From: Caldicoprobacterales bacterium
GTDB taxonomy: Bacteria; Bacillota; Clostridia; Caldicoprobacterales; UBA3941
DNA length: 64,000 nt
Assembly (NCBI GenBank): GCA_050949255.1
Contig: JBMNFJ010000016.1
Location: 787,809 to 851,808 of the forward strand
Direction: 5' to 3'
Notes under the pieces: generated by a model
The model's input: only the letters and a program-made list of their open reading frames with translations
Database searches by the model: none
Told to the model about the DNA's origin: nothing
Program-made: the position numbers and the translations under genes
Shown here: in pieces, positions 1 through 64,000 of the stretch
Layout: every line of letters starts with the position of its first letter
Numbering within the stretch: the stretch's first letter is position 1

Positions 1-250
1 AGCTACCCACAAAAGTATTACCGAACACAACCCATAACGCAGAAATTCCAAAGTTCCAACCGATATTTCCTGCATATCCAATAAACAATACTGCAGAAAA
101 GTATGCGGTGCCATAAGAGAAGGCCGACATCCATGGGTTCACCGATCGCCCTGCAAGAAAAAAGTCAGATACTCCTTTTATTCTAGACATACTAGCCAGT
201 CCAATTAATGCAATTACAGCTACATATCCAATAATGAAATATAAATACAT
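1..250 (-). CDS. sodium:solute symporter (SSS) family transporter, N-terminal part; gene runs off the window start
   Basis: Not in ORF track because it is truncated. Reverse-strand ATG at 248-250 gives MYLYFIIGYVAVIALIGLASMSRIKGVSDFFLAGRSVNPWMSAFSYGTAYFSAVLFIGYAGNIGW. This is a TM helix followed by the FLAGR motif typical of SSS carriers. Confidence 0.6.
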   Translation of the reverse strand, partial: MYLYFIIGYVAVIALIGLASMSRIKGVSDFFLAGRSVNPWMSAFSYGTAYFSAVLFIGYAGNIGWNFGISALWVVFGNTFVGS

Positions 251-553
251 AATACCATCCTTCCGTACTACTCTATATAATATATTTTTGGTCCTATCTT
301 TTATGGTAATAAAGACCATGCTACTGTTCTTCCATATGGATGATTATACGGTATTTTTGTAAAAAAGGAAAGTCTAATGTTTATTTTTTAACTTTTAGGG
401 AATAATTAATGATTTACTTTTGGATTCAAAGAGATACCTTAGGATAGAATAAAAAGGAGAATAATAGGGAAATAATAAAATATAAGTTAAGAAAAAGGTC
501 TTCAATTAAAATATGTGTAAACAATATAATTTTATATTAGGAGGAATCATAAA

Positions 554-727
554 ATGAAAAACCGTGTACCACGTAGAAATCAACCACTTGAGGGTGTTAA
601 ATGTACTGTAGATAGTTGTTATTACAATAGTGGTGGAACATATTGTAATGCCGCAAGTATTGAGATACAACCCCCTGGTGCAATTGATACAGAAGAAACT
701 GATTGCGCAACTTTTATCAATAAGTAA
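554..727 (+). CDS. small Cys-rich DUF1540-like protein (57 aa)
   Basis: Below the ORF-track size cutoff. AGGAGG lies 8 nt upstream of the ATG. Product is MKNRVPRRNQPLEGVKCTVDSCYYNSGGTYCNAASIEIQPPGAIDTEETDCATFINK, with a C-x4-C...C...C pattern as remembered for DUF1540. A hairpin terminator follows. Confidence 0.55.
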   Translation: MKNRVPRRNQPLEGVKCTVDSCYYNSGGTYCNAASIEIQPPGAIDTEETDCATFINK

Positions 728-822
728 CGGGATTTAGGTTATCTTGTAAAATCCCAATTAGTTAACTTTATTCCCAAAGAAAACTTTACTTAAGCCAATG
801 ACATTAAACTGTAAAATAGACA

Positions 823-854
823 AAACCCCTGAAAATTAATATTTCCAGGGGTTT
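823..854. terminator. bidirectional hairpin terminator between the DUF1540 gene and the minus-strand tRNA cluster
   Basis: AAACCCCTG-N14-CAGGGGTTT stem with T-rich tracts on both strands. Confidence 0.6.
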
Positions 855-857
855 CTT

Positions 858-933
858 TGGTGGGCCATCAGGGACTCGAACCCGGGACGCCCTGATTAAG
901 AGTCAGGTGCTCTACCAACTGAGCTAATGGCCC
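858..933 (-). tRNA. tRNA-Lys(CTT)
   Basis: Reverse complement GGGCCATTAGCTCAGTTGGTAGAGCACCTGACTCTTAATCAGG...CCCACCA folds as a cloverleaf. Anticodon loop is CTCTTAA and CCA is encoded. One C-U mismatch in the T stem. Confidence 0.85.
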
Positions 934-956
934 TCATAAAACAAATTAACTACTGA

Positions 957-1033
957 TGGCGCGCCCAGTAGGATTTGAACCTACGACCTCCAGATTCGAA
1001 GTCTGTAACTCTATCCAGCTGAGCTATGGGCGC
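957..1033 (-). tRNA. tRNA-Arg(TCG)
   Basis: Reverse complement GCGCCCATAGCTCAGCTGGATAGAGTTACAGACTTCGAATCTGG...GGGCGCGCCA. Anticodon loop CTTCGAA. Confidence 0.85.
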
Positions 1034-1037
1034 ATAT

Positions 1038-1111
<74 letters not shown>

Positions 1112-1115
1112 ATTT

Positions 1116-1190
1116 TGGAGCGGAAGACGGGATTCGAACCCGCGACATTCGCCTTGGCAAGGCGACGCTCTACCACTGAGCCACTCCCGC
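1116..1190 (-). tRNA. tRNA-Gly(GCC)
   Basis: Reverse complement GCGGGAGTGGCTCAGTGGTAGAGCGTCGCCTTGCCAAGGCGA...CCGCTCCA. Anticodon loop TTGCCAA. Confidence 0.9.
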
Positions 1191-1226
1191 ATATGATGTA
1201 TGCATAAACCCTATAAAATAAGAGTT

Positions 1227-1311
1227 TGGTGCGGGCGAAGAGATTCGAACTCCCACGCCTCGCGGCACTAGATCCTAAGTCTAGCGCGTCTGCCAGTTCC
1301 GCCACGCCCGC
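1227..1311 (-). tRNA. tRNA-Leu(TAG)
   Basis: 85-nt class II tRNA with a long variable arm. Anticodon stem-loop is CTAGA-CTTAGGA-TCTAG. Confidence 0.9.
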
Positions 1312-1334
1312 AAATAATAGCTATTAAGTTTAGA

Positions 1335-1410
1335 TGGTGACCCATCGGCGACTCGAACGCCGGACTCCTTGATTAAAAGTCAAGTGCTCTACCGACTGAG
1401 CTAATGGGTC
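1335..1410 (-). tRNA. tRNA-Lys(TTT)
   Basis: Reverse complement GACCCATTAGCTCAGTCGGTAGAGCACTTGACTTTTAATCAAGG...GGGTCACCA. Anticodon loop CTTTTAA. Confidence 0.9.
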
Positions 1411-1416
1411 AAAACT

Positions 1417-1491
1417 TGGCTGGGGCGGCAGGATTCGAACCTACGAATGCGGGAGTCAAAGTCCCGTGCCTTACCGCTTGGCTACGCCCCA
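1417..1491 (-). tRNA. tRNA-Gln(TTG)
   Basis: Reverse complement TGGGGCGTAGCCAAGCGGTAAGGCACGGGACTTTGACTCCCG...CCCCAGCCA. Anticodon loop CTTTGAC. Confidence 0.9.
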
Positions 1492-1497
1492 ATTTTG

Positions 1498-1575
1498 TGG
1501 GGTGGGTAACGGGATTCGAACCCACGACCTCCAGAGCCACAATCTGGCGCTCTAACCAACTGAGCTATACCCACC
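1498..1575 (-). tRNA. tRNA-His(GTG)
   Basis: Reverse complement GGTGGGTATAGCTCAGTTGGTTAGAGCGCCAGATTGTGGCTCTGG...ACCCACCCCA. Anticodon loop TTGTGGC, with the extra 5' G typical of tRNA-His. Confidence 0.9.
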
Positions 1576-1693
1576 ACAATTTTTTATTATTTTTTGTCAA
1601 AAGAGATTCTATTTGTTGAAGTTTCAAAAATATAGAATTTCAATTATATCTGTTGATAAATTTTTCTTGAATTAAATTTTTGAAACTTACTAT

Positions 1694-1770
<77 letters not shown>

Positions 1771-1781
1771 ATCTCATCGTC

Positions 1782-1855
<74 letters not shown>

Positions 1856-1875
1856 AGATCGGCTAACAATTAAAG

Positions 1876-1904
1876 ATTCTACCATAAAACTGATGCAATG
1901 TCAA
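1876..1904 (-). promoter_or_regulatory. sigma-A type promoter of the minus-strand tRNA operon
   Basis: Minus strand reads TTGACA-17 nt-TAGAAT, about 20 nt upstream of the first tRNA (Gly-TCC at 1855). Confidence 0.6.
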
Positions 1905-2059
1905 TATCTTTAAACTATTATATAGCCAATTCATCAACAGCGATTTTTAGTATAAACTAAATTTACACTCTAGTCAAGCCCATTTTTATAACTTATTATA
2001 CTGAACTAATATAGGACTAATATAGGGGATTAAAATTAATTATATAAAATAGCTAAGAC

Positions 2060-2662
2060 CTAATCAATAAGGCCCTCACTAATCATGATATTCTTCATCT
2101 TATCAAGTGCTATGGCTCTGTGGCTAATTTGGTTCTTTATATGATCCCCTAGTTGTGCGAAGGTTTCATCGTAGCCATCGGGAATAAATATTGGATCATA
2201 GCCAAACCCTTTATCGCCGATAGGCCTGTCCGAAATTCTTCCGCGACAGATTCCTTCGGCTGTATAGATTTTCCCATTAGGATATATAAGAGCCATAACG
2301 CACCGAAACTGGGCTCCCCTCTTTTCCATCGGGATGTTGTTTAAAAGCGCAAGAAGTTTTCTGTTGTTTCTTTCATCAGTAGCACCTTGACCGGAAAAGC
2401 GTGCAGAAAAGACTCCTGGCTGTCCATTGATCGCGTCCACTTCTAACCCCGAATCATCAGCCAATGTCAATTCTCCAACGGTTTTCATAACACATAGGCC
2501 TTTCTTTATGGCATTTTCCTTGATACTATGACCGTCCTCTGTTATTTTTCCCGTGAATCCAATATCCTCAAGGGAAAGGATTTCAATATCCTGTTCACCG
2601 ATAATTGCCTTAATTTCCTTGATTTTTCCCTTATTGTTGGATGCTATTATTATTCTTTTCAT
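2060..2662 (-). CDS. rdgB: XTP/dITP diphosphatase (non-canonical purine NTP pyrophosphatase, RdgB/HAM1 family)
   Basis: 200 aa. Contains MKRIIIASNNKGKIKEIK...FGYDPIF...SHR, typical RdgB motifs. SD is AAGGAG. Confidence 0.9.
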   Translation of the reverse strand: MKRIIIASNNKGKIKEIKAIIGEQDIEILSLEDIGFTGKITEDGHSIKENAIKKGLCVMKTVGELTLADDSGLEVDAINGQPGVFSARFSGQGATDERNNRKLLALLNNIPMEKRGAQFRCVMALIYPNGKIYTAEGICRGRISDRPIGDKGFGYDPIFIPDGYDETFAQLGDHIKNQISHRAIALDKMKNIMISEGLID

Positions 2663-2689
2663 AGTACTCCTTTTATAAAATGATTCAGA

Positions 2690-2824
2690 TAATATGGTTT
2701 TTCCCAGAAAGCAAGTTGGACTGTGATCTCATATACGTTTTTAGGCCTTGGCTTATACCAATCCAAGACCATAACCGCATATGAGACTCAGCTAAAATAC
2801 TCTCTGGGATGAAACCATTATATA
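2690..2824 (-). other. about 135-nt imperfect rod-like hairpin (candidate structured RNA or processing element) in the gerM-rdgB spacer
   Basis: Minus strand TAATGGTTTCATCCCAGAGAG...CTCATATGCG...GGTCTTGG(loop)CCAAGGCC...CGTATATGAG...CTTTCTGGGAAAAACCATATTA. The two imperfect positions are G-U on the minus-strand RNA and A-C on the plus strand. Confidence 0.4.
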
Positions 2825-2860
2825 ATATAATTTTGTGCTTTAAAAGTATATCGGGGAATT

Positions 2861-3850
2861 CTAATACTCATTAGCAAATGCTGGTGTTACCAAGGGTGAA
2901 TTCCCCTTATACTCAACCCCTTCAACCAAGATTTTTAAGTTCGTAACCTCTGGGAATTGCATAGCAGTTAGCCCTATGGCTTTTAGCACCATAGCTTCAT
3001 GTTCTGAATCTTTAAGGGCTTCAAACTCTTTACTTAGATTCACATAGGTAATCCCATTGTCCAATTGGATCCCCAAGATTTTTGTATTCTCTGGTATATC
3101 AAGACGAAGATTTGATCCCAACTTTGGCCCTTTTAATAATTCTTCCAAAGCGGTCTCTAATGTGGCAGATGGATTTGATGTTATTCGAGTTATGGGCACC
3201 AGGTAATCATATCTACTGGAGGATGTGTTGTGAAAAAACACCGTGACTTCGGCACCATTCTCCTGGGAATCAGGTGATAGTTCCAGATTTATTCCCCCGG
3301 GTTCTATCGGATCACCTACATGTGTACCATACTTTAAGGTATCTACTATCTTCCCATCGAACAAGAACTGAACCCGATCTATGGCCGGAAATTCTACAAG
3401 GGTCATAACTACGCCTTTAACCATATTATTCTCAGAGATAGCATCCGGATAATCCATAGCAACAGCATTTAGATCTACTTTTGCCAGGCCATCATTAATA
3501 GAGATACCGTTTATTACCGTATTAGCAGGTAATAAAGGCTTTAGCCCCATCTCCAACAATGCCTGTTGTTGTTCGGGTGTATCCATTAACTGTTGAAGAG
3601 TAGCTTTGGCTATTCCCTCTTCCCATTGTATTTTTCTCATTACAGGCACCAGATATCCGGCATCGTCCTGGTAAAATAAAATTGTTTCCCTAGTGTTGTC
3701 ATCCTCCTCTGTATCTTCATCCTCAAGCTCGGGAATATCTTCCTCAGTGGGTTTGACATCATCTTTCTTTCGTATTATACCGCAGCCTAAGACGGTTATT
3801 GAAAAAATAAGTAGAAATAATATTACTAAAGTCAGCTTTTTATAAAACAT
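2861..3850 (-). CDS. gerM: GerM-like sporulation/germination lipoprotein (GerMN domains)
   Basis: Signal peptide with lipobox VLGC. Acidic linker and two repeated domains. Same position as B. subtilis gerM, upstream of rph-rdgB. Start moved to the ATG at 3850 (GAGGGGGGAG SD) instead of the TTG at 3868. Confidence 0.7.
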   Translation of the reverse strand: MFYKKLTLVILFLLIFSITVLGCGIIRKKDDVKPTEEDIPELEDEDTEEDDNTRETILFYQDDAGYLVPVMRKIQWEEGIAKATLQQLMDTPEQQQALLEMGLKPLLPANTVINGISINDGLAKVDLNAVAMDYPDAISENNMVKGVVMTLVEFPAIDRVQFLFDGKIVDTLKYGTHVGDPIEPGGINLELSPDSQENGAEVTVFFHNTSSSRYDYLVPITRITSNPSATLETALEELLKGPKLGSNLRLDIPENTKILGIQLDNGITYVNLSKEFEALKDSEHEAMVLKAIGLTAMQFPEVTNLKILVEGVEYKGNSPLVTPAFANEY

Positions 3851-4140
3851 GGTCTCCCCCCTCACCAATATCTTGGTATTATTTATATTATAGATTGAAA
3901 AGGAGTATGTCTATTGCATCAACATTTTATCGATTACATTATTTTGTTTATTATCAAAAACAACTAGGCTCCTGAAGCCTTAACAACTGAATTTCATCAA
4001 TTTAGTCTAATTCGATTAATTATATAATGAAATAATTGGAATTCACTTAGTGTTTTATCAACTTACTATTAAATATAGTAACGGGGATTTATTATCGCCA
4101 AAAAATAATGTATAATTGTCTTCTATAGGAGGGGATAATC

Positions 4141-5907
4141 ATGGCACTAGATGGCATACTACTAAACTGTATTTTAGCTGAGCTAGAAGATAAAATAATC
4201 GGAGGAAGGATAGATAGGGTGTATCAACCCGAAAGGGATGAAATCCATATAGTAATTAGGCAAAACAATCAAGATAGGAAGCTTTTAATCTCTGCAAGTC
4301 CTAATTATCCTAGGATTCATCTCACAAAAACACAAAAAAGCAATCCTATAACTCCCCCCGTATTTTGTATGGTTTTGAGGAAACACTTACTTGGTGGCAG
4401 AATTATTGGAATAGAACAGCCACATTTTGAAAGGATTTTAATCTTGTCTGTAGAAGCCCGGGATGAATTAGGTGACCTATCCGTAAAAAGGTTGATTGTT
4501 GAAATAATGGGGAGACATAGCAATATTATTCTGGTTGATGATAAGGATCTAATTATAGATAGTATCAAGCGTATAGGCGAAGGAATAAGTAGATTACGCC
4601 AAGTATTGCCCGGTAGTAGTTATAGTTTCCCCCCTTCCCAAAATAAGCATAATCCCCTGATCCAGGATGAAATCACCTTAAAAAGTATTCTGGGCATGTC
4701 TCTAGACTCAAAAAGAGCTGCTCGAATTATATTCGACAGTTTTACAGGGGTATCTAGGGTCACCGCTCAGGAGATAGTATACCGCGCAGAAATTGATAAT
4801 ACTAAAGTACAAAGTTCGACTGAGGACTCATATTTAGGAGAAGGGCTGTTTCATTCATTCTTGGACTTTTTTGAGGCTGTAAAAAGAATGGATTATAGAC
4901 CCACTATATTGAAGGACGAATCTGGGCGACCTTTGGACATATTCCCTTTTCCATTTTATCAATTTCCAGCAGATTTAGAGGAGCATTATAATTCTATCTC
5001 TATCGCACTGGATACTTTCTTTGAAACCCGAGACAGGATAGAAAGAATACGCCAACGTACCTCAAACATCTCAAAGATACTCAACACGAATTTAAGTCGA
5101 GTCCAAAAAAAACGTGGTATCCTTTTAGATGAATATGAGAAAGCCAAAAATGCAGACAAATACAAATTGTTTGGTGAATTAATTTTAGCTAATCTCTACC
5201 AAATCCCTGATGGCTTGGACAAGGTTGAGCTAGTAAATTATTATGATTCAGATGGTAAACCTATCGAAATACCATTGGATGAAAGAAAAACGCCGAGTCA
5301 AAATGCACAGGATTTTTATAAGAAATATAACAAAGCAAAAAATGCCTTAGTCATGATAAAAAAACAACTCAAGGATGCAGATGACGAAATACAATATCTA
5401 GAAACACAATTAGACAATCTAGAAAAATGCACCGAGGAGATAGAAATTCAGGAGATACAACAGGAGCTGGCCGAAGAAGGATACATTAAGCTTCGGAGTA
5501 AACGAAAACAACCAAAAGGACCAGTCAAATCCAAACCCTATCACTTTATCTCCTCAGATGGTTTTGATATCTATGTAGGTAAAAACAATACACAGAACGA
5601 TAGACTGACGTTAAGAACTGCAGAACCCAATGACTTGTGGTTGCACACAAAGGAAATTCCTGGCTCTCATGTTGTTGTAAAATCTCAAGGACAAAGGATA
5701 CCAAACACAACCTTACTGGAGGCTGGCATTTTGGCTGCCTATTATAGCAAGGCAAAAGATTCGTCCAATGTACCTGTTGATTATTGTCCACGTAAAAACG
5801 TACGAAAACCTAATGGAGCCAAGCCAGGAATGGTTATATACGATAATTACAAGACCATGTATGTTACGCCAAGTGAGGATGTGGTGAACAGATTGAAAAG
5901 AATATAG
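4141..5907 (+). CDS. rqcH: ribosome quality control protein RqcH (NFACT / fibronectin-binding protein A family)
   Basis: 588 aa. N-terminus MALDGILLNCILAELEDKIIGGRIDRVYQPERDEIHIVIR resembles B. subtilis YloA/RqcH. Has a coiled-coil middle and a C-terminal NFACT-R region with PGSHVVV. Confidence 0.85.
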   Translation: MALDGILLNCILAELEDKIIGGRIDRVYQPERDEIHIVIRQNNQDRKLLISASPNYPRIHLTKTQKSNPITPPVFCMVLRKHLLGGRIIGIEQPHFERILILSVEARDELGDLSVKRLIVEIMGRHSNIILVDDKDLIIDSIKRIGEGISRLRQVLPGSSYSFPPSQNKHNPLIQDEITLKSILGMSLDSKRAARIIFDSFTGVSRVTAQEIVYRAEIDNTKVQSSTEDSYLGEGLFHSFLDFFEAVKRMDYRPTILKDESGRPLDIFPFPFYQFPADLEEHYNSISIALDTFFETRDRIERIRQRTSNISKILNTNLSRVQKKRGILLDEYEKAKNADKYKLFGELILANLYQIPDGLDKVELVNYYDSDGKPIEIPLDERKTPSQNAQDFYKKYNKAKNALVMIKKQLKDADDEIQYLETQLDNLEKCTEEIEIQEIQQELAEEGYIKLRSKRKQPKGPVKSKPYHFISSDGFDIYVGKNNTQNDRLTLRTAEPNDLWLHTKEIPGSHVVVKSQGQRIPNTTLLEAGILAAYYSKAKDSSNVPVDYCPRKNVRKPNGAKPGMVIYDNYKTMYVTPSEDVVNRLKRI

Positions 5908-5913
5908 GCTCCG

Positions 5914-6222
5914 TTATCTTTCATCATGTTCCAGATAGTTGTGGGACTCGAGCATATATGCTGTTCCTTCATTCCCGGTATAGTGTAGCCTGGCATTTAT
6001 TGATACTATATGGCGATTTTTGTTATGCTTAATTTGGATATTATTGGGTCTGCCGTCATCTTGGCGATGTACCAGATAGTTCTCGATTATTTCTTGGGCA
6101 TTTTCATTGCTTATATTATCATAGATCATAAAATAGTCATTTTCATTGATTATGAGGGATATATCGTAGATTCCATCCCTAAATACCCTTTGTTCCAAGA
6201 TACTATCCAACATACATACCAC
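5914..6222 (-). CDS. hypothetical protein (about 100 aa); no family recognised
   Basis: ORF only. The likely start is the ATG at 6213 (SD AAAAGGGTGG). Convergent with rqcH, 6 bp apart. Confidence 0.4.
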   Translation of the reverse strand: MVCMLDSILEQRVFRDGIYDISLIINENDYFMIYDNISNENAQEIIENYLVHRQDDGRPNNIQIKHNKNRHIVSINARLHYTGNEGTAYMLESHNYLEHDER

Positions 6223-6333
6223 CCTTTTCTTTATTCAAATTATCATTGTAAAATAGTAGAAGCAATTACTTAAGTGAAGGACATGTTTCTATTCCCTTAT
6301 ATTTTGCTCCTTATATAGATTAAAATACACAAT

Positions 6334-6381
6334 AAAAAAAACGCCATGTGATTGGTTTGAGCTATGGCAATCATCATGGCG
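6334..6381 (-). terminator. rho-independent terminator downstream of the DsrE-like gene
   Basis: Minus strand CGCCATGATGATT...AATCACATGGCG followed by TTTTTTTT. Confidence 0.7.
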
Positions 6382-6452
6382 GAGATAAAAATATCCATAA
6401 TTTCGCTATTCATTAGGCCTATACAATTTAAATAAATCCATACTACAGGTGT

Positions 6453-6791
6453 TTACATGGTGATTATTTCATACCCCTGCTCTATGTAAGTAGACATAGC
6501 TGGATGTCCGCTCATTTCATCGCCCATAGGGATACCGACATTCTGGTTATACTCCAATACTCCCAACTTAGCAGAACAAGCCTTGCATATGGCAGCAATT
6601 AGTCCCTTATCTTTAGCCATTTTATATAACTTATTCTCCGACTCCTCCAGTTCATTAATCAATTTTACGGCTTCTCCTTCAATGATTACTTTAGACTCTA
6701 TTCCTTTGCTTTGCATATCAAGGGCATTGAGTAAAACGTGTTGAAAACACATCAGTTCACCTTTAAATGCGAAAATAGCGTATTTATTCAT
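6453..6791 (-). CDS. small DsrE/DsrF-like fold protein (tentative)
   Basis: Start moved to MNKYAIFAFKGE (ATG at 6791, SD AAGGGGAGG). About 112 aa with a CKACSAKLGV motif. The family assignment is from memory only. Confidence 0.4.
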   Translation of the reverse strand: MNKYAIFAFKGELMCFQHVLLNALDMQSKGIESKVIIEGEAVKLINELEESENKLYKMAKDKGLIAAICKACSAKLGVLEYNQNVGIPMGDEMSGHPAMSTYIEQGYEIITM

Positions 6792-7007
6792 GGTATCCTC
6801 CCCTTTTTTAATATGCTTATCGTTACCCCTTGATTTTAGGTTTTGAACAACCATTACTTTCATAACTTCCTTCATCCAGACACTATTGTCACTACGTCCT
6901 TTACTAAACCCAGCAAATGACTAGCATTATACTGCACCTTAAGACTCAGACAGCATTTAAATTCCAGTGAAGATATAATTCACTCTAGGTTTCTAGACAC
7001 TTATCTT

Positions 7008-7043
7008 AAAAAAAGGGCAGTAAGGAAATTCCTTACTGCCCCC
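7008..7043 (-). terminator. rho-independent terminator after pyrP
   Basis: Minus strand GGGGGCAGTAAGGAATTTCCTTACTGCCC followed by TTTTTTT. Confidence 0.8.
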
Positions 7044-7050
7044 TAAAATA

Positions 7051-8295
7051 TTAAATATTCTCTGGTAGAATTTTATTTAATACAACCCCTATAATAGCCG
7101 CAAGGCTCATGCCTGATAGTGTAACACCTTGAACTATGGTAAATTCTACGCCGCTAAGGCCCATGACTAACATAAGTGATACAACTATAAGGTTCCTGCT
7201 TTTGGAAAAATCAATCTTAGCTTCAGATAAAGTCCTAAGACCTATGCTGGCGATCATTCCAAACAGTAATATACTAACGCCGCCCATTACTGGAGCAGGA
7301 ATAGTTTTTAGAAGTGCTCCTATCTTGCCAACAAGACCTAGAGCAATTGCAAATACAGCCGCTATCCTTAAAATAAAAGGATCGTATACTTTTGTAACTG
7401 CTAAAACACCGGTATTTTCGCTGTAGGTGGTATTTGAAGGTCCTCCTAACAGCCCAGCAAACATGGTAGCCACCCCATCGCCTATAAGCGTTCTATGGAG
7501 ACCAGGATCTTTAAAGAAATCCTTCCCTACTACTGCCCCGTTAGTAGTTATATCTCCAATATGCTCCATAAAGGTAACTATGGCTATTGGTGCTATAAGG
7601 GAGATCGCCTTAATATCAAACTTTGGTAGAGTGAATGGAGGCAGTGCAAAAATCGAAGCATCCCTTATTGGAGTAAAATCAACGAATCCAAACAGAATCG
7701 ATACTATATAGCCCACTAAAATTCCAAGCAAAATCGGTACCAGTCTAAAGAACCCTTTAACAAATATAGAGACTACAACCATAGTAACCACGACAGCTAA
7801 TACTATTATCCATCGTTGTCCTAATGTTCCCATTGCTAGCACCTCAGATCCCTCAACTCCAACTATGTTATTAATTATTATAGATGGACTCAAGGTTAAA
7901 CCTATAACCATAATCATAGGACCTGTTACCAAGGGCGGGAAAAAACTTCGTATTCTGTCTACACCGAAGATTAAAACCAGACCAGCCAACACAAGGTATA
8001 GTAACCCCGCAACTATGATTCCACCTCCAGCGTATGCAATCCCTTGATCAGCAACTACAGCAGAAATAGCTGTTATAAAAGCAAAGCTAGAACCCAGGAA
8101 TACTGGCACCTTGCCCTTGGTTAATAAATGGAAGATCAGAGTTCCTACTCCTGCTGTAAACAATGCAACTGATGGATCCAAGCCAGTCAACGCTGGAACT
8201 AAAACTGTTGCACCAAACATCGCAAATACATGTTGAATACCCAGGATTATAGTTTTCCATGGGCTAAGCTTTGTTCCTTGAACAATTGATTCCAT
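7051..8295 (-). CDS. pyrP: uracil permease (NCS2 family)
   Basis: 414-aa polytopic membrane protein. Directly downstream of pyrR with a PyrR attenuator in between, as in Bacillus pyrR-pyrP. Confidence 0.85.
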   Translation of the reverse strand: MESIVQGTKLSPWKTIILGIQHVFAMFGATVLVPALTGLDPSVALFTAGVGTLIFHLLTKGKVPVFLGSSFAFITAISAVVADQGIAYAGGGIIVAGLLYLVLAGLVLIFGVDRIRSFFPPLVTGPMIMVIGLTLSPSIIINNIVGVEGSEVLAMGTLGQRWIIVLAVVVTMVVVSIFVKGFFRLVPILLGILVGYIVSILFGFVDFTPIRDASIFALPPFTLPKFDIKAISLIAPIAIVTFMEHIGDITTNGAVVGKDFFKDPGLHRTLIGDGVATMFAGLLGGPSNTTYSENTGVLAVTKVYDPFILRIAAVFAIALGLVGKIGALLKTIPAPVMGGVSILLFGMIASIGLRTLSEAKIDFSKSRNLIVVSLMLVMGLSGVEFTIVQGVTLSGMSLAAIIGVVLNKILPENI

Positions 8296-8346
8296 TTAAA
8301 TTCCTCCCTAAATAATATAAAATTCTTTTATGATATATTGCAAGGC

Positions 8347-8426
8347 ATAAAAAAATGCCTCGTAGTTAAACTACCAAGGCACAATACAGGTACTGTATTA
8401 TCCCTTGACAGCCTCACTGGACTGAT

Positions 8427-8427
<1 letters not shown>
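8347..8427 (-). promoter_or_regulatory. PyrR-dependent transcription attenuator (pyrR-pyrP spacer)
   Basis: Minus strand AATCAGTCCAGTGAGGCTGTCAAGGG matches the PyrR binding loop consensus (A/G)GUCCAGAGAGGCU. It is followed by the terminator GCCTTGGTAG-TTTAA-CTACGAGGC plus ATTTTTTT. Confidence 0.8.
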
Positions 8428-8969
<542 letters not shown>

Positions 8970-8984
8970 CTATATCACCTCATT

Positions 8985-9100
8985 AAAAAAACCTTACCAA
9001 AGGTAAGGCAACATGGACTGGAGACCATATATAAAGATCATATATTAGGCTCTAATATGTTTACCTTACCGGACTCACGGGACCAGCTTAAAGGTTTCAT
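8985..9100 (-). promoter_or_regulatory. PyrR-dependent attenuator in the pyrR leader
   Basis: Minus strand CCTTTAAGCTGGTCCCGTGAGTCCGGTAAGG is a PyrR-loop-like hairpin. Downstream lies the terminator CCTTACCTTTGGTAAGG plus TTTTTTT, just before the pyrR SD. Confidence 0.65.
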
Positions 9101-9154
9101 TTTTTAAAAGTATAGCATATCCTAAGCACCTTGTCTATAGTTAAATTAATATTT

Positions 9155-10090
9155 CTATGACATTTTTCGTAGATTTTCTATTAATTTATTAAAATATTCA
9201 GGGGGTGACGCTTCAAATTCCATATATTCTTTAGTTGTAGGATGTATTATACCCAGTATTTTTGCATGTAAGGCTTGTCCTTGCAATCTAAACTTCTGCT
9301 TCTTGGATCCATATATGGTATCTCCTACTATAGGATGCTTAATATGGGACATATGAACCCTTATTTGATGAGTCCTGCCTGTTTCTAAGCTTGCTTCTAC
9401 AAGGGTAAATTCTCTAAACCTTTCCAAAACCCGAAAATGTGTAACAGCCTCGCGACTTCCCGGTCCGGTTGCAACCGTCATCTTTTTCCTATCCACTGGA
9501 TGTCTTTTTATGGGGGCATCTATCGTGCCCTCATCTTCTATAATGTTATTTTCAACTATAGCCCAATAAACTCTTAAGGCTTTTCTCGCGGCAATTTGGG
9601 CAGCCAGATACCGATGGGCAGAATCATTCTTGGCTACAACAATAATACCAGATGTGTCCTTATCTAGGCGGTGGACGATCCCTGGCCTAATCTTACCATT
9701 TATACCAGATAAATGATTGCAGTGATAGAGCAGAGCATTTACCAGGGTACCTGAATAATTCCCAGGGGCCGGGTGGACTACCATGCCTTGCGGTTTATTG
9801 ATTACAGCAATATCATTATCCTGATAGATGATATCTAGATCTATATCTTCCGGTTCTAAAGATATCGCCACGGGAGGTGGAATTGAAATCCTTATACACT
9901 CCCCCTCTTTCACCTTATAATTTGGTTTCACATTTTTATTGCTTATGGTTACTCTACCGTCTTTAATTAACTTCTGTATATAGGATCTTGACTCTCCAGG
10001 AATAGTCTCACTTAGAAAAACATCCAATCTTTTCCCATGATGTAAATGCTCTACGCTATATATTTCAATCCTTTCTTCTTGGTTTTTCAA
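9155..10090 (-). CDS. rluD: 23S rRNA pseudouridine synthase, RluD/RluA family
   Basis: 311 aa. N-terminal S4 domain, catalytic HRLDKDTSG motif. Position lspA-rluD-pyrR matches B. subtilis ylyB. TTG start. Confidence 0.88.
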   Translation of the reverse strand: MKNQEERIEIYSVEHLHHGKRLDVFLSETIPGESRSYIQKLIKDGRVTISNKNVKPNYKVKEGECIRISIPPPVAISLEPEDIDLDIIYQDNDIAVINKPQGMVVHPAPGNYSGTLVNALLYHCNHLSGINGKIRPGIVHRLDKDTSGIIVVAKNDSAHRYLAAQIAARKALRVYWAIVENNIIEDEGTIDAPIKRHPVDRKKMTVATGPGSREAVTHFRVLERFREFTLVEASLETGRTHQIRVHMSHIKHPIVGDTIYGSKKQKFRLQGQALHAKILGIIHPTTKEYMEFEASPPEYFNKLIENLRKMS

Positions 10091-10091
10091 T

Positions 10092-10553
10092 TTATATAAC
10101 CTCTTTCATAGGCTTATCAGCGATAAATAGGGTATAAATGGCTAGCAATAGAGTACCTGTAACCACAAAACAATCTGCTATATTGAAAACTGGAAAATCA
10201 ATTAAGGTAAAGTGTAACATATCCACTACATACCCAAATTTAATCCTATCTATTAAATTTCCAATTGCTCCTCCCAGGATCATCGAAAGGCTAATCCTCA
10301 ATAATGAGTCAACATTTGACTGGGTAAAGATATAGTAAACTATGCCTATACTAATGATAATGGTTAAAATAATAAAAAACCACCTCTGATTTTGTAGTAT
10401 ACCAAAGGCAGCACCCCTGTTTTCTACATAAGTAAGGCTAAAAATACCTTTAACGATTTCTATACTTCCAATATCTTTCAGATAGGTAATTGCATAGTAT
10501 TTTGTAACTCTGTCTAATATAACTATTGCCACAACTATTAGTATTTGAAACAT
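10092..10553 (-). CDS. lspA: lipoprotein signal peptidase II
   Basis: 153 aa, four TM segments. Motifs NRGAAFG and FNIADCF. Confidence 0.9.
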   Translation of the reverse strand: MFQILIVVAIVILDRVTKYYAITYLKDIGSIEIVKGIFSLTYVENRGAAFGILQNQRWFFIILTIIISIGIVYYIFTQSNVDSLLRISLSMILGGAIGNLIDRIKFGYVVDMLHFTLIDFPVFNIADCFVVTGTLLLAIYTLFIADKPMKEVI

Positions 10554-10772
10554 TTACATCCCCCTACATTATTACCCTATTCATTATTAGCATAACAATA
10601 AATATTACCCATCTCAGTTCGATTATCCATATTCTAGCCATTTGACTCATTTATCTGAACCTTTTATGATAACACTTAAACAGGCCAGGGAGTAGTCTTT
10701 CTTTCTCTCCGCAGCTTAATAAAATTCTTTTATAAGTGTGATCAGGAGCAATAATACTAAATGCTAAATTAA

Positions 10773-11429
10773 TCAGTCTTGGGTAAGTTGCTTTCTATAG
10801 CCCTCGTTATCCACTGAGTCCACTACCTCACTCAATCCATCTCTTTCTTCACTGCCAATATAGGCATTTTCATAATCTATAAGGGAATTCACGCTAATAT
10901 CTTGAGGGCCACTAGAGCTTCCATATCGCTGAACATCCTGCCATGTATCCTCTCCATCAAAGGCTACATTATCAGTATTATCAGTGAAGGTTCTCCCAAA
11001 AGGATACTCAAGATAGCTTTCTTCTATCGGTCGATCCTTATCTAAATCGCGAGCATCAGAATCAATGGACTCAGTATTTTGACATTCAATACATAATTTA
11101 GCTATAGGATGAGCATTTAGTCTCTCAAAGCCTATATTATTACCACAAAATTCACATATCCCGTAATCACCACTTTCTATTCTTTTCAGTGAGTCCTCTA
11201 TCTGCCTTAAATAGCTTAAATTATGTTTTTCTAATGCATATTGCTTCTCTTTTTCAAAAAGCTCGCTGCCCTGATCCGCTGGATGATTATCATATGAGGA
11301 TAATTCACCCAAATTTTCCTTTATATTGGTGTCTGCAATAAACTCCTGGTTTATCCTCAGTCTTTCAACCGCTATCTTTCTTTCTGATATAAGCTTCTCT
11401 TTTAAATAATTAATCTCTTGGTCCTTCAT
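10773..11429 (-). CDS. YteA-family (TraR/DksA C4 zinc finger) sporulation protein
   Basis: 218 aa. GELSSYDNHPADQGSELFEKEK and CEFCGNNI...CIEC resemble B. subtilis YteA. Confidence 0.75.
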   Translation of the reverse strand: MKDQEINYLKEKLISERKIAVERLRINQEFIADTNIKENLGELSSYDNHPADQGSELFEKEKQYALEKHNLSYLRQIEDSLKRIESGDYGICEFCGNNIGFERLNAHPIAKLCIECQNTESIDSDARDLDKDRPIEESYLEYPFGRTFTDNTDNVAFDGEDTWQDVQRYGSSSGPQDISVNSLIDYENAYIGSEERDGLSEVVDSVDNEGYRKQLTQD

Positions 11430-11523
11430 TGGATGACTCCTTTAAGCTTTTCTTATATGAGTATTCCCCCTTTTTTATTTATTAAAACGGAACCATCAGC
11501 AGTATCATAACATTTACTATCCA

Positions 11524-12009
11524 TCAGCCCTTGGGCAGACTATCTTCATCTATCTCTTCATATGTTGGAATTTCCTGGTTTATCACTTCTAGTTGGGTCT
11601 CCAGTAGGCTTTTGAATCGAGTCTTGAAGACCTGAATCTGTTTTCTGTATTCATCAAACTCCCTTCTTATTTCAATCACCTTATCGTTTGCGTCCTGAAT
11701 TATCTTTCTGGCTTTATTCTCCGCTTCATCTATTATTAAATCTGATCTCTTCTGTGCGGATTCCAGGACATCATTGGCCGCCCTCTGAGCAGTAACCAGG
11801 GTTTCCTTTAAGGTATTCTCCATGGTCTTATAATTACTAATTTGATCTGACAACATTCCCAGACGTTCCTTTAGCTCAATGTTTTCTTTATACAACCTTT
11901 CAAATTCTTCGATTATTTCATCTAAAAAACGGTCAACCTCTTCATCATCATATCCTCTAAAGGATCTTGTAAATTCTTTGTTATGTATATCCATAGGTGT
12001 CAATGCCAT
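11524..12009 (-). CDS. divIVA: cell division/polarity protein DivIVA
   Basis: 161 aa. N-terminus MALTPMDIHNKEFTRSFRGYDDEEVDRFLDEI is the DivIVA signature, followed by a coiled coil. Confidence 0.92.
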   Translation of the reverse strand: MALTPMDIHNKEFTRSFRGYDDEEVDRFLDEIIEEFERLYKENIELKERLGMLSDQISNYKTMENTLKETLVTAQRAANDVLESAQKRSDLIIDEAENKARKIIQDANDKVIEIRREFDEYRKQIQVFKTRFKSLLETQLEVINQEIPTYEEIDEDSLPKG

Positions 12010-12175
12010 TTTAGACCCTCCTTTAATTCATTATTTTTGGCTAATCTATATGTAAAAATCAGTACGATATTATTAATAAAAAATAGATCCAATTTAGTTA
12101 TTTCATAAATTTACAATAGCAGTGTTGCTGGAAATTAATTCATTTGTACTAGGTAGATAGTAAACACTTTATTAA

Positions 12176-12460
12176 TTACCTTAAAAGCGAACCTAACAGG
12201 GTAGTTATAATAGATAATGTAAAGTACGCCAATAGGGGCGAAAAATCAATGGGTAACCCTGAGGTATTTAGTTTGCTCGTAAGAGCACGGAAAGGAGACA
12301 CAATAGGTTCAACAAAACGGGCCAAAAAAGCCCTCACTGGATGCATCGGATCCAGAATCCAAGACAATAAGGAATTGAGAACAATGGCCCAGGATAAAAT
12401 ATTCAAAAACCAAATAACGCTATATACTAAATATCTGAAAACTTGATCATGCCCAAACAA
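12176..12460 (-). CDS. yggT: YggT/YlmG family membrane protein
   Basis: 94 aa, two TM segments. TTG start 7 nt after AGGAGG. Sits in the conserved order yggS-sepF-yggT-divIVA. Confidence 0.8.
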   Translation of the reverse strand: MFGHDQVFRYLVYSVIWFLNILSWAIVLNSLLSWILDPMHPVRAFLARFVEPIVSPFRALTSKLNTSGLPIDFSPLLAYFTLSIITTLLGSLLR

Positions 12461-12471
12461 ACTGGTGCCTC

Positions 12472-12948
12472 CTAATCATCTGATTTTTTGCTTGATAAGG
12501 TAAAAAAGCTCTTCCCCTTTAATTCATCAGGTATATTCCCCACGATATCGACATTGCTAGGAGCCAATACGAAGATACCCCTTGACACCTTCTGAATAGT
12601 TCCATCCAGGGAATAGACGGCACCACTTATAAAATCTAGTACCCTTTGGGCTAAATCAGCATCGAGAGAATCTAGGTTAACTACAATAGGCTTTCGGTTT
12701 TTCAGGTTATCAATAATATTTTGTGTGTCATCAAAGGAAAGAGGCTGATAAACCACAACTTTAACATAGGAAGTTGTATGAATATTAACCACTTTTCCTT
12801 TTTTGCTCCGGGACAAAAAATTTGGTTCAATAAGTTTGTCGTCATCTTTATTTAGATCACTTTCTTCGGCTGTTTCTTCAACTTCCTCTAGTATATCCTC
12901 TTCCAATCCTATAATGTTCAATAGCTTGTTGAAAATCTTATTGGACAT
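12472..12948 (-). CDS. sepF: cell division protein SepF
   Basis: 158 aa. The C-terminal domain (VVVYQPLSFDDTQNIIDNLKNRKPIVVNL...RVLDFISGAVYSLDG) is typical of SepF. Confidence 0.9.
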   Translation of the reverse strand: MSNKIFNKLLNIIGLEEDILEEVEETAEESDLNKDDDKLIEPNFLSRSKKGKVVNIHTTSYVKVVVYQPLSFDDTQNIIDNLKNRKPIVVNLDSLDADLAQRVLDFISGAVYSLDGTIQKVSRGIFVLAPSNVDIVGNIPDELKGKSFFTLSSKKSDD

Positions 12949-12977
12949 GATTATCCTCCTTTAAAATCTTTTGTGGT

Positions 12978-13661
12978 TTAGATATCTTGAAAAATGGCCC
13001 GACCAACACGAACCATATTGGCACCCTCTTCAATAGCGATCATATAGTCGTTGGACATTCCCATAGATAGGTATTCCATGTCTATGTGCTTGAAAGACTT
13101 ATTTCGTAAATTTTCAAAGTGAATCCTTAAACGACGGAAGCATGTCCTGATAGCCTCTTCATCGGTAGTGTTAGGCCCAATACCCATTAAACCTTTAACC
13201 CTTATGTATGGATAGTCGGCCAATGCCTCTATAAAAGACTGCAAGTCCTCTTCATAGATGCCTGATTTGGTGCTTTCTTTTGGCAGATTAACCTGTACTA
13301 ATACCTGTATTAGTCTATTGTTTAATTCTGCCCTTTTGTTGATCTCCTTCGCCAGAGAGATTCTATCCAAAGAATGTATTAGTTCTACTTTATCTATAAT
13401 ATATTTAACCTTATTGGTTTGTAAAGGCCCAATGAAATGCCAATCAACACTTTTTTCTAAAACCCTGTATTTACTCAACATTTCCTGTACTCTACTTTCA
13501 CCAAATTGTGTGATCCCTGCTTTTACAGCCTCGGATATCATTTGTGTTGAGGCATTCTTACTGACAGCTATCACAGATATTTCCCCAGGATCTCTATTGA
13601 CACTTAAGGCTGCTTTGCTTATTTTATCCTTCAATAATCGGATATTATCTGCAATAGACAT
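12978..13661 (-). CDS. yggS: YggS/YlmE family pyridoxal-phosphate homeostasis protein
   Basis: 227 aa. Contains VSKNASTQMI...FGESRVQE...WHFIGPLQTNKVKY. Confidence 0.9.
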   Translation of the reverse strand: MSIADNIRLLKDKISKAALSVNRDPGEISVIAVSKNASTQMISEAVKAGITQFGESRVQEMLSKYRVLEKSVDWHFIGPLQTNKVKYIIDKVELIHSLDRISLAKEINKRAELNNRLIQVLVQVNLPKESTKSGIYEEDLQSFIEALADYPYIRVKGLMGIGPNTTDEEAIRTCFRRLRIHFENLRNKSFKHIDMEYLSMGMSNDYMIAIEEGANMVRVGRAIFQDI

Positions 13662-13720
13662 TTAAATAAATCACTCCCGTTGTCATAAAGTATGGCTTAT
13701 CAAAATTGATAGGCTACTAG

Positions 13721-14926
13721 CTAATTCATTAATATTTTATCGTTTGGCCCAAGAGCATCTGTTTCTTTTATCTTTGATATTATAGCCCATTCTTTATTCT
13801 TAGCTTGTACGTGAACTTCTATATATTGCACTTTTCCATTTAGGAGGATATTTACACCTGTCTTACCCTTTTTCTCAACAATGGCATTACTAGGTACCAT
13901 AAGTCCTTGGGTTGCTGTACCAATCTCTACATGAAGATTTCGGATCCCTAGGATATTTTCAATACCTTCAGTCATTTCCAGGATGATCAGTGTAGAATCC
14001 GCTAGATGCTCTACCCTATACACCCTGCCTATCAGGGAATCCTCGGTGAACCCCGGCAATCGAATTTCCACCGAATCATTTTGTTTATATTGGACATTTT
14101 GATTGGATATAAAGGAAATAATATACCATCTATCAGAAATAACTACCTTAAACAAGGGTACACCAGCCATGGCTTCGCTATTAGTATACTCAGGAGCTTG
14201 ATGCTCAATAATAGATAGGTACTGCTCAGGAGTAAGAAGATCTATGACATCTGGGTTTAACTGGTCTTCCAGACCATCTAATTTAAAGCTAACCAAACCA
14301 GTTTCAGGTGATATGATATCTACTTTCCATTCTTCCAAGATCTCTTCCATATCCCTTTCCTGTTTTAGCAAATGATCCAAATAATTATTCGACAGCTCCC
14401 GCTTGTCTAAAATATCCTTTCTCTTATTTAAGAGCTCCTTAAGCTGATATTCATACCTTCCCATTTCTGATATTGCCCCGTCAAGGGACATGTATTGAAT
14501 AGCACGAAGTACTCCCTGTATATCTTTTTGGACTTTATCATAATCCTCATCCATTAGATCCTGTACCAGATTCTTATTTTGATAATCAGCTATCTTTTGT
14601 TTGATTTTGTACAGGTCTTCCATCATTGTCTTATTATAGTTTTCTTTGTAAAGTATAGCTACCAGATCATCCTTTTCTACCATCTCTCCATCCGAAATAT
14701 GAAAATCCACTTTTCCATAGTTCGGTGAAAAATAAGATTTCTCTTCTCTTACGATAATGCCTTTACATTTATCCCAAATCATTATTTCCCCATACTGAGC
14801 CACATCGTATAAGGGAGGCTTTGATGTAATTTTGATAATAAAATATACAGCTATTAAGGTAATAACCAAGAAAACAAAGAACCTAAGTTTTACCCTCCTG
14901 CCTCCGATAACAATACCCCTTGCCAT
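13721..14926 (-). CDS. membrane-anchored HlyD-like (barrel-sandwich/coiled-coil) protein, function unknown
   Basis: 401 aa. N-terminal TM helix, central coiled coil, beta-rich ends. The family call is tentative. Confidence 0.4.
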   Translation of the reverse strand: MARGIVIGGRRVKLRFFVFLVITLIAVYFIIKITSKPPLYDVAQYGEIMIWDKCKGIIVREEKSYFSPNYGKVDFHISDGEMVEKDDLVAILYKENYNKTMMEDLYKIKQKIADYQNKNLVQDLMDEDYDKVQKDIQGVLRAIQYMSLDGAISEMGRYEYQLKELLNKRKDILDKRELSNNYLDHLLKQERDMEEILEEWKVDIISPETGLVSFKLDGLEDQLNPDVIDLLTPEQYLSIIEHQAPEYTNSEAMAGVPLFKVVISDRWYIISFISNQNVQYKQNDSVEIRLPGFTEDSLIGRVYRVEHLADSTLIILEMTEGIENILGIRNLHVEIGTATQGLMVPSNAIVEKKGKTGVNILLNGKVQYIEVHVQAKNKEWAIISKIKETDALGPNDKILMN

Positions 14927-15062
14927 GTCCTACTCCACCTCTTCATATGACACTTAATATTTCTATATGAAAATAAAAAATCCTCCCAATTTATTAAAAT
15001 ACTTTGTAGGGAGTGAATTAATAATAAACGTAATTTGAAAAAGGCTGTAATAGGTATTACTA

Positions 15063-15488
15063 TTATTTGGGGCAAATTGACTTTGTAATCTTGACATGGC
15101 TGCCATTTCCATCGAATTGGACTTTACTACATAGGGCATTAACCAGCATCAGGCCTCTGCCCCTTTCGGACAACTTAAAGATGTCGTCTCTTTGATAGCC
15201 CTGACACACACGTTTGTAGTCGAATCCCTGGCCTTCATCCTTAATAAGAATATCCAAAGTTGTTGGATTTACCTCCTCAATAGCTACATTGACTTTTTTG
15301 TTACAAAGGCCCTTGTTTCCATGAAAGATTCCATTGGATATTAGTTCATTTAAGATTAGTCGGAATTCATAATATTCATCTTCTTCTAATTTATTCCATT
15401 CCATAATACAAGCCATCATTTCATTTATTAGACCCCTAACGACAAAGGGGTTGTCGCCTATGATTTGCTTTTTAAAGAGCAACCTCAT
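15063..15488 (-). CDS. RsbW/SpoIIAB-type serine protein kinase (GHKL ATPase) with intact ATP-binding boxes
   Basis: Start moved to MRLLFKK (ATG at 15488, SD GGAGGT). N box ELISNGIFHG, G1 box IKDEGQGFD and G2 box ERGRGLMLV are all present. Confidence 0.75.
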   Translation of the reverse strand: MRLLFKKQIIGDNPFVVRGLINEMMACIMEWNKLEEDEYYEFRLILNELISNGIFHGNKGLCNKKVNVAIEEVNPTTLDILIKDEGQGFDYKRVCQGYQRDDIFKLSERGRGLMLVNALCSKVQFDGNGSHVKITKSICPK

Positions 15489-15608
15489 CAGTACTACCTC
15501 CATAGACCATATAATGAGCGAAAACACAACTATAATATCTGTACCACTTTTACGTATAAATAAAACAGCAAATACGCAAATTGGCTATGAATACAACAAG
15601 CTGATATG

Positions 15609-16370
15609 TTATATGGTCCTCTTTATATAGGATCTAAATCGTTCCAGAAGCCTCCGCTCCATCCGGGATATATACATTTGCGAAACACCAATTTCCTCGG
15701 CAATCTCTTTTTGGCTACGTTCATTATAGAAACGTTCGTATAGTACTTTTCGTTCTGTCTCCCCCAAACCGGCCATTATTTTTTCGATAATATCCCTGTC
15801 TTCAACCCGAGAGTAGTTCTTTTCCTCACGTCCAATCATGGCCATCAGATCTGTTTCATTATCCTCATCAATATAATAGTCCAGGGAGGCAGTATTGGTT
15901 AGGTAGCTAGATTCCATCAATTGTAATACCTCTTCCGAAGAGATATTTAAATATTGACCAATCTCTTCTATTTTAGGACTGCGGCCTAACTGGTTTGATA
16001 AATAGGTTCGGGCATCTTCAACCTTTTTAATCATTTCACCCTCTCTTCGAGGTAAACGTATAATCCTGCTTTTATCACGGAAATGATTTTTGATCTCTCC
16101 TATTATTGTTGGGGTCGCAAAGCTAGAAAACTTATAACCTCTATGGATATCGAACCTTTCAAGAGCCTTTATTAACGCCAATGAAGCAACCTGAAACAAA
16201 TCATCATACTCTATTCCCCTATTTACAAACTTCTTCGCAATAATCTCCGCGATGTAGAGATAATGGTTTACCAACTCGTTTCTAAGTTCAATATCTCGGG
16301 TCTCACAATATTTACGAAGAAGTTCTTCCTTATCTTCAGTTTTTATTGTATCCTTTACCTGTCCACACAT
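15609..16370 (-). CDS. group-3 sigma factor of the SigB/SigF/SigG family (closest by eye to SigB)
   Basis: 253 aa. DDLFQVASLALIKALERFD, FATPTIIGEIKNHFRD and SQMYISRMERR match regions 2-4. The segment PRREGEMIKKVEDARTYLSNQLGRSPKIEEIGQYLNISSEEV parallels B. subtilis SigB. Confidence 0.85.
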   Translation of the reverse strand: MCGQVKDTIKTEDKEELLRKYCETRDIELRNELVNHYLYIAEIIAKKFVNRGIEYDDLFQVASLALIKALERFDIHRGYKFSSFATPTIIGEIKNHFRDKSRIIRLPRREGEMIKKVEDARTYLSNQLGRSPKIEEIGQYLNISSEEVLQLMESSYLTNTASLDYYIDEDNETDLMAMIGREEKNYSRVEDRDIIEKIMAGLGETERKVLYERFYNERSQKEIAEEIGVSQMYISRMERRLLERFRSYIKRTI

Positions 16371-16377
16371 TAATCAA

Positions 16378-16770
16378 TTAGACCCCCAGATTTTTATGCA
16401 TTAATATGGCCTGTATTGTGCCATTATCTATTTTATATTCCACTTTATCCATCATAGAACCCAGAATATATTTGCCCAGTTGAGCTTGATCCAAATCATG
16501 AGTAGAAATATCGTTACTTTTCCAATTCCCCTCCCCCATTATTCTGATGCCTATTACCTTTGGTTCTAGGGAGAAACTAACTAATAGTTTATCAGGACTG
16601 GTTAGTTGATTGATAATCATTATAATTGCTTCAGCAACAGCCATCTTAATGTCTTCAATCTGATCCACATCAAAACCTATTCTAGTTGCCACAGCTGCGC
16701 TGGTTAGTCTGGTGATCATAACGTATTCTGGTTTGGCGGGAACAGACAATGTTATTAAATCACTGTTCAT
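16378..16770 (-). CDS. RsbW/SpoIIAB-like anti-sigma factor with degenerate ATP-binding motifs (predicted pseudokinase)
   Basis: 130 aa. N-terminal half (ITLSVPAKPEYVMITRLTSAAVATRIGFDVDQIEDIKMAVAEA) aligns with RsbW. However, the N box reads EAIIMIINQ (Asn and His lost), the G1 box reads IMGEGNW (Asp lost) and the G2 box reads AQLGKY. Confidence 0.7.
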   Translation of the reverse strand: MNSDLITLSVPAKPEYVMITRLTSAAVATRIGFDVDQIEDIKMAVAEAIIMIINQLTSPDKLLVSFSLEPKVIGIRIMGEGNWKSNDISTHDLDQAQLGKYILGSMMDKVEYKIDNGTIQAILMHKNLGV

Positions 16771-17086
16771 TGTTACCCACCTCTATAGTAAAAATTTTGT
16801 CCAAACCCGTAATCACGAAGATCTTCCTAATATATGGTTTCAAGTTTTGAATTTTAATTTCTCCGTCGTACTCCTTTACCCGTCGTAAGGCGCTGATTAA
16901 CACACCTAATCCAGTACTGTCAATGTAGTTCAAGCCACCACAATCTAGGACAAAATTACCCGAGTGACGTTGTATTAATTGGTGTAGCCTTTCCTTGAAT
17001 TCAGGTGCATTGTAGATATCAATTTCGCCGTCTAAGGATATGTACCATGTTTTAGTTGTAGCATCGAATCTTTCACCCAGTACCAT
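16760..17086 (-). CDS. STAS-domain anti-sigma-factor antagonist (RsbV/SpoIIAA type)
   Basis: 108 aa. Contains the motif NYIDSTGLGVLIS with the phosphorylatable Ser. Overlaps the next gene by 11 nt. Confidence 0.88.
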   Translation of the reverse strand: MVLGERFDATTKTWYISLDGEIDIYNAPEFKERLHQLIQRHSGNFVLDCGGLNYIDSTGLGVLISALRRVKEYDGEIKIQNLKPYIRKIFVITGLDKIFTIEVGNNEQ

Positions 17087-17374
17087 ATTAATTTCCCTCC
17101 CATTTATTACTCATACTATTTATCAAAGATAACATACACTTGTCCATCATCTGCGGTCTATATATTCATTAATTTTATACTTAGGCTAATAATCATATTA
17201 TAACATAAAATCAAAAAAAATGTTTTATATTGAATATAATTGGCTGTATTGAGATAATATATTATAATACCCATAATGGCCGAATATTAACACCTCCAAG
17301 CCTTTGTCCGGATAGGTAAAGTAGTCGTTAAAAATAATCTTAAATCACGATAAAATAATTTTGCATTATTTCAC

Positions 17375-17403
17375 TTGACAGTAATATTAAAATATTGTAT
17401 AGT
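17375..17403 (+). promoter_or_regulatory. sigma-A type promoter of the plus-strand tRNA cluster
   Basis: TTGACA-17 nt-TATAGT, 27 nt upstream of tRNA-Pro. Confidence 0.65.
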
Positions 17404-17429
17404 ATTATTCGTCGCCCGAAATAATAGAT

Positions 17430-17506
17430 CGGGGTGTGGCGCAGTTTGGAAGCGCACGTGCTTTGGGAGCATGGGGCCGGGGGTTCAAATCCCTCCACCC
17501 CGACCA
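17430..17506 (+). tRNA. tRNA-Pro(TGG)
   Basis: CGGGGTGTGGCGCAGTTTGGAAGCGCACGTGCTTTGGGAGCATG...CCCCGACCA. Anticodon loop TTTGGGA. Confidence 0.9.
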
Positions 17507-17526
17507 TATAAGAATTATCCTTATGT

Positions 17527-17601
17527 GGCCCCTTGGTCAAGTGGTTAAGACACCGCCCTTTCACGGCGGTAACAGGGGTTCGAGTCCCCTAGGGGTCACC
17601 A
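17527..17601 (+). tRNA. tRNA-Glu(TTC)
   Basis: GGCCCCTTGGTCAAGTGGTTAAGACACCGCCCTTTCACGGCGG...GGGGTCACCA. Anticodon loop CTTTCAC. Confidence 0.9.
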
Positions 17602-17608
17602 TACATAA

Positions 17609-17685
17609 GGGCCTTTAGCTCAGTTGGTTAGAGCAACCGGCTCATAACCGGTCGGTCCGGGGTTCGAGTCCCTGAAGGCCCACCA
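17609..17685 (+). tRNA. tRNA with CAT anticodon, probably tRNA-Ile2 (lysidine) rather than Met
   Basis: GGGCCTTTAGCTCAGTTGGTTAGAGCAACCGGCTCATAACCGGT...AAGGCCCACCA. The body resembles Ile tRNAs as remembered. Anticodon loop CTCATAA. Confidence 0.8.
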
Positions 17686-17702
17686 TTTTCTTTAATATAA
17701 AC

Positions 17703-17779
17703 GGCCCGGTAGTTCAGATGGTTAGAATGCCAGCCTGTCACGCTGGAGGTCGAGGGTTCGAGCCCCTTCCGGGTCGCCA
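17703..17779 (+). tRNA. tRNA-Asp(GTC)
   Basis: GGCCCGGTAGTTCAGATGGTTAGAATGCCAGCCTGTCACGCTGG...CGGGTCGCCA. Anticodon loop CTGTCAC. Confidence 0.9.
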
Positions 17780-17788
17780 TATTTTTTT

Positions 17789-17864
17789 GCCTCGGTAGCT
17801 CAGTCGGTAGAGCAGCAGACTGAAAATCTGCGTGTCGGTGGTTCGATTCCGCCCCGAGGCACCA
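17789..17864 (+). tRNA. tRNA-Phe(GAA)
   Basis: GCCTCGGTAGCTCAGTCGGTAGAGCAGCAGACTGAAAATCTGC...CGAGGCACCA. Anticodon loop CTGAAAA. Confidence 0.9.
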
Positions 17865-17884
17865 TCTTTTTGCCTAGTTGTCGT

Positions 17885-17972
17885 GCGAAAGTGGCGGAAT
17901 TGGCAGACGCGCTAGATTCAGGTTCTAGTGGGCAAAACGCTCATGGGGGTTCGACTCCCCCCTTTCGCACCA
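17885..17972 (+). tRNA. tRNA-Leu(CAG)
   Basis: 88-nt class II tRNA GCGAAAGTGGCGGAATTGGCAGACGCGCTAGATTCAGGTTCTAG...CTTTCGCACCA. Anticodon loop TTCAGGT. Confidence 0.9.
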
Positions 17973-18007
17973 ATACTCCTTTAATATGATTATATTATAA
18001 TTACATT

Positions 18008-18814
18008 TTAGCGTTTGTCCTTCCCTTGATAGTTATCTTCCTTGATTTTCTTATAGAAAAATGTTCTAACGGATTCAAAACCATATTTTTGGGGAAATAT
18101 AATATGCTCCGTACTGCCTACAAACAACACACCCTCACTTACCAAGGATTCTCTAAATTTTAAATATAATTGGTTCTTTGCTTCTTCAGTAAAGTATATT
18201 AGAACATTCCGACATATAATCAAATGGCAGCCCACGGGAAAGGGATCCATTAATAGATTATGTTGCCTAAACTCTACACTCTTTTTAATCTTTTCATCTA
18301 TTATGTAAAAGCCATCTTTGATCGTAAAATATTTATCTACATAGGACTTGGGCAGAGATTGCAGACTTTTTTCTAAATAGATACCTTTTTTCGCCTTTTT
18401 TAAGACTTCCCTATCAATGTCTGTGGCTAATATTTTTGCGTGGTTTGAAGGTAAAAATTCTTGTAACACCATAGCCAATGAATAGGGTTCTTCCCCTGTA
18501 GAACATGCAGCGCTCCATATTTTTAGTTTATCATGCTTTTCCAAAAGCATGGGGATAATATCCCTTTTAAGCGTTTCCCATTGGTTGGCGTTTCTGTAGA
18601 ATTCAGAAACATTGATAGTAATATAATCAATAAAGCTTGCCAACATATCCTTGTCATTGGCCAACGCTCTGTAGTAATCCTCATAATGTTTGTAGTTATG
18701 CCTATTAATCAGAGAATCAATTCTACGTTTCATCTGACGTTCTTTATAGCAAGATAGATCAATTTTTGTCAATTCAAAAAAAGCTCTGGTAAAATCCTCA
18801 TAATTCCAGTGCAT
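18008..18814 (-). CDS. cheR: CheR-type protein-glutamate O-methyltransferase
   Basis: 268 aa. Contains NVSEFYRN, IWSAACSTGEEPYSLAM and IICRNVLIYF. Confidence 0.88.
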   Translation of the reverse strand: MHWNYEDFTRAFFELTKIDLSCYKERQMKRRIDSLINRHNYKHYEDYYRALANDKDMLASFIDYITINVSEFYRNANQWETLKRDIIPMLLEKHDKLKIWSAACSTGEEPYSLAMVLQEFLPSNHAKILATDIDREVLKKAKKGIYLEKSLQSLPKSYVDKYFTIKDGFYIIDEKIKKSVEFRQHNLLMDPFPVGCHLIICRNVLIYFTEEAKNQLYLKFRESLVSEGVLFVGSTEHIIFPQKYGFESVRTFFYKKIKEDNYQGKDKR

Positions 18815-18872
18815 CTATATTACCCCTTACAAAATACTTTATCTGTTTGTATAGTGTATCATGAATACGAAT

Positions 18873-18902
18873 AAAAAAGAAGTCGTGAATTGTCACGACT
18901 TC
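18873..18902 (-). terminator. rho-independent terminator (second of two after the S1 gene)
   Basis: Minus strand GAAGTCGTGACAATTCACGACTTC followed by TTTTTT. Confidence 0.75.
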
Positions 18903-18969
18903 ATGTAAAGGGGGTCTCAATGTGTTTGTGAGGTCGATTATATTATTAGCCTTTTTATTTTTTTTATGC

Positions 18970-18995
18970 AAAAAAGAAAGGCAGAATATCTGCCT
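18970..18995 (-). terminator. rho-independent terminator immediately after the S1 gene
   Basis: Minus strand AGGCAGATATTCTGCCT followed by TTCTTTTTT. Confidence 0.65.
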
Positions 18996-19027
18996 AATAG
19001 AAAAATGATATTTAGATATAATCTTTA

Positions 19028-20473
19028 CTAGCTAAAATCTTCCGGGAAAAATTCTCCCAGTGATACAGTCATATCTTCTTTTTGAAATTGTTCTTCTTTT
19101 GCTTTAGGTTTAGCCGGCTCTGGTTTTATTCTTTCTTCAGGTAATAATTCTCTAATGCTAAGACTAATTCTTCTGTTTTCAGAATTAGCATCTAAAACCT
19201 TCACATCGACTTCTTGGCCAATGGTGAGCTCATCTTCTACCTTTTGTATCCTTCTGTTGGCTACTTGCGAAATATGAACTAACCCGTCCACGCCTGGCTC
19301 CAGTTCAATAAATGCACCAAAAGAAGTAATGCGTACTACTTTTCCCTTTACAGTTGAGCCTACAGGGTATTTCTCTTCTACATTATCCCATGGATGGGGC
19401 AAAGTCTGCTTGTAGCCAAGTGAAATCCTTTCTTTCTCGCGATCAACGGCTAAAACAATAACTTCCACATTCTCCTCTTCACTGAGGACCTCTCTAGGAT
19501 CATTTACATGGCCCCAGGATAGATCAGAAATATGGATAAGGCCATCAACGCCACCAATATCAACAAAAGCGCCAAAATTTGTTAAGCGTTTTACTACACC
19601 TTTGATTCGCTGACCTTCTTCAATTGAAGACCAAAGTTTCTGCCGTCTTTCTTCTTCCTCAGCCTCTAGTATAACTCTTTGAGAGGCTACTACTCTCCTA
19701 CGTCTTCTTTCCAGCTCAATTATTCTGAGCCGTAATGTCTTGCCAACAAAAGTGCTAAGATCTTCAACATAACTATTGGAGAGCTGGGAGGCAGGCACAA
19801 AGGCTCTAATATCACCTATCTTTGCGATGACTCCACCTTTTACCGCTTCTGTGCATATACCTTCAAATTCCTCCCCAGTCTCTAACCCTTTTTCTATAGC
19901 TTGCCATGCCCTTTTTCTTTCAACAGATTTACGCGATAGTATTACATTTCCTTCTTCATCCTTAACCTTAAGAACCTCTACTTCTACTTCATCGCCTGGA
20001 TTATACAAATCGAATGGAGTTTGATCTTCATCGAGTATTAGTTCATTCAGCGGTATAATTCCATCAGCCTTATAGCCGATATTGACAATCACTTCAGATT
20101 CGTTGACGGATAGGACCGTTCCTTTTATCATTTGTCCGGATCTTAGGGTTACCATTGTCTCCTCAAAATCTTCCATAGTTATAGCCTCTTCCGGACTATC
20201 ATCCTCTGAATTATTTTCCTGTGCTTCTGTTAATTCATCATCTTCCTGGGAAGCATCATGCTCTTCAGCCTCGACCAAATCCCTGTCCTCTTCCGTAGAA
20301 TCATCTGTTTGCGATTCAATGGTATCATTTTCAACCATGGGGGGATTCTCCCTCTGTGGCATTATTGTCTCTTCATTAATTTCATTAGTTGTCGGCGTTT
20401 CGTTGTCAATGACCTGATTGTCCTTTGGAGCATCATTGACCTTTTCATTGTTGTTTCCTTCAAATGCATTCAT
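19028..20473 (-). CDS. rpsA: 30S ribosomal protein S1 homolog (four S1 domains) with a long acidic N-terminal extension
   Basis: 481 aa. Repeated S1 motifs (G.V..V....V.V..G..G..P). Sits in the conserved cmk-plsC-(ispH)-rpsA neighbourhood. The first 100 aa or so are E/D/N/T-rich low complexity. Confidence 0.85.
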   Translation of the reverse strand: MNAFEGNNNEKVNDAPKDNQVIDNETPTTNEINEETIMPQRENPPMVENDTIESQTDDSTEEDRDLVEAEEHDASQEDDELTEAQENNSEDDSPEEAITMEDFEETMVTLRSGQMIKGTVLSVNESEVIVNIGYKADGIIPLNELILDEDQTPFDLYNPGDEVEVEVLKVKDEEGNVILSRKSVERKRAWQAIEKGLETGEEFEGICTEAVKGGVIAKIGDIRAFVPASQLSNSYVEDLSTFVGKTLRLRIIELERRRRRVVASQRVILEAEEEERRQKLWSSIEEGQRIKGVVKRLTNFGAFVDIGGVDGLIHISDLSWGHVNDPREVLSEEENVEVIVLAVDREKERISLGYKQTLPHPWDNVEEKYPVGSTVKGKVVRITSFGAFIELEPGVDGLVHISQVANRRIQKVEDELTIGQEVDVKVLDANSENRRISLSIRELLPEERIKPEPAKPKAKEEQFQKEDMTVSLGEFFPEDFS

Positions 20474-20599
20474 CCTAAAAATTACCTCCTTGATGACCCA
20501 ATCAGGCTTTTAGTATCCGCTTTAATACCACTATCCCTTTTGGATCTTATACATTAAAATCAATATCAATTACTGCTCAAATAACAACTGTATTCTCAC

Positions 20600-20920
20600 A
20601 GCATGATTAGCTTAAATAGCATTTTTAACGTGGATTTGTAACCACAACGATAAACAATTCTAGCCTTATCCTTAGTCCTCGCCTCCCTTTGGAATTAAAA
20701 ATACATTAATTCCAATCCTCCATATCACAGTCCGTTTACCATTGACGATGATAATAATATCATACCCATTAAGGTGATATTCTTCCGCCAGCTTCGGGCA
20801 TGTTTGGTATTTGGAGATAAAATAATTTACGTGCTTATAACTGCAGTGCTATTATAAAACATTTCCCCATGACATTGAACCGGATACAATATTTATATTT
20901 AATTCTTGCCCGACTTTCAT
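20600..20920 (-). pseudogene. ispH: probable decayed remnant of ispH (lytB)
   Basis: Stop-bounded minus-strand frame at 20672-20848 gives HCSYKHVNYFISKYQTCPKLAEEYHLNGYDIIIIVNGKRTVIWRIGINVFLIPKGGED. This parallels remembered IspH motifs (D-A-T-C-P-x-V, KGYxIIIxGxKxHPEVxGIxG). There is no start codon and neighbouring frames are broken. Many Clostridia carry ispH, or an ispH-S1 fusion, at this position. Confidence 0.4.
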
Positions 20921-21021
20921 AAAAATACATCTCTACCTATTACTTTTCGATATAATAGCACTAAATCCTTCTTTTTTGGAAAAAATATAGGAAAAATAAT
21001 TGAATTGCGGATATTTACTCT

Positions 21022-21603
21022 CTAATCATCAAATAAAGAATTCAAAGAGTTCTCCATGTCCCTGGACATCAATTCAATCAATTCGGTATTAGATTTTTGG
21101 GAATAATAGTATTCCATATCCAATTCTTTTCCTATAATTACCTTCATAGGATGAAATAGCTTATATCCCCCAATTACCCCCACAGGTACTACTTTTGCTT
21201 TTGACTTATGGGCAATGGAAGCAGCACCAAAGGAAAAGTCCTTAACCTTTCCTTGCTTTCTACGTGTTCCTTCTGGAAAGATACCAAATACATTATTGTT
21301 TTTTAAAACCCTAAGAGAATTCTTTATAGCTGATAGGTCGGCGGTGCCCCTTTTTACTGGAAAAGCTCCGAGTTTTTTTAGTGTAAATCTTAGGATTGGA
21401 TTTTTAAAGAGCTCCACTTTTGCCATAAAATATACCCTTCGCGGTAGAATGCATCCAATAAGAATTGGATCTAACATAGATATATGATTAGAATAAAGAA
21501 TAACTGCCCCTGTCATTGGAAAATTGTTTAGACCTACAACCTTAGGCCTATATAAAAGAAACAGGATAGGACGAAGTATAGCCCTGAGAATCTTATAGAA
21601 CAT
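21022..21603 (-). CDS. plsC: 1-acyl-sn-glycerol-3-phosphate acyltransferase
   Basis: 193 aa. Has the acyltransferase motifs NHISMLDP and FPEGTR. Confidence 0.88.
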   Translation of the reverse strand: MFYKILRAILRPILFLLYRPKVVGLNNFPMTGAVILYSNHISMLDPILIGCILPRRVYFMAKVELFKNPILRFTLKKLGAFPVKRGTADLSAIKNSLRVLKNNNVFGIFPEGTRRKQGKVKDFSFGAASIAHKSKAKVVPVGVIGGYKLFHPMKVIIGKELDMEYYYSQKSNTELIELMSRDMENSLNSLFDD

Positions 21604-21605
21604 GC

Positions 21606-22706
21606 CTATCCCTCCTTACTATTCATGAAATAATTCTCTATATGTCCTAACATTTCTGCCAATACCTCTTTAATAGACTTACATGTTGTATCAATGATTA
21701 TGGCATCTTCTGATGCTACTAAGGGGGCAAAGTTACGACTTTTATCGTTGGTATCTCTCGCCTCAATATCCCTCTTAACGGCTTCTATGCTCTCCTTATA
21801 CCCTTTCAAACGCAATTCTTCCCATCTTCTCCTTGCTCTTTCGTCTAATGAAGCAGTCAAATAGAATTTGAAAGTTGCATCAGGTAATACATAGGTACCT
21901 ATATCCCTACCATCCATTACTAATGATTTTGATTTTGCCATGTCACGTTGAATCTTAGCTAATTTAATACGTACTTCAGGTATAACTGCTACTTGAGAGG
22001 CGCCTTTGGATATCTCTGGACATCGGATTTTATGAGTAACATCTTGTCCATCCAATATAACAATTTGTTTATCACCATCGAATTTAATTTCTATTTCTGT
22101 TGATGATAGGGCAACGATTATTTCTTGAGTGTTGAAAAAATCAATGTTTTTACTGAGCATTTTATATGCAACTGCTCTATACATTGCACCAGTATCAAGA
22201 TACACTATCCCTAATTTACTTGAAAGTGCTTTGGCTATGGTACTCTTACCAGCACCAGCGGGGCCATCAATTGCTACAGTGAACTGTTGTTCTGACATAA
22301 TTTTGGAAATCTGCTCTTGTATTAGATCCGGTCTTAGAGATTTTGCTTTTTTTAGGTAAACATGCTCTATAGTCCTAGAATGGGGTGATTGGATATTCAT
22401 CATAACACGGATACATTTTTCTAAACTACCCTTGACATACATTTCTTGACAACAGAATAATGGTATATCTACCATCCCCAATTCTCGGGCTGCTACCGCG
22501 GGGTATATTGAATCCAGATCCTTGGTGCCTGTGAAAATAATGCTAATTATCTCATTATAATCTATTTTATTCCTTCTGATAATTTCTTTCAGTAATACTG
22601 TGGTATTGTCCAATATCTGCTGGGGAGTGTTATCATCTACGGTAATAGCTCCCCTTATAGCGTAAAATAACAATTGTTTTTCCCCCTCATATAGCTCTGT
22701 GACCAA
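21606..22706 (-). CDS. cmk: fusion protein: AroH-type chorismate mutase (N-terminal) and cytidylate kinase (C-terminal)
   Basis: Residues about 15-127 (IRGAITVDDNT...YPAVAARELG...CCQEMYVKGSLEKCIRVMMNI...HVYLKKAKSLRPDL) parallel B. subtilis AroH. From about residue 142, FTVAIDGPAGAGKSTIAK...DTGAMYR...DGRDIGT is Cmk. One uninterrupted frame. The true start may be the TTG at 22673 (SD GAGGGGG). Confidence 0.85.
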   Translation of the reverse strand: MVTELYEGEKQLLFYAIRGAITVDDNTPQQILDNTTVLLKEIIRRNKIDYNEIISIIFTGTKDLDSIYPAVAARELGMVDIPLFCCQEMYVKGSLEKCIRVMMNIQSPHSRTIEHVYLKKAKSLRPDLIQEQISKIMSEQQFTVAIDGPAGAGKSTIAKALSSKLGIVYLDTGAMYRAVAYKMLSKNIDFFNTQEIIVALSSTEIEIKFDGDKQIVILDGQDVTHKIRCPEISKGASQVAVIPEVRIKLAKIQRDMAKSKSLVMDGRDIGTYVLPDATFKFYLTASLDERARRRWEELRLKGYKESIEAVKRDIEARDTNDKSRNFAPLVASEDAIIIDTTCKSIKEVLAEMLGHIENYFMNSKEG

Positions 22707-23100
22707 GGCCGATGGCTACTTCGTTAAGGTGAAGCAACCCTATCCCAAAGAATAAGGCTACACTAACATGGTCATGATATCTTGCAACTGCAATCTTACC
22801 GCCCACACTCAATCCCATGGCTTTGTGCATAATCTGGGCAATGGCCTCTCTTGTGGCACCAGCTACGGCACCTTCTTCAGCATGGGAGTCCCCTATTACC
22901 CCCTCACGTTTGGAAGCAACTACTGCTCTTTCAATAATCTTGTTTACTGATGTGATGAAGTCACCGCCATAATCTATGGCCACGGTCCTAATACCTGTTT
23001 TTAAATATTCTTCCTTATAATAATTCTCCTCAGCCCTATTTTTTGTAAGGCTCATCTGAATTGCAATTCTGGCAACCTCGCGACTCCCAAGCAAATCCAT
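22687..23100 (-). CDS. HutP-family RNA-binding (antiterminator-like) protein
   Basis: 137 aa. The C-terminus VSVALFFGIGLLHLNEVAIGLGHRAI parallels the B. subtilis HutP C-terminus (AVSLYGTIGAPIKGLEHETFGVGINHI). Confidence 0.65.
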   Translation of the reverse strand: MDLLGSREVARIAIQMSLTKNRAEENYYKEEYLKTGIRTVAIDYGGDFITSVNKIIERAVVASKREGVIGDSHAEEGAVAGATREAIAQIMHKAMGLSVGGKIAVARYHDHVSVALFFGIGLLHLNEVAIGLGHRAI

Positions 23101-23136
23101 ATCATATCTCCTTCGTGCTAGTATATGTACATAATC

Positions 23137-23165
23137 ATTATAAGGCAGGCCCCCAGCTTGTACAA
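23137..23165 (-). promoter_or_regulatory. sigma-A type promoter for the hutP-like/aroH-cmk/plsC transcription unit
   Basis: Minus strand TTGTAC-17 nt-TATAAT, about 35 nt upstream of the hutP-like ATG. Confidence 0.5.
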
Positions 23166-23252
23166 GTGGTTTTTTTATTCAAGAAATAACTAACCACTAA
23201 AATAGTAGAAAACATTTTTAGACCTTTAAAGTGCTAAAAGTGGTATTTGGGC

Positions 23253-23864
23253 TTAGGATTTAAGATGGTTTAAATTATTAAGATATAGGATAGTGTTGTT
23301 TCCTTCATCCATACTTATTAGACTCAGACCTGTTTGGTCTATTTTAAAACGAGTTATCAAATTGAGAGGAATCCCGATTAGGCTAAAAATTAAAACTTTA
23401 ACAGTAGCTGAATGGGAAATGACCAAGATATTATTGCCGTTCCCTGGGTAGTTATTCTTCAACTTTTCTATAAATGAGTTGACTCTGTTGCAGACTGATA
23501 AAAGATTCTCCCCTCCTTTTGGAGAGTAGGATAGTTCATTACGCCATCTTGCAAGTTGGCCCGGGTACTTGGCCTCAATTTCAGGCGTAGACAACCCTTC
23601 CCAACTACCAAAGGAAACCTCCCTAAGCAGTGGATCACTAATAGGATTTAATTGTAATTGGTTCCCGATTATTTCGGCTGTTTCTCTGGCTCTTAAAAGA
23701 TCACTGCAGTAGATAGCCGTGATTTGTTCTTTTTTCTCTAAATATTCTCCCAATTTCTTCGCCTGTACTCGGCCTAGATCGCTGAGGCATGTATTCTGCA
23801 TCCCTTGAGTTTTACCTAGACGGTTCCATTCAGTTTCTCCATGACGAGTCAAAAATAATCGCAT
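23253..23864 (-). CDS. histidine phosphatase family protein (phosphoglycerate mutase/CobC-like)
   Basis: 203 aa. N-terminal catalytic motif LTRHGETEWN, later ISHSATVK. Confidence 0.85.
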   Translation of the reverse strand: MRLFLTRHGETEWNRLGKTQGMQNTCLSDLGRVQAKKLGEYLEKKEQITAIYCSDLLRARETAEIIGNQLQLNPISDPLLREVSFGSWEGLSTPEIEAKYPGQLARWRNELSYSPKGGENLLSVCNRVNSFIEKLKNNYPGNGNNILVISHSATVKVLIFSLIGIPLNLITRFKIDQTGLSLISMDEGNNTILYLNNLNHLKS

Positions 23865-23882
23865 GAACTACCCCTTTCCAGA

Positions 23883-24755
23883 CTAGGAATCTGCCATATC
23901 CTTACTTACATATACGTTAAATTTATCCCATAACTCTTCCAGAGTCCTAAACCCTGACGCAACCTGAGGACTCTTCCGCATGCTTATGCCGACTATAAGA
24001 GCGTTTATTAAGCTTAAAGGGGCTACTAATGAGTCAACAAAGGATGCCATATTGCTCCTTGCCAGTAATGTATAATCGGAGTATGCAGTCAAAGGAGATA
24101 ATTGGCTGTCGGTTAGAGCTACTGTCGTTGCACCACGTTCCTTAGCAAAGGACATAGCCTCTATAGTTCTGCTGGCATAACGCGGATAACTGATTCCTAT
24201 TAACAAATCATCTTTATCTATGTGGATTAGCTGTTCAAAGATATCATTAACTCCTGAGGTGGTTATTCTCACATTATCAAGTATAAAATTTAAATAATAA
24301 CCCATAAATTGTGCCAACGGGGCAGCACTTCTTAGACCCAGAATATAGATTTTATCAGCTTTGACAACACTGTCGATGACGCTTTCGAAAACCTTACTAT
24401 CTGCTTCCTCGATAGTCATGCGTATATTGTTCATGTCAGCCTTTAAAACATTGCTAAGGATCATAGATTGATCCAGATCCGACGACATCTCAATCCTTTG
24501 CAAGGTTGTAAGTTTGGTTCTTATAAGTTCCTGTAAAGCCTTTTGCAGTTTTGGATACCCATCATAATCAAGCATATTTGCAAATCTAACTACTGTCGAC
24601 TCGCTTACCCCTACCTTTTCACCTAGCCGATAAGCCGTCATGAACGCTGCTTTATCGTAGTTATTGATAATGTATTCCGAGATTAGTTTTTGGCCCTTAC
24701 TCATCCTCTTATAGTTGATATTGATCCGATGAATCAAATCATCCTCAATCGCCAC
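23883..24755 (-). CDS. MurR/RpiR family transcriptional regulator (HTH plus SIS domain)
   Basis: N-terminal HTH_6-like segment (LSKGQKLISEYIINNYDKAAFMTAYRLGEKVGVSESTVVRFA) and a SIS domain. Start placed at the GTG at 24755 (SD AGGGGG). The ORF track starts at 24773. Confidence 0.82.
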   Translation of the reverse strand: MAIEDDLIHRININYKRMSKGQKLISEYIINNYDKAAFMTAYRLGEKVGVSESTVVRFANMLDYDGYPKLQKALQELIRTKLTTLQRIEMSSDLDQSMILSNVLKADMNNIRMTIEEADSKVFESVIDSVVKADKIYILGLRSAAPLAQFMGYYLNFILDNVRITTSGVNDIFEQLIHIDKDDLLIGISYPRYASRTIEAMSFAKERGATTVALTDSQLSPLTAYSDYTLLARSNMASFVDSLVAPLSLINALIVGISMRKSPQVASGFRTLEELWDKFNVYVSKDMADS

Positions 24756-25023
24756 GATAATCCCCCTATACAAAGGTTAATTTATATAATCATTCTCATT
24801 TTATCATAAGCCTTATTATATGCAAGATTATTTTGTGACCTCTGAATAAAATCTGGTTGCATTATAAAACATTGACACATTATGGTATTTCAATACGATA
24901 ACTTTTGAAAATCAAAACACCTACTTTTATTTTGGATATTTATAAACACCTTTCCATAAAATAAATTAACTAATGTTTGATATATAAGCTTTATGACTAG
25001 GACAATGCCTTGATATTTGAAAG

Positions 25024-25031
25024 ATGTGAAC
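25024..25031. repeat. 8-bp target-site duplication (left copy) ATGTGAAC
   Basis: Exact direct repeat of 26587-26594, flanking the IS. Confidence 0.6.
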
Positions 25032-26586
25032 AGTCAAGTCCAAAATAGTGTGTAAAATGCCTCGGTAGTTAAATATTTTGAAATTCTTTAAAACGATATT
25101 TTTTGCACCTTGAAAAACATAAGGCGTTTATGCCGCGAAAGCCTGTTGATACGGTGGAGTCCCCTCTGGTATAATTTAGGGACGGAAATATACCCCCATA
25201 AGGTCATTTCCGCCATAAATGGGTGTCCAGAGGGGGCAGGGGCCCCCGTGTCAATAGGACCGTGGAATAAATGCGAGTTTTAGGCAGCGGGGCTATCCTT
25301 TAATTCTTTGTCCTGTATTTGATAATATAGAGCCATATCAAAGTATTTACGCCCTGTTTGCCATTTTTCATCATGCTCCATCAATAGAGCGCCCATGAGC
25401 CGGATGACAGATGCCGCATTGGGGAAGATTCTAATCACCCGTTCCCGACGACGGATTTCCTGGTTAAGCCTCTCTACACCATTGGTAGTGCGTAGCCGTT
25501 TCCGATACTTCAGGGGCAGTGCAAGAACAGCGGTTATGTCATCAAAGGCCTCGTCCAGTAAAGCTGTAGCCTTTGGTGCTTTGGATTCATAGGTTTTGAT
25601 GATCTGATCCCGAACCTTGCGAGCACTCTCCAGATCAACGGATTCGTAAAGCCGGCGCAGTTCTTCCTTAACTTCAGGCTGCAATGCTTTCGGCGTATGA
25701 TCCAGCATGTTCCTGGAAAAGTGAGTTTGACAACGCTGCCAGCTGGTTCCCTGAAAGTGCCTTCTAACAGCATTGACCAGTCCTTTGTGGTCATCGGAGG
25801 TAACCAGATCAACGTTCTTTAGTCCTCGGTCCTTAAGGGAAGAGAAGAGCTCTCCCCAACTGCTTTCTGATTCGCTGTTGGCTAATTGAAATCCGATGAT
25901 TTCACGATGGCCTTCTTCATTTACGGCTATGGCAATCAGTAAACCTCTTGACTGTATACGGCCATTCTCCCGTACCTTTACATAGATGGCATCCACCATG
26001 AGGAAGGGGTAATGGCACTTTAGAGGTCGTGTTCTAAAGGCTTCCACCATAGGATCCAGATTCTTGCAAAGAGCTGAGACGGTTGATTTGGAAAACTTCT
26101 TCCCACACAGCTCTTCGGTAATTTGCTCTACTTTTCGGGTGGAAACACCATTTATGACCATCTCCATCATTGCCAGAACCAGGGCTTGTTCACTACGCTG
26201 ATAACGGGCAAACAGTTCTGTAGAGAAATGGCCATTACGATGCCTGGGAACCCGCAAAGTGAGTGCACCCACTCGAGTAGTTAACTGTCTATCCCGGAAT
26301 CCATTGCGGTAGGCGGTCCTTCCTTCCGTACGCTCATAGGGCTGGGCTCCTATTTGCTCTGTTGATTGGGATAGGAGTACCTGGTTGAAGATTTCTTCCA
26401 ATAATTTGGAAAATGCTTCATCTCTGCCATTTGATAAAAATAATCCGTGCAAAAGTTCTTCGGTTATTGTAATATTATACTGAGCCATGGTTCATCCTCC
26501 TCGGTTTGGTATTTGTATCGTAACTATATTCTAACCGAGGTTGAGCCTTGGCTCAAATTATTTCTCTTTTTACACCATTATACGGA
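25032..26586 (-). mobile_element. IS256-family insertion sequence (about 1.56 kb)
   Basis: Carries a Mutator/IS256-type transposase. GC content is clearly higher than the flanks. The subterminal core GTGTAAAA is present in inverted orientation at both ends (25050-25057 and 26568-26575) and resembles remembered IS256 termini (GTCCGTATAATTGTGTAAAA). Flanked by the 8-bp direct repeat ATGTGAAC. The exact tips are uncertain because the ends are offset by 7 nt. Confidence 0.75.
25280..26488 (-). CDS. IS256 family transposase
   Basis: 402 aa. MAQYNITITEELLHGLF...RNGFRDRQLTTRVGALTLRVPRHRNG...VSTRKVE...DAIYVKVRENG...SDDHKGL...WQRCQTHF are typical IS256/Mutator transposase blocks. Confidence 0.92.
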   Translation of the reverse strand: MAQYNITITEELLHGLFLSNGRDEAFSKLLEEIFNQVLLSQSTEQIGAQPYERTEGRTAYRNGFRDRQLTTRVGALTLRVPRHRNGHFSTELFARYQRSEQALVLAMMEMVINGVSTRKVEQITEELCGKKFSKSTVSALCKNLDPMVEAFRTRPLKCHYPFLMVDAIYVKVRENGRIQSRGLLIAIAVNEEGHREIIGFQLANSESESSWGELFSSLKDRGLKNVDLVTSDDHKGLVNAVRRHFQGTSWQRCQTHFSRNMLDHTPKALQPEVKEELRRLYESVDLESARKVRDQIIKTYESKAPKATALLDEAFDDITAVLALPLKYRKRLRTTNGVERLNQEIRRRERVIRIFPNAASVIRLMGALLMEHDEKWQTGRKYFDMALYYQIQDKELKDSPAA

Positions 26587-26594
26587 ATGTGAAC
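26587..26594. repeat. 8-bp target-site duplication (right copy) ATGTGAAC
   Basis: Exact direct repeat of 25024-25031. Confidence 0.6.
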
Positions 26595-26676
26595 GTTTAT
26601 TATAATCAGTTGTTAATTAATAAATAACGACATTAAAAGCACAAATCCATGTAATAATAGAAGTTGAGGTGGATAT

Positions 26677-27342
26677 GTGATACAGATAGACGATGCTGGC
26701 AGCGGCAGTCTTGTAGGGGGTACATGTATCGCTGCCCTACGATTGGAAACAAATGAGTATTATTATGATTTTATACCCGTAAGTTATTATCAAAATGGGA
26801 ATTTTTATGAAAAACTATATTTACATAAAAGCAAGGATATAGTTTTTGAACTGCTTAAAAAACTTAAATTCACTAAAAATGAAAAAATTATTATTTGTCA
26901 GGGATATATGTTCGATGTTGCTAGGAAATTCTTGAGTAGCTCTCATATAAACTGGACTAATTCCAAGATAGTTGATCCTTTGCAAAGTAGAATTGAGGAT
27001 ACTTTTAGCCAATATGGCCTGAGTTTGGGAGTACCGGTTCAGTATGTAAAGTATATTAAATATCCCCTTCATTTCCATCGGATATTAAGGTGGGTCTATG
27101 CAGACTATTCCAATAGGTACAAACTATGCAAAACAGACTGGAAAAGCTTTAAAAAGTACGGTAATCTGGATGTGTCTGTCTCACAGGACATACTATACAA
27201 GAGGAATTATACATGTTTAAAGTGTGGCAGGAAAATAAATCCTGGCACAAAAGTAAAAGTCCTTAAATATGTCAGTAACTGTCCTAACATCATCTATCTT
27301 CATCTAAATTGTAATTCTGATCTTCAAAAGGATAAAAACTAA
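26677..27342 (+). CDS. uncharacterised protein with an RNase HII-like N-terminal motif and a C-terminal CxxC zinc ribbon
   Basis: 221 aa. GTG start after GAGGTGG. The N-terminus IQIDDAGSGSLVGGTCIAAL resembles the RNase HII catalytic motif GIDEAGRGPLAGPVV. The C-terminus is CLKCGRKINPG...NCPNIIYLHLNC. Very K/N/Y-rich. It is the only plus-strand protein gene in this part of the window. Confidence 0.5.
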   Translation: MIQIDDAGSGSLVGGTCIAALRLETNEYYYDFIPVSYYQNGNFYEKLYLHKSKDIVFELLKKLKFTKNEKIIICQGYMFDVARKFLSSSHINWTNSKIVDPLQSRIEDTFSQYGLSLGVPVQYVKYIKYPLHFHRILRWVYADYSNRYKLCKTDWKSFKKYGNLDVSVSQDILYKRNYTCLKCGRKINPGTKVKVLKYVSNCPNIIYLHLNCNSDLQKDKN

Positions 27343-27349
27343 ATATAAA

Positions 27350-27375
27350 ATCCGGGGGTATGGCCGCCCCCGGAT
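27350..27375. terminator. GC-rich hairpin between convergent genes (terminator for the decarboxylase operon and possibly the orphan gene)
   Basis: ATCCGGGGG-N8-CCCCCGGAT. On the minus strand it is followed by TTTTATATTT. Confidence 0.6.
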
Positions 27376-27384
27376 CATATACAT

Positions 27385-28788
27385 TTAAATGGGATGTGTC
27401 ATTTCTTCCTTATTGACTAGGGTATTATCTATCCTATATTTTTGTGCTTGACGGTATTTGAAAAATTCCATGGATACCTGCGGGAAGGATGCGTATGATA
27501 GGACATCTTCTTCCTGTTCCAAGTATTCCTTGATTTCTTCCCTATATTTATCTAGCTCGGGCGGAATATCATCAGCAGGTCGATGAGTTATAACTTCGGA
27601 ATCTCCTATAATGGTCTTACGAATTTCTTCACTGACCTCACCCGGCAGCTGTCCATATTCACCACGTATTAACCCCTTGGATTCATTAGTGATCATCTTA
27701 TACCTTTCACCAGTTAAAACATTTAGTACAGCTTGGGTGCCTACTATTTGACTCGTAGGGGTAACTAAGGGCGGATACCCGAAATCCTCTCTTACCCTTG
27801 GTACTTCCTTTAAAACTTCCTCAAATTTATCCTCAGCGTTCTGTTGTTTCAGCTGGGACAATAAGTTGGATAACATACCACCGGGAACCTGATATATCAA
27901 GGTATTAATATCTATACTTAAAACCTTTTGATTTAGATAACCATCCTTAATGAGCCTTTGCGCCACAACTTTAAAATGGTCTGCTATCTCATTTAATAGA
28001 TTCAAGTCTAGACCTGTATCCCACTCTGTTCCCTGGAGGGTTGCTACCAAAGGTTCGGTTGCTGGCTGGGATGTTCCGTTCCCAAGAGGGGAAAGGGCTG
28101 TATCCACTACATCCACTCCGGCTTCTATGGCCTTTAAATACACCATATCGCCTGTACCGGTCGTATTGTGGGTATGAAGCTGAATGGGCACTTTGACGGT
28201 GTTTTTCAGTTTAGTGACCAGTTCATATGCCGTGTACGGCAATAGAAGATTTGCCATATCTTTTATACATATGGTGTCCGCACCTAAATTCTCTAGCCTT
28301 TTTGCCAGATCTACAAAATAATCTATGGTGTGTACAGGACTGATGGTGTAGCATAGAGCAGCCTGAACATGTCCCTTGTATTTTTTCGTGGATTTAATTG
28401 CTTGTTCCATATTCCGAACATCATTTAGAGCATCGAATATACGAATGATATCGATACCGTTGTCTATAGATTTCTTAACAAACTCGTCAACGACATCATC
28501 GGCATAGTGTTTATAACCAAGCAAATTTTGACCCCGTAGTAGCATTTGTAGCTTGGTATTTGGAATGGCCTTTCTCAGACGTCTTAGCCTTTCCCAAGGA
28601 TCTTCCTTTAAAAAGCGTAGGCATGAATCAAATGTAGCTCCACCCCATACTTCCAAGGAATGATATCCTACTTTATCTAATTTATCTGCAATAGGGAGCA
28701 TCTCTTCCAGTCGCATTCTAGTTGCGGCCTGGGATTGATGGGCATCCCTTAAAATGGTATCAGTTATCTTAACTTTTGCCACGACCAT
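27385..28788 (-). CDS. carboxyltransferase subunit, oxaloacetate decarboxylase alpha / transcarboxylase 5S / PycB type, without a biotinyl domain
   Basis: 467 aa. Contains ITDTILRDAHQSQAATRMR, EVWGGATFD and LHTHNTTG (TIM-barrel carboxyltransferase). No C-terminal AMKM motif. Confidence 0.88.
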   Translation of the reverse strand: MVVAKVKITDTILRDAHQSQAATRMRLEEMLPIADKLDKVGYHSLEVWGGATFDSCLRFLKEDPWERLRRLRKAIPNTKLQMLLRGQNLLGYKHYADDVVDEFVKKSIDNGIDIIRIFDALNDVRNMEQAIKSTKKYKGHVQAALCYTISPVHTIDYFVDLAKRLENLGADTICIKDMANLLLPYTAYELVTKLKNTVKVPIQLHTHNTTGTGDMVYLKAIEAGVDVVDTALSPLGNGTSQPATEPLVATLQGTEWDTGLDLNLLNEIADHFKVVAQRLIKDGYLNQKVLSIDINTLIYQVPGGMLSNLLSQLKQQNAEDKFEEVLKEVPRVREDFGYPPLVTPTSQIVGTQAVLNVLTGERYKMITNESKGLIRGEYGQLPGEVSEEIRKTIIGDSEVITHRPADDIPPELDKYREEIKEYLEQEEDVLSYASFPQVSMEFFKYRQAQKYRIDNTLVNKEEMTHPI

Positions 28789-28805
28789 AACCTCCTATAT
28801 AATGA

Positions 28806-29968
28806 TTAGCCGAATAAGTTTAAGAAAACCCCGGCTGCGATAGCGGATCCAATTACCCCAGCGACATTGGGGCCCATGGCATGCATGAGTAAGAAGTTGC
28901 CTGGATTCTCCTGTTGGCCAACTACTTGGGATACACGTGCTGCCATAGGTACTGCTGATACACCGGCAGAACCTATCAAGGGATTAATTTTGCCGCCTGA
29001 TAGCTTACACATAACTTTCCCCAATAGGACGCCTCCTGCCGTACCAAAGCCAAATGCTAATAAGACCCAGTGCAATTATCTTCAGGGTATCAGGAGTAAG
29101 GAAGTTCTCGGCCTTTGCAGTAGCCCCAACGGTTACGCCTAGGAAAATAGTTATTATGTTAATCAATTCGTTCTGTGAAGTTTGACTTAAGCGATCTACC
29201 ACCATAGCTCTCCCTGAAGAGATTGCCCAACATTAACATACCCAATAATGGGGCTGCAGATGGGAGTAATAGTGATCCTAAAACAGTTACAACAATGGGA
29301 AAAATAATCTTTTCTAACTTTGATACAGGGCGTAGCTGTTCCATCACTATTTGTCTTTCTTTCTTTGTGGTTAAAGCCTTCATTATAGGAGGCTGTATTA
29401 TCGGAACCAATGCCATATAGGAATATGCGGCTATAGCTATGGCTCCAAGATATTCCGGCGCCAGTTTAGTGGTAACATATATGGCTGTAGGTCCATCTGC
29501 ACCACCGATTATACCGATAGAAGCAGCTACATTAGCTGGAAATTTCAGTAGTATAGCCAATATAAAGGCAGCAAATATACCTAATTGCGCGGCTGCACCT
29601 AAAAGAAGGCTCTTTGGATTTGCTATTAGAGGCGCAAAATCAGTCATCGCGCCAACACCCATGAATATTAAGGGCGGATATATACCTAACTTTACTCCCA
29701 TGTATAAGTAGTACAATAGCCCGCCAGGCTGGAAGTCATCTTCACCATAGACGCCTACAGGCGCATCATTTAGACCAGCCAAAGGCAGGTTTGCCAGTAG
29801 CATTCCAAAGGCTATGGGTAAAAGGAGTAAAGGTTCATATTCCTTTTTTATGGCAAGGTATATGAGTACAAACGAAACTAAAAGCATTACACCTTGTTGC
29901 CATGACATCTGTGCAAAACCCGTGTCTGATATAAAACCAGTTATTACCTCCATAAATGGTTTATCCAT
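28806..29968 (-). pseudogene. Na+-transporting decarboxylase beta subunit (OadB/MmdB/GcdB family), interrupted by two frameshifts
   Basis: Three consecutive ORFs in three frames (29159-29968, 29005-29205, 28806-29075) together give a full-length beta subunit: ...GNLFRES / [48 protein letters not shown] / [42 protein letters not shown].... The frame changes lie near 29204-29207 and 29055-29060, neither in a homopolymer. Confidence 0.8.
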
Positions 29969-30001
29969 TAATAATCCCTCCTAGTTGCTATTTGGTGTTT
30001 C

Positions 30002-30403
30002 CTATTGGATGGCAATCAGAACATCTCCAGCATTTACGGATGCACCTTTTGCAACTTGGATAGAAACAACTTCACCATCTACGGGACTCATAATTTCATT
30101 TTCCATCTTCATAGCCTCTAAGATTGCCAGTACCTGACCCTTAGAAACCTTTTCACCGTTTTGTACCTTTATATCTAATATGGTGCCAGGCATGGGTGCC
30201 TTTATGGTATTTGCACCCTGCGGCACTGCTCCACCTGCGTTGGCCTTGGGGGCCTCCTTCTTCTGAGGAGCAGGAGAGGGTGTAGTTGTTGGACTTGCTA
30301 CAGGAGCAGTATTAACAGTTATGGGTCTGGTAGCTCCCTGACCTATCTCCTCAACCTCTACTTCATAGGACTTCCCATTCACATTTATAACGAATTTTCT
30401 CAT
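30002..30403 (-). CDS. biotin carboxyl carrier subunit (MmdC/GcdC/1.3S type)
   Basis: 133 aa. Ala/Pro-rich linker and the biotinylation motif LEAMKMENEI. Confidence 0.9.
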   Translation of the reverse strand: MRKFVINVNGKSYEVEVEEIGQGATRPITVNTAPVASPTTTPSPAPQKKEAPKANAGGAVPQGANTIKAPMPGTILDIKVQNGEKVSKGQVLAILEAMKMENEIMSPVDGEVVSIQVAKGASVNAGDVLIAIQ

Positions 30404-30439
30404 AATATTTTCCTCCTTAATATAGTGTTTTATATTGTA

Positions 30440-30826
30440 TCACAGTCTTCCTGCGATCTGTTGATTTCTGCCTGCTCTATTCCATACCGGTGTGTTAGGA
30501 GATACTCTCCTAACAGATCTAACAATGATATCATGGGTAGAATAATTTAGGCTGGCAGCAACAGCAGCTGCGATTACAGCAACAATTTCCTCTTCATCAT
30601 CAATTGCATCAGGAGCATTTAATGTTGTAGAGTTCTCAATGCTCATTTTTTCTTCGTCATATTCCGTTGCGAGATGCTTATTTTTTTTAGTACCAACATT
30701 TGTTCTAGAGTTTAGCACCTTATTGATTATTTCAATAACATATATTAAAGCGATTAAGGCAATGAAGACTGTTCCCAGTCCAAGCACCATAACCTTAAGG
30801 CTCATTAAAAGCTGTTCACCTAGCAT
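30440..30826 (-). CDS. OadG/MmdD-like small membrane-anchor subunit
   Basis: Start at the ATG at 30826 (SD AAGAGGTG). N-terminal TM helix LKVMVLGLGTVFIALIALIYVIEII and a C-terminal AAAVAA segment, typical of gamma/delta subunits. Confidence 0.7.
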   Translation of the reverse strand: MLGEQLLMSLKVMVLGLGTVFIALIALIYVIEIINKVLNSRTNVGTKKNKHLATEYDEEKMSIENSTTLNAPDAIDDEEEIVAVIAAAVAASLNYSTHDIIVRSVRRVSPNTPVWNRAGRNQQIAGRL

Positions 30827-30852
30827 GACAATCACCTCTTTCAGAGTGAATA

Positions 30853-32403
30853 TTATACGGGGAAATTACCATGTTTCTTGGGGGGCCTATTCTCTCTCTT
30901 GCTTTCCAGTATTTCTAATGCGCTAATTAATCTAGGCCTGGTTGCCTCAGGTTCGATTACATCATCAATATAGCCTCTGGATGCAGCAACATACGGATTA
31001 GCGAATTTATTTCTATATTCTTCAATCTTTTCTTTTCTGGTTTCGATAGGATCTGACGAATTCTCAATATCTTTCCTGAATATTATGTTAGCTGCCCCGT
31101 CTGGCCCCATTACGGCTATTTCTGCAGTGGGCCATGCATATACCAGATCTGCCCCAAGGTGCTTACTACTCATGGCAATATAAGCCCCACCGTATGCCTT
31201 TCGTAAAATAATATTAATTTTGGGCACAGTTGCTTCGGAATAGGCATATAGCAATTTGGCTCCATGACGTATTACACCACCGTGTTCTTGGTCTACCCCG
31301 GGTAAATAGCCAGGCACATCGGTAAAGGTAATTATTGGTATATTAAAGGCGTCACAAAAACGTATAAAACGAGATGCTTTATCGGATGCATTTATATCCA
31401 GACAACCCGCCTTTACCATAGGCTGGTTAGCAACAATGCCTACAGATCTACCATTGAGTCGTCCAAACCCTACGACAATATTAGTTGCATACAAGGCTTG
31501 GACCTCCATAAAGTCCCCATTATCCAATACACTTGTAATGACTTCTTTAATATCATAGGATTTATTGACACTATCCGGAATAATGGTATTTAACTCGGGT
31601 GCCAATCGATTTAGATCATCTTGGCAATCATATAGGATTGTATCCTCCATATTGTTTTGGGGTAGAAAACTTAATAGCCTTCTAATAGAATCAAAGCAGG
31701 AGTCTTCTGATTCACTCAAAAAATGGGCTACTCCGCTTATCTCATTGTGTGTTACAGCGCCACCTAATTCATCTGCAGAAATGGATTCCCCCGTCACTGC
31801 CTCAACTACTTGGGGACCAGTAATAAACATCTTGCTTATGTTATCTACCATAAAAATAAAATCCGTCAAGGCAGGAGAATAGACTGCACCACCCGCACAA
31901 GGACCTAAAATAACTGAAATCTGAGGTACTACCCCTGATGCTAAAGTATTTCTATAAAATATATCCCCATAACCGCTTAAAGCATCTATTCCTTCCTGTA
32001 TTCTAGCTCCACCTGAATCATTTATACAAATAATCGGACATCCCATTTTCATGGCCATATCCTGAATCTTTGTTATCTTTTTAGCATGCATTTCACCCAA
32101 AGAACCACCAATTACAGTAAAATCCTGGGCATACAAGTAAACCGGTCTCCCATCAATGGTGGCGTATCCTGTTATTACACCGTCACCGGGAGCATTTACC
32201 TTATCCATACCAAAATCTACAGAACGATTCTTTACAAAAGCATCTATTTCGACAAAACTGCTTGGATCCACTAGCTTCTCAATTCTTTCGCGAGCAGTTA
32301 ACTTGCCGCTTTCATGTTGTTTCGCAACTCTAGCTGATCCTCCACCTTGGCGAATGGCGGTTTTAAGATCTTGCATTTGCCGAATCCTATTCTCTACGCT
32401 CAT
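30853..32403 (-). CDS. mmdA: methylmalonyl-CoA decarboxylase alpha subunit / acyl-CoA carboxyltransferase (12S type)
   Basis: 516 aa. Contains KQHESGKLTARERIEKLVDPSSFVE, FTVIGGSLGE and RKAYGGAYIAM. Confidence 0.9.
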   Translation of the reverse strand: MSVENRIRQMQDLKTAIRQGGGSARVAKQHESGKLTARERIEKLVDPSSFVEIDAFVKNRSVDFGMDKVNAPGDGVITGYATIDGRPVYLYAQDFTVIGGSLGEMHAKKITKIQDMAMKMGCPIICINDSGGARIQEGIDALSGYGDIFYRNTLASGVVPQISVILGPCAGGAVYSPALTDFIFMVDNISKMFITGPQVVEAVTGESISADELGGAVTHNEISGVAHFLSESEDSCFDSIRRLLSFLPQNNMEDTILYDCQDDLNRLAPELNTIIPDSVNKSYDIKEVITSVLDNGDFMEVQALYATNIVVGFGRLNGRSVGIVANQPMVKAGCLDINASDKASRFIRFCDAFNIPIITFTDVPGYLPGVDQEHGGVIRHGAKLLYAYSEATVPKINIILRKAYGGAYIAMSSKHLGADLVYAWPTAEIAVMGPDGAANIIFRKDIENSSDPIETRKEKIEEYRNKFANPYVAASRGYIDDVIEPEATRPRLISALEILESKRENRPPKKHGNFPV

Positions 32404-32660
32404 TCATAACCCTCCATCAATATATATTGAAAGTGTAGTTTAGGCTTATTTAGTCTTTTACAGCTATCAAAGCCTTTTTGCAAGTTACTTTTACGACATA
32501 AAAAACACTGAAATCGTCATAAATTTAACGTGCAAAATAACACATTCTAACCTATATTCTTGTATTCGACATACAATACCTTTTTTCCTTCTTTTTTAAA
32601 GTATATTTTTTAAAAAATTAATACCTATATAAGGATACCCTACTTTTTTACAACAACACG

Positions 32661-33389
32661 TTAAATTTCATTATTTAACAGATTTTTTAAACTTTTGATT
32701 TCCTTTATGGATAGATACCTCCATTCACCTAATCCCAGGTCTCCTAGTACAATATTCCCGAGCCTCTCCCTTTTTAAGTAAATTACCGGATGCCCAATTG
32801 CTTCAAACATTCTCCTAACCTGTCTATTCCTACCCTCATGGATAGTAACCCTATAAATGGAGTTTTCTTCCTGCATACCCAATCTACTAATTTTTGCCGG
32901 TTTTGTTGTATAACCATCTATATTCACGCCTCTTCTTAGTTTTTTTATAGAATCGTATACAGGATCCCCATTGACAATGACATAGTATTGCTTATCGATT
33001 TCATATTTAGGGTGGGTCAAACGATAGGCTAGTTCTCCATCATTTGTAAGCAAAAGTAAGCCTTCAGATTCATAGTCCAGACGGCCAATGGGATATACTC
33101 TGCTTCCAATATCGCCGATCAGATCAAGCACAGTGGGGCGTCCCTGAGGGTCAGATACGCTGGTTATGTATCCGGCAGGTTTGTTCAATTTAATGTATAT
33201 ACCTTCTGAATCCGGGGTTATAACCTTACCGTCGACCCTTACAAGGTCCAATCGTGGGTCTATCTTTGTTCCCATTTCCCTTACTATTTTACCATTTACG
33301 GTTACCCTTCCTTGGGCAATTATTTTTTCACTGCTCCGTCTGGAGGCTACACCACATCGGGCCATATACTTTTGCAGCCGCTCCTTCAA
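32661..33389 (-). CDS. rluB: pseudouridine synthase, RsuA/RluB family
   Basis: 242 aa. TTG start after GAGGAG. N-terminal S4 domain (RLQKYMARCGVASRR) and the catalytic motif GRLDYESEGLLLLTNDG. Confidence 0.88.
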   Translation of the reverse strand: MKERLQKYMARCGVASRRSSEKIIAQGRVTVNGKIVREMGTKIDPRLDLVRVDGKVITPDSEGIYIKLNKPAGYITSVSDPQGRPTVLDLIGDIGSRVYPIGRLDYESEGLLLLTNDGELAYRLTHPKYEIDKQYYVIVNGDPVYDSIKKLRRGVNIDGYTTKPAKISRLGMQEENSIYRVTIHEGRNRQVRRMFEAIGHPVIYLKRERLGNIVLGDLGLGEWRYLSIKEIKSLKNLLNNEI

Positions 33390-33442
33390 TTATAAAACTC
33401 CTCATAATGTAATTTAGGAAAACGCTGACCTTACAATACCAA

Positions 33443-33490
33443 CCTACAAAACAAGTTGAACTTTTAAAAAAGTTCAACTTGCTTTGTAGG
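33443..33490 (-). other. 23-bp near-perfect inverted repeat (long hairpin) in the rluB leader
   Basis: CCTACAAAACAAGTTGAACTTTT / AAAAGTTCAACTTGCTTTGTAGG. The single imperfect position is G-U on the minus-strand RNA and A-C on the plus strand. Confidence 0.5.
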
Positions 33491-33608
33491 AAACCCCAGT
33501 AATAAGGATACTTAGTTTTTCCCAATAGACAGTATATAATAATTGGAAGAAAGTTGCTAGCAAAACATTGAATTTTTGTACGTTATAAATATAAATAATT
33601 GCTTTTTC

Positions 33609-33636
33609 TTAAAAATAAGGCAACCTTGGTTGCCTT
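33609..33636 (-). terminator. rho-independent terminator overlapping the ytfJ stop codon
   Basis: AAGGCAACCAAGGTTGCCTT followed by ATTTTT on the minus strand. Confidence 0.65.
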
Positions 33637-34105
33637 ATTGCGTGAAATCCTGTGTTATTTTATAACCCTGTTTTTTTGTGCTATCTCTCCCCACGAGGCC
33701 TTGTATCTGTTCCACTATCTGAGGTACCAGCTCAACCATTCTGTCTACTGTAGTATTGAAGTTTACAGGTAGTAACTTTATCTTGTCCTGTCCTACTACT
33801 AAAAAGGCAATAGGATTTACAGAAACACCTGCACCGGTTCCTCCTGCAAATGGCAGGGAATCACCCTGAGGTCCATCTTCATCCTCTACAGCCTTTCTCT
33901 TTTTTCCCTGTAATACTTCTTCTTTATATTCTCCACCCCCAGCAACAAAACCAAAAGATACCCTGGAAACAGGAATGATAACAGTTCCTTCCGAAGTTTC
34001 AACTGCATCACCCACGATAGTATTTACATCAATCATTTCCTTTATATTTTCCATAGTGGTCGTCATTATATTTTCAATTGGATGTCCTTCCACTGATTTC
34101 ACCAC
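33635..34105 (-). CDS. ytfJ: sporulation protein YtfJ (GerW family)
   Basis: HPIENIMTTTMENIKEMIDVNTIVGDAVETSEGTVIIPVSRVSFGFVAGGGEY parallels B. subtilis YtfJ. The start is either the GTG at 34105 or the GTG at 34093 (SD AGGTGG). Confidence 0.85.
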   Translation of the reverse strand: MVKSVEGHPIENIMTTTMENIKEMIDVNTIVGDAVETSEGTVIIPVSRVSFGFVAGGGEYKEEVLQGKKRKAVEDEDGPQGDSLPFAGGTGAGVSVNPIAFLVVGQDKIKLLPVNFNTTVDRMVELVPQIVEQIQGLVGRDSTKKQGYKITQDFTQ

Positions 34106-34757
34106 CTTTTAAATTATACATAAGCATCCTGATTTTCGTAATAATAATATAGCCCAATTTTACATTGATTATGCAATTCAATTCCATGTTAAATTTCTTA
34201 CCCTCATAATAAGGTATCAAAATGATGTCACTGTTGATTACTTTCAAATTGCTCTTCAAAAATCCACTTAAAGAAGTGAATAAAGTTAGTGTCAAACCGG
34301 ATACAAGTGCTGTTTGAGCGGCATTATTAAGACCAATTGTCATATGCAAGTAAATCTTCTTAATAGTGATCTTAGAAATTAAATATCTAATTTGAGCCAC
34401 GTATTTTATATTTGCCGTATAATAGTTATTTAGAAATTGAACAATATCCCCAATCATGGCTCGGCGTTCGAGTTTTGCATTGGTTTTCCTTATTATCAGT
34501 GATGCAGCATCCTTTTTATCAGGAACGGAAAGCGTAAAATTAAACCTATGGCGGATCATTAATCCACGAAAAAGTCGTACAATAAAGGAAGCGTAGTTTT
34601 CCTTGTTATCAAATTTTATATCAATTTCAAACTGAAGGTTGGAAAACAGGGATCCCACCACTAAAGTCACTATACAGACTAGGATATATACCAATCCGAA
34701 CACCCCATAATCTTCCAAATAGACATCCAATAAAACTATTATGCAATTACCACACAT
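34074..34757 (-). CDS. ytfI: DUF2953 / YtfI-like sporulation membrane protein
   Basis: 227 aa. N-terminal TM helix. Adjacent to and overlapping ytfJ, as in Bacillus ytfI-ytfJ. Confidence 0.6.
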   Translation of the reverse strand: MCGNCIIVLLDVYLEDYGVFGLVYILVCIVTLVVGSLFSNLQFEIDIKFDNKENYASFIVRLFRGLMIRHRFNFTLSVPDKKDAASLIIRKTNAKLERRAMIGDIVQFLNNYYTANIKYVAQIRYLISKITIKKIYLHMTIGLNNAAQTALVSGLTLTLFTSLSGFLKSNLKVINSDIILIPYYEGKKFNMELNCIINVKLGYIIITKIRMLMYNLKGGEISGRTSN

Positions 34758-34856
34758 AAATTTTAACGGGGCGGGACTGGTAATACCCGCACCGTTACAA
34801 TTGCTATTTTTTCACAATTAGTAAAAAAAATACATGGGACATGCCTTTAACGGTGG

Positions 34857-35366
34857 TTACTCCGTCAGTGGAGGGAGATCTTCTAAGGATGAAAGGCCAA
34901 ATACTTTTAGGAAGGTATCAGTTGTTCCGTATAAAATAGGTTTACCGGGGGCATCCATTTTACCGACTTCTTTGATGAGACCTCTGTCATTAAGTACACC
35001 TAGTGTATATTCACATTTTACACCTCGGATTGATTCTATATCTATCCTGGTTATAGGCTGTTTATATGCAATAATAGATAGGGTTTCCAGCATGGCTTGG
35101 GACAAGCTTTGCTTTTTATCTATACCAAAGTATTTGTCTATGTATTCTCCATATTCGGGACGAGTCGCTAGTTGGTAATGATCGTTCATTTTTATTATCT
35201 GTAAACCCCCGTTACGAGAGTTAAAGTTTTCGACTAACTTATCCATTATTTTCCTAAGTTTTCCCTTGTCCATATTTAGAAAATCCGCTATTTTCCTTAC
35301 GGAAACAGCTTCTCCTGAAACGAATAAAATAGATTCTATCAACCCCATTATCTTATTTTCGTCCAT
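34857..35366 (-). CDS. scpB: segregation and condensation protein B
   Basis: 169 aa. Contains IESILFVSGE, SLSQAMLETLSIIAYKQPITR, IRGV and PGKPILYGTT. Confidence 0.92.
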   Translation of the reverse strand: MDENKIMGLIESILFVSGEAVSVRKIADFLNMDKGKLRKIMDKLVENFNSRNGGLQIIKMNDHYQLATRPEYGEYIDKYFGIDKKQSLSQAMLETLSIIAYKQPITRIDIESIRGVKCEYTLGVLNDRGLIKEVGKMDAPGKPILYGTTDTFLKVFGLSSLEDLPPLTE

Positions 35367-35371
35367 ATTTT

Positions 35372-36094
35372 CTATGCACCTCCTTTGATAATAATCTCTC
35401 CAAATTGCTTATTCTGGTATATAGATATCTGATTATCCTTAAGCATTTCCAACAAGGCCAAGAAGGTTATGATAATATTGGATCGATCATATTTATCCCT
35501 AAATAGTTCTGTAAATCTACATTCGGAAGTAATAGAAAACAATTTTCTTAACTCTCTTATACGTTGTTGGATTGTAACAGCCTGTCTGCGTATGGGATAT
35601 ACCCTCTCTCTAAAAATTGTAGACCTTTCATTCTTCAATAATCTAATGAGTACCCTTATTAGATCATGGGGATTTCCATCTACCAGGATTTTATTTTTCT
35701 TTTCATTTTCATCGATCAATTCGTCGGGTAATTTATGGTATATGTTGGAGTACCTTTCCTCCCTTTCCCTCAATTTCTGACTTATCTCCTTATACTTTTT
35801 GTATTCTTCCAATCTTTTACGAAGCTCCTGTTCAGGGTCTTCGTCATCCTCACCCAAATCGTCAGGGCCGGGTAATAATGCCCTGGACTTAATTAAAAGT
35901 AGGGTGGACGCCATAACCAGAAATTCGCTTGCAATCTCGACATCAAAATCTCTCATCCTGTCCAAGTAATCTAAGTATTGTTCAGTGATTGTGGCCATTG
36001 AAATATCTGCAATTTCAATCTTGGATTTTTGGACTAGATGTAATAATAGGTCTAGCGGTCCTTCAAATAGATCAAGCTTAACACAGTATTCCAT
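35372..36094 (-). CDS. scpA: segregation and condensation protein A
   Basis: 240 aa. Contains FEGPLDLLLHLVQKSKIEIADISMATITEQY. Confidence 0.92.
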   Translation of the reverse strand: MEYCVKLDLFEGPLDLLLHLVQKSKIEIADISMATITEQYLDYLDRMRDFDVEIASEFLVMASTLLLIKSRALLPGPDDLGEDDEDPEQELRKRLEEYKKYKEISQKLREREERYSNIYHKLPDELIDENEKKNKILVDGNPHDLIRVLIRLLKNERSTIFRERVYPIRRQAVTIQQRIRELRKLFSITSECRFTELFRDKYDRSNIIITFLALLEMLKDNQISIYQNKQFGEIIIKGGA

Positions 36095-36117
36095 AAAAAC
36101 CTCCTAGCGTAAGATCC

Positions 36118-36783
36118 TCAAAAGAAAAACCCAATGATTTTAGATGTTGAACTGCTAAGAAATCTATAGACATAATGGGAGGGTGCACTAATTATATAGT
36201 CGAAGATATTTAACATAATCATCATAAAGAGGATTAAAAGACTATACCTTTCCAGTATCCAAAAAAACTTAATATTGCCTTTGAAAAATAGTGTTTTGAT
36301 TACTTTGTAACCATCAAATGGAGGTACTGGGATCATATTGAGAAATGTAAAAACTACATTTAAAAAGGCTATCCTTTCCATTATTCTTATTAGAATAACA
36401 AAAGCCGTACTAGAGGCATAGTTAGTATAGAATTGGGGGAGAAGCCTAAATAACTGTATAAGGAGAATAGCAATAAATGCTAATATTAAATTGGATATGG
36501 GACCTGCCAATGATACAAGAATATCACCCCACTTGCGATTTTTAAAGTTGGATGGATTAACCTGCACCGGTCTAGCCCAACCAAATCCAAAAATTAAAAA
36601 CATTATCAGGCCTATCCAGTCCACATGTGCCAAAGGGTCCAGTGTCAGCCGTCCCTGAAATCTTGGTGTATGATCTCCCATGCGATATGCAGTAAAGGCA
36701 TGGGCAAACTCATGAACTGAAAAGGCCAAAAAAACCGCTGGAAGACTATATAAAATATTTATCAGGTCCAATCTACCAAACAA
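36118..36783 (-). CDS. site-2 protease (peptidase M50) family membrane metalloprotease
   Basis: 221 aa, polytopic. Has the HEFAH zinc motif and a later NMIPVPPFDG motif. Confidence 0.78.
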   Translation of the reverse strand: MFGRLDLINILYSLPAVFLAFSVHEFAHAFTAYRMGDHTPRFQGRLTLDPLAHVDWIGLIMFLIFGFGWARPVQVNPSNFKNRKWGDILVSLAGPISNLILAFIAILLIQLFRLLPQFYTNYASSTAFVILIRIMERIAFLNVVFTFLNMIPVPPFDGYKVIKTLFFKGNIKFFWILERYSLLILFMMIMLNIFDYIISAPSHYVYRFLSSSTSKIIGFFF

Positions 36784-36855
36784 AGAGTATCCCCCATTTC
36801 AACACTGACCTAGAAATTCATAACTTAGGTATTATTGTTTTTCCTATTATAACAT

Positions 36856-36883
36856 AAAAAAGTGTGCCTAGGCACACTTTTTG
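36856..36883 (-). terminator. rho-independent terminator after the carboxypeptidase gene
   Basis: AAGTGTGCCTAGGCACACTT flanked by A and T runs. Confidence 0.75.
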
Positions 36884-36899
36884 AATCTAATCAGACTAG

Positions 36900-38093
36900 C
36901 TACTTATCATCTGTTTTATCCATTTTATTAACTGAGGCAGAGGACCAATTCATAATGATCTGTACGAAATAATCGTAAATGTTGGCTACTTCTATATCCC
37001 TATCCGCAAGGATGTCTACTGAATCAATTTCTTTACCGTCCCTTTTGACTAAGACAGAACCTATTATATCACCCTTTTTGATAGGCGCTTTTATGGGTTC
37101 TTCTATAAGGTCCACTAGTTCATAGTCGTCTGATTCCCCTTTTTTCTGTAGCATGGACAGATCATCCGAGGCTAGGCCTGACAACGCCTTTTCTTTGCCA
37201 CCAATAATGTTTATTTGCTTTTTAACTAATGCACCCTTCTTTAGGATTGGTATGGCCTCGTAGTTGGCAAATCCATAATCCATAAGTTTAGATGCCTCAT
37301 TAAATCTAGTCTTTGATGTAGGGGCTGCTAGTACGATGGATATTAACCGCAAATTGCCCCTTTTAGCGGTTGCTGATAGACAATACTTTGCCTTGCTCGT
37401 GGAACCTGTCTTTATTCCGTCACATCCGTCATAGAAACGAACCAATCGATTGGTGTTGGTAAGTTCTGTGTTATTTTTCGCCTCCTTTAAATTGTCCAAC
37501 CAAATAGTGCTCCACTTAAAGAATATAGGATGTTTAAGTAGTTCCCTGGACATTATTGATATGTCATAAGCTGTAGAATAGTTGCCCTCATCTGACAATC
37601 CTGTGCAATCTGAGAAGCTGGTATTATTCATCCCTAATTCTTTTGCTCTTTCATTCATTCTACTTACAAAGGCTTCTTCTGTACCAGAAATTTTCTCTGC
37701 TATAGCAACACTGGCATCATTGCCTGATGACACAATTATCGCCTTTAATATAGCAGAGACAGGCAACTTCTCCCCGCGGTCTAAGAATACCTGGGATCCA
37801 CCCATACTTGCCGCATATTCACTAACCGTTACTTCATCATCCAGTCCTATCCTACCATCCTCTATTGCCTCTAATGCCAGGAGAGTGGTCATGACTTTAG
37901 TGATACTGGCAATGGGCAGCTTCTCATGGGGATTTTTCTCGTATAAAATTGTCCCAGTATCATAATCCATCAATAAAGCTGAAGGAGATTCTAACTCGAA
38001 AGGCAAGCCCTGGGAAAAGATATTTAGCGGAAAAAACCATAGTATAAAAAAGCAAAGTAAAAATGCTACTACTTTGATTGACATACTTTTCAA
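36900..38093 (-). CDS. D-alanyl-D-alanine carboxypeptidase (PBP5 class, DacB/DacF-like)
   Basis: 397 aa. Signal peptide, active-site motifs SITK, SGN and KTG, and a C-terminal PBP5_C domain. Confidence 0.88.
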   Translation of the reverse strand: MKSMSIKVVAFLLCFFILWFFPLNIFSQGLPFELESPSALLMDYDTGTILYEKNPHEKLPIASITKVMTTLLALEAIEDGRIGLDDEVTVSEYAASMGGSQVFLDRGEKLPVSAILKAIIVSSGNDASVAIAEKISGTEEAFVSRMNERAKELGMNNTSFSDCTGLSDEGNYSTAYDISIMSRELLKHPIFFKWSTIWLDNLKEAKNNTELTNTNRLVRFYDGCDGIKTGSTSKAKYCLSATAKRGNLRLISIVLAAPTSKTRFNEASKLMDYGFANYEAIPILKKGALVKKQINIIGGKEKALSGLASDDLSMLQKKGESDDYELVDLIEEPIKAPIKKGDIIGSVLVKRDGKEIDSVDILADRDIEVANIYDYFVQIIMNWSSASVNKMDKTDDK

Positions 38094-38268
38094 CCTGATC
38101 CCTCCTAAATATGTATAAAGAAAATCTCATCCAAGTAATAATAGATTTTCCATTTAGTTTGGTTGTTATTCAGTGTATATCGTTCAGCTCAATGTAGTAA
38201 CATCTTGCTTCTAATTAGCCAATATGTCTATGTAGTATCCGCAATCATACGGGTAAACTATCTTTATT

Positions 38269-39117
38269 CTACATGTTATCCCTTAGTTGGGCATACATTT
38301 GTGTGGTAGACAAATCCGAATGCCCCAGGATTTCTTGAAGGGCCTGGATATCAGTACCTTTGTCTAATAGATGAATAGCAAAGGAATGTCTAAGTGTATG
38401 CGGAGTGATATCCTTATTGATTTTAGCTTTTTGAGTGTAATACTTTACAATTTTCCAAAACCCCTGTCGGGTCATTCTCCTACCATGAAAATTCACAAAT
38501 AGTGCCTTTTCATGGTTATCACGGACGAGTTTAACCCGACTGTATCTTAAATAGTTTTCTAGATAGGAAATAGCCCTATCTTCCACCTTGGTGGTTCTTT
38601 CCTTGCCAGAACTACGACATACTATAGTCGCATTGTTAATATCTAAATCTACTAAATTTAGACCAATGAGCTCTGACACCCTAATGCCTGAACCATAAAG
38701 AAGCTCCAACATTGCTTTGTCTCTAATTGACTTAGGATCCTTACCCGATGGTTGGTCCATTAATTTACTAATCTCCGAGGGCGTGAGTATGCTAGGAAGT
38801 TTACGCTTACTTTTAGGTGCTTCCAAATTCTCTGTAGGATCTAAAGAGATTTCGTCTATGCTGACTAAAAACTTATAAAAACTCCTTATAGATGATAGCT
38901 TCCTTAAAATAGTCGATGAAGATATTCCCTCATCTTGTAGGGCTTTGATATAAGCTTGTACTATGGATTGATCTGTGGCATTAATACCATTAACTCCAGT
39001 GTTGAGGACATAGGCTCTATATTGCATGATATCTCTCATATAGCACTCTAGCGTATTCAGTGACACAGATTTTTCATACATCAAATGGGATTTGTATTGC
39101 TCTAAAATATCCTTCAT
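38269..39117 (-). CDS. xerD: site-specific tyrosine recombinase XerD/RipX type
   Basis: 282 aa. Phage-integrase SAM-like N-terminus, R...HTLRHSFA...LGHSDLSTTQMY catalytic residues. Confidence 0.85.
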   Translation of the reverse strand: MKDILEQYKSHLMYEKSVSLNTLECYMRDIMQYRAYVLNTGVNGINATDQSIVQAYIKALQDEGISSSTILRKLSSIRSFYKFLVSIDEISLDPTENLEAPKSKRKLPSILTPSEISKLMDQPSGKDPKSIRDKAMLELLYGSGIRVSELIGLNLVDLDINNATIVCRSSGKERTTKVEDRAISYLENYLRYSRVKLVRDNHEKALFVNFHGRRMTRQGFWKIVKYYTQKAKINKDITPHTLRHSFAIHLLDKGTDIQALQEILGHSDLSTTQMYAQLRDNM

Positions 39118-39250
39118 AAACCTAAACTCCCCAATACTATGTAATATATAGCCTGGAACAGCATGTATAACTTATTCAACAAAAATTACTAAATTCCTCC
39201 TTTATTCCGATACAAATTGTATATCCCGTAGAGTTTTATGAAGAATAAAA

Positions 39251-39886
39251 CTAATTAAAGATCCAAACAAACAAGGGGAAAAGTAACGGTGAGATAAAGG
39301 TTTCAATAAGGACTCCGATCAATAGAATAAAAAAGACCAGGCTTAACTTTGTAGTATAGATACCCGGATTGTTACGTCCTTGCGCTCTAAAATAAGTAAA
39401 CCCTCCCCTCCCTAACCCGGCAGTCGAGTATAATAAAGCAATGATAACCATGGCTATATAGCATGGAACATATATGATTGATTGTGGAAGAATGCATAAT
39501 AATGAAAACAATACACCACCAAACTTATAGTGCTCAACCATAAATCCAATAGTAAAACCAAAATAAAATCCCCTTATACCAATAAGCGCCAATATGAAGG
39601 GACTACCCCATATAAAGAAGCCAAAAATCCAAATAAAAAATGCAGTAGTAAAATGCTGCCATAATGAATGTCTAAAAATAGCCCAATGGTTTATAGGTAG
39701 ATTTTGTTGACTATGAAAAAATTCTTGGAGGAATTTGCTTAGATAGTTTTTTTGTTGGGAAGGTAATGAAATTACGGTAAAGGCACCAGCCATAATTCCA
39801 GTAATTAGAATAAATATCGTCAATAGGTAGGCTATGGAATTTTTTTTTACATGTAAAACCCATGTCCTCTTTAATTCATCAAACAA
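39251..39886 (-). CDS. spoIIM: stage II sporulation protein M
   Basis: 211 aa, five or so TM segments. TTG start after AGGGGGA. Preceded by a sigma-E type promoter. Neighbour of xerD as in Bacillus. Confidence 0.8.
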   Translation of the reverse strand: MFDELKRTWVLHVKKNSIAYLLTIFILITGIMAGAFTVISLPSQQKNYLSKFLQEFFHSQQNLPINHWAIFRHSLWQHFTTAFFIWIFGFFIWGSPFILALIGIRGFYFGFTIGFMVEHYKFGGVLFSLLCILPQSIIYVPCYIAMVIIALLYSTAGLGRGGFTYFRAQGRNNPGIYTTKLSLVFFILLIGVLIETFISPLLFPLFVWIFN

Positions 39887-39943
39887 CAGCTGATTCCCCC
39901 TTTGACCGATATCCTCTTCCAGCGTGACGAATACTTATAATGA

Positions 39944-39972
39944 TAGGTATGCTTGTATAAAAAAGAATATGC
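39944..39972 (-). promoter_or_regulatory. sigma-E type promoter upstream of spoIIM
   Basis: Minus strand GCATATT-14 nt-CATACCTA, compared with the consensus (ZHATAxx-14-CATACAHT). B. subtilis spoIIM is sigma-E dependent. Confidence 0.6.
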
Positions 39973-40019
39973 CTTGGGGGGTTTCAAATGATGTATTGGA
40001 TATATTTATTGATTTTTGG

Positions 40020-41093
40020 CTAAAGCCTAGTTAAGCCGTATTCCACACTAGCACCTATCCCATAAAAAAATTCACTTTCTTCACCTAGGCTCCTGCCCAT
40101 GGTCGTGGGATTTAAACTATATTTTGATAAAGAACTGACTATTTTTTTACCACTTCTAATATGTACGGGATGCTTGGTCATGAGTCCCGATTGCTTTAAT
40201 TGTGTTATAACATATATGAGTTTTTGGATATCCATTATGGGAAGGATAATAGGGATGGAACCCTGAGTAACCTTTTGCAGGACATTTAAAAAATGGTGAC
40301 TAATACCCCGATGTCTGATACGTGTATCCCTGAAGGAAATTCTAGGGATATAAAGCGCATTTGCACCTTTAGCATGGCAGAAATCCAGATAGAATCCCAA
40401 TTCTAAACCGCTAAATCCAAATGGAGTACCTGTTCCCATAATTCCTGGGCCCATAGTGATTATGATTACATCCATATTAAGAATGTTTGCTACCAGTTGT
40501 AATGCAGTATAAATGTTTACACATTCATAATCCCCACCAAACGCGTTTCCAATGGTCACGGATTTATTCAATAGATTCTTATCCTTTAGGATCTCTATGT
40601 TTTTACTCATCCCTAGGGGTAGTGCACCATGATCAGATATGATGCAAGCAACCTTAATTCCTCCTCCGGTACAGTATTTTAAGTGCGCACACAAGGGTAC
40701 AAGCATGCTATGGAGCTCACCGACAAGTACGAGCTTTCCCTCTAGATTTAAATCTCGGTAGAAGAATCCATGAAGTTCACTTGTCTCCTCCTCAGCGAAT
40801 AGAACATTAATTTGGTTTGGTGTGTATTTTAACTTCATACCATGCCCTGGTCCAAGAAGTTCTTGATCGTCAGCACTAAAATTACCCATGATAAAATGAT
40901 AACCTCCTGTACCAAGGTTTAGAGTACAGGCTGTTGTGTTAACCAACACAACATCTCCTTCTTTTAACTCCCCCATCATTTGGATATAATTCATAGCCTT
41001 CTTACGAGGATGATCAATATCAAGAATTACTTCTTGTAACACCCTATTGCTTCTCTCTATCTTCTCCACAACCGCTTTTTTATATTCTATCAT
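40020..41093 (-). CDS. DUF3866-like protein (uncharacterised)
   Basis: 357 aa, soluble. Family name is from memory only. Last gene of the SteA-SteB-GT2-GT4 block. Confidence 0.4.
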   Translation of the reverse strand: MIEYKKAVVEKIERSNRVLQEVILDIDHPRKKAMNYIQMMGELKEGDVVLVNTTACTLNLGTGGYHFIMGNFSADDQELLGPGHGMKLKYTPNQINVLFAEEETSELHGFFYRDLNLEGKLVLVGELHSMLVPLCAHLKYCTGGGIKVACIISDHGALPLGMSKNIEILKDKNLLNKSVTIGNAFGGDYECVNIYTALQLVANILNMDVIIITMGPGIMGTGTPFGFSGLELGFYLDFCHAKGANALYIPRISFRDTRIRHRGISHHFLNVLQKVTQGSIPIILPIMDIQKLIYVITQLKQSGLMTKHPVHIRSGKKIVSSLSKYSLNPTTMGRSLGEESEFFYGIGASVEYGLTRL

Positions 41094-41100
41094 ATGAATA

Positions 41101-41931
41101 CTAAGATCCTCCTCTTTTTAATTGGCCAAAGTTGTCCACCTGTTTTAGTATAGAATTGGAATCAATAATCTCGGAAAAGGACCTAAATTCTGCTATAAAA
41201 TGCAGTATGAGCAGTATTCCAAATAGTCCATATTTAGTCCAAGGCCTTCCTTCAATAAGGGTATAAAAGCCGAGTGCCCCACCTAGTAGATTTGATCCCG
41301 TATCACCCAACATACACCTTTCTTCCATTTCATCCTTGATATAGATTGTTAATCCGCTAAATATGGGTAGAAGAATCCATAAACTTTGGAAATTTGAGAG
41401 TAGGGAGATTAACAGCGCAAGTATCGTAAATCCCTTAATTGCCCTGCCCGGACGTAAGTCAAGTAAGTTAATAAAGTTAACGCATAGACAAAATAATATG
41501 GTATGAAAAGCTATATCCAATATGTTTGTAAAATAAGTTTTTGATATTATGAACCCAATTATTAGACCCAATACTATTTTGATTATCCCTGTGGAAACAT
41601 ATCCCGACAAGAGACCATTAATATGGTTTTTAAAACCCTTTCTACTGCTATCTCCTAGGGAATCATCCAGGTATCCCATCAAGGTCATGGATAATAGCAC
41701 AGCTAAATAAATCATTAAGTTATCCTTCCCTACTTGATCCCAAAGTGGTAGTACAGATATTATACAGGGAATCAAAAATACAAGTCCTGCACCATATACC
41801 ACTTCTCTGCCATGATAGTTACTAGTCCTTAAGCCCTTAGTATATAATAGTAAAATGATTCGGGGTTTTAAATAGACCATTAGGAATATGGCTATAGGAA
41901 TGGTACTAAAATACAGATATTTGTCCATCAA
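41101..41931 (-). CDS. glycosyltransferase family 4 (MraY/WecA-like polyprenyl-phosphate sugar-1-phosphate transferase), short form
   Basis: 276 aa, about 8 TM segments. Has a GYLDD motif (Mg/polyprenyl-P binding DD) and LDLRPGR. Confidence 0.6.
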   Translation of the reverse strand: MMDKYLYFSTIPIAIFLMVYLKPRIILLLYTKGLRTSNYHGREVVYGAGLVFLIPCIISVLPLWDQVGKDNLMIYLAVLLSMTLMGYLDDSLGDSSRKGFKNHINGLLSGYVSTGIIKIVLGLIIGFIISKTYFTNILDIAFHTILFCLCVNFINLLDLRPGRAIKGFTILALLISLLSNFQSLWILLPIFSGLTIYIKDEMEERCMLGDTGSNLLGGALGFYTLIEGRPWTKYGLFGILLILHFIAEFRSFSEIIDSNSILKQVDNFGQLKRGGS

Positions 41932-42638
41932 TCTACCCTCTTAATATAATGCATCTTTATTTTCTTTTGCAAAATCACTTTTAGAATATCCAGAAACTGT
42001 ATACTCCGATGTTTGAATCCCTTTAAGTCTCGCCCTGTCACCCTATGGCATATATCTATTGGTATCTCCATAATTCGTACATCTTTTAAAGCCAGATCAA
42101 CTGTCATGCCAAATTCAATCCCATACCCTCTGTAGCTTAGCAGTTCATGGGCTAATACTTCCCTTTTGAAAGCTCTTTGACCGGAAAGTACACTACAGCA
42201 TTCTTTACCTGTCAAGGATTTAAAGCCTACCCGTGATAGTCCTTTAACAAATCCAAATCCTCCCTTGCCAGGTGTAAAATCAATCTTTCCTATGGTTACC
42301 TCGGCCTCATCTCTCAATATAGGATAGATAAGCTTTGTTGCTTCTGTTGCAGTATCCCCGATGTCTGCATCCAGGAATACGATGATTCTATTGTTTAAAT
42401 GTTTCACTCCCATCTGCAACGCATTGCCTTTTCCTTGATTTTTATCCAGAGATAAAAGGTTAACCCCCTCCTTTACTGCAATATCTCCTGTTTCATCCCA
42501 TGAGCCATCGTCTACAACAAGAATATCTTTTATAATAGGCACTTTTTTAAGGGCCCTTAAGGTAATAGCTAAATTGGCAGCTTCATTATAAGCAGGAATA
42601 ATAACACCAATATCTTGAGGTAGCATACCCATTGTCAA
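41928..42638 (-). CDS. glycosyltransferase family 2 (GT-A fold)
   Basis: 236 aa. Contains VIIPAYNEA, VVDDGSWDET, NQGKGNAL and FLDAD (DxD). Overlaps the GT4 gene by 4 nt. Confidence 0.82.
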   Translation of the reverse strand: MTMGMLPQDIGVIIPAYNEAANLAITLRALKKVPIIKDILVVDDGSWDETGDIAVKEGVNLLSLDKNQGKGNALQMGVKHLNNRIIVFLDADIGDTATEATKLIYPILRDEAEVTIGKIDFTPGKGGFGFVKGLSRVGFKSLTGKECCSVLSGQRAFKREVLAHELLSYRGYGIEFGMTVDLALKDVRIMEIPIDICHRVTGRDLKGFKHRSIQFLDILKVILQKKIKMHYIKRVD

Positions 42639-42692
42639 ATCAGTCCTTTTTCCCTAGTGTATTGTTTACTTGTTATACCAAGTAATATACTA

Positions 42693-43643
42693 CTAATTCT
42701 GTCTAACTTCTTTTTCAAAAATGTCTAAATCATCTGTTTCTATAGAATCTCTATCCAAAGATTGATCTTCGGGATTTTGGGGAAATAGTTCATTGGGTAA
42801 AATACCGTCTGTGCCTTCTGCATATCCATAATTTCCCTTGTCTCCATAGAGTAAAGAAATTAACGAGATCTTTCCATAGAGCGTATTAACATGATCTATG
42901 GTTGAAATCCCGTTTTTCTTACACCAGACCGCATCAATTAAATTACTTTCTTTTTTTTCTATTGCAATTATATTAAAATTGTAATCCTTTGATACCCTTA
43001 CCAGGTTATGTACGAATTTATCTATACCCCGCTTTGCGTTGCCAATACTGCTATAAGCTAAAACAATTGTATTACAGCCATTTTGTATTTTAGCAGATCC
43101 ATGGGTTAAGCTTAGTCGTTGTATAAGGGGTGTTAATTCTCCTCTTGTAAGACTAATCATGATGTTTTCCGCTAATTGTACGTATAATTGACCTTTATCT
43201 AATATTGTTTGAGATGAAACATTGATAGTATTATCCAATTCATATTCTTCCCTAAACAAACTGGCATCAAAGGCAAGACTAGGTCCGATTGATGCACCTG
43301 CTACTTTTAGAAGATCAATTATATCTGAATAATCATCCTCACTACCCATTTCTATTAGCGTTATTCTTGAACCATTCAGCTTATTTCTTATAATGGAATT
43401 GAACACTGATTCATATAGGGCGGCATTTTCCTTTTCCAGTTTTTCAAGAGTTTTCAATGTATCCTTGAGTTGCTGGTTCTCATTACGCATATTTAGGAAT
43501 TCATCTTCCAGTCGCTGCGATATCATATCGTATTGTTTTTCCAGTACATTTTTGTTCTGTAATGATATTCCTATAACCATACCCAGCCCTAAGGAAAGAA
43601 ACATACAGATCAGTAATATGAGATAATATTTAATATTTACCAT
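42693..43643 (-). CDS. MctB/SteB-like (so-called copper transporter family) membrane-anchored coiled-coil protein
   Basis: Start at the ATG at 43643. N-terminal TM helix, then a coiled coil (QQLKDTLKTLEKLEKENAALYE), then a globular C-terminal domain. Immediately downstream of steA, as in Actinobacteria. Confidence 0.5.
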   Translation of the reverse strand: MVNIKYYLILLICMFLSLGLGMVIGISLQNKNVLEKQYDMISQRLEDEFLNMRNENQQLKDTLKTLEKLEKENAALYESVFNSIIRNKLNGSRITLIEMGSEDDYSDIIDLLKVAGASIGPSLAFDASLFREEYELDNTINVSSQTILDKGQLYVQLAENIMISLTRGELTPLIQRLSLTHGSAKIQNGCNTIVLAYSSIGNAKRGIDKFVHNLVRVSKDYNFNIIAIEKKESNLIDAVWCKKNGISTIDHVNTLYGKISLISLLYGDKGNYGYAEGTDGILPNELFPQNPEDQSLDRDSIETDDLDIFEKEVRQN

Positions 43644-43675
43644 TAAGAACACCCTCTACAATACCATTTCAGTGC

Positions 43676-44797
43676 TCATAATCCCAAAAGTATTCTTAAA
43701 CGCAAAGATATTAATTTATATATTTCCTTGATTAAAGGAGAATTTTTGGCTACTACTGTTAAAGGAAACAGAGCTGCAGCAAATACAGCAGCAATGTACC
43801 CTGGTTTTATACGATTCTTATAAAGCTCACTGACACCCTTTGCATCGACGACTTTATGGCCAACCTTCATCTGAATCAGCATTGTGCTGGCCATTCCTGG
43901 TCTTCCCTTTTCAAGAAAGTCTATCATATTGGTGTGACTACCAACGGTAACTATGAGTTCAGCATTTTGCTCATATGCTAAGACCAGAGCAGCATCCTCA
44001 CTGGTACCGATGAAGGGGAATTTAACTGCTTTCAGCCCTAGAGATTCTATCCTCTTCATCCCCGGGCAATTTCCATTGGGATAAGCATGAACTATAATCT
44101 CTTTACAGTTCATTAGGCTAATATCGCTAACACTATCCATATCCCCAATAATTATGTCCGGTCGATAACCAAAATCCAACAAGGCGTTTGCCCCTCCATC
44201 AACCCCTATCATTATAGGATTAACCTCATCAATGTAAGTACGGATTGCCCTTAGGTCCTCCCGATAACCCTCACCCCTTATCACCACAAGGACATGGCGA
44301 CCTTTCATATTGATAGACGATTTTGGCAATTTTACCGGGCTGATAATTAGTTCCTTTTCCTTTTTGGCATAATCCAAAGTGTTCTCTATAAAGCTATCCA
44401 GTATATTCCAAAGGTTAGATGCAGCTTTATCCATCTTCGATTCTATATCATCTTTAGTTAAGTATGTTATCTCACATAAAGATTTACCGTTAACAGACAA
44501 GTACTTATCATTGATTTCCAAAGAATCGTAATTTGAAATTTTATCAAATATATCCTGGCCTACATTGTCGATTATGGGAACACCTGCATTGGATAATATT
44601 CTTGGCCCCCTATTGGGATATTTACCACTAATGGATGTGGTCGCGTTAATAACAGCCTTTATTTTTTTGTCAACCAATTGTCTTGCTGCAACCCCATCAA
44701 TATCCTTGTGATTTATAACAGCAATATCATTGGAAGTTAAATGGGTGATTAGGGCTTTGGTTTTGATATTTTTTTTCGCAGTTCCTCTTATAAGCAT
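43676..44797 (-). CDS. steA: SteA-like putative cytokinetic ring protein (thiamine pyrophosphokinase-like domain plus C-terminal TM)
   Basis: 373 aa. Has a GDMDS motif (TPK catalytic-domain like) and a C-terminal hydrophobic helix GYIAAVFAAALFPLTVVA. Confidence 0.6.
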   Translation of the reverse strand: MLIRGTAKKNIKTKALITHLTSNDIAVINHKDIDGVAARQLVDKKIKAVINATTSISGKYPNRGPRILSNAGVPIIDNVGQDIFDKISNYDSLEINDKYLSVNGKSLCEITYLTKDDIESKMDKAASNLWNILDSFIENTLDYAKKEKELIISPVKLPKSSINMKGRHVLVVIRGEGYREDLRAIRTYIDEVNPIMIGVDGGANALLDFGYRPDIIIGDMDSVSDISLMNCKEIIVHAYPNGNCPGMKRIESLGLKAVKFPFIGTSEDAALVLAYEQNAELIVTVGSHTNMIDFLEKGRPGMASTMLIQMKVGHKVVDAKGVSELYKNRIKPGYIAAVFAAALFPLTVVAKNSPLIKEIYKLISLRLRILLGL

Positions 44798-44857
44798 CCC
44801 TACACCTCTTTAATGTCGCCTATTATCTATCATTTACAAATAACTTCTAAATATGCA

Positions 44858-44888
44858 TAAAAAAATCAGCCCCTTATTTCGGGGCTGA
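44858..44888 (-). terminator. rho-independent terminator after spo0A
   Basis: Minus strand TCAGCCCCGAAATAAGGGGCTGA followed by TTTTTTT. Confidence 0.8.
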
Positions 44889-44919
44889 CCCTTGACAAGA
44901 ATTTTCCATAATTCTATTG

Positions 44920-45747
44920 CTATTCAGCTAAATGTTTCGATTGCATTCTCAATTTGTCTGCAACCATTGCTATAAATTCACCGTTTGTTGGTTTGCCTTT
45001 TTCATCATGGATTGTGTATCCAAAGTATTTATTAATGGTTTCGATACGGCCACGACTCCACGCTACCTCTATGGCATGTCGAATTGCCCTTTCTACCCTA
45101 CTGGGGGTAGTGTTGAATCTCTCAGCTATTCCTGGGTACAGTTCTTTAGTTATACCGCTTAAGAGATCCACATTATTAACGACCATCATTATTGCCTCTC
45201 TTAAATATTGGTATCCTTTTATATGAGCGGGTACCCCTATACCATGGATAATATTAGCTATCTCTGCTTCAAGAGAAACATTCCTATTTGTCGCAGAAGA
45301 TTTTGAGTACGGAAGTTTGGTATTGTTTATTACCATACTGGTGCTTCTACTAGTATAACTGCTATCCAAATCGTTGGTTAACTCCCTTATCCGTCTTATA
45401 AGCAACCCTAAATCAAAGGGCTTTACAATATAATAGTCAGCACCTAACATAATCGCCCGTTGGGTAACCTTGTCCTGGCCTACAGCCGAAAGTATAATTA
45501 TTTTCGGATAGGTTTCAAGATTTTCTTCATTTAATCTCTCCAAAACACCTAGTCCATCCAGGTGTGGCATAATTATATCCAATACTACTACATCCGGCCC
45601 CAGTTTAAATATCATATCAACGGCTTCTATTCCGTCATGAGCCACACCTACTACCTCTATATCCTCCTGCTTTCGTAAAAATTCATTGATAATTGCACAA
45701 AAATCCTTGTTATCATCGGCGATCAACACTGAGATTTTTTCAGCCAT
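44920..45747 (-). CDS. spo0A: sporulation master regulator Spo0A
   Basis: Start at [13 protein letters not shown] (ATG at 45747, SD GGGGGG). REC domain with [14 protein letters not shown]. The C-terminal Spo0A_C region contains [12 protein letters not shown] and [17 protein letters not shown]. Confidence 0.95.
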
Positions 45748-45849
45748 ACAGCAACCCCCCAAATATTACTTATATCCCTTTATATACTCATGCAAAAGAA
45801 TTATTTGACTTTATGCACCAAGATGTCCATTCTATTTTCTTTAGTAAAC

Positions 45850-45878
45850 ATATTCGACAATCAATTGGATTTTCCTTC
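45850..45878 (-). promoter_or_regulatory. sigma-H type promoter of spo0A with an embedded 0A box
   Basis: Minus strand GAAGGAAAA-11 nt-GTCGAATAT matches RxAGGAWWW-(11-12)-RxxGAATWW. TGTCGAA (complement of 45853-45859) is a perfect 0A box overlapping the -10 element. Confidence 0.55.
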
Positions 45879-45933
45879 CTATTATCGATAAATATTTTTT
45901 ATCCGAAATTAATAGTACTATCCTTGTCCTATA

Positions 45934-47238
45934 TTAATCGTAATCTATTATTTTATTGGATTCCTCCATCATCCATTCGATAAAGATACCGTACCCTTTT
46001 TTAGGATCATTAACAAAAACATGGGTAATGGCCCCTATTATCTTACCATCTTGGATAATTGGACTACCACTCATTCCTTGAACTATTCCCCCCGTTCGTT
46101 CCAATAATATCGGATCTACTATTTCTATTACCATTCCTTTGGCACTTGCCTGGTTTTGATTATTTATTTTAACAATCTGTACATCAAACTCCTTGACTCC
46201 TTCTTCATCAATTGTAGATAAAATCTTAGCCGGTCCCAACCTGACATTGTCCTTGTAACATATAGGCATGGGCTCACCTAAGGTATCAGGGTTAAAGTTC
46301 TTATTCATCTTTCCATATATTCCATAAGGAGTATTTTTAATTATTTGGCCAATTACCTTGCGTTTGTTCGAAAATGCAGCTTTTAATTCCCCAGGATTCC
46401 CTCTCTTTCCTTGTTTTATATCTATTATCTTTGATTGTACTATTTCGCCATTTTTAATTGATAACAAAGTCCCAGTATCGACATCGGTAATAGCGTGACC
46501 TAGTGCACCGAAATGATTCTTTTCGGGGTCATAGAATGTTAGGGTTCCTACACCTGCAGTACTATCCCTAACCCACATTCCAAGCCTGTATTTCCCATCA
46601 TGATAATCTTCAACAGGCGTTATATTTGTAACAAATATATGGTTGCCTCTCAGAATTTCTAATTCTAATGCTTGATTTGGAACTACATTAACTAATTCTG
46701 ATAAATGCTCTGCATTTCTGATAGTTATCCCATTGACTTTCTCTATTACATCACCCGGTCGTAGCCCTGCATCCAAGGCTGGATTATGAGCTACTCCATG
46801 TTTGTCATAGACCTCCGATATGCCTACAAGTAGGGCCCCCTTTGTATATAATGAAACTCCTATGGAGTTACCACCGGGGTATATAAGTCTCGGTGGAGTC
46901 ACTTTTACAAACATTTGTTTTATAGGTATAAGCCCAAAAAGTTTAAAATCCAAGTAGACATCCCCCGGGTTGACCGTCTCGATTGATAAGGGTTTACCCA
47001 TCTCATAAACATGCTGATCCTTCAAAGAGCTTCCATTGAATTTTATGACATCAACATTATTACCTTCTATCTTTATCGGTAGGGGTATCCTAAAATTTAG
47101 AGTTTTAGTATCTCCTTCAAATAATTGGATTCTGTTGGGAATACTTTTGATACCCTGTACGTAAGGTGAATAATTTAATAGCAAAAAAAATAAGGCAAAG
47201 GTTACTCCTAATATTCTCTTAAAAGATGATTTCCCCAT
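45934..47238 (-). CDS. spoIVB: SpoIVB signalling serine peptidase (S55) with PDZ domain
   Basis: 434 aa. N-terminal signal anchor, PDZ (GLRPGDVIEKVNG) and GTLTFYDP...HAI...GMSGSPI catalytic blocks. Confidence 0.92.
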   Translation of the reverse strand: MGKSSFKRILGVTFALFFLLLNYSPYVQGIKSIPNRIQLFEGDTKTLNFRIPLPIKIEGNNVDVIKFNGSSLKDQHVYEMGKPLSIETVNPGDVYLDFKLFGLIPIKQMFVKVTPPRLIYPGGNSIGVSLYTKGALLVGISEVYDKHGVAHNPALDAGLRPGDVIEKVNGITIRNAEHLSELVNVVPNQALELEILRGNHIFVTNITPVEDYHDGKYRLGMWVRDSTAGVGTLTFYDPEKNHFGALGHAITDVDTGTLLSIKNGEIVQSKIIDIKQGKRGNPGELKAAFSNKRKVIGQIIKNTPYGIYGKMNKNFNPDTLGEPMPICYKDNVRLGPAKILSTIDEEGVKEFDVQIVKINNQNQASAKGMVIEIVDPILLERTGGIVQGMSGSPIIQDGKIIGAITHVFVNDPKKGYGIFIEWMMEESNKIIDYD

Positions 47239-47342
47239 TCTTCAATATTCTCCTGTCACAACTTTTATGTTTTTTAGTTTTATATAAATAAGGTAACCTC
47301 ATAAAAGTGATTTATACGAGTTAAGAATGCGTAAAATTAGGG

Positions 47343-47370
47343 AAAAAAAGAAAGAGCTATTGCTCTTTGC
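47343..47370 (-). terminator. rho-independent terminator after recN
   Basis: Minus strand GCAAAGAGCAATAGCTCTTTC followed by TTTTTTT. Confidence 0.75.
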
Positions 47371-47459
47371 CACTATATGGAAATTTGCTATAGTTTTTAG
47401 CTGGTTAGCATGGTACAGGGGTTGAACATTACAAGTTTGTTTTTCATATCTTTGAGAGA

Positions 47460-49193
47460 TTAGACAGACTTATTTTTGTGTTTCTGGGCGGTTCGAATTA
47501 ATTCCAATGCATGTTCCATGCTAGTCTTTGTTAGTTCTTTTCCACCTGACATTTTTGCGATCTCTTCTTGACGTCCAACTTCATCCAATCTATACACAAT
47601 TGTTCTGGTATGACCACCCACAACCTCTTTCTGAACCTTATAGTGAACATCTGCCATAGCCGCTATCTGGGGTAGGTGCGTAACACAGATCACTTGGCGC
47701 GTTCTAGAGATGTTACCCATCTTTTCACCAATCACATGGGCTATACGTCCACTTGTACCAACGTCAATTTCATCAAAGATTAGGGTGGGAATGTCATCTA
47801 CCTGGGCTAATATGGTCTTGAACGCTAGCATTATCCGGGACATCTCACCGCCAGATACTATTTTAGATAACGGTTTAACAGGTTCCCCAGGGTTCGTAGA
47901 TAATAAAAATTCTATTCTATCGTATCCACTGGAGGTTATTCTATTTACTAGATCAGTAGCATCCCCTTCATTTATAGTTGAGTCCATATTAACGTGAAAA
48001 CTGGATTTGTCCATACCTAGTTCACTTAGCTGAGATAGCAGTTGTTTTTCAAAATATGCGGCTGTTTCTTTTCGCTTCTTTGATAAAACATCGCATGCTT
48101 TTATAAGCTTTCGGAGGATTTTCTCTTCTTCCTTCCTTAATTCCTCCAACAGGTCTTGACTATTCTCTAACTCCTCCAATTCCTTTTTGATAGTCCATAG
48201 GTACTCCTTTATTTCAGCGATATCTGATCCATACTTTCTCTTTAATGCCCGTATTATCTCCAGACGCTTTTCAATTTCATCTAATCTAAGAGGGTTGTAT
48301 TCAAATTGCTCCTTATAATTTCTTATTTCCAACACTACATCCTCTAATTGGTAAGACAAGGATTCAATCTTCTCATTTATTTCTTCTAGTTTTGGTTCAA
48401 TGCCGGCGATCTGATTAAGACCTGACAATGCCTCGCCAATGAGGTCTGTAACCGAAGGATGAATATTAGATCCCGTGTATAAATTTTGGTAAATCGTATT
48501 AATGATATGCATTATTTTTTCCGAGTTAACTAATATAGTTCTTTCATGGTTTAGTTCCTCTTCTTCGCCATCTCTTAAATTTGCGCTTTCAATCTCGTTA
48601 ATTTGGTAGGTCAGAAGATCTTTACGCCTTTCACCATCCATACCAATACCTGAGAGTCTCCTTATCCGTTTCTGTATCTCTTTCCAAGTAGAATATACAT
48701 TCTCGACTTCTTTCCTCGCCTTTATAGTCTCTTCCCCACCTAACATATCCAGCAATTCCTGATGCTGCTCAACGTTTAAAAGGGATTGATGCTGGTGTTG
48801 GCCATGAACATCAATTAGGTATTTACCAACATTTCTTAAAGTAGATAGGGTGACCATCCTGCCATTAATTCTGCATATGTTCCTTCCATTAGCGGTCAGT
48901 TCTCGCATTAACAAAAGGGTACCATCGGATTCCATCTCTATGCCAAACTGGCCTAAAAAATCGCCTATGGCGGCTTGTTTCCTAATATCGAATATAGCCT
49001 CCACCAAAGCAAAATTCTTGCCTGTTTGTATTAGATCCCTATCGGCCCTTTCCCCTAATATCAGATTTACCGCATCAATAATAATGGATTTACCAGCTCC
49101 GGTTTCACCAGTCATAATGTTAAATCCTTTATCAAAATCTAAATTGATTTCATCTATTAGAGCAATATTCTTAACCGATAAATGCATAAGCAT
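47460..49193 (-). CDS. recN: DNA repair protein RecN
   Basis: 577 aa. Walker A GETGAGKS, long coiled coil, SGGEMSR signature and FDEID Walker B. Confidence 0.93.
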   Translation of the reverse strand: MLMHLSVKNIALIDEINLDFDKGFNIMTGETGAGKSIIIDAVNLILGERADRDLIQTGKNFALVEAIFDIRKQAAIGDFLGQFGIEMESDGTLLLMRELTANGRNICRINGRMVTLSTLRNVGKYLIDVHGQHQHQSLLNVEQHQELLDMLGGEETIKARKEVENVYSTWKEIQKRIRRLSGIGMDGERRKDLLTYQINEIESANLRDGEEEELNHERTILVNSEKIMHIINTIYQNLYTGSNIHPSVTDLIGEALSGLNQIAGIEPKLEEINEKIESLSYQLEDVVLEIRNYKEQFEYNPLRLDEIEKRLEIIRALKRKYGSDIAEIKEYLWTIKKELEELENSQDLLEELRKEEEKILRKLIKACDVLSKKRKETAAYFEKQLLSQLSELGMDKSSFHVNMDSTINEGDATDLVNRITSSGYDRIEFLLSTNPGEPVKPLSKIVSGGEMSRIMLAFKTILAQVDDIPTLIFDEIDVGTSGRIAHVIGEKMGNISRTRQVICVTHLPQIAAMADVHYKVQKEVVGGHTRTIVYRLDEVGRQEEIAKMSGGKELTKTSMEHALELIRTAQKHKNKSV

Positions 49194-49242
49194 TCAACAG
49201 TCCCCCTTGTATAAAGCACATGGTCTGTTTTCATTTCCGGCT

Positions 49243-49692
49243 CTAACGTCCGATTTGTTGAAACCGGTTAATTATATCATTAACTGGTTGATTTTCACGT
49301 ACAACTACTAAAATAGTATCATCCCCAGCAATACAACCTACAATCTCCTCCCAGCCTAAAGAATCTATAGCAGAAGCAGCAGCTTGAGCACTTCCGGCAA
49401 TTGTTTTTATCACTATCAAATTATTCGATGAATCCATAGAAACAACGGATTCTGCAAATACCCTTATTAATTTTTGGGAAATGCCGGTCTCAGCATTATC
49501 AATAAGGGCATATTTTAAAATTCCAGAGGACGCCATTACTTTCACGAGCCGGAGTTCTTTTATATCCCTTGAAACCGTAGCTTGAGTAACATCAATACCC
49601 CTTTTACGTAATTCCTCTGCTAATTCTTCTTGGGTTTCAATATCCATACTTTCGATGATCTCTAAAATCTTAGAATGGCGAGTGTATTTCAT
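49243..49692 (-). CDS. argR: arginine repressor ArgR/AhrC
   Basis: 149 aa. Contains RHSKILEII...TQEELAEELRKRGIDVTQATVSRDIKEL and C-terminal GCIAGDDTILVV. Confidence 0.92.
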   Translation of the reverse strand: MKYTRHSKILEIIESMDIETQEELAEELRKRGIDVTQATVSRDIKELRLVKVMASSGILKYALIDNAETGISQKLIRVFAESVVSMDSSNNLIVIKTIAGSAQAAASAIDSLGWEEIVGCIAGDDTILVVVRENQPVNDIINRFQQIGR

Positions 49693-49741
49693 CTTGGATC
49701 ATACCTCCATAACCCTATTCTTTAATGATTTTCTACATACA

Positions 49742-50587
49742 TCATATTATAATTTTCTCGTGGATCAAGTCGAAAAAGTTTTGCTTCTTAGTGCGCAATA
49801 GTTGAACATATGTATCAGCTTTCTTTACTAAAATTCTGTCACCACCAATCAATGTAGCCACAGCCTGCCCATCAGCTGTCAAAGCAATGTCTCGGTCAGG
49901 GCACATTATTTCTATCTCTATTATATCGTTGCAGTTAATGATAATAGAGCGGGCATTCAATGAATGCGGACAAATTGGCGTAAGAAGTAGGCATTCCAGA
50001 CTCGGATCAACGATGGGGCCACCTGCTGAAAGTGAATAAGCCGTTGAACCGGTGGGGCTGGATACCAACAAGCCATCTCCTGAATAGCTGTTTATCTCAT
50101 GACTATTTACACTGGCTTTTAGTTGAATTATTCTAGAAACGAGCGCCTTCATTATCCCTATGTCATTGAACGCAAGAAAAGGGGAACATGATTTCTCCCC
50201 CCTGACAATGGTACCTTCGAGCATCATTCTCCTTTCTATATAGTATTCACCCTCTTTTAATGCCTCAAGTGCTTTAGGTGCTTGTGAAAAATCCCCATCT
50301 GTTAAAAAACCGAGGTTCCCCGTGTTAATACCCATTATCGGCTTATCCCATAGGGCAGCCTGACAGGCTGCTTGAAGTAATGTACCATCCCCTCCCAAAG
50401 AAACAATTATATCCGAAAGGGAGTATAATTGTTGCTCAGGAGTAGGTTCACCTACCTTGATGATATCATGGACTCCTGGTATTACTTGTACCCTCATATC
50501 TAAGCTACGGGCAATTTCTACTATCCTTCGGGTCTTTATCCCACTAGGGTCCTTGGTTAGATTGGCTATAAGTCCTATTATTTTCAA
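49742..50587 (-). CDS. nadK: NAD+ kinase
   Basis: 281 aa. GGDGTLL motif, NTGNLGFL, STPTGSTAYSLSAGGPI. TTG start. Confidence 0.92.
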   Translation of the reverse strand: MKIIGLIANLTKDPSGIKTRRIVEIARSLDMRVQVIPGVHDIIKVGEPTPEQQLYSLSDIIVSLGGDGTLLQAACQAALWDKPIMGINTGNLGFLTDGDFSQAPKALEALKEGEYYIERRMMLEGTIVRGEKSCSPFLAFNDIGIMKALVSRIIQLKASVNSHEINSYSGDGLLVSSPTGSTAYSLSAGGPIVDPSLECLLLTPICPHSLNARSIIINCNDIIEIEIMCPDRDIALTADGQAVATLIGGDRILVKKADTYVQLLRTKKQNFFDLIHEKIII

Positions 50588-50675
50588 TAAGCCCCCCCCT
50601 TTTATTATGGGTATTACCTAAGTTAAGTTGCCAGGTGGCGCTTTAAATATAAAATTATCAGTGCCATTACCTACA

Positions 50676-51506
50676 TTATAATTCAGAATGTGCTGCTTTA
50701 ACTGTATCGTCTATGAGGTGTCCATATTCTATATCATTTTTATAAGGACTAACAGTATTCCCCTGCCCTTTATACAAATGTATTAGAAATTCAATATTAC
50801 CCTTGGGTCCCTTAATGGGAGAAAAAGTTAATCCTTTGAAAGTCAAACCTAATTGAAGGCAGGTAGATAAAACTTCACTTAAGACTTCCTTATGAATATC
50901 AGGGGATCTAACAACCCCGTTTTTACCTACCTTTTCTCTGCCAGCTTCAAATTGAGGCTTTATTAGGGATACTATATGGCTGTCGGGTAGTAATATCTCT
51001 TTTACTACGGGTAATACAATCTTTAATGAGATAAATGAGACATCTATTACCGCACCCTGGGGCTCGTCCTCCAGGTCATCCCTTGTCACATCACGAATGT
51101 TAACCCTCTCCATGACAACAACTCTATGATCTTGTCTAAGTTTCCAGGCCAATTGGCCATATCCTACATCAATGGAATATACCTTCTTTGCTCCATATTT
51201 CAAGAGGCAGTCGGTAAATCCCCCTGTAGAAGCGCCTACATCAATATAGACCCTGTCTTCAACTGGAGGTTTAAAGATATCCAATGCTTTTTGGAGTTTA
51301 AGACCTCCCCTACTTACGAAGGGAATGGGATCTTCTTCAACAATTATAGCCGATTCGGGTGATATCAGGGTGCCTGGTTTGTCCACCATTTGCCCATCTA
51401 CACGCACTACTCCGGACAGAATAATACGCTTTGCTTTTTCCCGGGATAGTGCTAAACCCTTATTGACCAGAATTATGTCAAGCCTTTGTTTTGAGGTTGT
51501 GGACAT
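50676..51506 (-). CDS. tlyA: TlyA family rRNA (cytidine-2'-O)-methyltransferase
   Basis: Start at MSTTSKQRLD (ATG at 51506, SD AAGGAG). S4 domain, then FtsJ-like DVGASTGGFTD. Confidence 0.9.
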   Translation of the reverse strand: MSTTSKQRLDIILVNKGLALSREKAKRIILSGVVRVDGQMVDKPGTLISPESAIIVEEDPIPFVSRGGLKLQKALDIFKPPVEDRVYIDVGASTGGFTDCLLKYGAKKVYSIDVGYGQLAWKLRQDHRVVVMERVNIRDVTRDDLEDEPQGAVIDVSFISLKIVLPVVKEILLPDSHIVSLIKPQFEAGREKVGKNGVVRSPDIHKEVLSEVLSTCLQLGLTFKGLTFSPIKGPKGNIEFLIHLYKGQGNTVSPYKNDIEYGHLIDDTVKAAHSEL

Positions 51507-53403
51507 ATATATTCTCCTTAACACCGTGCAAAAAGCACTTTATCCTATTGGCTACACTATTTGGATCAAGGTGTAGCAATTGTATTAGCTGATCTACTTT
51601 TCCTTGAGGTACGAAAGTATCCGGAATACCTAAACTGATCATATTAATATCCAAACCCTTGTTATTAATATAATTAATAATTGAGCTGCCAAATCCACCC
51701 GTTAAAACATTGTCCTCTAGGGTGATCCAATGGGTATGGCTCATGGAAAGAGATTGTAGGGTATCCTCATCCAATGGTTTTATACATCTTGTATTTACAA
51801 CTTGTGCATTTATTCCTAATCCCTTTAGAAGTTCAGCCGCCTCGATGGCAACCTGCAACATTTTACCGAAAGAGAATATACAACAATCCTCTCCATACAC
51901 TAATGTTTCCCAATCATAAGGATTAAACGGGGTTTTGTTCTCGGAATAGGGCAGTGAAGAAGAATTAACATAACCTTTGGGATACCTAATGGCAATTGGT
52001 CCATTAACATGCAATGAAAAATCCATTATATCCCTTAGTTCATTGGTATCTTTAGGGGCAAATATTGCCAAATTGGGTATATGGTTTAAGTAGCTGATAT
52101 CGAATATGCCCTGATGTGTTTCTCCATCCTCCCCTACCAAGCCTGCACGATCGATAGCAAACCTCACGGGTAGATTTTGAATACAAACATCATGAAGGAT
52201 TTGGTCATAAGCACGCTGAAGGAAAGTCGAATAAATAGCTACATAAGGCTTTAGTCCACTATTGGCAAGTCCTGCTGCCATAGTAACAGCATGCTGTTCT
52301 GCTATTCCAACATCAAAAAAGCGATTGGGATACCGTTCTTGAAATTTTATTAAGCCTGTCGATTCCGGCATTGCAGCAGTGATGGCAACCACTTTGTCGT
52401 CTTTACCCGCCAGCTCCACCAATTTGTTACCAAATGCCCCTGAAAAAGTTTCACAAGCTATCCCCTTGGTCCTTCCAGTTTCCATTGTAAAGGGGGGGAC
52501 CCCATGAAAGAACTCCGGATCCTTCTCTGCATATTCGTAGCCCTTACCCTTTTGGGTGATTACATGAATGAGTACAGGACCTTCCATTCTTGAAGCTTGT
52601 CCTAATACATTAATCAGGCTGTTAATATTATGTCCATCAATAGGTCCAAGATATCTAAAGCCCATTTCTTCAAATATCATACCGTGTACCAGAAGTGATT
52701 TAAAACCCCTTTTTATTAATTCAATTGATCTGAATATGGGCTTACCAATCCATGGTATTCCATCAAGCATCTTTTGTATGCCCTTTTTAAACCAATTATA
52801 TTTTGAACTTGACCTGACCTTGGATAAGTGACCAGCCAGTGCACCGACATTTTGCGAAATGGACATCTCATTATCATTTAACACAACTATTAGGTTTGTC
52901 TTGGTATGTCCTGCATCATTAAGGGCTTCAAAAGCCATTCCTCCGGTAAGCGCCCCGTCACCAACAACAGCTATAACATGATGTTTATCACAATCCTTAA
53001 TATCTCTAGCCCTGGCTATACCTAAGGCCGCTGATATAGCTGTACTGCTGTGACCTGTTCCAAAAATATCGTGTTCGCTTTCATCAGGTTTAGGAAAGCC
53101 ACTAAGCCCACCTAATTGTCTGAGAGAAGTGAACATATCCTTTCTTCCAGTTAAGATCTTATGTACATATGATTGGTGCCCAACATCCCAAATAATCTTG
53201 TCAATGGGACTGTTGAAAACATAATGAAGCGCTAATGTTAACTCAACTACGCCTAAGTTTGATGCCAGGTGGCCACCAGTATTAGAAACACTGTCCAATA
53301 TAAAGGCCCGTATCTCTTTACATAACTGATCCATTTCGTCTAATGTCAATGCCTTGAGATCCATAGGCTTATCTATCGAATTAAGCAATGAATACTTAGT
53401 CAT
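51478..53403 (-). CDS. dxs: 1-deoxy-D-xylulose-5-phosphate synthase
   Basis: 641 aa. Contains GGHLASNLGVVELTLALH, GHSSTAISAALG and GDGALTGGMAFEALN. The ATG overlaps the oapA stop (ATGA). The 3' end overlaps the tlyA start by 29 nt. Confidence 0.95.
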   Translation of the reverse strand: MTKYSLLNSIDKPMDLKALTLDEMDQLCKEIRAFILDSVSNTGGHLASNLGVVELTLALHYVFNSPIDKIIWDVGHQSYVHKILTGRKDMFTSLRQLGGLSGFPKPDESEHDIFGTGHSSTAISAALGIARARDIKDCDKHHVIAVVGDGALTGGMAFEALNDAGHTKTNLIVVLNDNEMSISQNVGALAGHLSKVRSSSKYNWFKKGIQKMLDGIPWIGKPIFRSIELIKRGFKSLLVHGMIFEEMGFRYLGPIDGHNINSLINVLGQASRMEGPVLIHVITQKGKGYEYAEKDPEFFHGVPPFTMETGRTKGIACETFSGAFGNKLVELAGKDDKVVAITAAMPESTGLIKFQERYPNRFFDVGIAEQHAVTMAAGLANSGLKPYVAIYSTFLQRAYDQILHDVCIQNLPVRFAIDRAGLVGEDGETHQGIFDISYLNHIPNLAIFAPKDTNELRDIMDFSLHVNGPIAIRYPKGYVNSSSLPYSENKTPFNPYDWETLVYGEDCCIFSFGKMLQVAIEAAELLKGLGINAQVVNTRCIKPLDEDTLQSLSMSHTHWITLEDNVLTGGFGSSIINYINNKGLDINMISLGIPDTFVPQGKVDQLIQLLHLDPNSVANRIKCFLHGVKENIYVHNLKTKA

Positions 53404-54020
53404 TTCATTTCTTTCCTTTTGGTTATCCTATTGTTTTTATCTTTGCTTGAGCTATTTGCTGAAAAAAACGATAACAGATAGCCAACACTATATACTATTT
53501 GCTGACCCTTATTAATGGCCAGGCTCTTTCCCATGGCTTTACCTGCCACCGTTATGGCTGCAATGAGACTGCTTATCAATATGGTCAACATGTCTGGGTT
53601 AAATCCAACTCTAACCATTTTTACGACCAACATACTACCCGCCGCACCGCTAACTATTCCGCATATATCGCCTACAACATCATTACAAAAGTTTGATACT
53701 ATATCAGCGTTTTTTACTAAGTTAAGGGCTTGCTTTGCACCCTTTATTTTTTTTGACGACATTGACAAGAAAGGTGTTTCAGGCGTTGATGTTACAGCAA
53801 TTCCAATTATATCAAATATAACCCCTATCAATATAATAATAAATATAATAGACAGGGGTAACAGAAAATTAGCAGATGAAGAAAATGTCTTTTGAGACAC
53901 AATGCTAAAAACTATGGAAATAACAAATGTTACAAAAAAAATTTTCAAAACCCAGTGATTTTTAGATTTATCGTTCTTTTTTTTAGTGCTAATGGATTTT
54001 GGCAAACCAAAGCCTCGCAT
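53400..54020 (-). CDS. oapA: OLE-associated membrane protein OapA (206 aa)
   Basis: An internal ATG at 54018-54020 with AGGAG 7 nt upstream starts a basic N-terminus (STKKKNDKSKN) followed by about four TM helices, including a DVVGD (DxxxD) motif. Sits directly between the OLE-like RNA and dxs. The upstream 125 codons of the 331-aa track ORF lie within the structured RNA. Confidence 0.7.
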   Translation of the reverse strand: MRGFGLPKSISTKKKNDKSKNHWVLKIFFVTFVISIVFSIVSQKTFSSSANFLLPLSIIFIIILIGVIFDIIGIAVTSTPETPFLSMSSKKIKGAKQALNLVKNADIVSNFCNDVVGDICGIVSGAAGSMLVVKMVRVGFNPDMLTILISSLIAAITVAGKAMGKSLAINKGQQIVYSVGYLLSFFSANSSSKDKNNRITKRKEMK

Positions 54021-54033
54021 TTCTTTACTCCTA

Positions 54034-54645
54034 AGGATCTCTATATAGGATCCTAAAAATAGTAATCTGGTGGTGATGAATTGGATAAACTTTGCGGCTT
54101 TGGTCCAGTAGGATTTCCCGAACCCGTACTTCTCGTCGCCGAAAAAGCGGTTTCCCTTTAAACGAATCCTTACCGTGTCGCCAACGATAAAACTGGATCG
54201 CCATAACACCACACTGTAATCTCCAACCCATCCCATAATGGGCAGTCTAGGAGCTTTCCTCAACAGTCCAAACCAATTTCTAGCCTCTTTTGCAGAAAGG
54301 ATTTCATAAGGCAAAAATCTTAGTTCATGGGCCCTATGAACATCGATCCGATCCTTAATCCGCCCATTCCACTCAAGGCAGGCTACTCTGTACACAGCTT
54401 TTATTCACCGCAATACAGGTTTAATCCCAAGTAGTAGTAGAGCTCACCACCGGCTTGGGTCTCCACGAAAGCTGGGTCAACGCCCGCATGCCCTTGCGGA
54501 TCGCCCTTCTTTCTTAACTCCCAGCACCAGCCCCCAACTGGGCGTTAGATGCCAGCACCAGGAACTTCATCGATGTGCCCTCAACGGATTTTTAGGCCCG
54601 TCTTCAAAACTGGTTGCACTGACTAGAATACTGCACCACCAGAAT
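54034..54645 (-). ncRNA. ole: OLE (ornate, large, extremophilic) RNA candidate, about 600 nt
   Basis: GC-rich non-coding block in an AT-rich genome. The 5' CTGGTGGTG (complement of 54634-54642) is exactly complementary to the 3' CACCACCAG (complement of 54067-54075), giving a long-range closing helix. Many internal GC hairpins. A terminal AGGATC-N9-GATCCT hairpin abuts the oapA SD. Gene context (xseA-xseB-ispA-[RNA]-membrane protein-dxs-tlyA-nadK-argR-recN) is the one described for OLE. Confidence 0.72.
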
Positions 54646-54680
54646 AATAATTATAACATAACTATAAATAATATACAAAT

Positions 54681-55124
54681 TTAAAAGAATAACCTTGAAA
54701 TCAGAAAACCCAAAACTGCACCAGCAATAACTTCAATCGGTGTATGACCTAATAGTTCTTTTAATTTTTCTTCAGAAACACTTCTGCTGGTATGAATCTG
54801 TTCCAGTATTTCATTGAGTACGGCTGCTTGTTTCCCTGCCGCTCTTCTTACACCGGCAGCATCATACATAACTATTAGTGAAAAGGTTAAGGCTAATGCA
54901 AACATGGGAGAATCATACCCTTCAAATCTCCCCACAGACGTAGCTAATGATACTACAAGGGCAGAGTGAGAGCTTGGCATCCCGCCTGCCCCAATAAATC
55001 TTCTAATATCGAATTTCCTATTAAAAATAAATGTAAGAATAACTTTTAATAACTGGGCTACAAACCACGCCAACAGGCTAACCCAAAGAATATTATTGTA
55101 GAGCAACTGGGTATAGTAACTCAT
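54681..55124 (-). CDS. divergent PAP2 (DUF212, acid phosphatase/vanadium haloperoxidase-related) membrane protein
   Basis: 147 aa. Contains GGMPSSHSALVVSL and MYDAAGVRRAAGKQA. Confidence 0.75.
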   Translation of the reverse strand: MSYYTQLLYNNILWVSLLAWFVAQLLKVILTFIFNRKFDIRRFIGAGGMPSSHSALVVSLATSVGRFEGYDSPMFALALTFSLIVMYDAAGVRRAAGKQAAVLNEILEQIHTSRSVSEEKLKELLGHTPIEVIAGAVLGFLISRLFF

Positions 55125-55134
55125 GGGATACCTC

Positions 55135-56028
55135 CTAATTATGCCTATTAATAATGAATCTAGCCAATTCGCTTAAAAATTTACCCCCTGAGCCGAATAT
55201 AGCCAGCTGGTCCACTGCTCTCTCGTAGAGCTCCTTGGCTATAGACCTAGACCCATCTAGCCCATATTTATCCACATAGGTAGCTTTTCCCTTATCCTTA
55301 TCCCTACCGGTCTGTTTCCCCATTTCCCTAGAATTTCCAGTAACGTCCAGGATATCGTCAACAACTTGAAAAGCCAAACCTAGAGAGCTTCCATACTCCT
55401 TTAGTGCTCTCGAAATATAATCCGGTGGATCCTCCAGGATTATGCCGGCTAAAATAGAGGCCATGAAGAGAGAGCCTGTTTTATGATCATGAATGTATTT
55501 GAGGGTGTCAGCTGTAACCTTTTTCCCTTCGTTTTCCAGATCTACTACCTGCCCTGCTATCATGCCTCTTATACCTGCTGCTTGGGCAATAGCATTTATG
55601 GCTTTTATATGCCTTACAAGCCTATCCTGATACAACAGAGCATTTTCCAACATAGTTTCATATGCCAAGTTCAATAGGGCATCTCCAGAGAGTATGGCAA
55701 TTCCCTCTCCAAACTTTTTGTGGTTGGTTGGTATACCTCTTCTATAATCATCATTATCCATAGCCGGCAGATCATCATGTATCAGGGAATATGTGTGTAT
55801 CATTTCTAATCCCCCAGCTAAGGGCATGGATTCTTCTATGTTTCCCCCTAATAACCTATGAATCGATAATAAGATAATTGGGCGTAATCGTTTGCCCCCG
55901 GCGAACAGGCTATATTCTATCGAATCATAGATTATGCCAGGATATCTTTCCATTTTCCCTAATAAGTTATATAGGTAATCATTAATAAGCCCCATTAGTT
56001 GATTGTACTGTCTATCGAATTCACACAT
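55135..56028 (-). CDS. ispA: farnesyl diphosphate synthase (polyprenyl synthetase family)
   Basis: 297 aa. First DDxxD-type motif IHDDLPAMDNDDYRRG and second motif VVDDILD. Confidence 0.92.
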   Translation of the reverse strand: MCEFDRQYNQLMGLINDYLYNLLGKMERYPGIIYDSIEYSLFAGGKRLRPIILLSIHRLLGGNIEESMPLAGGLEMIHTYSLIHDDLPAMDNDDYRRGIPTNHKKFGEGIAILSGDALLNLAYETMLENALLYQDRLVRHIKAINAIAQAAGIRGMIAGQVVDLENEGKKVTADTLKYIHDHKTGSLFMASILAGIILEDPPDYISRALKEYGSSLGLAFQVVDDILDVTGNSREMGKQTGRDKDKGKATYVDKYGLDGSRSIAKELYERAVDQLAIFGSGGKFLSELARFIINRHN

Positions 56029-56284
56029 GGTCTTCTCCCTGGAAGGGAATTTCTACCAAATCCCCTTCTAAATTTTTTGATAAGATATTAACTTCCTGTT
56101 GTGCCCTTTGTAAGGCCTGCTTACAATGCTGCGACAATAGAACTCCCCTTTTATAGAGCTCTAGAGATTCTTCCAGAGTCAGAGTAGGTTCTCCCCCTTC
56201 TAGTCTATCTATTATTGTCTCTAACTCTTCCATGGCCTCTTCAAATTTAAGTTCAGAAATTCCATTATCGTTTTTTGTCTTCAT
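56021..56284 (-). CDS. xseB: exodeoxyribonuclease VII small subunit
   Basis: 87 aa. Contains FEEAMEELETIIDRLEGGE.TLEESLELYKRG. Confidence 0.9.
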   Translation of the reverse strand: MKTKNDNGISELKFEEAMEELETIIDRLEGGEPTLTLEESLELYKRGVLLSQHCKQALQRAQQEVNILSKNLEGDLVEIPFQGEDHV

Positions 56285-57497
56285 CCCCCGTCCCCTTCTC
56301 TTTACTAATTATATTACAGGTAGCAATACCATCTATCAAGCGAATCATGGCATTCATACCTTCATTTAGCTGGTCAACTGAATTAATGATAGTTTTGTTG
56401 TTAGCATCAGTGAGAACACAAAAGCCCCTCATCATTACTGAAAGGGGATTTAAAGCCTCCAGATTAGAAACCAGAGCAGCGAATTTATCCCATTTCTGTC
56501 TTGTTAATGAATTGGAAAGGGTAGCTATCTTCTCTATATTGTGATCCAGTCTTTGTTCAATAGTTGTAAAAAACCGCTCTGGATATTTCATAATGTAGCT
56601 GTCTGACAGATTTTGTATTTTTGCATTCTGTAACATTAAATATCTGGAAATCGAGTATTGCAATCCCTCATCCAGCCTATCTAGAGTTTGATAAATACCG
56701 GATAACTCGCGGACGGCTATCTCTCCGGCAGCAGAAGGAGTTGCAGCTCTCACATCGGCAACCAAATCGGAAACAGTAAAATCAGTTTCGTGGCCGACTG
56801 CAGATATAATGGGTATTCTAGAACGGAATATGGCCCTTGCAACTTTTTCCTCATTAAAAGCCCATAATTCTTCTATAGAACCCCCGCCACGACCAATAAT
56901 TAGGATGTCAATATCATCTCTAGTGTTTGCATAATCTATAGCGGCACTTATTTGATCCTTTGCAGTTTCGCCCTGAACCAAAACAGGTATCACCAATATA
57001 CTAACGGTATTATTTCTCTTGGTGATAACCCTTATTAAATCATGTACTGCAGCACCTGTATGGGAGGTTATAATAGCGATCTTTCTTGGAAAAGCTGGAA
57101 GTGGTTTTTTATATTCATCGCTAAACAAGCCCTCCTCCTTGAGTTTTATTTTCAGAGCTTCGAGAGCTGCATAGAGTTGGCCTATACCATCTTTTTCCAT
57201 ATATTCAACATAGAATTGATATTGGCCATCTCTTATATACATAGAAATATTTCCCTTTAAGATAACCTTCAGCCCATCTGATGGTGTAAAGTCTAAATCA
57301 GCGTTTTGGTACCTAAAGAACACACATCTAATTCTAGACTGATCGTCTTTAAGAGTAAAATACATATGCCCCGAGGAATGCAATTTAAAATTAGAGATTT
57401 CTCCTCTTATCCATAAATTCTGGAGTAAGAGATCTCTATCCATTAGATTCTTAACATAATTATTGACCTGACTAACCGTAAAAATAGATCTATTCAT
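56265..57497 (-). CDS. xseA: exodeoxyribonuclease VII large subunit
   Basis: 410 aa. FTVSQVNNYVKNLM...WIRGEISNFKLHSSGHMYFTLKD (OB fold), followed by the catalytic domain RGGGSIEELW. Confidence 0.93.
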   Translation of the reverse strand: MNRSIFTVSQVNNYVKNLMDRDLLLQNLWIRGEISNFKLHSSGHMYFTLKDDQSRIRCVFFRYQNADLDFTPSDGLKVILKGNISMYIRDGQYQFYVEYMEKDGIGQLYAALEALKIKLKEEGLFSDEYKKPLPAFPRKIAIITSHTGAAVHDLIRVITKRNNTVSILVIPVLVQGETAKDQISAAIDYANTRDDIDILIIGRGGGSIEELWAFNEEKVARAIFRSRIPIISAVGHETDFTVSDLVADVRAATPSAAGEIAVRELSGIYQTLDRLDEGLQYSISRYLMLQNAKIQNLSDSYIMKYPERFFTTIEQRLDHNIEKIATLSNSLTRQKWDKFAALVSNLEALNPLSVMMRGFCVLTDANNKTIINSVDQLNEGMNAMIRLIDGIATCNIISKEKGTGDEDKKR

Positions 57498-58338
57498 ATA
57501 AGGATGCCGCCTGCACTGTGTTCTTTAATAACATAGCAATGGTCATAGGACCAACACCTCCGGGCACAGGGGTTATCCAGCCTGCCTTATCAAGAGCTTC
57601 ATTAAATTTCACATCACCTTTTAGCTTGCCTTCAACCCTGGTTGTTCCTACATCGATGACTATAGCGCCTTCCTTTATATATTCGCTATCTATAGATTCG
57701 GGACGTCCTATTGCCACGACCAATATATCTGCACTTTTTGCTATTGATTTAAGGTTCTTTGTTCTGGAATGACATATGGTCACAGTAGCATTTTCCCTAA
57801 GTAGCATGATAGATACAGGTTTACCGACAATATTGCTACGCCCTATTACCACAGCATGCTTTCCGGCAATTTCCACACCTGTTTCTTTTATCAAAGCAAT
57901 GATGCCCTTTGGCGTACATGGCTCAAAACCTTCACCACCAACTAAAAGTCTTCCCATGGTAATCGGATGAAACCCATCAACATCCTTTCTGGGATCAATA
58001 GCATTTATAATAATACCTTCATCAATATGATCAGGTAGAGGCAATTGAACCAGGATCCCATGGGTATCGATATCTTGGTTGTATTTATGAATCTCTCTCA
58101 ACAGATCATCTTGTTGGATGGATTCTTCCATATAGACAACATTTGAACGAATCCCTACTTCCATACAAGCTCTTTCCTTGTTTCTTACATATATTTGGGA
58201 TGCTGGATCATTCCCAACCAGAATAACTGTAAGACCCGGGACAATCCCTCTCTCATTACTTAACCTTTTTATATCATTCTTTAATGACTCCTTGACTTTA
58301 TTAGCAAGAGCTTTTCCATCTATTAAGTTTGCGGCCAT
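57490..58338 (-). CDS. folD: bifunctional methylenetetrahydrofolate dehydrogenase/cyclohydrolase
   Basis: 282 aa. Contains GLTVILVGNDPASQIYVRNK, VQLPLP, GRSNIVGKP and PGGVGPMT. Confidence 0.95.
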   Translation of the reverse strand: MAANLIDGKALANKVKESLKNDIKRLSNERGIVPGLTVILVGNDPASQIYVRNKERACMEVGIRSNVVYMEESIQQDDLLREIHKYNQDIDTHGILVQLPLPDHIDEGIIINAIDPRKDVDGFHPITMGRLLVGGEGFEPCTPKGIIALIKETGVEIAGKHAVVIGRSNIVGKPVSIMLLRENATVTICHSRTKNLKSIAKSADILVVAIGRPESIDSEYIKEGAIVIDVGTTRVEGKLKGDVKFNEALDKAGWITPVPGGVGPMTIAMLLKNTVQAASLYE

Positions 58339-58359
58339 ATTTACCTCCCTTTACCAATA

Positions 58360-58788
58360 CTATTCTTCTCCATTTATCCGGGTTTTAATAGACTCAGACC
58401 TAATGAAATTACCTAATATCCCGTTTATAAATGAACTGGATTTTTCGTTCCCATACTTCTTTGCCAATTCAACGGCCTCATTTATAGATACGCTTATAGG
58501 AATATCATCCATAAATAATAGTTCATATAAAGCCAGCCTAATGATTGCCAGATCCACTCTGGCCATTCTTTCCAATGACCAACCCTTCGCATATTTCCGT
58601 ATATAATCATCTATTTTCCCTTGTTCAGCATCCATGGAAAACAGGATTTCCTTAACATATTCTTCATCATTCTCATCCAGTTGAAACTCTTCACTGAGGT
58701 TTTTAAAAGATTCACTATGATATTCACCAGCTATATCCCTTTCATATAGCAGTTTCATAAGTACTTCTCTTGCAGCTACTCTAGACAT
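58360..58788 (-). CDS. nusB: transcription antitermination factor NusB
   Basis: Start at MSRVAAREVLMKLLYE (ATG at 58788, SD GGAGG). Contains INEAVELAKKYG...FINGILG. Confidence 0.9.
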   Translation of the reverse strand: MSRVAAREVLMKLLYERDIAGEYHSESFKNLSEEFQLDENDEEYVKEILFSMDAEQGKIDDYIRKYAKGWSLERMARVDLAIIRLALYELLFMDDIPISVSINEAVELAKKYGNEKSSSFINGILGNFIRSESIKTRINGEE

Positions 58789-58936
58789 TGATTTCCTCCA
58801 GGTCATCCCTATAGGGTTACTGTTTGTTATTCTTTCAATAAACCGATACCATACATAATAAGATGATTCATATCTTGAATATGTATTAAACTCACGAAAT
58901 CTAGCAAACCATGTTTACTAACCCACATAAAACAAA

Positions 58937-59155
58937 TCACCCCTTGGGCAGTATTTTATCCAGGAAATTCATAAATCTTTCCTGCCTATCGTTCATACCA
59001 CCTATCCAATAACCAATACCAACGCATATTGACAAAATTACGGTTTTCCAAAATCCGATCGTTACGATAATAATTCCGACTATTAATCCCAGGGATACTC
59101 CTACGATTCTTCCTCTATGATCCTGCCATGCCCTGCTAAAAAACTCCTTATCCAT
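58937..59155 (-). CDS. DUF2273 small integral membrane protein
   Basis: 72 aa, two TM segments. Third member of the asp23-amaP-DUF2273 trio known from Firmicutes. Confidence 0.7.
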   Translation of the reverse strand: MDKEFFSRAWQDHRGRIVGVSLGLIVGIIIVTIGFWKTVILSICVGIGYWIGGMNDRQERFMNFLDKILPKG

Positions 59156-59167
59156 CTAACTTCCTCC

Positions 59168-59734
59168 TCATTGAACCTTTGGTCGCTGCTGAGGTGCAGT
59201 GAGATTATCGATATAAACAAATACTTCTTTCACTAAAATTCCAGCATAGCCTTCAATGTATTCCTTAACCTTTTTCTGTATACTAACGGACAAATCCTGT
59301 AAGACCACATCAGGCATAATTGATACCTTTAGTCGTATTTTTACTCCATCATCCTCATTCAATATGCTTATCTTTGAATCCCTTACTTCGTTAAAGCCAT
59401 TAACCGCTTTATGAGTCATCGCTTCCAAGGTATTTATGGATATACGGATTATACCCAGGTCTGTGTGTTTTAATAGAGCACTGCTCGGCACTTTTGGTCT
59501 ATTACCGGAAAAAAGCAGTTTAATGCTCACAACTAGAAAGAATATGCACACTAGAGTACTGACAAGAAAAAATCGCCAATCGGGCTGAAAACTTCCGAGA
59601 AAATAATTGATATTCTTCAAGGGAATTATATTAACACCTATTGCTATAAAAAGCACCAAAATAGCAATGGATATAATAGCAACAACCAATGTATAGATGG
59701 TCAATAACAATCGATTAAGTAAACCTATTTTCAT
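59168..59734 (-). CDS. amaP: alkaline shock response membrane anchor protein AmaP
   Basis: About 188 aa, two N-terminal TM segments. Directly downstream of asp23. Start placed at the ATG at 59734. Confidence 0.7.
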   Translation of the reverse strand: MKIGLLNRLLLTIYTLVVAIISIAILVLFIAIGVNIIPLKNINYFLGSFQPDWRFFLVSTLVCIFFLVVSIKLLFSGNRPKVPSSALLKHTDLGIIRISINTLEAMTHKAVNGFNEVRDSKISILNEDDGVKIRLKVSIMPDVVLQDLSVSIQKKVKEYIEGYAGILVKEVFVYIDNLTAPQQRPKVQ

Positions 59735-59817
59735 CCTGCCCAAGCCTCCCTTTATCTACCTATCTTGTAATAATTATACATGTATAAACCCCCTGAAAAT
59801 GCCAGGAGGTTAACACA

Positions 59818-60201
59818 CTATTGTTTTATACTATGCTGTTCGCTGATTTCCTTGTGAAATTCGATTCCCTGTATGTATATGTTCACTTCAACAACTGTTA
59901 GCCCTGTCATAGTTTCAATGGACTTTTTGACATTCTCTTGGACATTCCAGGCGACCTCGGGAATTTGCACTCCATATTCAACATTCATAAAAAGGTCAAC
60001 TGCAGCTTCTTTTTCTCCAACTTCTACCTTTACACCCCTGGTTGGACTCTTTTTACCAAACTTTTCGACGATACCGGCACTCATAGAAGCTACACCTTTT
60101 ACTTCTAATGCGGCAAGGCCGGCAATAGTAGCTACTACATCATCGGCGAAGGTAACCTTACCATATTCATCAATATTGGTTTGCATAGATTCATCTGCCA
60201 A
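59818..60201 (-). CDS. asp23: Asp23/Gls24 family envelope stress protein
   Basis: Contains GKVTFADDVVATIAGLAALEVKGVASMS. Start placed at the TTG at 60201, 6 nt after GGAGGTG. The ORF-track start lies inside the SD. Confidence 0.85.
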   Translation of the reverse strand: MADESMQTNIDEYGKVTFADDVVATIAGLAALEVKGVASMSAGIVEKFGKKSPTRGVKVEVGEKEAAVDLFMNVEYGVQIPEVAWNVQENVKKSIETMTGLTVVEVNIYIQGIEFHKEISEQHSIKQ

Positions 60202-60370
60202 ATTGTTCACCTCCAAATTATTAACAATAGAGACAACATAAATAATACTATAATAGTATTTTCAAAAAATAGTCCTATCTATATTAGTATATTATAGCAA
60301 AACAAAAACCTCTTTACAAACTATCCATCCTAAAAAATATAACAATAGATAAGAAAACTCTCCATAGACG

Positions 60371-60396
60371 AAAAAATCCCCTATTGGGATTTTTTC
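60371..60396 (-). terminator. rho-independent terminator after recA
   Basis: AAATCCCAATAGGGGATTT flanked by A and T runs. Confidence 0.8.
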
Positions 60397-60403
60397 ATTT
60401 CAG

Positions 60404-61423
60404 TTAATCCTGATTCTCAGTATTGGATTTGATCTTGGTACCATCCAATCCAAATTCTTTTAATACCTTTAATTCTATTTCGTCCCTTAATGCCTCGTTT
60501 TCTTTTAAGAATTGTCTTGCATTCTCCCGCCCTTGTCCCAATCGTATATCACCGTAAGAATACCAGGCTCCACTCTTATTAATAATATCCTTAGAGGCAG
60601 CTAAATCCAATATAGACCCCTCTTTGGATATACCTTCCCCATATATTATGTCAAATTCAGCTTGTTTGAAGGGCGGTGCTACCTTATTCTTCACTACCTT
60701 AACCCTAGTCCTATTGCCTATCATATCCGCACCTTGTTTTAAAGTTTCAATCCTACGGACATCCAATCGTATAGAGGAATAGAATTTAAGGGCACGTCCT
60801 CCAGGAGTGACCTCTGGATTTCCAAACATTACTCCAACCTTTTCACGTAGCTGATTGATAAAAATGGCAACGGTGTTGGATTTGCTAATAATACCTGAAA
60901 GCTTACGAAGAGCCTGAGACATTAGTCGGGCTTGCAAACCCACATGAGAGTCTCCCATTTCCCCCTCAATCTCTGCCTTGGGTACTAGTGCAGCAACGGA
61001 GTCAATAACAACAATATCAACAGCTCCGCTGCGTACAAGTGCTTCAGTTATTTCCAAAGCCTGCTCTCCAGTGTCTGGTTGCGAAACCAAGAGGTTGTCA
61101 AGATCTATCCCAAGGGTTGCCGAATAGCTGGGATCCAGAGCATGTTCAGCATCGATAAACGCGGCAGTTCCACCCAGCTTTTGAGCCTCTGCAATGGCAT
61201 GTAAGGCTACGGTAGTCTTCCCCGAAGACTCTGGTCCAAAAATCTCTATAACCCTGCCCCTGGGCAGTCCTCCAACACCTAAAGCAATATCCAAATCCAA
61301 GCAACCGGTTGGGATCACCTCTACGTTCAGATGACTGCCCTCGCCTAACCTCATTATTGATCCCTTACCAAATTGCTTCTCAATCTGCAGTAAAGCCATA
61401 TCCAACGCTTTTTGCTTTTGCAT
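60404..61423 (-). CDS. recA: recombinase RecA
   Basis: 339 aa. Contains [33 protein letters not shown] and VVIDSVAAL. Confidence 0.97.
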
Positions 61424-61489
61424 ACACTCCCCCGTAGTTTTCGGGGTTCACCTGCCTTTCCTGATACTGGGGTAAACCACCAACTGATC

Positions 61490-61502
61490 CGAACATTTGT
61501 TC
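61490..61502. promoter_or_regulatory. LexA (Cheo/SOS) box in the recA promoter
   Basis: CGAACATTTGTTC matches the Firmicute consensus CGAAC-N4-GTTCG. It sits just downstream of the -10 element. Confidence 0.8.
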
Positions 61503-61508
61503 CTTTTT

Positions 61509-61537
61509 ATTATATGATAAATTTACTATTACGTCAA
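61509..61537 (-). promoter_or_regulatory. sigma-A promoter of recA
   Basis: Minus strand TTGACG-17 nt-TATAAT. Confidence 0.7.
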
Positions 61538-61558
61538 TGAAAATTTCAATTTTTGCGC

Positions 61559-62800
61559 TTAATCAATATTCAAAAGCATCCGTCTTACAGAATCTAAAGC
61601 AATAGATGATGCAGTCTGCTGAACCCTTGTCCGTTCACCTAACAGATTATAATCTTGAACCTTCATATATCCATTCTTGTCACCAATGGCTATATATACA
61701 AGGCCTACAGGCTTGTCCGGAGTCCCACCGCCGGGACCTGCGATTCCGGTAACCGCTATACCTACATCGGCACCTGTTGCTTTAAGTATTCCCTTTAACA
61801 TTTCTGTTGCTGTTTCATAACTAACAGCACCATATTTATTTAGAGTGTCCTTTGATACTCCTAGTCGTTCTATTTTAGATTGATTGCTATATGTTACCAT
61901 ACCCTCAACAAAGGCAGTGGATGCCCCTGGTATACTGGTTATCCTTCTGGCTATAAGACCACCTGTGCATGATTCGGCTATGGCTATGGTTTTACTTGAT
62001 CTGGTCAATAAACTGACTACCACGCTTTCCAAGGTATCGTCATTAACACCGTAAATCACATCTCCTAATCTCTCTCTAATTCGGTTTTCCAATGGTTGGA
62101 TTAACGCAAGCGGATCATGATTTCGGGGAGTCTTAGCTGTAATCCTTAAGGTTAATTCGGAATCGCCTGCCAATGGTGCAATAGTGGGATTGCTTTGATT
62201 GGCCAATATATCCTGAATTTTTTCTTCCATAACCGATTCACCTATCCCGTAAATCTTGAGTACCTTGGATACTATCTTTTCATCACTTTTTGCCTCCAAA
62301 TATGGGATAACATGATTTTCGAACATAGGTTGTAACTCGCGAGGAGGACCTGGCAGGATAACAAAAACCTTATCATTATGCTCAACTATAGCACCCGGAG
62401 CTGTGCCAACGCTATTGGGTAGAACTATGGACCCTTCCGGGAAATAAGCCTGTTTATAGTTGTTTTTGCTGATGGTCCTGCCCCTTTTTACAAAAAAAGC
62501 TTCCAAGGCGTCTATACTAGGTTGATGTGCTATCAGCCTCAGTCCTAAAAATTCTGCTATTGCTTCTTTGGTTAGGTCATCCATAGTAGGACCTAAGCCC
62601 CCGGTAGTGATTATTAGATCAACCCTCTCTATGGCAATTGCCAATGCCTGTTTTACCCTTATCATGTTATCTCCTACAACTGTATGATAGAATAGATTTA
62701 TGCCCAATTGGGAAAGTTTTTGTGAAAGATATTGGGCATCCGTATTAGCAATTTGCCCTAACAGTAATTCAGTGCCTACACCAATAATTTCAGCGTTCAT
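61559..62800 (-). CDS. cinA: competence/damage-inducible protein CinA (nicotinamide-nucleotide amidohydrolase)
   Basis: Start at MNAEIIGVGTELLLGQIANT (ATG at 62800, SD AGGGGG). MoCF-biosynthesis-like N-domain and C-terminal PncC domain (AESCTGGL). Confidence 0.92.
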   Translation of the reverse strand: MNAEIIGVGTELLLGQIANTDAQYLSQKLSQLGINLFYHTVVGDNMIRVKQALAIAIERVDLIITTGGLGPTMDDLTKEAIAEFLGLRLIAHQPSIDALEAFFVKRGRTISKNNYKQAYFPEGSIVLPNSVGTAPGAIVEHNDKVFVILPGPPRELQPMFENHVIPYLEAKSDEKIVSKVLKIYGIGESVMEEKIQDILANQSNPTIAPLAGDSELTLRITAKTPRNHDPLALIQPLENRIRERLGDVIYGVNDDTLESVVVSLLTRSSKTIAIAESCTGGLIARRITSIPGASTAFVEGMVTYSNQSKIERLGVSKDTLNKYGAVSYETATEMLKGILKATGADVGIAVTGIAGPGGGTPDKPVGLVYIAIGDKNGYMKVQDYNLLGERTRVQQTASSIALDSVRRMLLNID

Positions 62801-62853
62801 TCGTAGTCCCCCTAAAGTAAGTTGTGATACTGTCTCATAACCAGTATTAGTAA

Positions 62854-63396
62854 TCAAACATTCTCCTTTAATAATCTACGGTTTTTGTAAATATAGTCTA
62901 TTCCGGATAGTATAGTTATTATAGTAGCGGCATATAAAGCTACAACATCAAAGGGGAATCCCACATAACTAAAGGGGAAATTGTCAAGAAGTATTGCAAC
63001 TATGGACACAATTTGTACAATAGTTTTGACTTTCCCAAGCCAGCTGGCCGCGATAACAACCCCTTCAGCGGCAGCTATAATTCGGAACCCTGTTACAATG
63101 AATTCTCTACTGATGATAATAATAGTTATTATAGACGAGACCTTACCCATTTCCACCAAAACAACAAGGGCAGATGTAATAAGCAGTTTATCGGCAAGTG
63201 GATCTAAAAACCTGCCAAGATTTGTGACTTCATTCCTTTTCCGTGCTATATACCCATCCATGGAATCGGTGCTTGCCGCTAAAACAAATATAAAAGCGGC
63301 TACATATTGACTATATGGGAAATTTCCTAACAGGCACACCATGAATAAAGGTATAATGAAAATCCTAATAAATGTTATCCTGTTTGCTAAATTCAT
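62854..63396 (-). CDS. pgsA: CDP-diacylglycerol--glycerol-3-phosphate 3-phosphatidyltransferase
   Basis: Start at MNLANRITFIRI (ATG at 63396, SD GGGGGA). CDP-alcohol phosphatidyltransferase motif DSMDGYIARK...G.FLDPLADK. Confidence 0.92.
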   Translation of the reverse strand: MNLANRITFIRIFIIPLFMVCLLGNFPYSQYVAAFIFVLAASTDSMDGYIARKRNEVTNLGRFLDPLADKLLITSALVVLVEMGKVSSIITIIIISREFIVTGFRIIAAAEGVVIAASWLGKVKTIVQIVSIVAILLDNFPFSYVGFPFDVVALYAATIITILSGIDYIYKNRRLLKENV

Positions 63397-63456
63397 GACT
63401 ATCCCCCAAAACTTGTAATCAAAGACCATTGCTATTTTTATATTTATACATATGGG

Positions 63457-64000
63457 CTATTTTACATACTCTTCTTCAAATTCTTCTCTTGATATAAGTA
63501 CATTTCTTGGCTTACTACCATCAAACCCGCTGACAATCCCCCTTATCTCCATTTCATCTATCATACGGGCAGCTCTCGCGTATCCAATTCTGAGCCGCCT
63601 TTGCAACATTGATATAGATGCCTGACCAGCATCTATTACTATACTAATAGCTTCCGGCAATAATTCATCGTATTCGTCCGTAATCTGATCTTCCCTATCA
63701 GCTGCAATCTCTTCAATAACCTCTAAATCATAGGTAGGTGTATCATGCACTGTCCTAATGTAGTCAACAATATTAGTAATTTCATTTTCCGATACATAAC
63801 ATCCTTGAACCCTGATGGGCTTACTGGCCCCCACAGGATAGAACAACATGTCACCCCTACCCAACAATTTTTCGGCACCACTAACATCCAATATAGTCCT
63901 TGAGTCCGTATTAGAAGAAACAGCAAAAGCAATCCTGGATGGAATATTGGCTTTAATCAACCCCGTTATAACATCAACTGAGGGTCGCTGGGTAGCAATT
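63457..64000 (-). CDS. ftsK: DNA translocase FtsK/SpoIIIE, C-terminal part; gene continues beyond the window end
   Basis: Contains [35 protein letters not shown] and the gamma domain [24 protein letters not shown]. Confidence 0.9.

What the first reader, a model, noticed from the sequence alone, without database searches (positions are those of the whole stretch)
15063..17086. Partner-switching module with a degenerate (pseudokinase) RsbW in the operon and an intact kinase displaced downstream of the sigma gene
Seen: the gene order is STAS antagonist (108 aa), RsbW-like protein (130 aa), SigB/F-type sigma factor (253 aa), a 120-nt gap, then a GHKL kinase (141 aa). The 130-aa protein aligns with the RsbW N-terminal half, which carries sigma and antagonist binding. 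However, its N box reads EAIIMIINQ instead of EAxxNAxxH, its G1 box reads IMGEGNW instead of DxGxG, and its G2 box reads AQLGKY. It should therefore be unable to bind or hydrolyse ATP. The downstream protein keeps all three boxes: ELISNGIFHG, DEGQGFD and ERGRGLMLV. Established: in RsbV-RsbW-SigB and SpoIIAA-SpoIIAB-SigF systems a single protein both sequesters sigma and phosphorylates the antagonist. Inference: the two functions may be split here between a binding-only anti-sigma factor and a separate kinase. Alternatively the module may be locked in one state. I am not aware of this architecture having been characterised.
Basis: partly seen in the sequence, partly recalled or inferred. Interest (0 to 1): 0.62.

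Follow-up and report, generated by a model that had tools for sequence, protein, structure and literature searches.

The report
Sigma-factor switch with split anti-sigma and kinase
A spore-forming Clostridium-type bacterium controls a SigB-like sigma factor with an anti-sigma protein that has lost its ATP site and a separate small kinase encoded just after the sigma gene; this four-gene arrangement recurs in every related locus examined and resembles a division of labour so far shown experimentally only in mycobacteria.

Summary
On the minus strand lie a STAS antagonist (108 aa), an RsbW-like protein (130 aa), a SigB/F/G-family sigma (253 aa), a 120-nt gap and a GHKL kinase (141 aa). The 130-aa protein ("pW") has the full RsbW fold but lacks the Mg-binding Asn, G1 box, ATP lid and G2 box. 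It keeps the RsbW residues that contact the antagonist.

This is a conserved family, not decay. All 27 loci with such a protein carry the kinase directly after sigma. None of 25 canonical RsbW loci with enough downstream sequence does. The kinase family has 651 clusters, including Thermoclostridium stercorarium DSM 8532 and Ruminiclostridium hungatei DSM 14427.

New here: a conserved SigB-type promoter (GTTTTA-N14-TGGTA) sits in the sigma-kinase gap. This suggests sigma-driven kinase synthesis as negative feedback.

The sigma is SigB-like, not SigF. The functional split has a characterised precedent in Mycobacterium smegmatis (RsbW1/RsbW2), so this is a new variant of a known kind. No biochemistry was done, and no phosphatase was found in the window. 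Whether a canonical spoIIA operon exists in the same genome could not be checked.

The parts
17197..17205 (-). Extended -10 promoter element TGTTATAAT (TGnTATAAT), a housekeeping-sigma type, about 110 nt upstream of the STAS start codon. It is the likely operon promoter.
   Evidence: A TG(n)TATAAT element stands 70-110 nt upstream of the STAS gene in every group A locus whose upstream sequence was inspected. The sequence was read. Its function is inferred.
16760..17086 (-). STAS-domain anti-sigma-factor antagonist (RsbV-like, 108 aa). The phosphorylatable Ser57 lies in YIDSTGLG.
   Evidence: PF01740 at 78 bits and TIGR00377 at 87.3 bits against a cutoff of 53.45. The spore_II_AA model scores only 61 bits against a cutoff of 114.75. 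The DS[TSM]GLG serine is present in every locus examined. Asp23 and Tyr54, the equivalents of the RsbV residues that contact RsbW, are conserved (PMC7340262).
16378..16770 (-). Kinase-dead RsbW-like protein ("pW", 130 aa), the presumed binding-only anti-sigma factor. It is translationally coupled to the STAS gene (11-nt overlap) and to the sigma gene (7-nt gap).
   Evidence: PDB 6M36 RsbW at E = 2e-13. The AlphaFold2 model has pLDDT 89 with only about 4 residues where the ATP lid should be. Foldseek best hits are RsbW, SpoIIAB and UsfX. The Asn, G1, lid and G2 elements are lost in all 27 relatives, while R21, D40, K42 and E47 are invariant. The NCBIfam RsbW model scores 70.6 bits against a cutoff of 145.
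15609..16370 (-). SigB-like group 3 sigma factor (253 aa)
   Evidence: TIGR02980 SigBFG scores 235.8 bits (cutoff 234.35). Sigma_B scores 177.8, spore_sigF 172.6 and spore_sigG 130.9, all below their equivalog cutoffs.
15542..15566 (-). SigB-type promoter motif GTTTTA-N14-TGGTA in the sigma-kinase intergenic gap. It is the presumed sigma-dependent promoter of the kinase gene.
   Evidence: The invariant blocks TGTTTTA and GTGGTA appear in an alignment of seven intergenic regions. The strict motif GTTTWW-N12-15-KGGTA is present in 14 of 15 group A loci and in L074. A GGGTA[AT] or GTGGTA -10 element lies 4-10 nt after the sigma stop codon in all group C and Thermoclostridium-type loci. The whole 64-kb window has only 4 strict matches (about 2 expected), and this is the only well-placed one. 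Background in related loci is about 0.03 per kb.
15497..15501 (-). Ribosome-binding site GGAGG, 8 nt before the kinase ATG
   Evidence: Sequence read. The GGAGG is invariant in the intergenic alignment.
15063..15488 (-). Stand-alone GHKL serine-kinase-like protein ("KIN", 141 aa) with an intact N box, G1 and G2. It is the presumed kinase of the STAS antagonist.
   Evidence: PF13581 at 57 bits. E48, N52, H56, D84, G86, G88, G110 and G112 are invariant across 20 diverse members. The AlphaFold2 model has pLDDT 81.5 with a flexible lid at residues 91-110. Foldseek hits are RsbW, SpoIIAB and a Leptospira GHKL domain. The family has 651 clusters. All 10 sampled contexts and all the species-representative loci place it directly after the sigma gene.

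Best explanation
This is a SigB-type partner-switching module in which the two jobs of a canonical RsbW are divided between two paralogous GHKL proteins.

**Proposed roles**
- pW (130 aa) is a kinase-dead anti-sigma factor. It dimerises and sequesters the sigma factor through the conserved N-terminal beta1-alpha1-alpha2 surface.
- The unphosphorylated STAS protein binds pW through the same contacts RsbV makes with RsbW, and displaces the sigma.
- pW cannot bind ATP, so it cannot switch its antagonist off.
- The separate 141-aa kinase does that job by phosphorylating the conserved STAS serine (Ser57).
- An unlinked PP2C-type phosphatase presumably reverses the phosphorylation.

**Transcription and feedback**
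- The first three genes are translationally coupled and are probably transcribed from a housekeeping-type extended -10 promoter.
- The kinase gene has its own conserved SigB-type promoter in the 120-nt gap.
- Free sigma would therefore raise kinase levels, inactivate the antagonist and return sigma to pW. This is a built-in negative feedback.

**What is shown and what is inferred**
- Shown: gene order, loss of the ATP motifs, retention of contact residues, the folds, strict co-occurrence, and the conserved promoter motif.
- Inferred: every binding and phosphorylation step, the identity of the sigma that reads the promoter, and the existence of a phosphatase.
For: - **ATP site lost.** pW lacks the Asn, G1, lid and G2 elements, in the window and in all 27 relatives examined. 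Of the 148 nearest 50%-identity representatives, 103 lack all three motifs, with a median length of 129 aa. So this is a large family under selection, not a pseudogene.
- **Binding surface kept.** Pairwise identity in the N-terminal half is 0.55, and 0.46 to B. subtilis RsbW. In the C-terminal half it is 0.29 and 0.20.
- **Antagonist contacts kept.** The RsbW residues that hydrogen-bond RsbV in 6M36 are Arg23, Asp42, Lys44, Glu49 and Tyr118 (PMC7340262). They correspond to pW R21, D40, K42 and E47, all invariant, and Y101, always aromatic.
- **Fold.** The AlphaFold2 model (pLDDT 89) is an RsbW fold without a lid. Its best structural matches are RsbW, SpoIIAB and the kinase-less UsfX.
- **Kinase intact.** KIN keeps every catalytic motif across 20 diverse members.
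- **Co-occurrence.** KIN follows sigma in 27 of 27 loci with a motif-less RsbW-like protein. These fall in three deep groups and two different genomic contexts. KIN is absent from all 25 canonical RsbW loci that have at least 700 nt downstream. Conversely, all 10 sampled members of the 651-cluster KIN family sit in this module.
- **Phosphosite kept.** The STAS serine is invariant.
- **Kinase promoter.** A conserved SigB-type promoter stands upstream of KIN.
- **Precedent.** In M. smegmatis, RsbW1 is an anti-SigF without kinase activity, and RsbW2 is a kinase with N, G1 and G2 motifs that phosphorylates RsfB Ser63 and does not bind SigF (PMC7693655).
Against: - There is no experimental evidence for any interaction or phosphorylation, and no multimer modelling was possible.
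- No PP2C phosphatase is encoded in the 64-kb window or next to the module in any locus.
- Tissierellia-type SigB operons also carry a degenerate RsbW and a serine-bearing STAS, yet have no adjacent kinase where the contig allows a check. Adjacency is therefore not obligatory, and serine retention does not discriminate between models.
- KIN also keeps equivalents of the RsbV-docking residues and an RsbW-like N-terminal beta-alpha unit. A role as a second anti-sigma factor, or as a heterodimer partner of pW, is not excluded.
- The -35 element of the kinase promoter is weak in group C loci, where it lies inside the sigma coding sequence. L004 has no recognisable motif.
- The groups carrying KIN are not resolved as a single clade in the sigma tree (25% bootstrap). 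One origin or several cannot be told apart.
Confidence: 0.6

Rival explanations
1. The roles are reversed. KIN is the real anti-sigma factor and kinase, a divergent but complete RsbW. pW is a decoy or modulator that binds the antagonist or heterodimerises with KIN, like M. smegmatis RsbW3, a kinase-less RsbW homologue that acts as an anti-anti-sigma factor by binding RsbW1.
For: - KIN has the full RsbW/SpoIIAB fold, including the N-terminal beta1-alpha1 unit used for dimerisation.
- KIN keeps acidic, basic and catalytic residues at the positions of RsbW D42, K44 and E49.
- A precedent exists for a kinase-less RsbW homologue acting as an antagonist (PMC7693655).
Against: - pW, not KIN, occupies the canonical anti-sigma position. 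It is translationally coupled between the STAS and sigma genes, which suits stoichiometric synthesis.
- The N-terminal half of pW is 46% identical to B. subtilis RsbW, whereas the N-terminus of KIN is not recognisably similar.
- NCBIfam RsbW models score pW at 70 bits and KIN at 36 bits.
- If KIN is made from a sigma-dependent promoter, it would be scarce before induction, which is a poor arrangement for the primary sequestering factor.
Confidence: 0.12
2. The module is this lineage's sporulation spoIIAA-spoIIAB-sigF operon in a remodelled form. Under this reading SpoIIAB has lost its kinase function and a separate kinase acts with SpoIIE.
For: - The organisms are spore formers. Spo0A, SpoIVB, SpoIIM, YtfJ and GerM are encoded in the window.
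- spoVAC-AD-AEB genes, the usual downstream neighbours of sigF in Clostridia (my own knowledge), lie near the module. They are upstream in L006 and L007, and downstream after a ClpC-like gene in L088-L094.
- The R. hungatei protein is named SigF in one annotation.
Against: - All three proteins fall far below the sporulation equivalog cutoffs: spore_II_AA 61 against 114.75, spIIAB 36.5 against 135, and spore_sigF 172.6 against 321.45.
- pW scores twice as high on RsbW models as on the SpoIIAB model.
- The sigma is closer to SigB than to SigF or SigG, to the same degree as bona fide Peptostreptococcaceae SigB, and it carries the SigB signature PTIIGEIK/PRR rather than PMIIGEI/VSRSL.
- Its nearest canonical relatives are rsbV-rsbW-sigB operons.
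- The operon promoter in group A is a housekeeping-type extended -10 element.
- The internal promoter is SigB-type.
- Surveys of spore formers report sigF in every one and spoIIAA/spoIIAB as highly conserved (10.1101/2022.02.25.481979), so a separate canonical operon is expected.
Confidence: 0.1
3. KIN has a target other than the STAS antagonist. It might phosphorylate pW or the sigma. It might act like RsbT as an activator of an unlinked PP2C phosphatase. Or it might serve the downstream genes (the HlyD-like protein in group A, the ClpC-like ATPase in groups B and C).
For: - No direct evidence links KIN to the STAS protein.
- RsbT is a known RsbW paralogue that both phosphorylates STAS proteins and activates a phosphatase (established knowledge of the B. 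subtilis SigB pathway).
- No terminator was predicted between KIN and the next gene.
Against: - The downstream neighbour differs between contexts (HlyD-like against ClpC-like), while the STAS-pW-sigma-KIN unit is constant.
- No RsbR/RsbS-type or RsbU-type partner lies nearby.
- KIN appears exactly where the operon's own RsbW has lost its kinase site, which is what compensation predicts.
- The STAS serine is retained.
Confidence: 0.1
4. The module is a decaying or locked relic. pW is a degenerate remnant, the sigma is permanently sequestered or permanently free, and the kinase gene is an unrelated neighbour.
For: Loss of every ATP-binding motif is what a decaying kinase gene would look like in a single sequence.
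Against: - pW stays intact, with no frameshifts, across relatives down to about 30% identity, and its N-terminal half is strongly conserved.
- The four-gene order is kept in two unrelated genomic contexts and in cultured species.
- The KIN catalytic residues are invariant.
- The intergenic promoter is conserved.
Confidence: 0.04

Closest known systems
Mycobacterium smegmatis SigF partner-switching system (RsbW1 / RsbW2 / RsfB; M. tuberculosis UsfX)
   Same: - An RsbW-family anti-sigma factor without kinase activity is encoded next to the sigma gene.
- A separate RsbW-family protein with intact N, G1 and G2 motifs phosphorylates the STAS antagonist on the conserved serine and does not bind the sigma (PMC7693655).
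- Structures of the kinase-less anti-sigma factor with its antagonist (8IH8) and with its sigma (8JZT) are among the fold matches of pW.
   Different: - In mycobacteria the kinase is encoded at a distant locus together with its substrate (rsfB-rsbW2). There are several antagonists and a third RsbW homologue.
- Here a single antagonist, the dead anti-sigma factor, the sigma and the kinase form one compact unit. The kinase follows the sigma and has its own SigB-type promoter.
- The lineage is Clostridia, not Actinobacteria. The two splits probably arose independently, but this was not tested.
Canonical RsbV-RsbW-SigB modules of Bacillota (B. subtilis; Clostridioides difficile and other Peptostreptococcaceae)
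   Same: - The gene order STAS, RsbW-like, sigma is the same, with translational coupling.
- The sigma is SigB-like.
- The antagonist serine motif DSTGLG is kept.
- The RsbW residues that contact RsbV are kept.
- A SigB-type promoter lies inside the gene cluster.
   Different: - Canonical RsbW is both anti-sigma factor and kinase. It carries EACTNAxxH, DxGxG and EGGLG, is 135-162 aa long, and has 10-18 residues between the G1 and G2 motifs.
- Here the RsbW-like protein has none of these motifs, and a fourth gene supplies a kinase.
- In B. subtilis the internal SigB-dependent promoter lies upstream of rsbV and drives rsbV-rsbW-sigB-rsbX (my own knowledge). Here the motif lies after the sigma gene and in front of the kinase only.
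SpoIIAA-SpoIIAB-SigF of endospore formers
   Same: It uses the same three protein families and the same partner-switching logic. The host is a spore former, and spoVA genes lie nearby in several relatives.
   Different: All three proteins fail the sporulation equivalog models. The sigma and the anti-sigma factor are closer to SigB and RsbW. SpoIIAB is an active kinase.
RsbT of the stressosome pathway
   Same: It is a second small RsbW-paralogous serine kinase, encoded in a sigB cluster, that phosphorylates STAS-domain proteins.
   Different: RsbT is encoded with RsbR and RsbS, acts upstream through the phosphatase RsbU, and coexists with a fully active RsbW. None of those partners is present here.

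Membership tests
RsbW/SpoIIAB-type anti-sigma factor serine kinases (GHKL, Pfam HATPase_c_2): the 130-aa protein | Bergerat alpha/beta fold of RsbW/SpoIIAB | tested here: met
   PF13581 at 40.2 bits against a cutoff of 27.4. The AlphaFold2 model has pLDDT 89, with elements beta1-alpha1-alpha2-beta2-beta3-alpha3-beta4-beta5. Foldseek matches 6M36/6M37 RsbW at E = 1e-10 and TM 0.7-0.9.
RsbW/SpoIIAB-type anti-sigma factor serine kinases: the 130-aa protein | N-box Asn that coordinates Mg-ATP (ExxxNxxxH) | tested here: not met
   The sequence is EAIIMIINQ, with Met at the Asn position and Gln at the His position. No Asn is present at this column in any of the 27 relatives.
RsbW/SpoIIAB-type anti-sigma factor serine kinases: the 130-aa protein | G1 box (DxGxG), ATP lid and G2 box (GxG) | tested here: not met
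   The sequences are GEGNW and QAQLGKY. The segment between the G1 and G2 motifs is 6 residues against 10-18 in canonical proteins. More distant relatives lack even these vestiges.
RsbW/SpoIIAB-type anti-sigma factor serine kinases: the 130-aa protein | Residues that contact the antagonist (B. subtilis RsbW R23, D42, K44, E49, Y118), and a gene placed between the antagonist and sigma genes | tested here: met
   R21, D40, K42 and E47 are invariant and Y101 is always aromatic. The gene overlaps the STAS gene by 11 nt and ends 7 nt before the sigma gene.
RsbW/SpoIIAB-type anti-sigma factor serine kinases: the 130-aa protein | Curated equivalog score (NCBIfam RsbW NF003144 and TIGR01924; SpoIIAB TIGR01925) | tested here: not met
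   Scores are 70.6 against 145, 68.7 against 155 and 36.5 against 135.
RsbW/SpoIIAB-type anti-sigma factor serine kinases: the 130-aa protein | Binds its sigma factor and is displaced by the unphosphorylated antagonist | not testable with these tools
   This needs binding assays or multimer modelling. No multimer prediction was available.
GHKL serine protein kinases of the RsbW/RsbT/SpoIIAB group: the 141-aa protein | Intact N box, G1 and G2, with a flexible ATP lid | tested here: met
   E48, N52, H56, D84, G86, G88, G110 and G112 are invariant in 20 diverse members. The lid at residues 91-110 has low pLDDT. PF13581 scores 56.8 bits.
GHKL serine protein kinases of the RsbW/RsbT/SpoIIAB group: the 141-aa protein | Phosphorylates the conserved serine of a STAS partner | not testable with these tools
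   This is inferred from co-occurrence with a STAS protein that keeps the DSTGLG serine. An in vitro kinase assay is required.
SigB (general stress sigma factor of Bacillota) | Sequence membership: SigB/F/G subfamily, SigB equivalog, and closer to SigB than to SigF or SigG | tested here: inconclusive
   It passes TIGR02980 (235.8 against 234.35). It fails the Sigma_B equivalog (177.8 against 315), but so do the sigmas of the canonical rsbV-rsbW-sigB operons tested, which score 199-200 bits. BLASTP favours SigB (148 bits) over SigF (131) and SigG (117), and the SigB signature is present.
Sporulation SpoIIAA-SpoIIAB-SigF operon | Equivalog scores for all three proteins | tested here: not met
   Scores are 61.3 against 114.75, 36.5 against 135 and 172.6 against 321.45.
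Sporulation SpoIIAA-SpoIIAB-SigF operon | It is the only SigF-like module in the genome | not testable with these tools
   Only 64 kb of the genome is available and whole genomes of relatives could not be browsed. No second module lies in the window.
Split partner-switching system of the mycobacterial type (RsbW1 + RsbW2) | A kinase-less anti-sigma factor beside the sigma gene, plus a separate RsbW-family kinase with intact motifs | tested here: met
   Met at the sequence level only. The functional definition comes from PMC7693655.
Split partner-switching system of the mycobacterial type (RsbW1 + RsbW2) | Kinase encoded at a separate locus in an operon with its STAS substrate | tested here: not met
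   Here the kinase gene follows the sigma gene in the same cluster in all 27 loci.

The most novel reading that the evidence does not exclude
The separation is a design feature, not merely a compensated loss. The kinase has been taken out of the anti-sigma/antagonist complex and placed under the control of the sigma it ultimately silences. The module would then behave as a delayed negative-feedback (pulse or timer) circuit, whose off-rate is set by transcription rather than by the ATP/ADP state of the anti-sigma factor.

The module always occurs in spore formers. It sits next to cell-division genes (ylmE-sepF-yggT-divIVA) or spoVA genes. It could therefore control an unrecognised developmental or envelope programme in a large group of Clostridia.

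A more radical version is not excluded. If no canonical spoIIA operon exists in these genomes, this would be a remodelled SigF switch.
Probability: 0.3. Interest if true: 0.75.

Novelty: new variant of a known kind. Interest (0 to 1): 0.58.

Why it matters
- **A natural uncoupling experiment.** In textbook partner switching, one protein both holds the sigma factor and phosphorylates its antagonist. Much of the modelling of SigF and SigB dynamics depends on that coupling: induced release, ADP-locked complexes, energy sensing. A widespread natural system that uncouples the two activities shows what the coupling is for.
- **A feedback design.** The kinase appears to be placed under a promoter of the SigB type. 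This points to a transcriptional negative-feedback design not described for the Bacillus or Clostridioides systems.
- **Directly testable.** The module occurs in cultured, sequenced organisms: Thermoclostridium stercorarium DSM 8532 (AGC69370-AGC69373) and Ruminiclostridium hungatei DSM 14427.
- **An annotation warning.** Proteins labelled "serine/threonine-protein kinase RsbW" in these genomes cannot be kinases. At least about 100 clusters at 50% identity share the defect.

Tried and rejected
- **SigB-type autoregulatory promoter upstream of the STAS gene.** The window has GTTAAT-N13-GGGTAT there, but it is absent even from the 91%-identical relative and from every other locus. I treat it as chance. 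The conserved element there is an extended -10.
- **Regulatory RNA in the leader or the 120-nt gap.** Rfam gave only the tRNAs.
- **Terminator between sigma and kinase.** None was predicted on the coding strand.
- **STAS serine as a discriminator.** I expected loss of the serine where no kinase is adjacent. The serine is present in all groups, including the Tissierellia-type loci, so the test is uninformative.
- **Single origin of the split architecture.** In the sigma neighbour-joining tree, group A has 100% support and groups B+C have 95%. All kinase-bearing groups together have only 25%. The question is unresolved. The first attempt timed out.
- **Canonical spoIIA operon or PP2C phosphatase in the same genome.**
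  - Neither is in the 64-kb window.
  - Whole genomes of relatives cannot be browsed with these tools.
  - Literature searches for T. stercorarium sigF gave nothing usable.
- **Literature on a clostridial pseudokinase RsbW or split SigB module.** Nothing was found.
- **Naming from public annotations.** The names are automated and inconsistent, for example "RpoD", "sigma-B", "SigF" and "stage II sporulation protein". They are not evidence.

Full report
**1. What is in the sequence**

Four minus-strand ORFs occupy 17086..15063.
- A 108-aa STAS protein, 17086..16760.
- A 130-aa protein, 16770..16378. It overlaps the STAS gene by 11 nt.
- A 253-aa sigma factor, 16370..15609, which starts 7 nt later.
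- After 120 nt, a 141-aa protein, ATG 15488..15063. A GGAGG site lies 8 nt before this ATG. The mechanical ORF opens further upstream at GTG 15527.

Pfam and NCBIfam identify these proteins as follows.

| Protein | Best family hits |
|---|---|
| STAS | PF01740; TIGR00377, 87 bits against cutoff 53 |
| 130-aa protein | HATPase_c_2, 40 bits |
| Sigma | TIGR02980 SigB/F/G subfamily, 235.8 against 234.35 |
| 141-aa protein | HATPase_c_2, 57 bits |

Flanking genes:
- Upstream, on the other strand, lie six tRNA genes. Beyond them are CheR and an S1-domain protein.
- Downstream lie a HlyD_2-like protein, YggS, SepF, YggT and DivIVA.
- The window comes from a spore former. Spo0A, SpoIVB, SpoIIM, YtfJ and GerM are present.

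**2. The motif claims hold**

The best solved relative of the 130-aa protein ("pW" below) is B. subtilis RsbW, PDB 6M36, E = 2e-13. The alignment covers residues 4-123 of pW.

| Element | B. subtilis RsbW | pW |
|---|---|---|
| N box | EACTNAVQH | EAIIMIINQ (the Mg-binding Asn is Met) |
| G1 box | DEGDSF | GEGNW |
| Residues between G1 and G2 (lid) | 18 | 6 |
| G2 box | EGGLGLY | QAQLGKY |

- An AlphaFold2 model (pLDDT 89) shows the complete RsbW topology, with only about four residues where the ATP lid should be.
- Its best structural matches are RsbW, SpoIIAB and the mycobacterial kinase-less UsfX.
- The 141-aa protein ("KIN") keeps NELISNGIFHGN, DEGQGF and ERGRGL. Its model has a low-confidence, lid-like segment at residues 91-110. 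It matches the same structures.

**3. pW is a conserved family, not a decaying gene**

- Close homologues at 55-91% identity all carry the same substitutions.
- In 27 proteins of this kind from three deep groups, none has the Asn, G1 or G2 element.
- Conservation is lopsided.

| Region of pW | Pairwise identity | Identity to B. subtilis RsbW |
|---|---|---|
| Residues 1-55 | 0.55 | 0.46 |
| Residues 56-130 | 0.29 | 0.20 |

- The RsbV-RsbW crystal structure paper lists Arg23, Asp42, Lys44/Ser48, Glu49 and Tyr118 of RsbW as the residues that bond RsbV (PMC7340262). Their counterparts in pW are R21, D40, K42 and E47, all invariant, and Y101, always aromatic.
- On the antagonist side, Asp23, Tyr54 and Ser57 are invariant.
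- A full HMMER search of 1.84 billion representatives with the pW profile found 379 proteins at E ≤ 1e-10. Of the best 148, 103 lack all three ATP motifs (median 129 aa) and only 19 keep all three (median 143 aa).

**4. The kinase travels with the dead anti-sigma factor**

- A scan of one genome per species returned 80 loci, each with STAS, RsbW-like and sigma genes in that order.
- All 19 species-level loci whose RsbW-like protein lacks the ATP motifs have a KIN-family gene 30-220 nt after the sigma gene. The window itself does too.
- None of the 25 canonical-RsbW loci with at least 700 nt of downstream sequence has one. Nineteen of those have more than 3 kb.
- A profile search with KIN sequences found 651 clusters.
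- Ten members were sampled across the identity range, from 26% to 52% identity to the window protein. Every one lies directly after the sigma gene of such a unit.
- Two genomic contexts exist.
  - The window's group A is CheR/tRNAs or spoVA, then the module, then HlyD-like, YggS, SepF, YggT and DivIVA.
  - Groups B and C are GreA, LysS, a roughly 290-aa J-domain-like protein, then the module, then a ClpC-like ATPase and spoVAC-AD-AEB.
- Members include Thermoclostridium stercorarium DSM 8532 and Ruminiclostridium hungatei DSM 14427.
- KIN catalytic residues are invariant across 20 diverse members.

**5. A conserved promoter in the gap**

- An alignment of the sigma-KIN intergenic regions shows the invariant blocks TGTTTTA and GTGGTA.
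- In the window this reads GTTTTA-N14-TGGTAC at 15566..15542. It matches the SigB-type consensus GTTTaa-N12-15-GGGtAt (consensus from my own knowledge).
- The strict pattern GTTTWW-N12-15-KGGTA is present in 14 of 15 group A loci and in L074.
- In group C and Thermoclostridium-type loci, a GGGTA[AT] or GTGGTA element lies 4-10 nt after the sigma stop codon, with the -35 region inside the coding sequence.
- The pattern is rare. The whole window has four matches (about 2 expected), and only this one is well placed. Related loci have about 0.03 per kb outside this gap.
- By contrast, the operon's upstream region in group A carries a conserved extended -10 element, TGnTATAAT (17205..17197 in the window).
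- No terminator separates sigma and KIN.
- The simplest reading is that KIN is expressed both by read-through and from a promoter read by the module's own sigma. That gives negative feedback. This step is an inference.

**6. Which sigma?**

| Model or reference | Score for the window sigma |
|---|---|
| NCBIfam Sigma_B | 177.8 bits |
| NCBIfam spore_sigF | 172.6 bits |
| NCBIfam spore_sigG | 130.9 bits |
| BLASTP, B. subtilis SigB | 148 bits |
| BLASTP, B. subtilis SigF | 131 bits |
| BLASTP, B. subtilis SigG | 117 bits |

- None of the NCBIfam scores reaches its equivalog cutoff. The sigmas of the two canonical rsbV-rsbW-sigB operons tested (Clostridioides mangenotii and Geosporobacter) behave the same way.
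A Natribacillus SigB locus is 60% identical to the typed SigB, which supports its accuracy.
- All module sigmas tested from groups A to C and from T. stercorarium are closer to SigB than to SigF or SigG: 148-171, 127-146 and 109-135 bits respectively.
- They carry PTIIGEIK..FRDK...PRR as in SigB, not PMIIGEI...VSRSL as in SigF and SigG.
- pW scores twice as high on RsbW models as on the SpoIIAB model. The STAS protein fails the SpoIIAA equivalog.
- I therefore file the module as SigB-type.
- The repeated proximity of spoVA genes keeps a sporulation link open. Whether a canonical spoIIA operon exists elsewhere in these genomes could not be tested.

**7. Mechanism proposed**

- pW sequesters the sigma.
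- Unphosphorylated STAS displaces the sigma by binding pW.
- KIN phosphorylates STAS Ser57 to reset the switch.
- An unlinked phosphatase reactivates STAS.
- KIN synthesis rises with sigma activity.

The rivals are role reversal or a decoy, a remodelled SigF operon, another KIN substrate, and a relic. They are weighed in the structured fields.

**8. Comparison with what is known**

- The functional split has been shown experimentally in Mycobacterium smegmatis (PMC7693655).
  - RsbW1 binds SigF but has no kinase activity.
  - RsbW2 has N, G1 and G2 motifs, is the only kinase of RsfB (Ser63), and does not bind SigF.
  - RsbW3 binds RsbW1.
- In that system the kinase is encoded elsewhere, together with its substrate.
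- I found no paper describing the clostridial one-cluster arrangement or its kinase promoter.
- The finding is therefore a new variant of a known kind. It is real, widespread and testable in cultured strains, but it is not a new principle.

**9. Limits**

- All functional statements are inferences from sequence, predicted structure and gene neighbourhood.
- The co-occurrence counts are not phylogenetically independent. They do span three deep groups and two genomic contexts.
- Tissierellia-type operons show that a degenerate RsbW can exist without an adjacent kinase.
- No phosphatase was identified.

Noticed in passing
window 12010-12175 (between yggT 12460..12176 and divIVA 12009..11524); L008 5450-5614: ylmH, which lies between yggT and divIVA in relatives L001, L004 and L006, is absent here and in the closest relative L008. 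Only a 166-nt intergenic spacer remains.
   Followed up: partly
window 19028-20473 (-): The S1-domain protein is 481 aa, with an acidic N-terminal region and S1 repeats only. In relatives L001 and L004 the orthologous gene encodes a 741-754 aa LytB(IspH)-S1 fusion.
   Followed up: no
window 25280-26488 (-): An intact Mutator/IS256-family transposase (402 aa, PF00872 at 443 bits) lies between an RpiR-type regulator and a decarboxylase gene cluster.
   Followed up: no
window 29159-29968 (-): The oxaloacetate decarboxylase beta-subunit ORF covers only profile positions 2-225 of 349. It may be truncated or split.
   Followed up: no
L036, L054, L055, L058, L062, L069, L073, L082, L086 (Tissierellia-type); L043, L066 (Caloranaerobacter): These loci show a second kind of degenerate RsbW in otherwise canonical rsbV-rsbW-sigB operons. 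It is 122-142 aa, with the G1 box deleted and the G2 box degenerate. The N-box Asn is kept in most Tissierellia-type proteins and lost in Caloranaerobacter. No kinase gene follows sigma where the contig allows a check (L054, L055, L069), and the STAS serine is still present.
   Followed up: partly
L088-L094, L074, L078 (Thermoclostridium/Ruminiclostridium-type loci): The module is always preceded by a roughly 290-aa protein with no Pfam hit on record in these loci (the R. hungatei orthologue gives a sub-threshold DnaJ match; UniRef calls the T. stercorarium one J domain-containing). In L078 and L088-L094 it is followed by a 763-789 aa ClpC-like double-AAA+ ATPase; for the one scanned with Pfam (L078) no Clp_N domain appeared among the 25 families listed. 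In L088-L094 a roughly 60-aa ORF (a 235-aa ORF before the ATPase instead in L091) and spoVAC-spoVAD-spoVAEB come next.
   Followed up: partly
L006 1-2200; L007 900-2600: In two group A relatives, spoVAC-AD-AEB genes replace the CheR/tRNA region upstream of the module. In L006 they come with DUF1657 and DUF421 genes, a composition that recalls the mobile spoVA2mob heat-resistance operon (my own knowledge).
   Followed up: no
L037 9904-9929: A second SigB-type motif (GTTTAT-N14-GGGTAC) lies in the 85-nt gap between the STAS gene and the RsbW-like gene of this Ruminiclostridium-type locus.
   Followed up: no
window 17273-17297 (-): A near-consensus SigB-type motif, GTTAAT-N13-GGGTAT, lies upstream of the STAS gene. 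It is not conserved even in the 91%-identical relative and is probably chance.
   Followed up: yes
window 858-1855 (-) and 17430-17972 (+): There are two tRNA gene arrays, of ten and six genes. The second is divergently oriented from the module and separates it from cheR.
   Followed up: no
L036, L043 and other canonical sigB loci: Many contigs of species-representative genomes end within a few hundred bases after sigB. At least two of them (L036, L043) carry reverse-strand ORFs there that look like spurious ORFs within rRNA genes. This suggests sigB is followed by an rRNA operon in those lineages.
   Followed up: no

What the first reader, a model, noticed from the sequence alone, without database searches (positions are those of the whole stretch)
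54034..54645. OLE-type large structured RNA hidden under a spurious 331-aa ORF between PAP2/ispA and oapA-dxs
Seen in sequence: about 600 nt on the minus strand are visibly much more GC-rich than the AT-rich flanks. There is no SD in front of the ORF-track start at 54395. The 5' segment CTGGTGGTG is perfectly complementary to CACCACCAG about 560 nt downstream, which makes a long-range closing helix. In between lie many GC hairpins, for example GTTCAT-AGGGCCC-ATGAAC and CCCAAG...CTTGGG. A final AGGATC-N9-GATCCT hairpin abuts the SD of the next gene. Established knowledge: OLE RNA (Breaker lab, 2006 onward) is about 610 nt, is restricted to anaerobic/extremophilic Firmicutes, and characteristically lies downstream of ispA and immediately upstream of oapA and dxs within an xseA-xseB-ispA-ole-oapA-dxs-tlyA-nadK-argR-recN block. 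That is the order found here. Inference: this is the ole locus. The RNA class is known, but its mechanism is still unresolved, and automated ORF calling has masked it here.
Basis: partly seen in the sequence, partly recalled or inferred. Interest (0 to 1): 0.8.

Follow-up and report, generated by a model that had tools for sequence, protein, structure and literature searches.

The report
A standard OLE RNA gene
This stretch is a textbook copy of OLE RNA, a well-known large structured bacterial RNA that works with the membrane protein OapA encoded next to it; automatic annotation has hidden it under an over-extended protein call, so the find is correct but ordinary.

Summary
The Rfam OLE model (RF01071) matches window 54655..54054 on the minus strand end to end, at 512.6 bits against a threshold of 50 (E 1.6e-148).

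- **Structure:** 144 of the 157 consensus pairs that could be mapped onto this sequence are canonical. Across 106 OLE loci the structure is 90% paired, against about 42% when the partners are slid.
- **Closing helix:** CTGGTGGT/ACCACCAG is the known P1 stem. It is 94.7% paired and 7 of its 8 pairs covary. It bounds a 576-nt core, 54642..54067.
GTTCAT-AGGGCCC-ATGAAC is the P9 tip with its palindromic dimerisation loop. CCCAAG...CTTGGG is P7.
- **Gene order:** xseA-xseB-ispA-DUF212-ole-oapA-dxs-tlyA-nadK-argR-recN, all on the minus strand.
- **The 331-aa ORF:** it is a real 206-aa oapA (ATG 54020, good Shine-Dalgarno (SD) ribosome-binding site, invariant DxxxD) plus a spurious 125-codon extension. 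No homologue shares the extension, and its substitutions show no codon periodicity. Public records of this uncultured Clostridiales MAG do carry the 331-aa call.

Nothing departs from published OLE biology. The class is known, its biochemical mechanism is still unsolved, and this copy adds only an annotation correction. Novelty: already known. Interest: low.

The parts
54054..54655 (-). Full extent of the Rfam RF01071 (OLE RNA) match. The 5' end of the model overlaps the -10 promoter box and the 3' end is an unstructured tail.
   Evidence: 512.6 bits, gathering score 50, E 1.6e-148, model positions 1-616 of 616, not truncated.
54067..54642 (-). OLE RNA core bounded by stem P1 (576 nt, 49.5% GC). 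This is the likely mature RNA.
   Evidence: In B. halodurans the 5' ends map near the start of P1 (PMC3413148).
54635..54642 (-). P1 5' strand, CUGGUGGU.
   Evidence: helix 1: 94.7% of cells paired and 7 of 8 pairs changed on both sides across 106 loci.
54067..54074 (-). P1 3' strand, ACCACCAG.
54650..54678 (-). Proximal ole promoter: -35-like TTGTAT (54678-54673), a 17-nt spacer, and an extended -10 TGTTATAAT (54658-54650). It ends 7 nt before P1.
   Evidence: Read from the sequence. A TATAAT-like box lies within 22 nt of P1 in 84 of 106 OLE loci, and 64 of those have the TG extension. The equivalent promoter is experimentally active in B. halodurans (PMC3413148). Its function here is inferred.
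54583..54602 (-). Hairpin GACGGG-CCUAAAAA-UCCGUU with the conserved A-rich loop. By my reading this is P4, a dimerisation contact in the cryo-EM models.
   Evidence: Rfam helix. helix 2: 99.2% paired. The role comes from PMC12265935. Assigning the name P4 to this hairpin is my inference.
54323..54341 (-). Tip of the long P9 arm, GUUCAU-AGGGCCC-AUGAAC, with a palindromic GGGCCC loop (the site of the P9-P9 kissing contact).
   Evidence: the GGCC core is present in 101 of 106 loci, and the 6-mer is fully palindromic in 57 of those 101. The kissing-loop role comes from PMC12265935.
54168..54188 (-). P13-type hairpin, UUAUC-G-UUG-GCGA-CAC-GGUAA: a GNRA tetraloop plus a single-nucleotide bulge, which are the features OapB needs for binding. 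A second GCGA-capped hairpin follows (P14.1 type).
   Evidence: alignment. helix 25: 93.8% paired. The binding determinants come from PMC7936274.
54034..54054 (-). Hairpin AGGAUC-N9-GAUCCU between OLE and the oapA SD. It is lineage specific and has no U-tail, so it is not an intrinsic terminator.
   Evidence: z -2.2 in the window; a differently built hairpin in the sister species (z -0.45); absent in C. oshimai.
53400..54020 (-). oapA: a 206-aa membrane protein with four hydrophobic segments, a K/R-rich N-terminus and an invariant DxxxD motif (D114-D118). Its SD AGGAG lies at 54032-54028.
   Evidence: 3,433 homologues, and those listed or aligned run from about 125 to 249 aa (mostly 181-249). 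DVVGD is invariant in 22 sequences; hydropathy; weak CNNM hit, E 9e-4; oapA is adjacent to ole in 97 of 97 loci.
54021..54395 (-). Spurious 125-codon N-terminal extension of the oapA call (GTG 54395), lying over the 3' two-thirds of OLE.
   Evidence: no homologue has it; substitutions against C. oshimai fall 19/22/19 over the three codon positions; in 106 other loci the oapA frame never opens earlier than 361 nt after the GGGCAC motif (median 557), against 176 nt here.
54681..55124 (-). DUF212 (divergent PAP2 family) membrane protein gene between ispA and ole.
   Evidence: PF02681, E 2.8e-53; same position in 19 of 96 other OLE loci.
55135..56028 (-). ispA (polyprenyl synthetase).
   Evidence: PF00348, E 7e-56.
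51478..53403 (-). dxs (1-deoxy-D-xylulose-5-phosphate synthase). It overlaps the oapA stop codon by 4 nt.
   Evidence: PF13292, E 4e-124.

Best explanation
Window 54642..54067 (minus strand) encodes a canonical, full-length OLE (ornate, large, extremophilic) RNA of an uncultured anaerobic Clostridiales bacterium related to Caldicoprobacter.

The likely sequence of events is as follows.
1. The RNA is transcribed from its own extended -10 promoter just upstream of stem P1, and also by read-through from the xseA-ispA-DUF212 genes.
2. It folds into the roughly 25-helix OLE architecture closed by P1.
3. It is captured at the cell membrane by OapA, the CNNM-like four-helix protein encoded immediately downstream and translated from ATG 54020.
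4. By analogy with the studied OLE RNAs, two RNA molecules dimerise through the A-rich P4 loop, the P5.1/P6.1 loops and the palindromic P9 loop. The complex recruits OapB at the GNRA-capped, bulged P13 hairpin and other partners (OapC, bS21).
5. The ribonucleoprotein then helps the cell tolerate alcohol, cold, excess Mg2+ and poor carbon sources. The most probable route is modulation of OapA-dependent divalent-cation handling at the membrane.

Shown here: identity, structure, boundaries, the conserved partner gene and the mis-annotation.
Inferred from B. halodurans and Clostridium work: membrane localisation, dimerisation, protein partners and physiological role.
Unknown for the whole class: the biochemical activity of the RNA.
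For: - Rfam RF01071 matches at 512.6 bits (threshold 50), E 1.6e-148, over the full model length.
- 144 of the 157 consensus pairs mapped onto this sequence are canonical.
- On an alignment of 106 OLE loci from a genome-wide motif scan, the Rfam structure plus P1 is 90.0% paired, against 40-46% for slid controls. 135 of 165 pairs change on both sides, and 0 of 500 shuffles reach the observed values.
- Against the closest sampled OLE (C. oshimai, 82% identity), 47 pairs are touched by substitutions: 18 are compensated on both sides, 22 stay canonical after a one-sided change, and 7 are broken.
- The oapA homologue lies directly downstream, with invariant DxxxD, four hydrophobic segments and weak CNNM similarity. 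That matches the published description of OapA (PMC11332333, PMC12265935).
- oapA follows ole in 97 of 97 sampled loci.
- The gene neighbourhood is the classic one.
- An extended -10 box sits 7 nt before P1 and is conserved across OLE loci. This matches the active proximal promoter and the 5' ends near P1 reported in B. halodurans (PMC3413148).
- The P9 palindromic loop, the A-rich P4 loop and the GNRA-plus-bulge P13 hairpin are all present (PMC12265935, PMC7936274).
- No intrinsic terminator lies between ole and oapA.
Against: There is no expression data for this organism. Transcription, the 5' and 3' ends, abundance and membrane localisation are therefore all inferred.

The oapB and oapC genes are not in the window, so their presence in this genome is untested.

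Thirteen consensus pairs are non-canonical here, and the P7 hairpin is 10 nt shorter than the model. Both lie within the normal variation of that region.

The mechanism of the class itself is unresolved. The transmembrane-RNA and ion-transport ideas are still hypotheses in the literature (PMC12265935).
Confidence: 0.97

Rival explanations
1. The 331-aa ORF (53400..54395) is a real protein: an OapA with a lineage-specific 125-residue N-terminal domain. On this view the RNA-like features are incidental.
For: The frame is open from 54404 and a GTG lies at 54395. Gene callers predict this protein on every contig of the species.
Against: - None of the other 21 OapA sequences aligned has any residues opposite the extension. 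The homologues listed run from about 125 to 249 aa.
- The 88%-identical sister protein is 209 aa. In that species a different, out-of-frame 133-aa ORF is called over OLE, or none at all.
- There is no canonical SD before the GTG, whereas ATG 54020 has AGGAG with a 7-nt spacer.
- Substitutions in the extension are spread evenly over the three codon positions (19/22/19) but respect RNA base pairing.
- In 106 other loci the frame is closed by stops well inside OLE.
- The extension has no Pfam or NCBIfam match.
- The OLE covariance model explains the whole region at E 1e-148.
Confidence: 0.01
2. The structured region acts mainly in cis, as a long 5' leader that controls oapA-dxs expression (riboswitch-like or attenuator-like), rather than as a free-standing RNA.
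For: No terminator separates ole from oapA. A hairpin abuts the oapA SD, and in the minimum-free-energy fold its extension pairs a U-run with AGGAG. ole and oapA are always adjacent.
Against: - In B. halodurans OLE accumulates as a single, very stable species of about 600 nt. It is among the most abundant RNAs and acts together with the OapA protein, and distal-site complementation with ole-oap restores function (PMC3413148).
- Size, 25% invariant nucleotides and protein-binding sites are those of an RNP scaffold (PMC12265935).
- The SD-proximal hairpin is not conserved even in the nearest genus and is barely better than shuffles.
Confidence: 0.02

Closest known systems
OLE RNA (Rfam RF01071), full-length type as defined by Fernando and Breaker 2024; studied examples come from Halalkalibacterium (Bacillus) halodurans, Clostridium acetobutylicum and C. 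botulinum
   Same: - Full-length match to the model.
- All major helices are present, including P1 and the P7, P8 and P9 regions that are shortened or absent in variants 1 and 2.
- Conserved loops: the A-rich P4 loop, the GCC/GGC loops, and the palindromic GGCC loop of P9.
- GNRA-capped, bulged P13.
- A proximal promoter at P1.
- oapA directly downstream, and the ispA/dxs/tlyA/nadK/argR/recN neighbourhood.
   Different: - Only 82% identical to the nearest sampled species (C. oshimai).
- The P7 hairpin is 10 nt shorter than the model consensus.
- The P9 loop is GGGCCC rather than the commonest UGGCCA.
- The P13 bulge is G rather than U.
- A DUF212 gene lies between ispA and ole. This minority arrangement is seen in about 20% of sampled loci.
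- A lineage-specific hairpin precedes the oapA SD.

None of these falls outside known family variation.
OapA (OLE-associated protein A), a distant relative of the CNNM/DUF21 domain of MpfA/CorB Mg2+ transporters
   Same: About 200 aa, four hydrophobic segments, a basic N-terminal cluster, an invariant DxxxD motif, a sub-threshold match to Pfam CNNM, and a position immediately 3' of ole.
   Different: It lacks the CBS and CorC domains of MpfA, as all OapA proteins do. The public annotation of this protein carries a false 125-aa N-terminal extension.
Other large ornate bacterial RNAs (GOLLD, ROOL, raiA/ModT)
   Same: They are large, highly structured non-coding RNAs of unknown or recently proposed function. 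OLE, GOLLD and ROOL form homo-oligomers in cryo-EM (PMC12286853).
   Different: They have no sequence or structure relationship to this locus. Rfam finds only OLE here.

Membership tests
OLE RNA (RF01071) | Scores above the family's curated covariance-model threshold over the full model length. | tested here: met
   512.6 bits against 50, model positions 1-616 of 616, no truncation.
OLE RNA (RF01071) | The conserved multi-helix secondary structure is supported by covariation, and this sequence can form it. | tested here: met
   144 of 157 mapped pairs are canonical; 90.0% paired across 106 loci against 40-46% for slid controls, and 135 of 165 pairs change on both sides; 18 double compensatory changes against C. 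oshimai.
OLE RNA (RF01071) | Long-range P1 stem joining the 5' and 3' ends. | tested here: met
   helix 1: 94.7% paired and 7 of 8 pairs covary. The window has 8 Watson-Crick pairs. P1 is named in PMC3413148 and PMC12265935. It is not annotated in the Rfam consensus structure.
OLE RNA (RF01071) | Blocks of near-invariant nucleotides (about 25% of positions), including the UCUAG/CUAGA palindromes proposed as OapA sites. | tested here: met
   the invariant columns are all matched by the window row (for example GCAGUAU-UCUAGUC, GGGCACAUCGAUGAAGUUCC, CCUAGACUG). The P2 pairing cannot be tested by covariation because both strands are invariant.
OLE RNA (RF01071) | Dimerisation loops seen by cryo-EM: the A-rich P4 loop, complementary P5.1/P6.1 loops and the palindromic P9 loop. 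| tested here: met
   Sequence elements present: CCUAAAAA loop, GCCCA and GGGCA loops, GGGCCC loop. Actual dimerisation cannot be tested with these tools.
OLE RNA (RF01071) | oapA gene immediately downstream on the same strand. | tested here: met
OLE RNA (RF01071) | Host is an anaerobic or extremophilic member of Bacillota. | tested here: met
   the identical OapA comes from a 'Clostridiales bacterium' MAG; the closest OLE is in Caldicoprobacter oshimai. The window carries the sporulation genes spo0A, spoIVB and spoIIM. The habitat was not examined.
OLE RNA (RF01071) | Abundant, stable transcript of about 600 nt that localises to the membrane. | not testable with these tools
   This needs RNA-seq, a northern blot or imaging. 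Only the promoter motif and the absence of a terminator are available.
OLE 'full-length' type versus variant 1 or 2 (Fernando and Breaker 2024) | P7, P8 and a long P9 are present, and the OapB site at the P13 tip is present. | tested here: met
   alignment: all of these helices are present, and P13 carries a GCGA tetraloop and a 1-nt bulge. The published bit-score cut-off (390 or more) was set with a different model, so the 512.6 bits is only indicative.
OapA | About 200 aa, four transmembrane segments, a DxxxD motif, a basic cytoplasmic cluster and weak CNNM similarity. | tested here: met
   D114 and D118 are invariant in 22 sequences, four hydrophobic segments are found, and the N-terminus contains KKKNDKSK. 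PF01595 at E 9e-4, below the gathering score, as reported for OapA (PMC11332333).
OLE RNP partners OapB and OapC | Genes for OapB (a KOW-like protein) and OapC (a k-turn-binding protein) are present in the genome. | not tested
   These genes are normally elsewhere in the genome. They were not looked for among the window's small ORFs, and the rest of the genome was not available.

The most novel reading that the evidence does not exclude
In the Caldicoprobacter-like lineage the ole locus may carry two lineage-level additions with functional meaning.

1. The DUF212 (divergent PAP2) membrane phosphatase-like gene is wedged between ispA and ole in about 20% of sampled OLE loci. It could be a previously unlisted functional partner that links the OLE particle to isoprenoid or lipid-carrier phosphate metabolism at the membrane.

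2. The hairpin at 54054-54034, whose extended fold pairs a U-run with the oapA SD, could couple OapA translation to OLE 3'-end formation.

Neither idea is excluded by my data, and neither is supported beyond gene adjacency and a weak fold.
Probability: 0.08. Interest if true: 0.4.

Novelty: already known. Interest (0 to 1): 0.15.

Why it matters
The value here is practical rather than conceptual.

- **Annotation correction:** a well-known non-coding RNA is missing from the public annotation of this widespread anaerobic-digester or metagenome organism. Its place is taken by a false 331-aa 'hypothetical protein' that appears on at least 67 contigs and is propagated into protein databases. The fix is to annotate ole at about 54642..54067 and shorten oapA to 206 aa.
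- **A further sequence for the family:** the locus adds one more divergent full-length OLE, 82% identical to its nearest sampled relative. It can contribute covariation to structural models, including P1, which the Rfam consensus structure does not annotate.
- **No bearing on the open question:** what OLE RNA does biochemically remains unanswered, and this copy does not help answer it.

Tried and rejected
- **Source genome:** I looked for it among 120 OLE loci from the genome collection. The organism was identified instead through the exact OapA protein.
- **NCBIfam:** it has no model that matches OapA, DUF212, the 331-aa ORF or the 66-aa ORF inside OLE.
- **Promoter scan:** the simple scan missed the ole promoter because its -35 box matches only 3 of 6 positions. 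The extended -10 was found by reading the alignment.
- **3' hairpin as terminator or SD-sequestering switch:** it has no U-tail, z is only -2.2, the stem is built differently in the sister species (z -0.45), and it is absent in C. oshimai. I kept this only as a low-probability idea.
- **Literature on DUF212:** a search for a reported link between OLE and YuiD found no paper, and a term search for PAP2 and DUF212 in one OLE paper found nothing.
- **P2 pairing (UCUAG/CUAGA):** I considered testing it by covariation, but both strands are invariant, so the test says nothing.
- **Measure of ORF extension:** the first version was confounded by where the BLAST match started. I replaced it with the position where the frame opens relative to the OLE motif.

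Full report
**Observation**

The region is a GC-rich island. The core 54067-54642 is 49.5% GC, in a window that averages 38.3%. Only 0.9% of 576-nt windows are as GC-rich, the 38-nt 5' flank is 7.9% GC and the 46-nt 3' flank is 28.3%.

The mechanical ORF list contains 53400..54395 on the minus strand, with a GTG start and 331 aa.
- CTGGTGGTG at 54642-54634 and CACCACCAG at 54075-54067
- GTTCAT-AGGGCCC-ATGAAC at 54341-54323
- CCCAAG...CTTGGG
- AGGATC-N9-GATCCT at 54054-54034, followed by AGGAG (54032-54028) and ATG at 54020

**Identity**

The Rfam covariance model for OLE RNA (RF01071) matches 54655..54054 on the minus strand. The score is 512.6 bits against a gathering score of 50, with E 1.6e-148. 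The match covers model positions 1-616 of 616 and is not truncated. It is the only non-tRNA, non-PyrR hit in the whole window.

I transferred the Rfam consensus structure onto the sequence. Of the 157 pairs that could be mapped, 144 are canonical. The only sizeable departure is a 10-nt shorter terminal part of the P7 hairpin.

**Independent structural test**

I aligned 105 of them that had complete flanks with the window (A1).

Counting the Rfam pairs plus the proposed closing helix on that alignment gives these results:
- 90.0% of cells form standard pairs, against 40-46% when the 3' partners are slid by 1-3 columns.
- 135 of 165 pairs change on both sides.
- 0 of 500 shuffles reach the observed values.

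The alignment was made by MAFFT without structural guidance, so these figures are, if anything, conservative.

The Rfam consensus structure leaves it unpaired. Here it is 94.7% paired, and 7 of its 8 pairs covary: GC, AU, UA and CG all occur at the outer positions. P1 therefore delimits a 576-nt core, 54642..54067.

**Comparison with close relatives**

The nearest sampled OLE is that of Caldicoprobacter oshimai, at 82% identity. Of the 47 base pairs touched by substitutions between the two, 18 are compensated on both sides, 22 remain canonical after a one-sided change and 7 are broken.

A sister species was recovered through its 88%-identical OapA (L121-L123). Its OLE core differs at 19 positions.

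**The ORF**

The 331-aa ORF is real only in part.
- Its last 206 codons, from ATG 54020 with the AGGAG SD, encode OapA. There are 3,433 homologues. Those listed or aligned run from about 125 to 249 aa, mostly 181-249.
- DxxxD (D114-D118) is invariant in a 22-sequence alignment. The protein has four hydrophobic segments and a basic N-terminus.
- It gives a sub-threshold CNNM hit. All of this matches the published description of OapA (PMC11332333, PMC12265935).

The first 125 codons have no counterpart in any of the aligned homologues and no family match. There is no canonical SD before the GTG. Substitutions fall 19/22/19 over the three codon positions.

In 106 other OLE loci the oapA frame never opens earlier than 361 nt after the 20-mer (median 557), against 176 nt here. 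The open frame is therefore a chance feature of this species.

The mis-call is nevertheless in the databases. The identical 331-aa 'hypothetical protein GX394_03795 [Clostridiales bacterium]' stands for 17 member sequences on 67 contigs and is called on every contig inspected, including GCA_012843055.1. In the sister species, callers place a different, out-of-frame 133-aa ORF over OLE, or none at all.

**Surroundings**

All genes listed here are on the minus strand. The order is:

recA - two Asp23-family genes - DUF2273 - nusB - folD - xseA - xseB - ispA - DUF212 (divergent PAP2) - ole - oapA - dxs - tlyA (S4 + FtsJ) - nadK - argR - recN - spoIVB - spo0A

This is the classic ole neighbourhood (PMC12265935).

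In the sampled loci, oapA follows ole in 97 of 97. ispA is directly upstream in 69 of 96 and one gene further away in 17. A DUF212 gene occupies the ispA-ole gap in 19 of 96, including C. oshimai. The 'PAP2' gene is therefore a recurrent minority arrangement, not a peculiarity of this window.

**Expression signals**

The 38-nt gap between the DUF212 stop codon (54681) and P1 holds TTGTAT, a 17-nt spacer, and TGTTATAAT. The -10 box ends 7 nt before P1.

A TATAAT-like box lies within 22 nt of P1 in 84 of 106 loci, and 64 of those carry the TG extension. This corresponds to the proximal promoter shown to be active in B. halodurans, where the 5' ends map near the start of P1 (PMC3413148).

No intrinsic terminator is found on the minus strand between ole and oapA. 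oapA can therefore be reached by the same transcripts.

The 54054-54034 hairpin lacks a U-tail. Its minimum-free-energy fold extends to pair UUUUU with AGGAG (z -2.2). The sister species has a differently built hairpin (z -0.45), and C. oshimai has none. I treat it as a lineage-specific element of uncertain meaning.

**Functional elements of the RNA**

- GUUCAU-AGGGCCC-AUGAAC is the tip of the long P9 arm. Its GGGCCC loop is a perfect palindrome. GGCC is present in 101 of 106 loci and the 6-mer is palindromic in 57 of those 101. This fits the P9-P9 kissing contact of the cryo-EM dimers (PMC12265935, PMC12286853).
- The CCUAAAAA loop (P4 by my reading) and the GCCCA/GGGCA loops are present.
- The P13-type hairpin carries a GCGA tetraloop and a single-nucleotide bulge, which are the determinants of OapB binding. 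A second GCGA hairpin follows (PMC7936274).
- The invariant UCUAG and CUAGA palindromes proposed as OapA sites are intact.

**Mechanism**

Shown here: this is an OLE RNA gene with its cognate oapA.

Inferred from experiments in other species:
- The RNA is abundant and stable, and OapA takes it to the membrane.
- It dimerises and binds OapB, OapC and bS21.
- The particle protects against alcohols, cold, excess Mg2+ and poor carbon sources (PMC3413148, PMC10898510, PMC12054373, PMC12265935).

The working idea I consider most likely is that the RNA supplies to the CNNM-like OapA the regulatory functions that CBS and CorC domains supply to MpfA-type Mg2+ transporters (PMC11332333). The chemistry remains unknown for the whole class.

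**Novelty**

OLE RNA has been known since 2006. It is curated in Rfam, and a GTDB-wide scan reported it in 2,846 genome assemblies (PMC11332333). This copy is of the full-length type and shows no departure from the family.

The finding is a correct recognition of a known element and a useful annotation correction. It is not a discovery.

Noticed in passing
window 54681-55124 (-); L095 and 18 other loci: A DUF212 (divergent PAP2 family) membrane protein gene sits between ispA and ole. The same arrangement occurs in 19 of 96 sampled OLE loci. A search for papers linking OLE to YuiD found none, and a term search for PAP2/DUF212 in one OLE paper found nothing.
   Followed up: partly
window 54034-54059 (-): This is the hairpin between OLE and oapA. 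Its extended fold pairs a U-run with the oapA Shine-Dalgarno sequence (z -2.2). The sister species has a differently built hairpin, and C. oshimai has none.
   Followed up: partly
protein P0001; loci L124-L127, L121-L123: The false 331-aa OapA call is propagated in public protein sets (17 member sequences, 67 contigs). In the sister species an unrelated 133-aa ORF is called over OLE instead.
   Followed up: yes
alignment A1, columns 62-69 with 879-886: The Rfam RF01071 consensus structure leaves the P1 stem (and P2) unpaired, although P1 covaries strongly in 106 loci.
   Followed up: yes
L062, L049, L114: Three OLE-bearing contigs are labelled Deltaproteobacteria, Fibrobacter and Pseudomonas. 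They are probably binning or contamination errors, or horizontal transfer, as already noted in the literature for non-Bacillota hits (PMC11332333).
   Followed up: no
window 861-1855 (-) and 17430-17969 (+): There are two tRNA gene arrays, of 10 and 6 tRNAs.
   Followed up: no
window 8348-8437 (-): A PyrR-binding element scores just above its Rfam threshold (58.9 bits against 54), upstream of the ORF at 7051-8295.
   Followed up: no
window 59168-60216 (-) and 58937-59155 (-): Two Asp23-family genes and a DUF2273 small membrane protein gene lie upstream of nusB. They are probably the yqhY-type cell-envelope stress genes often listed among ole neighbours (PMC12265935).
   Followed up: no
window 51478-51524: The ORFs for dxs (51478-53403) and tlyA (50676-51524) overlap by 47 nt as listed mechanically. 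In public calls tlyA is 276 aa rather than 282 aa, so its true start is probably a few codons downstream.
   Followed up: no
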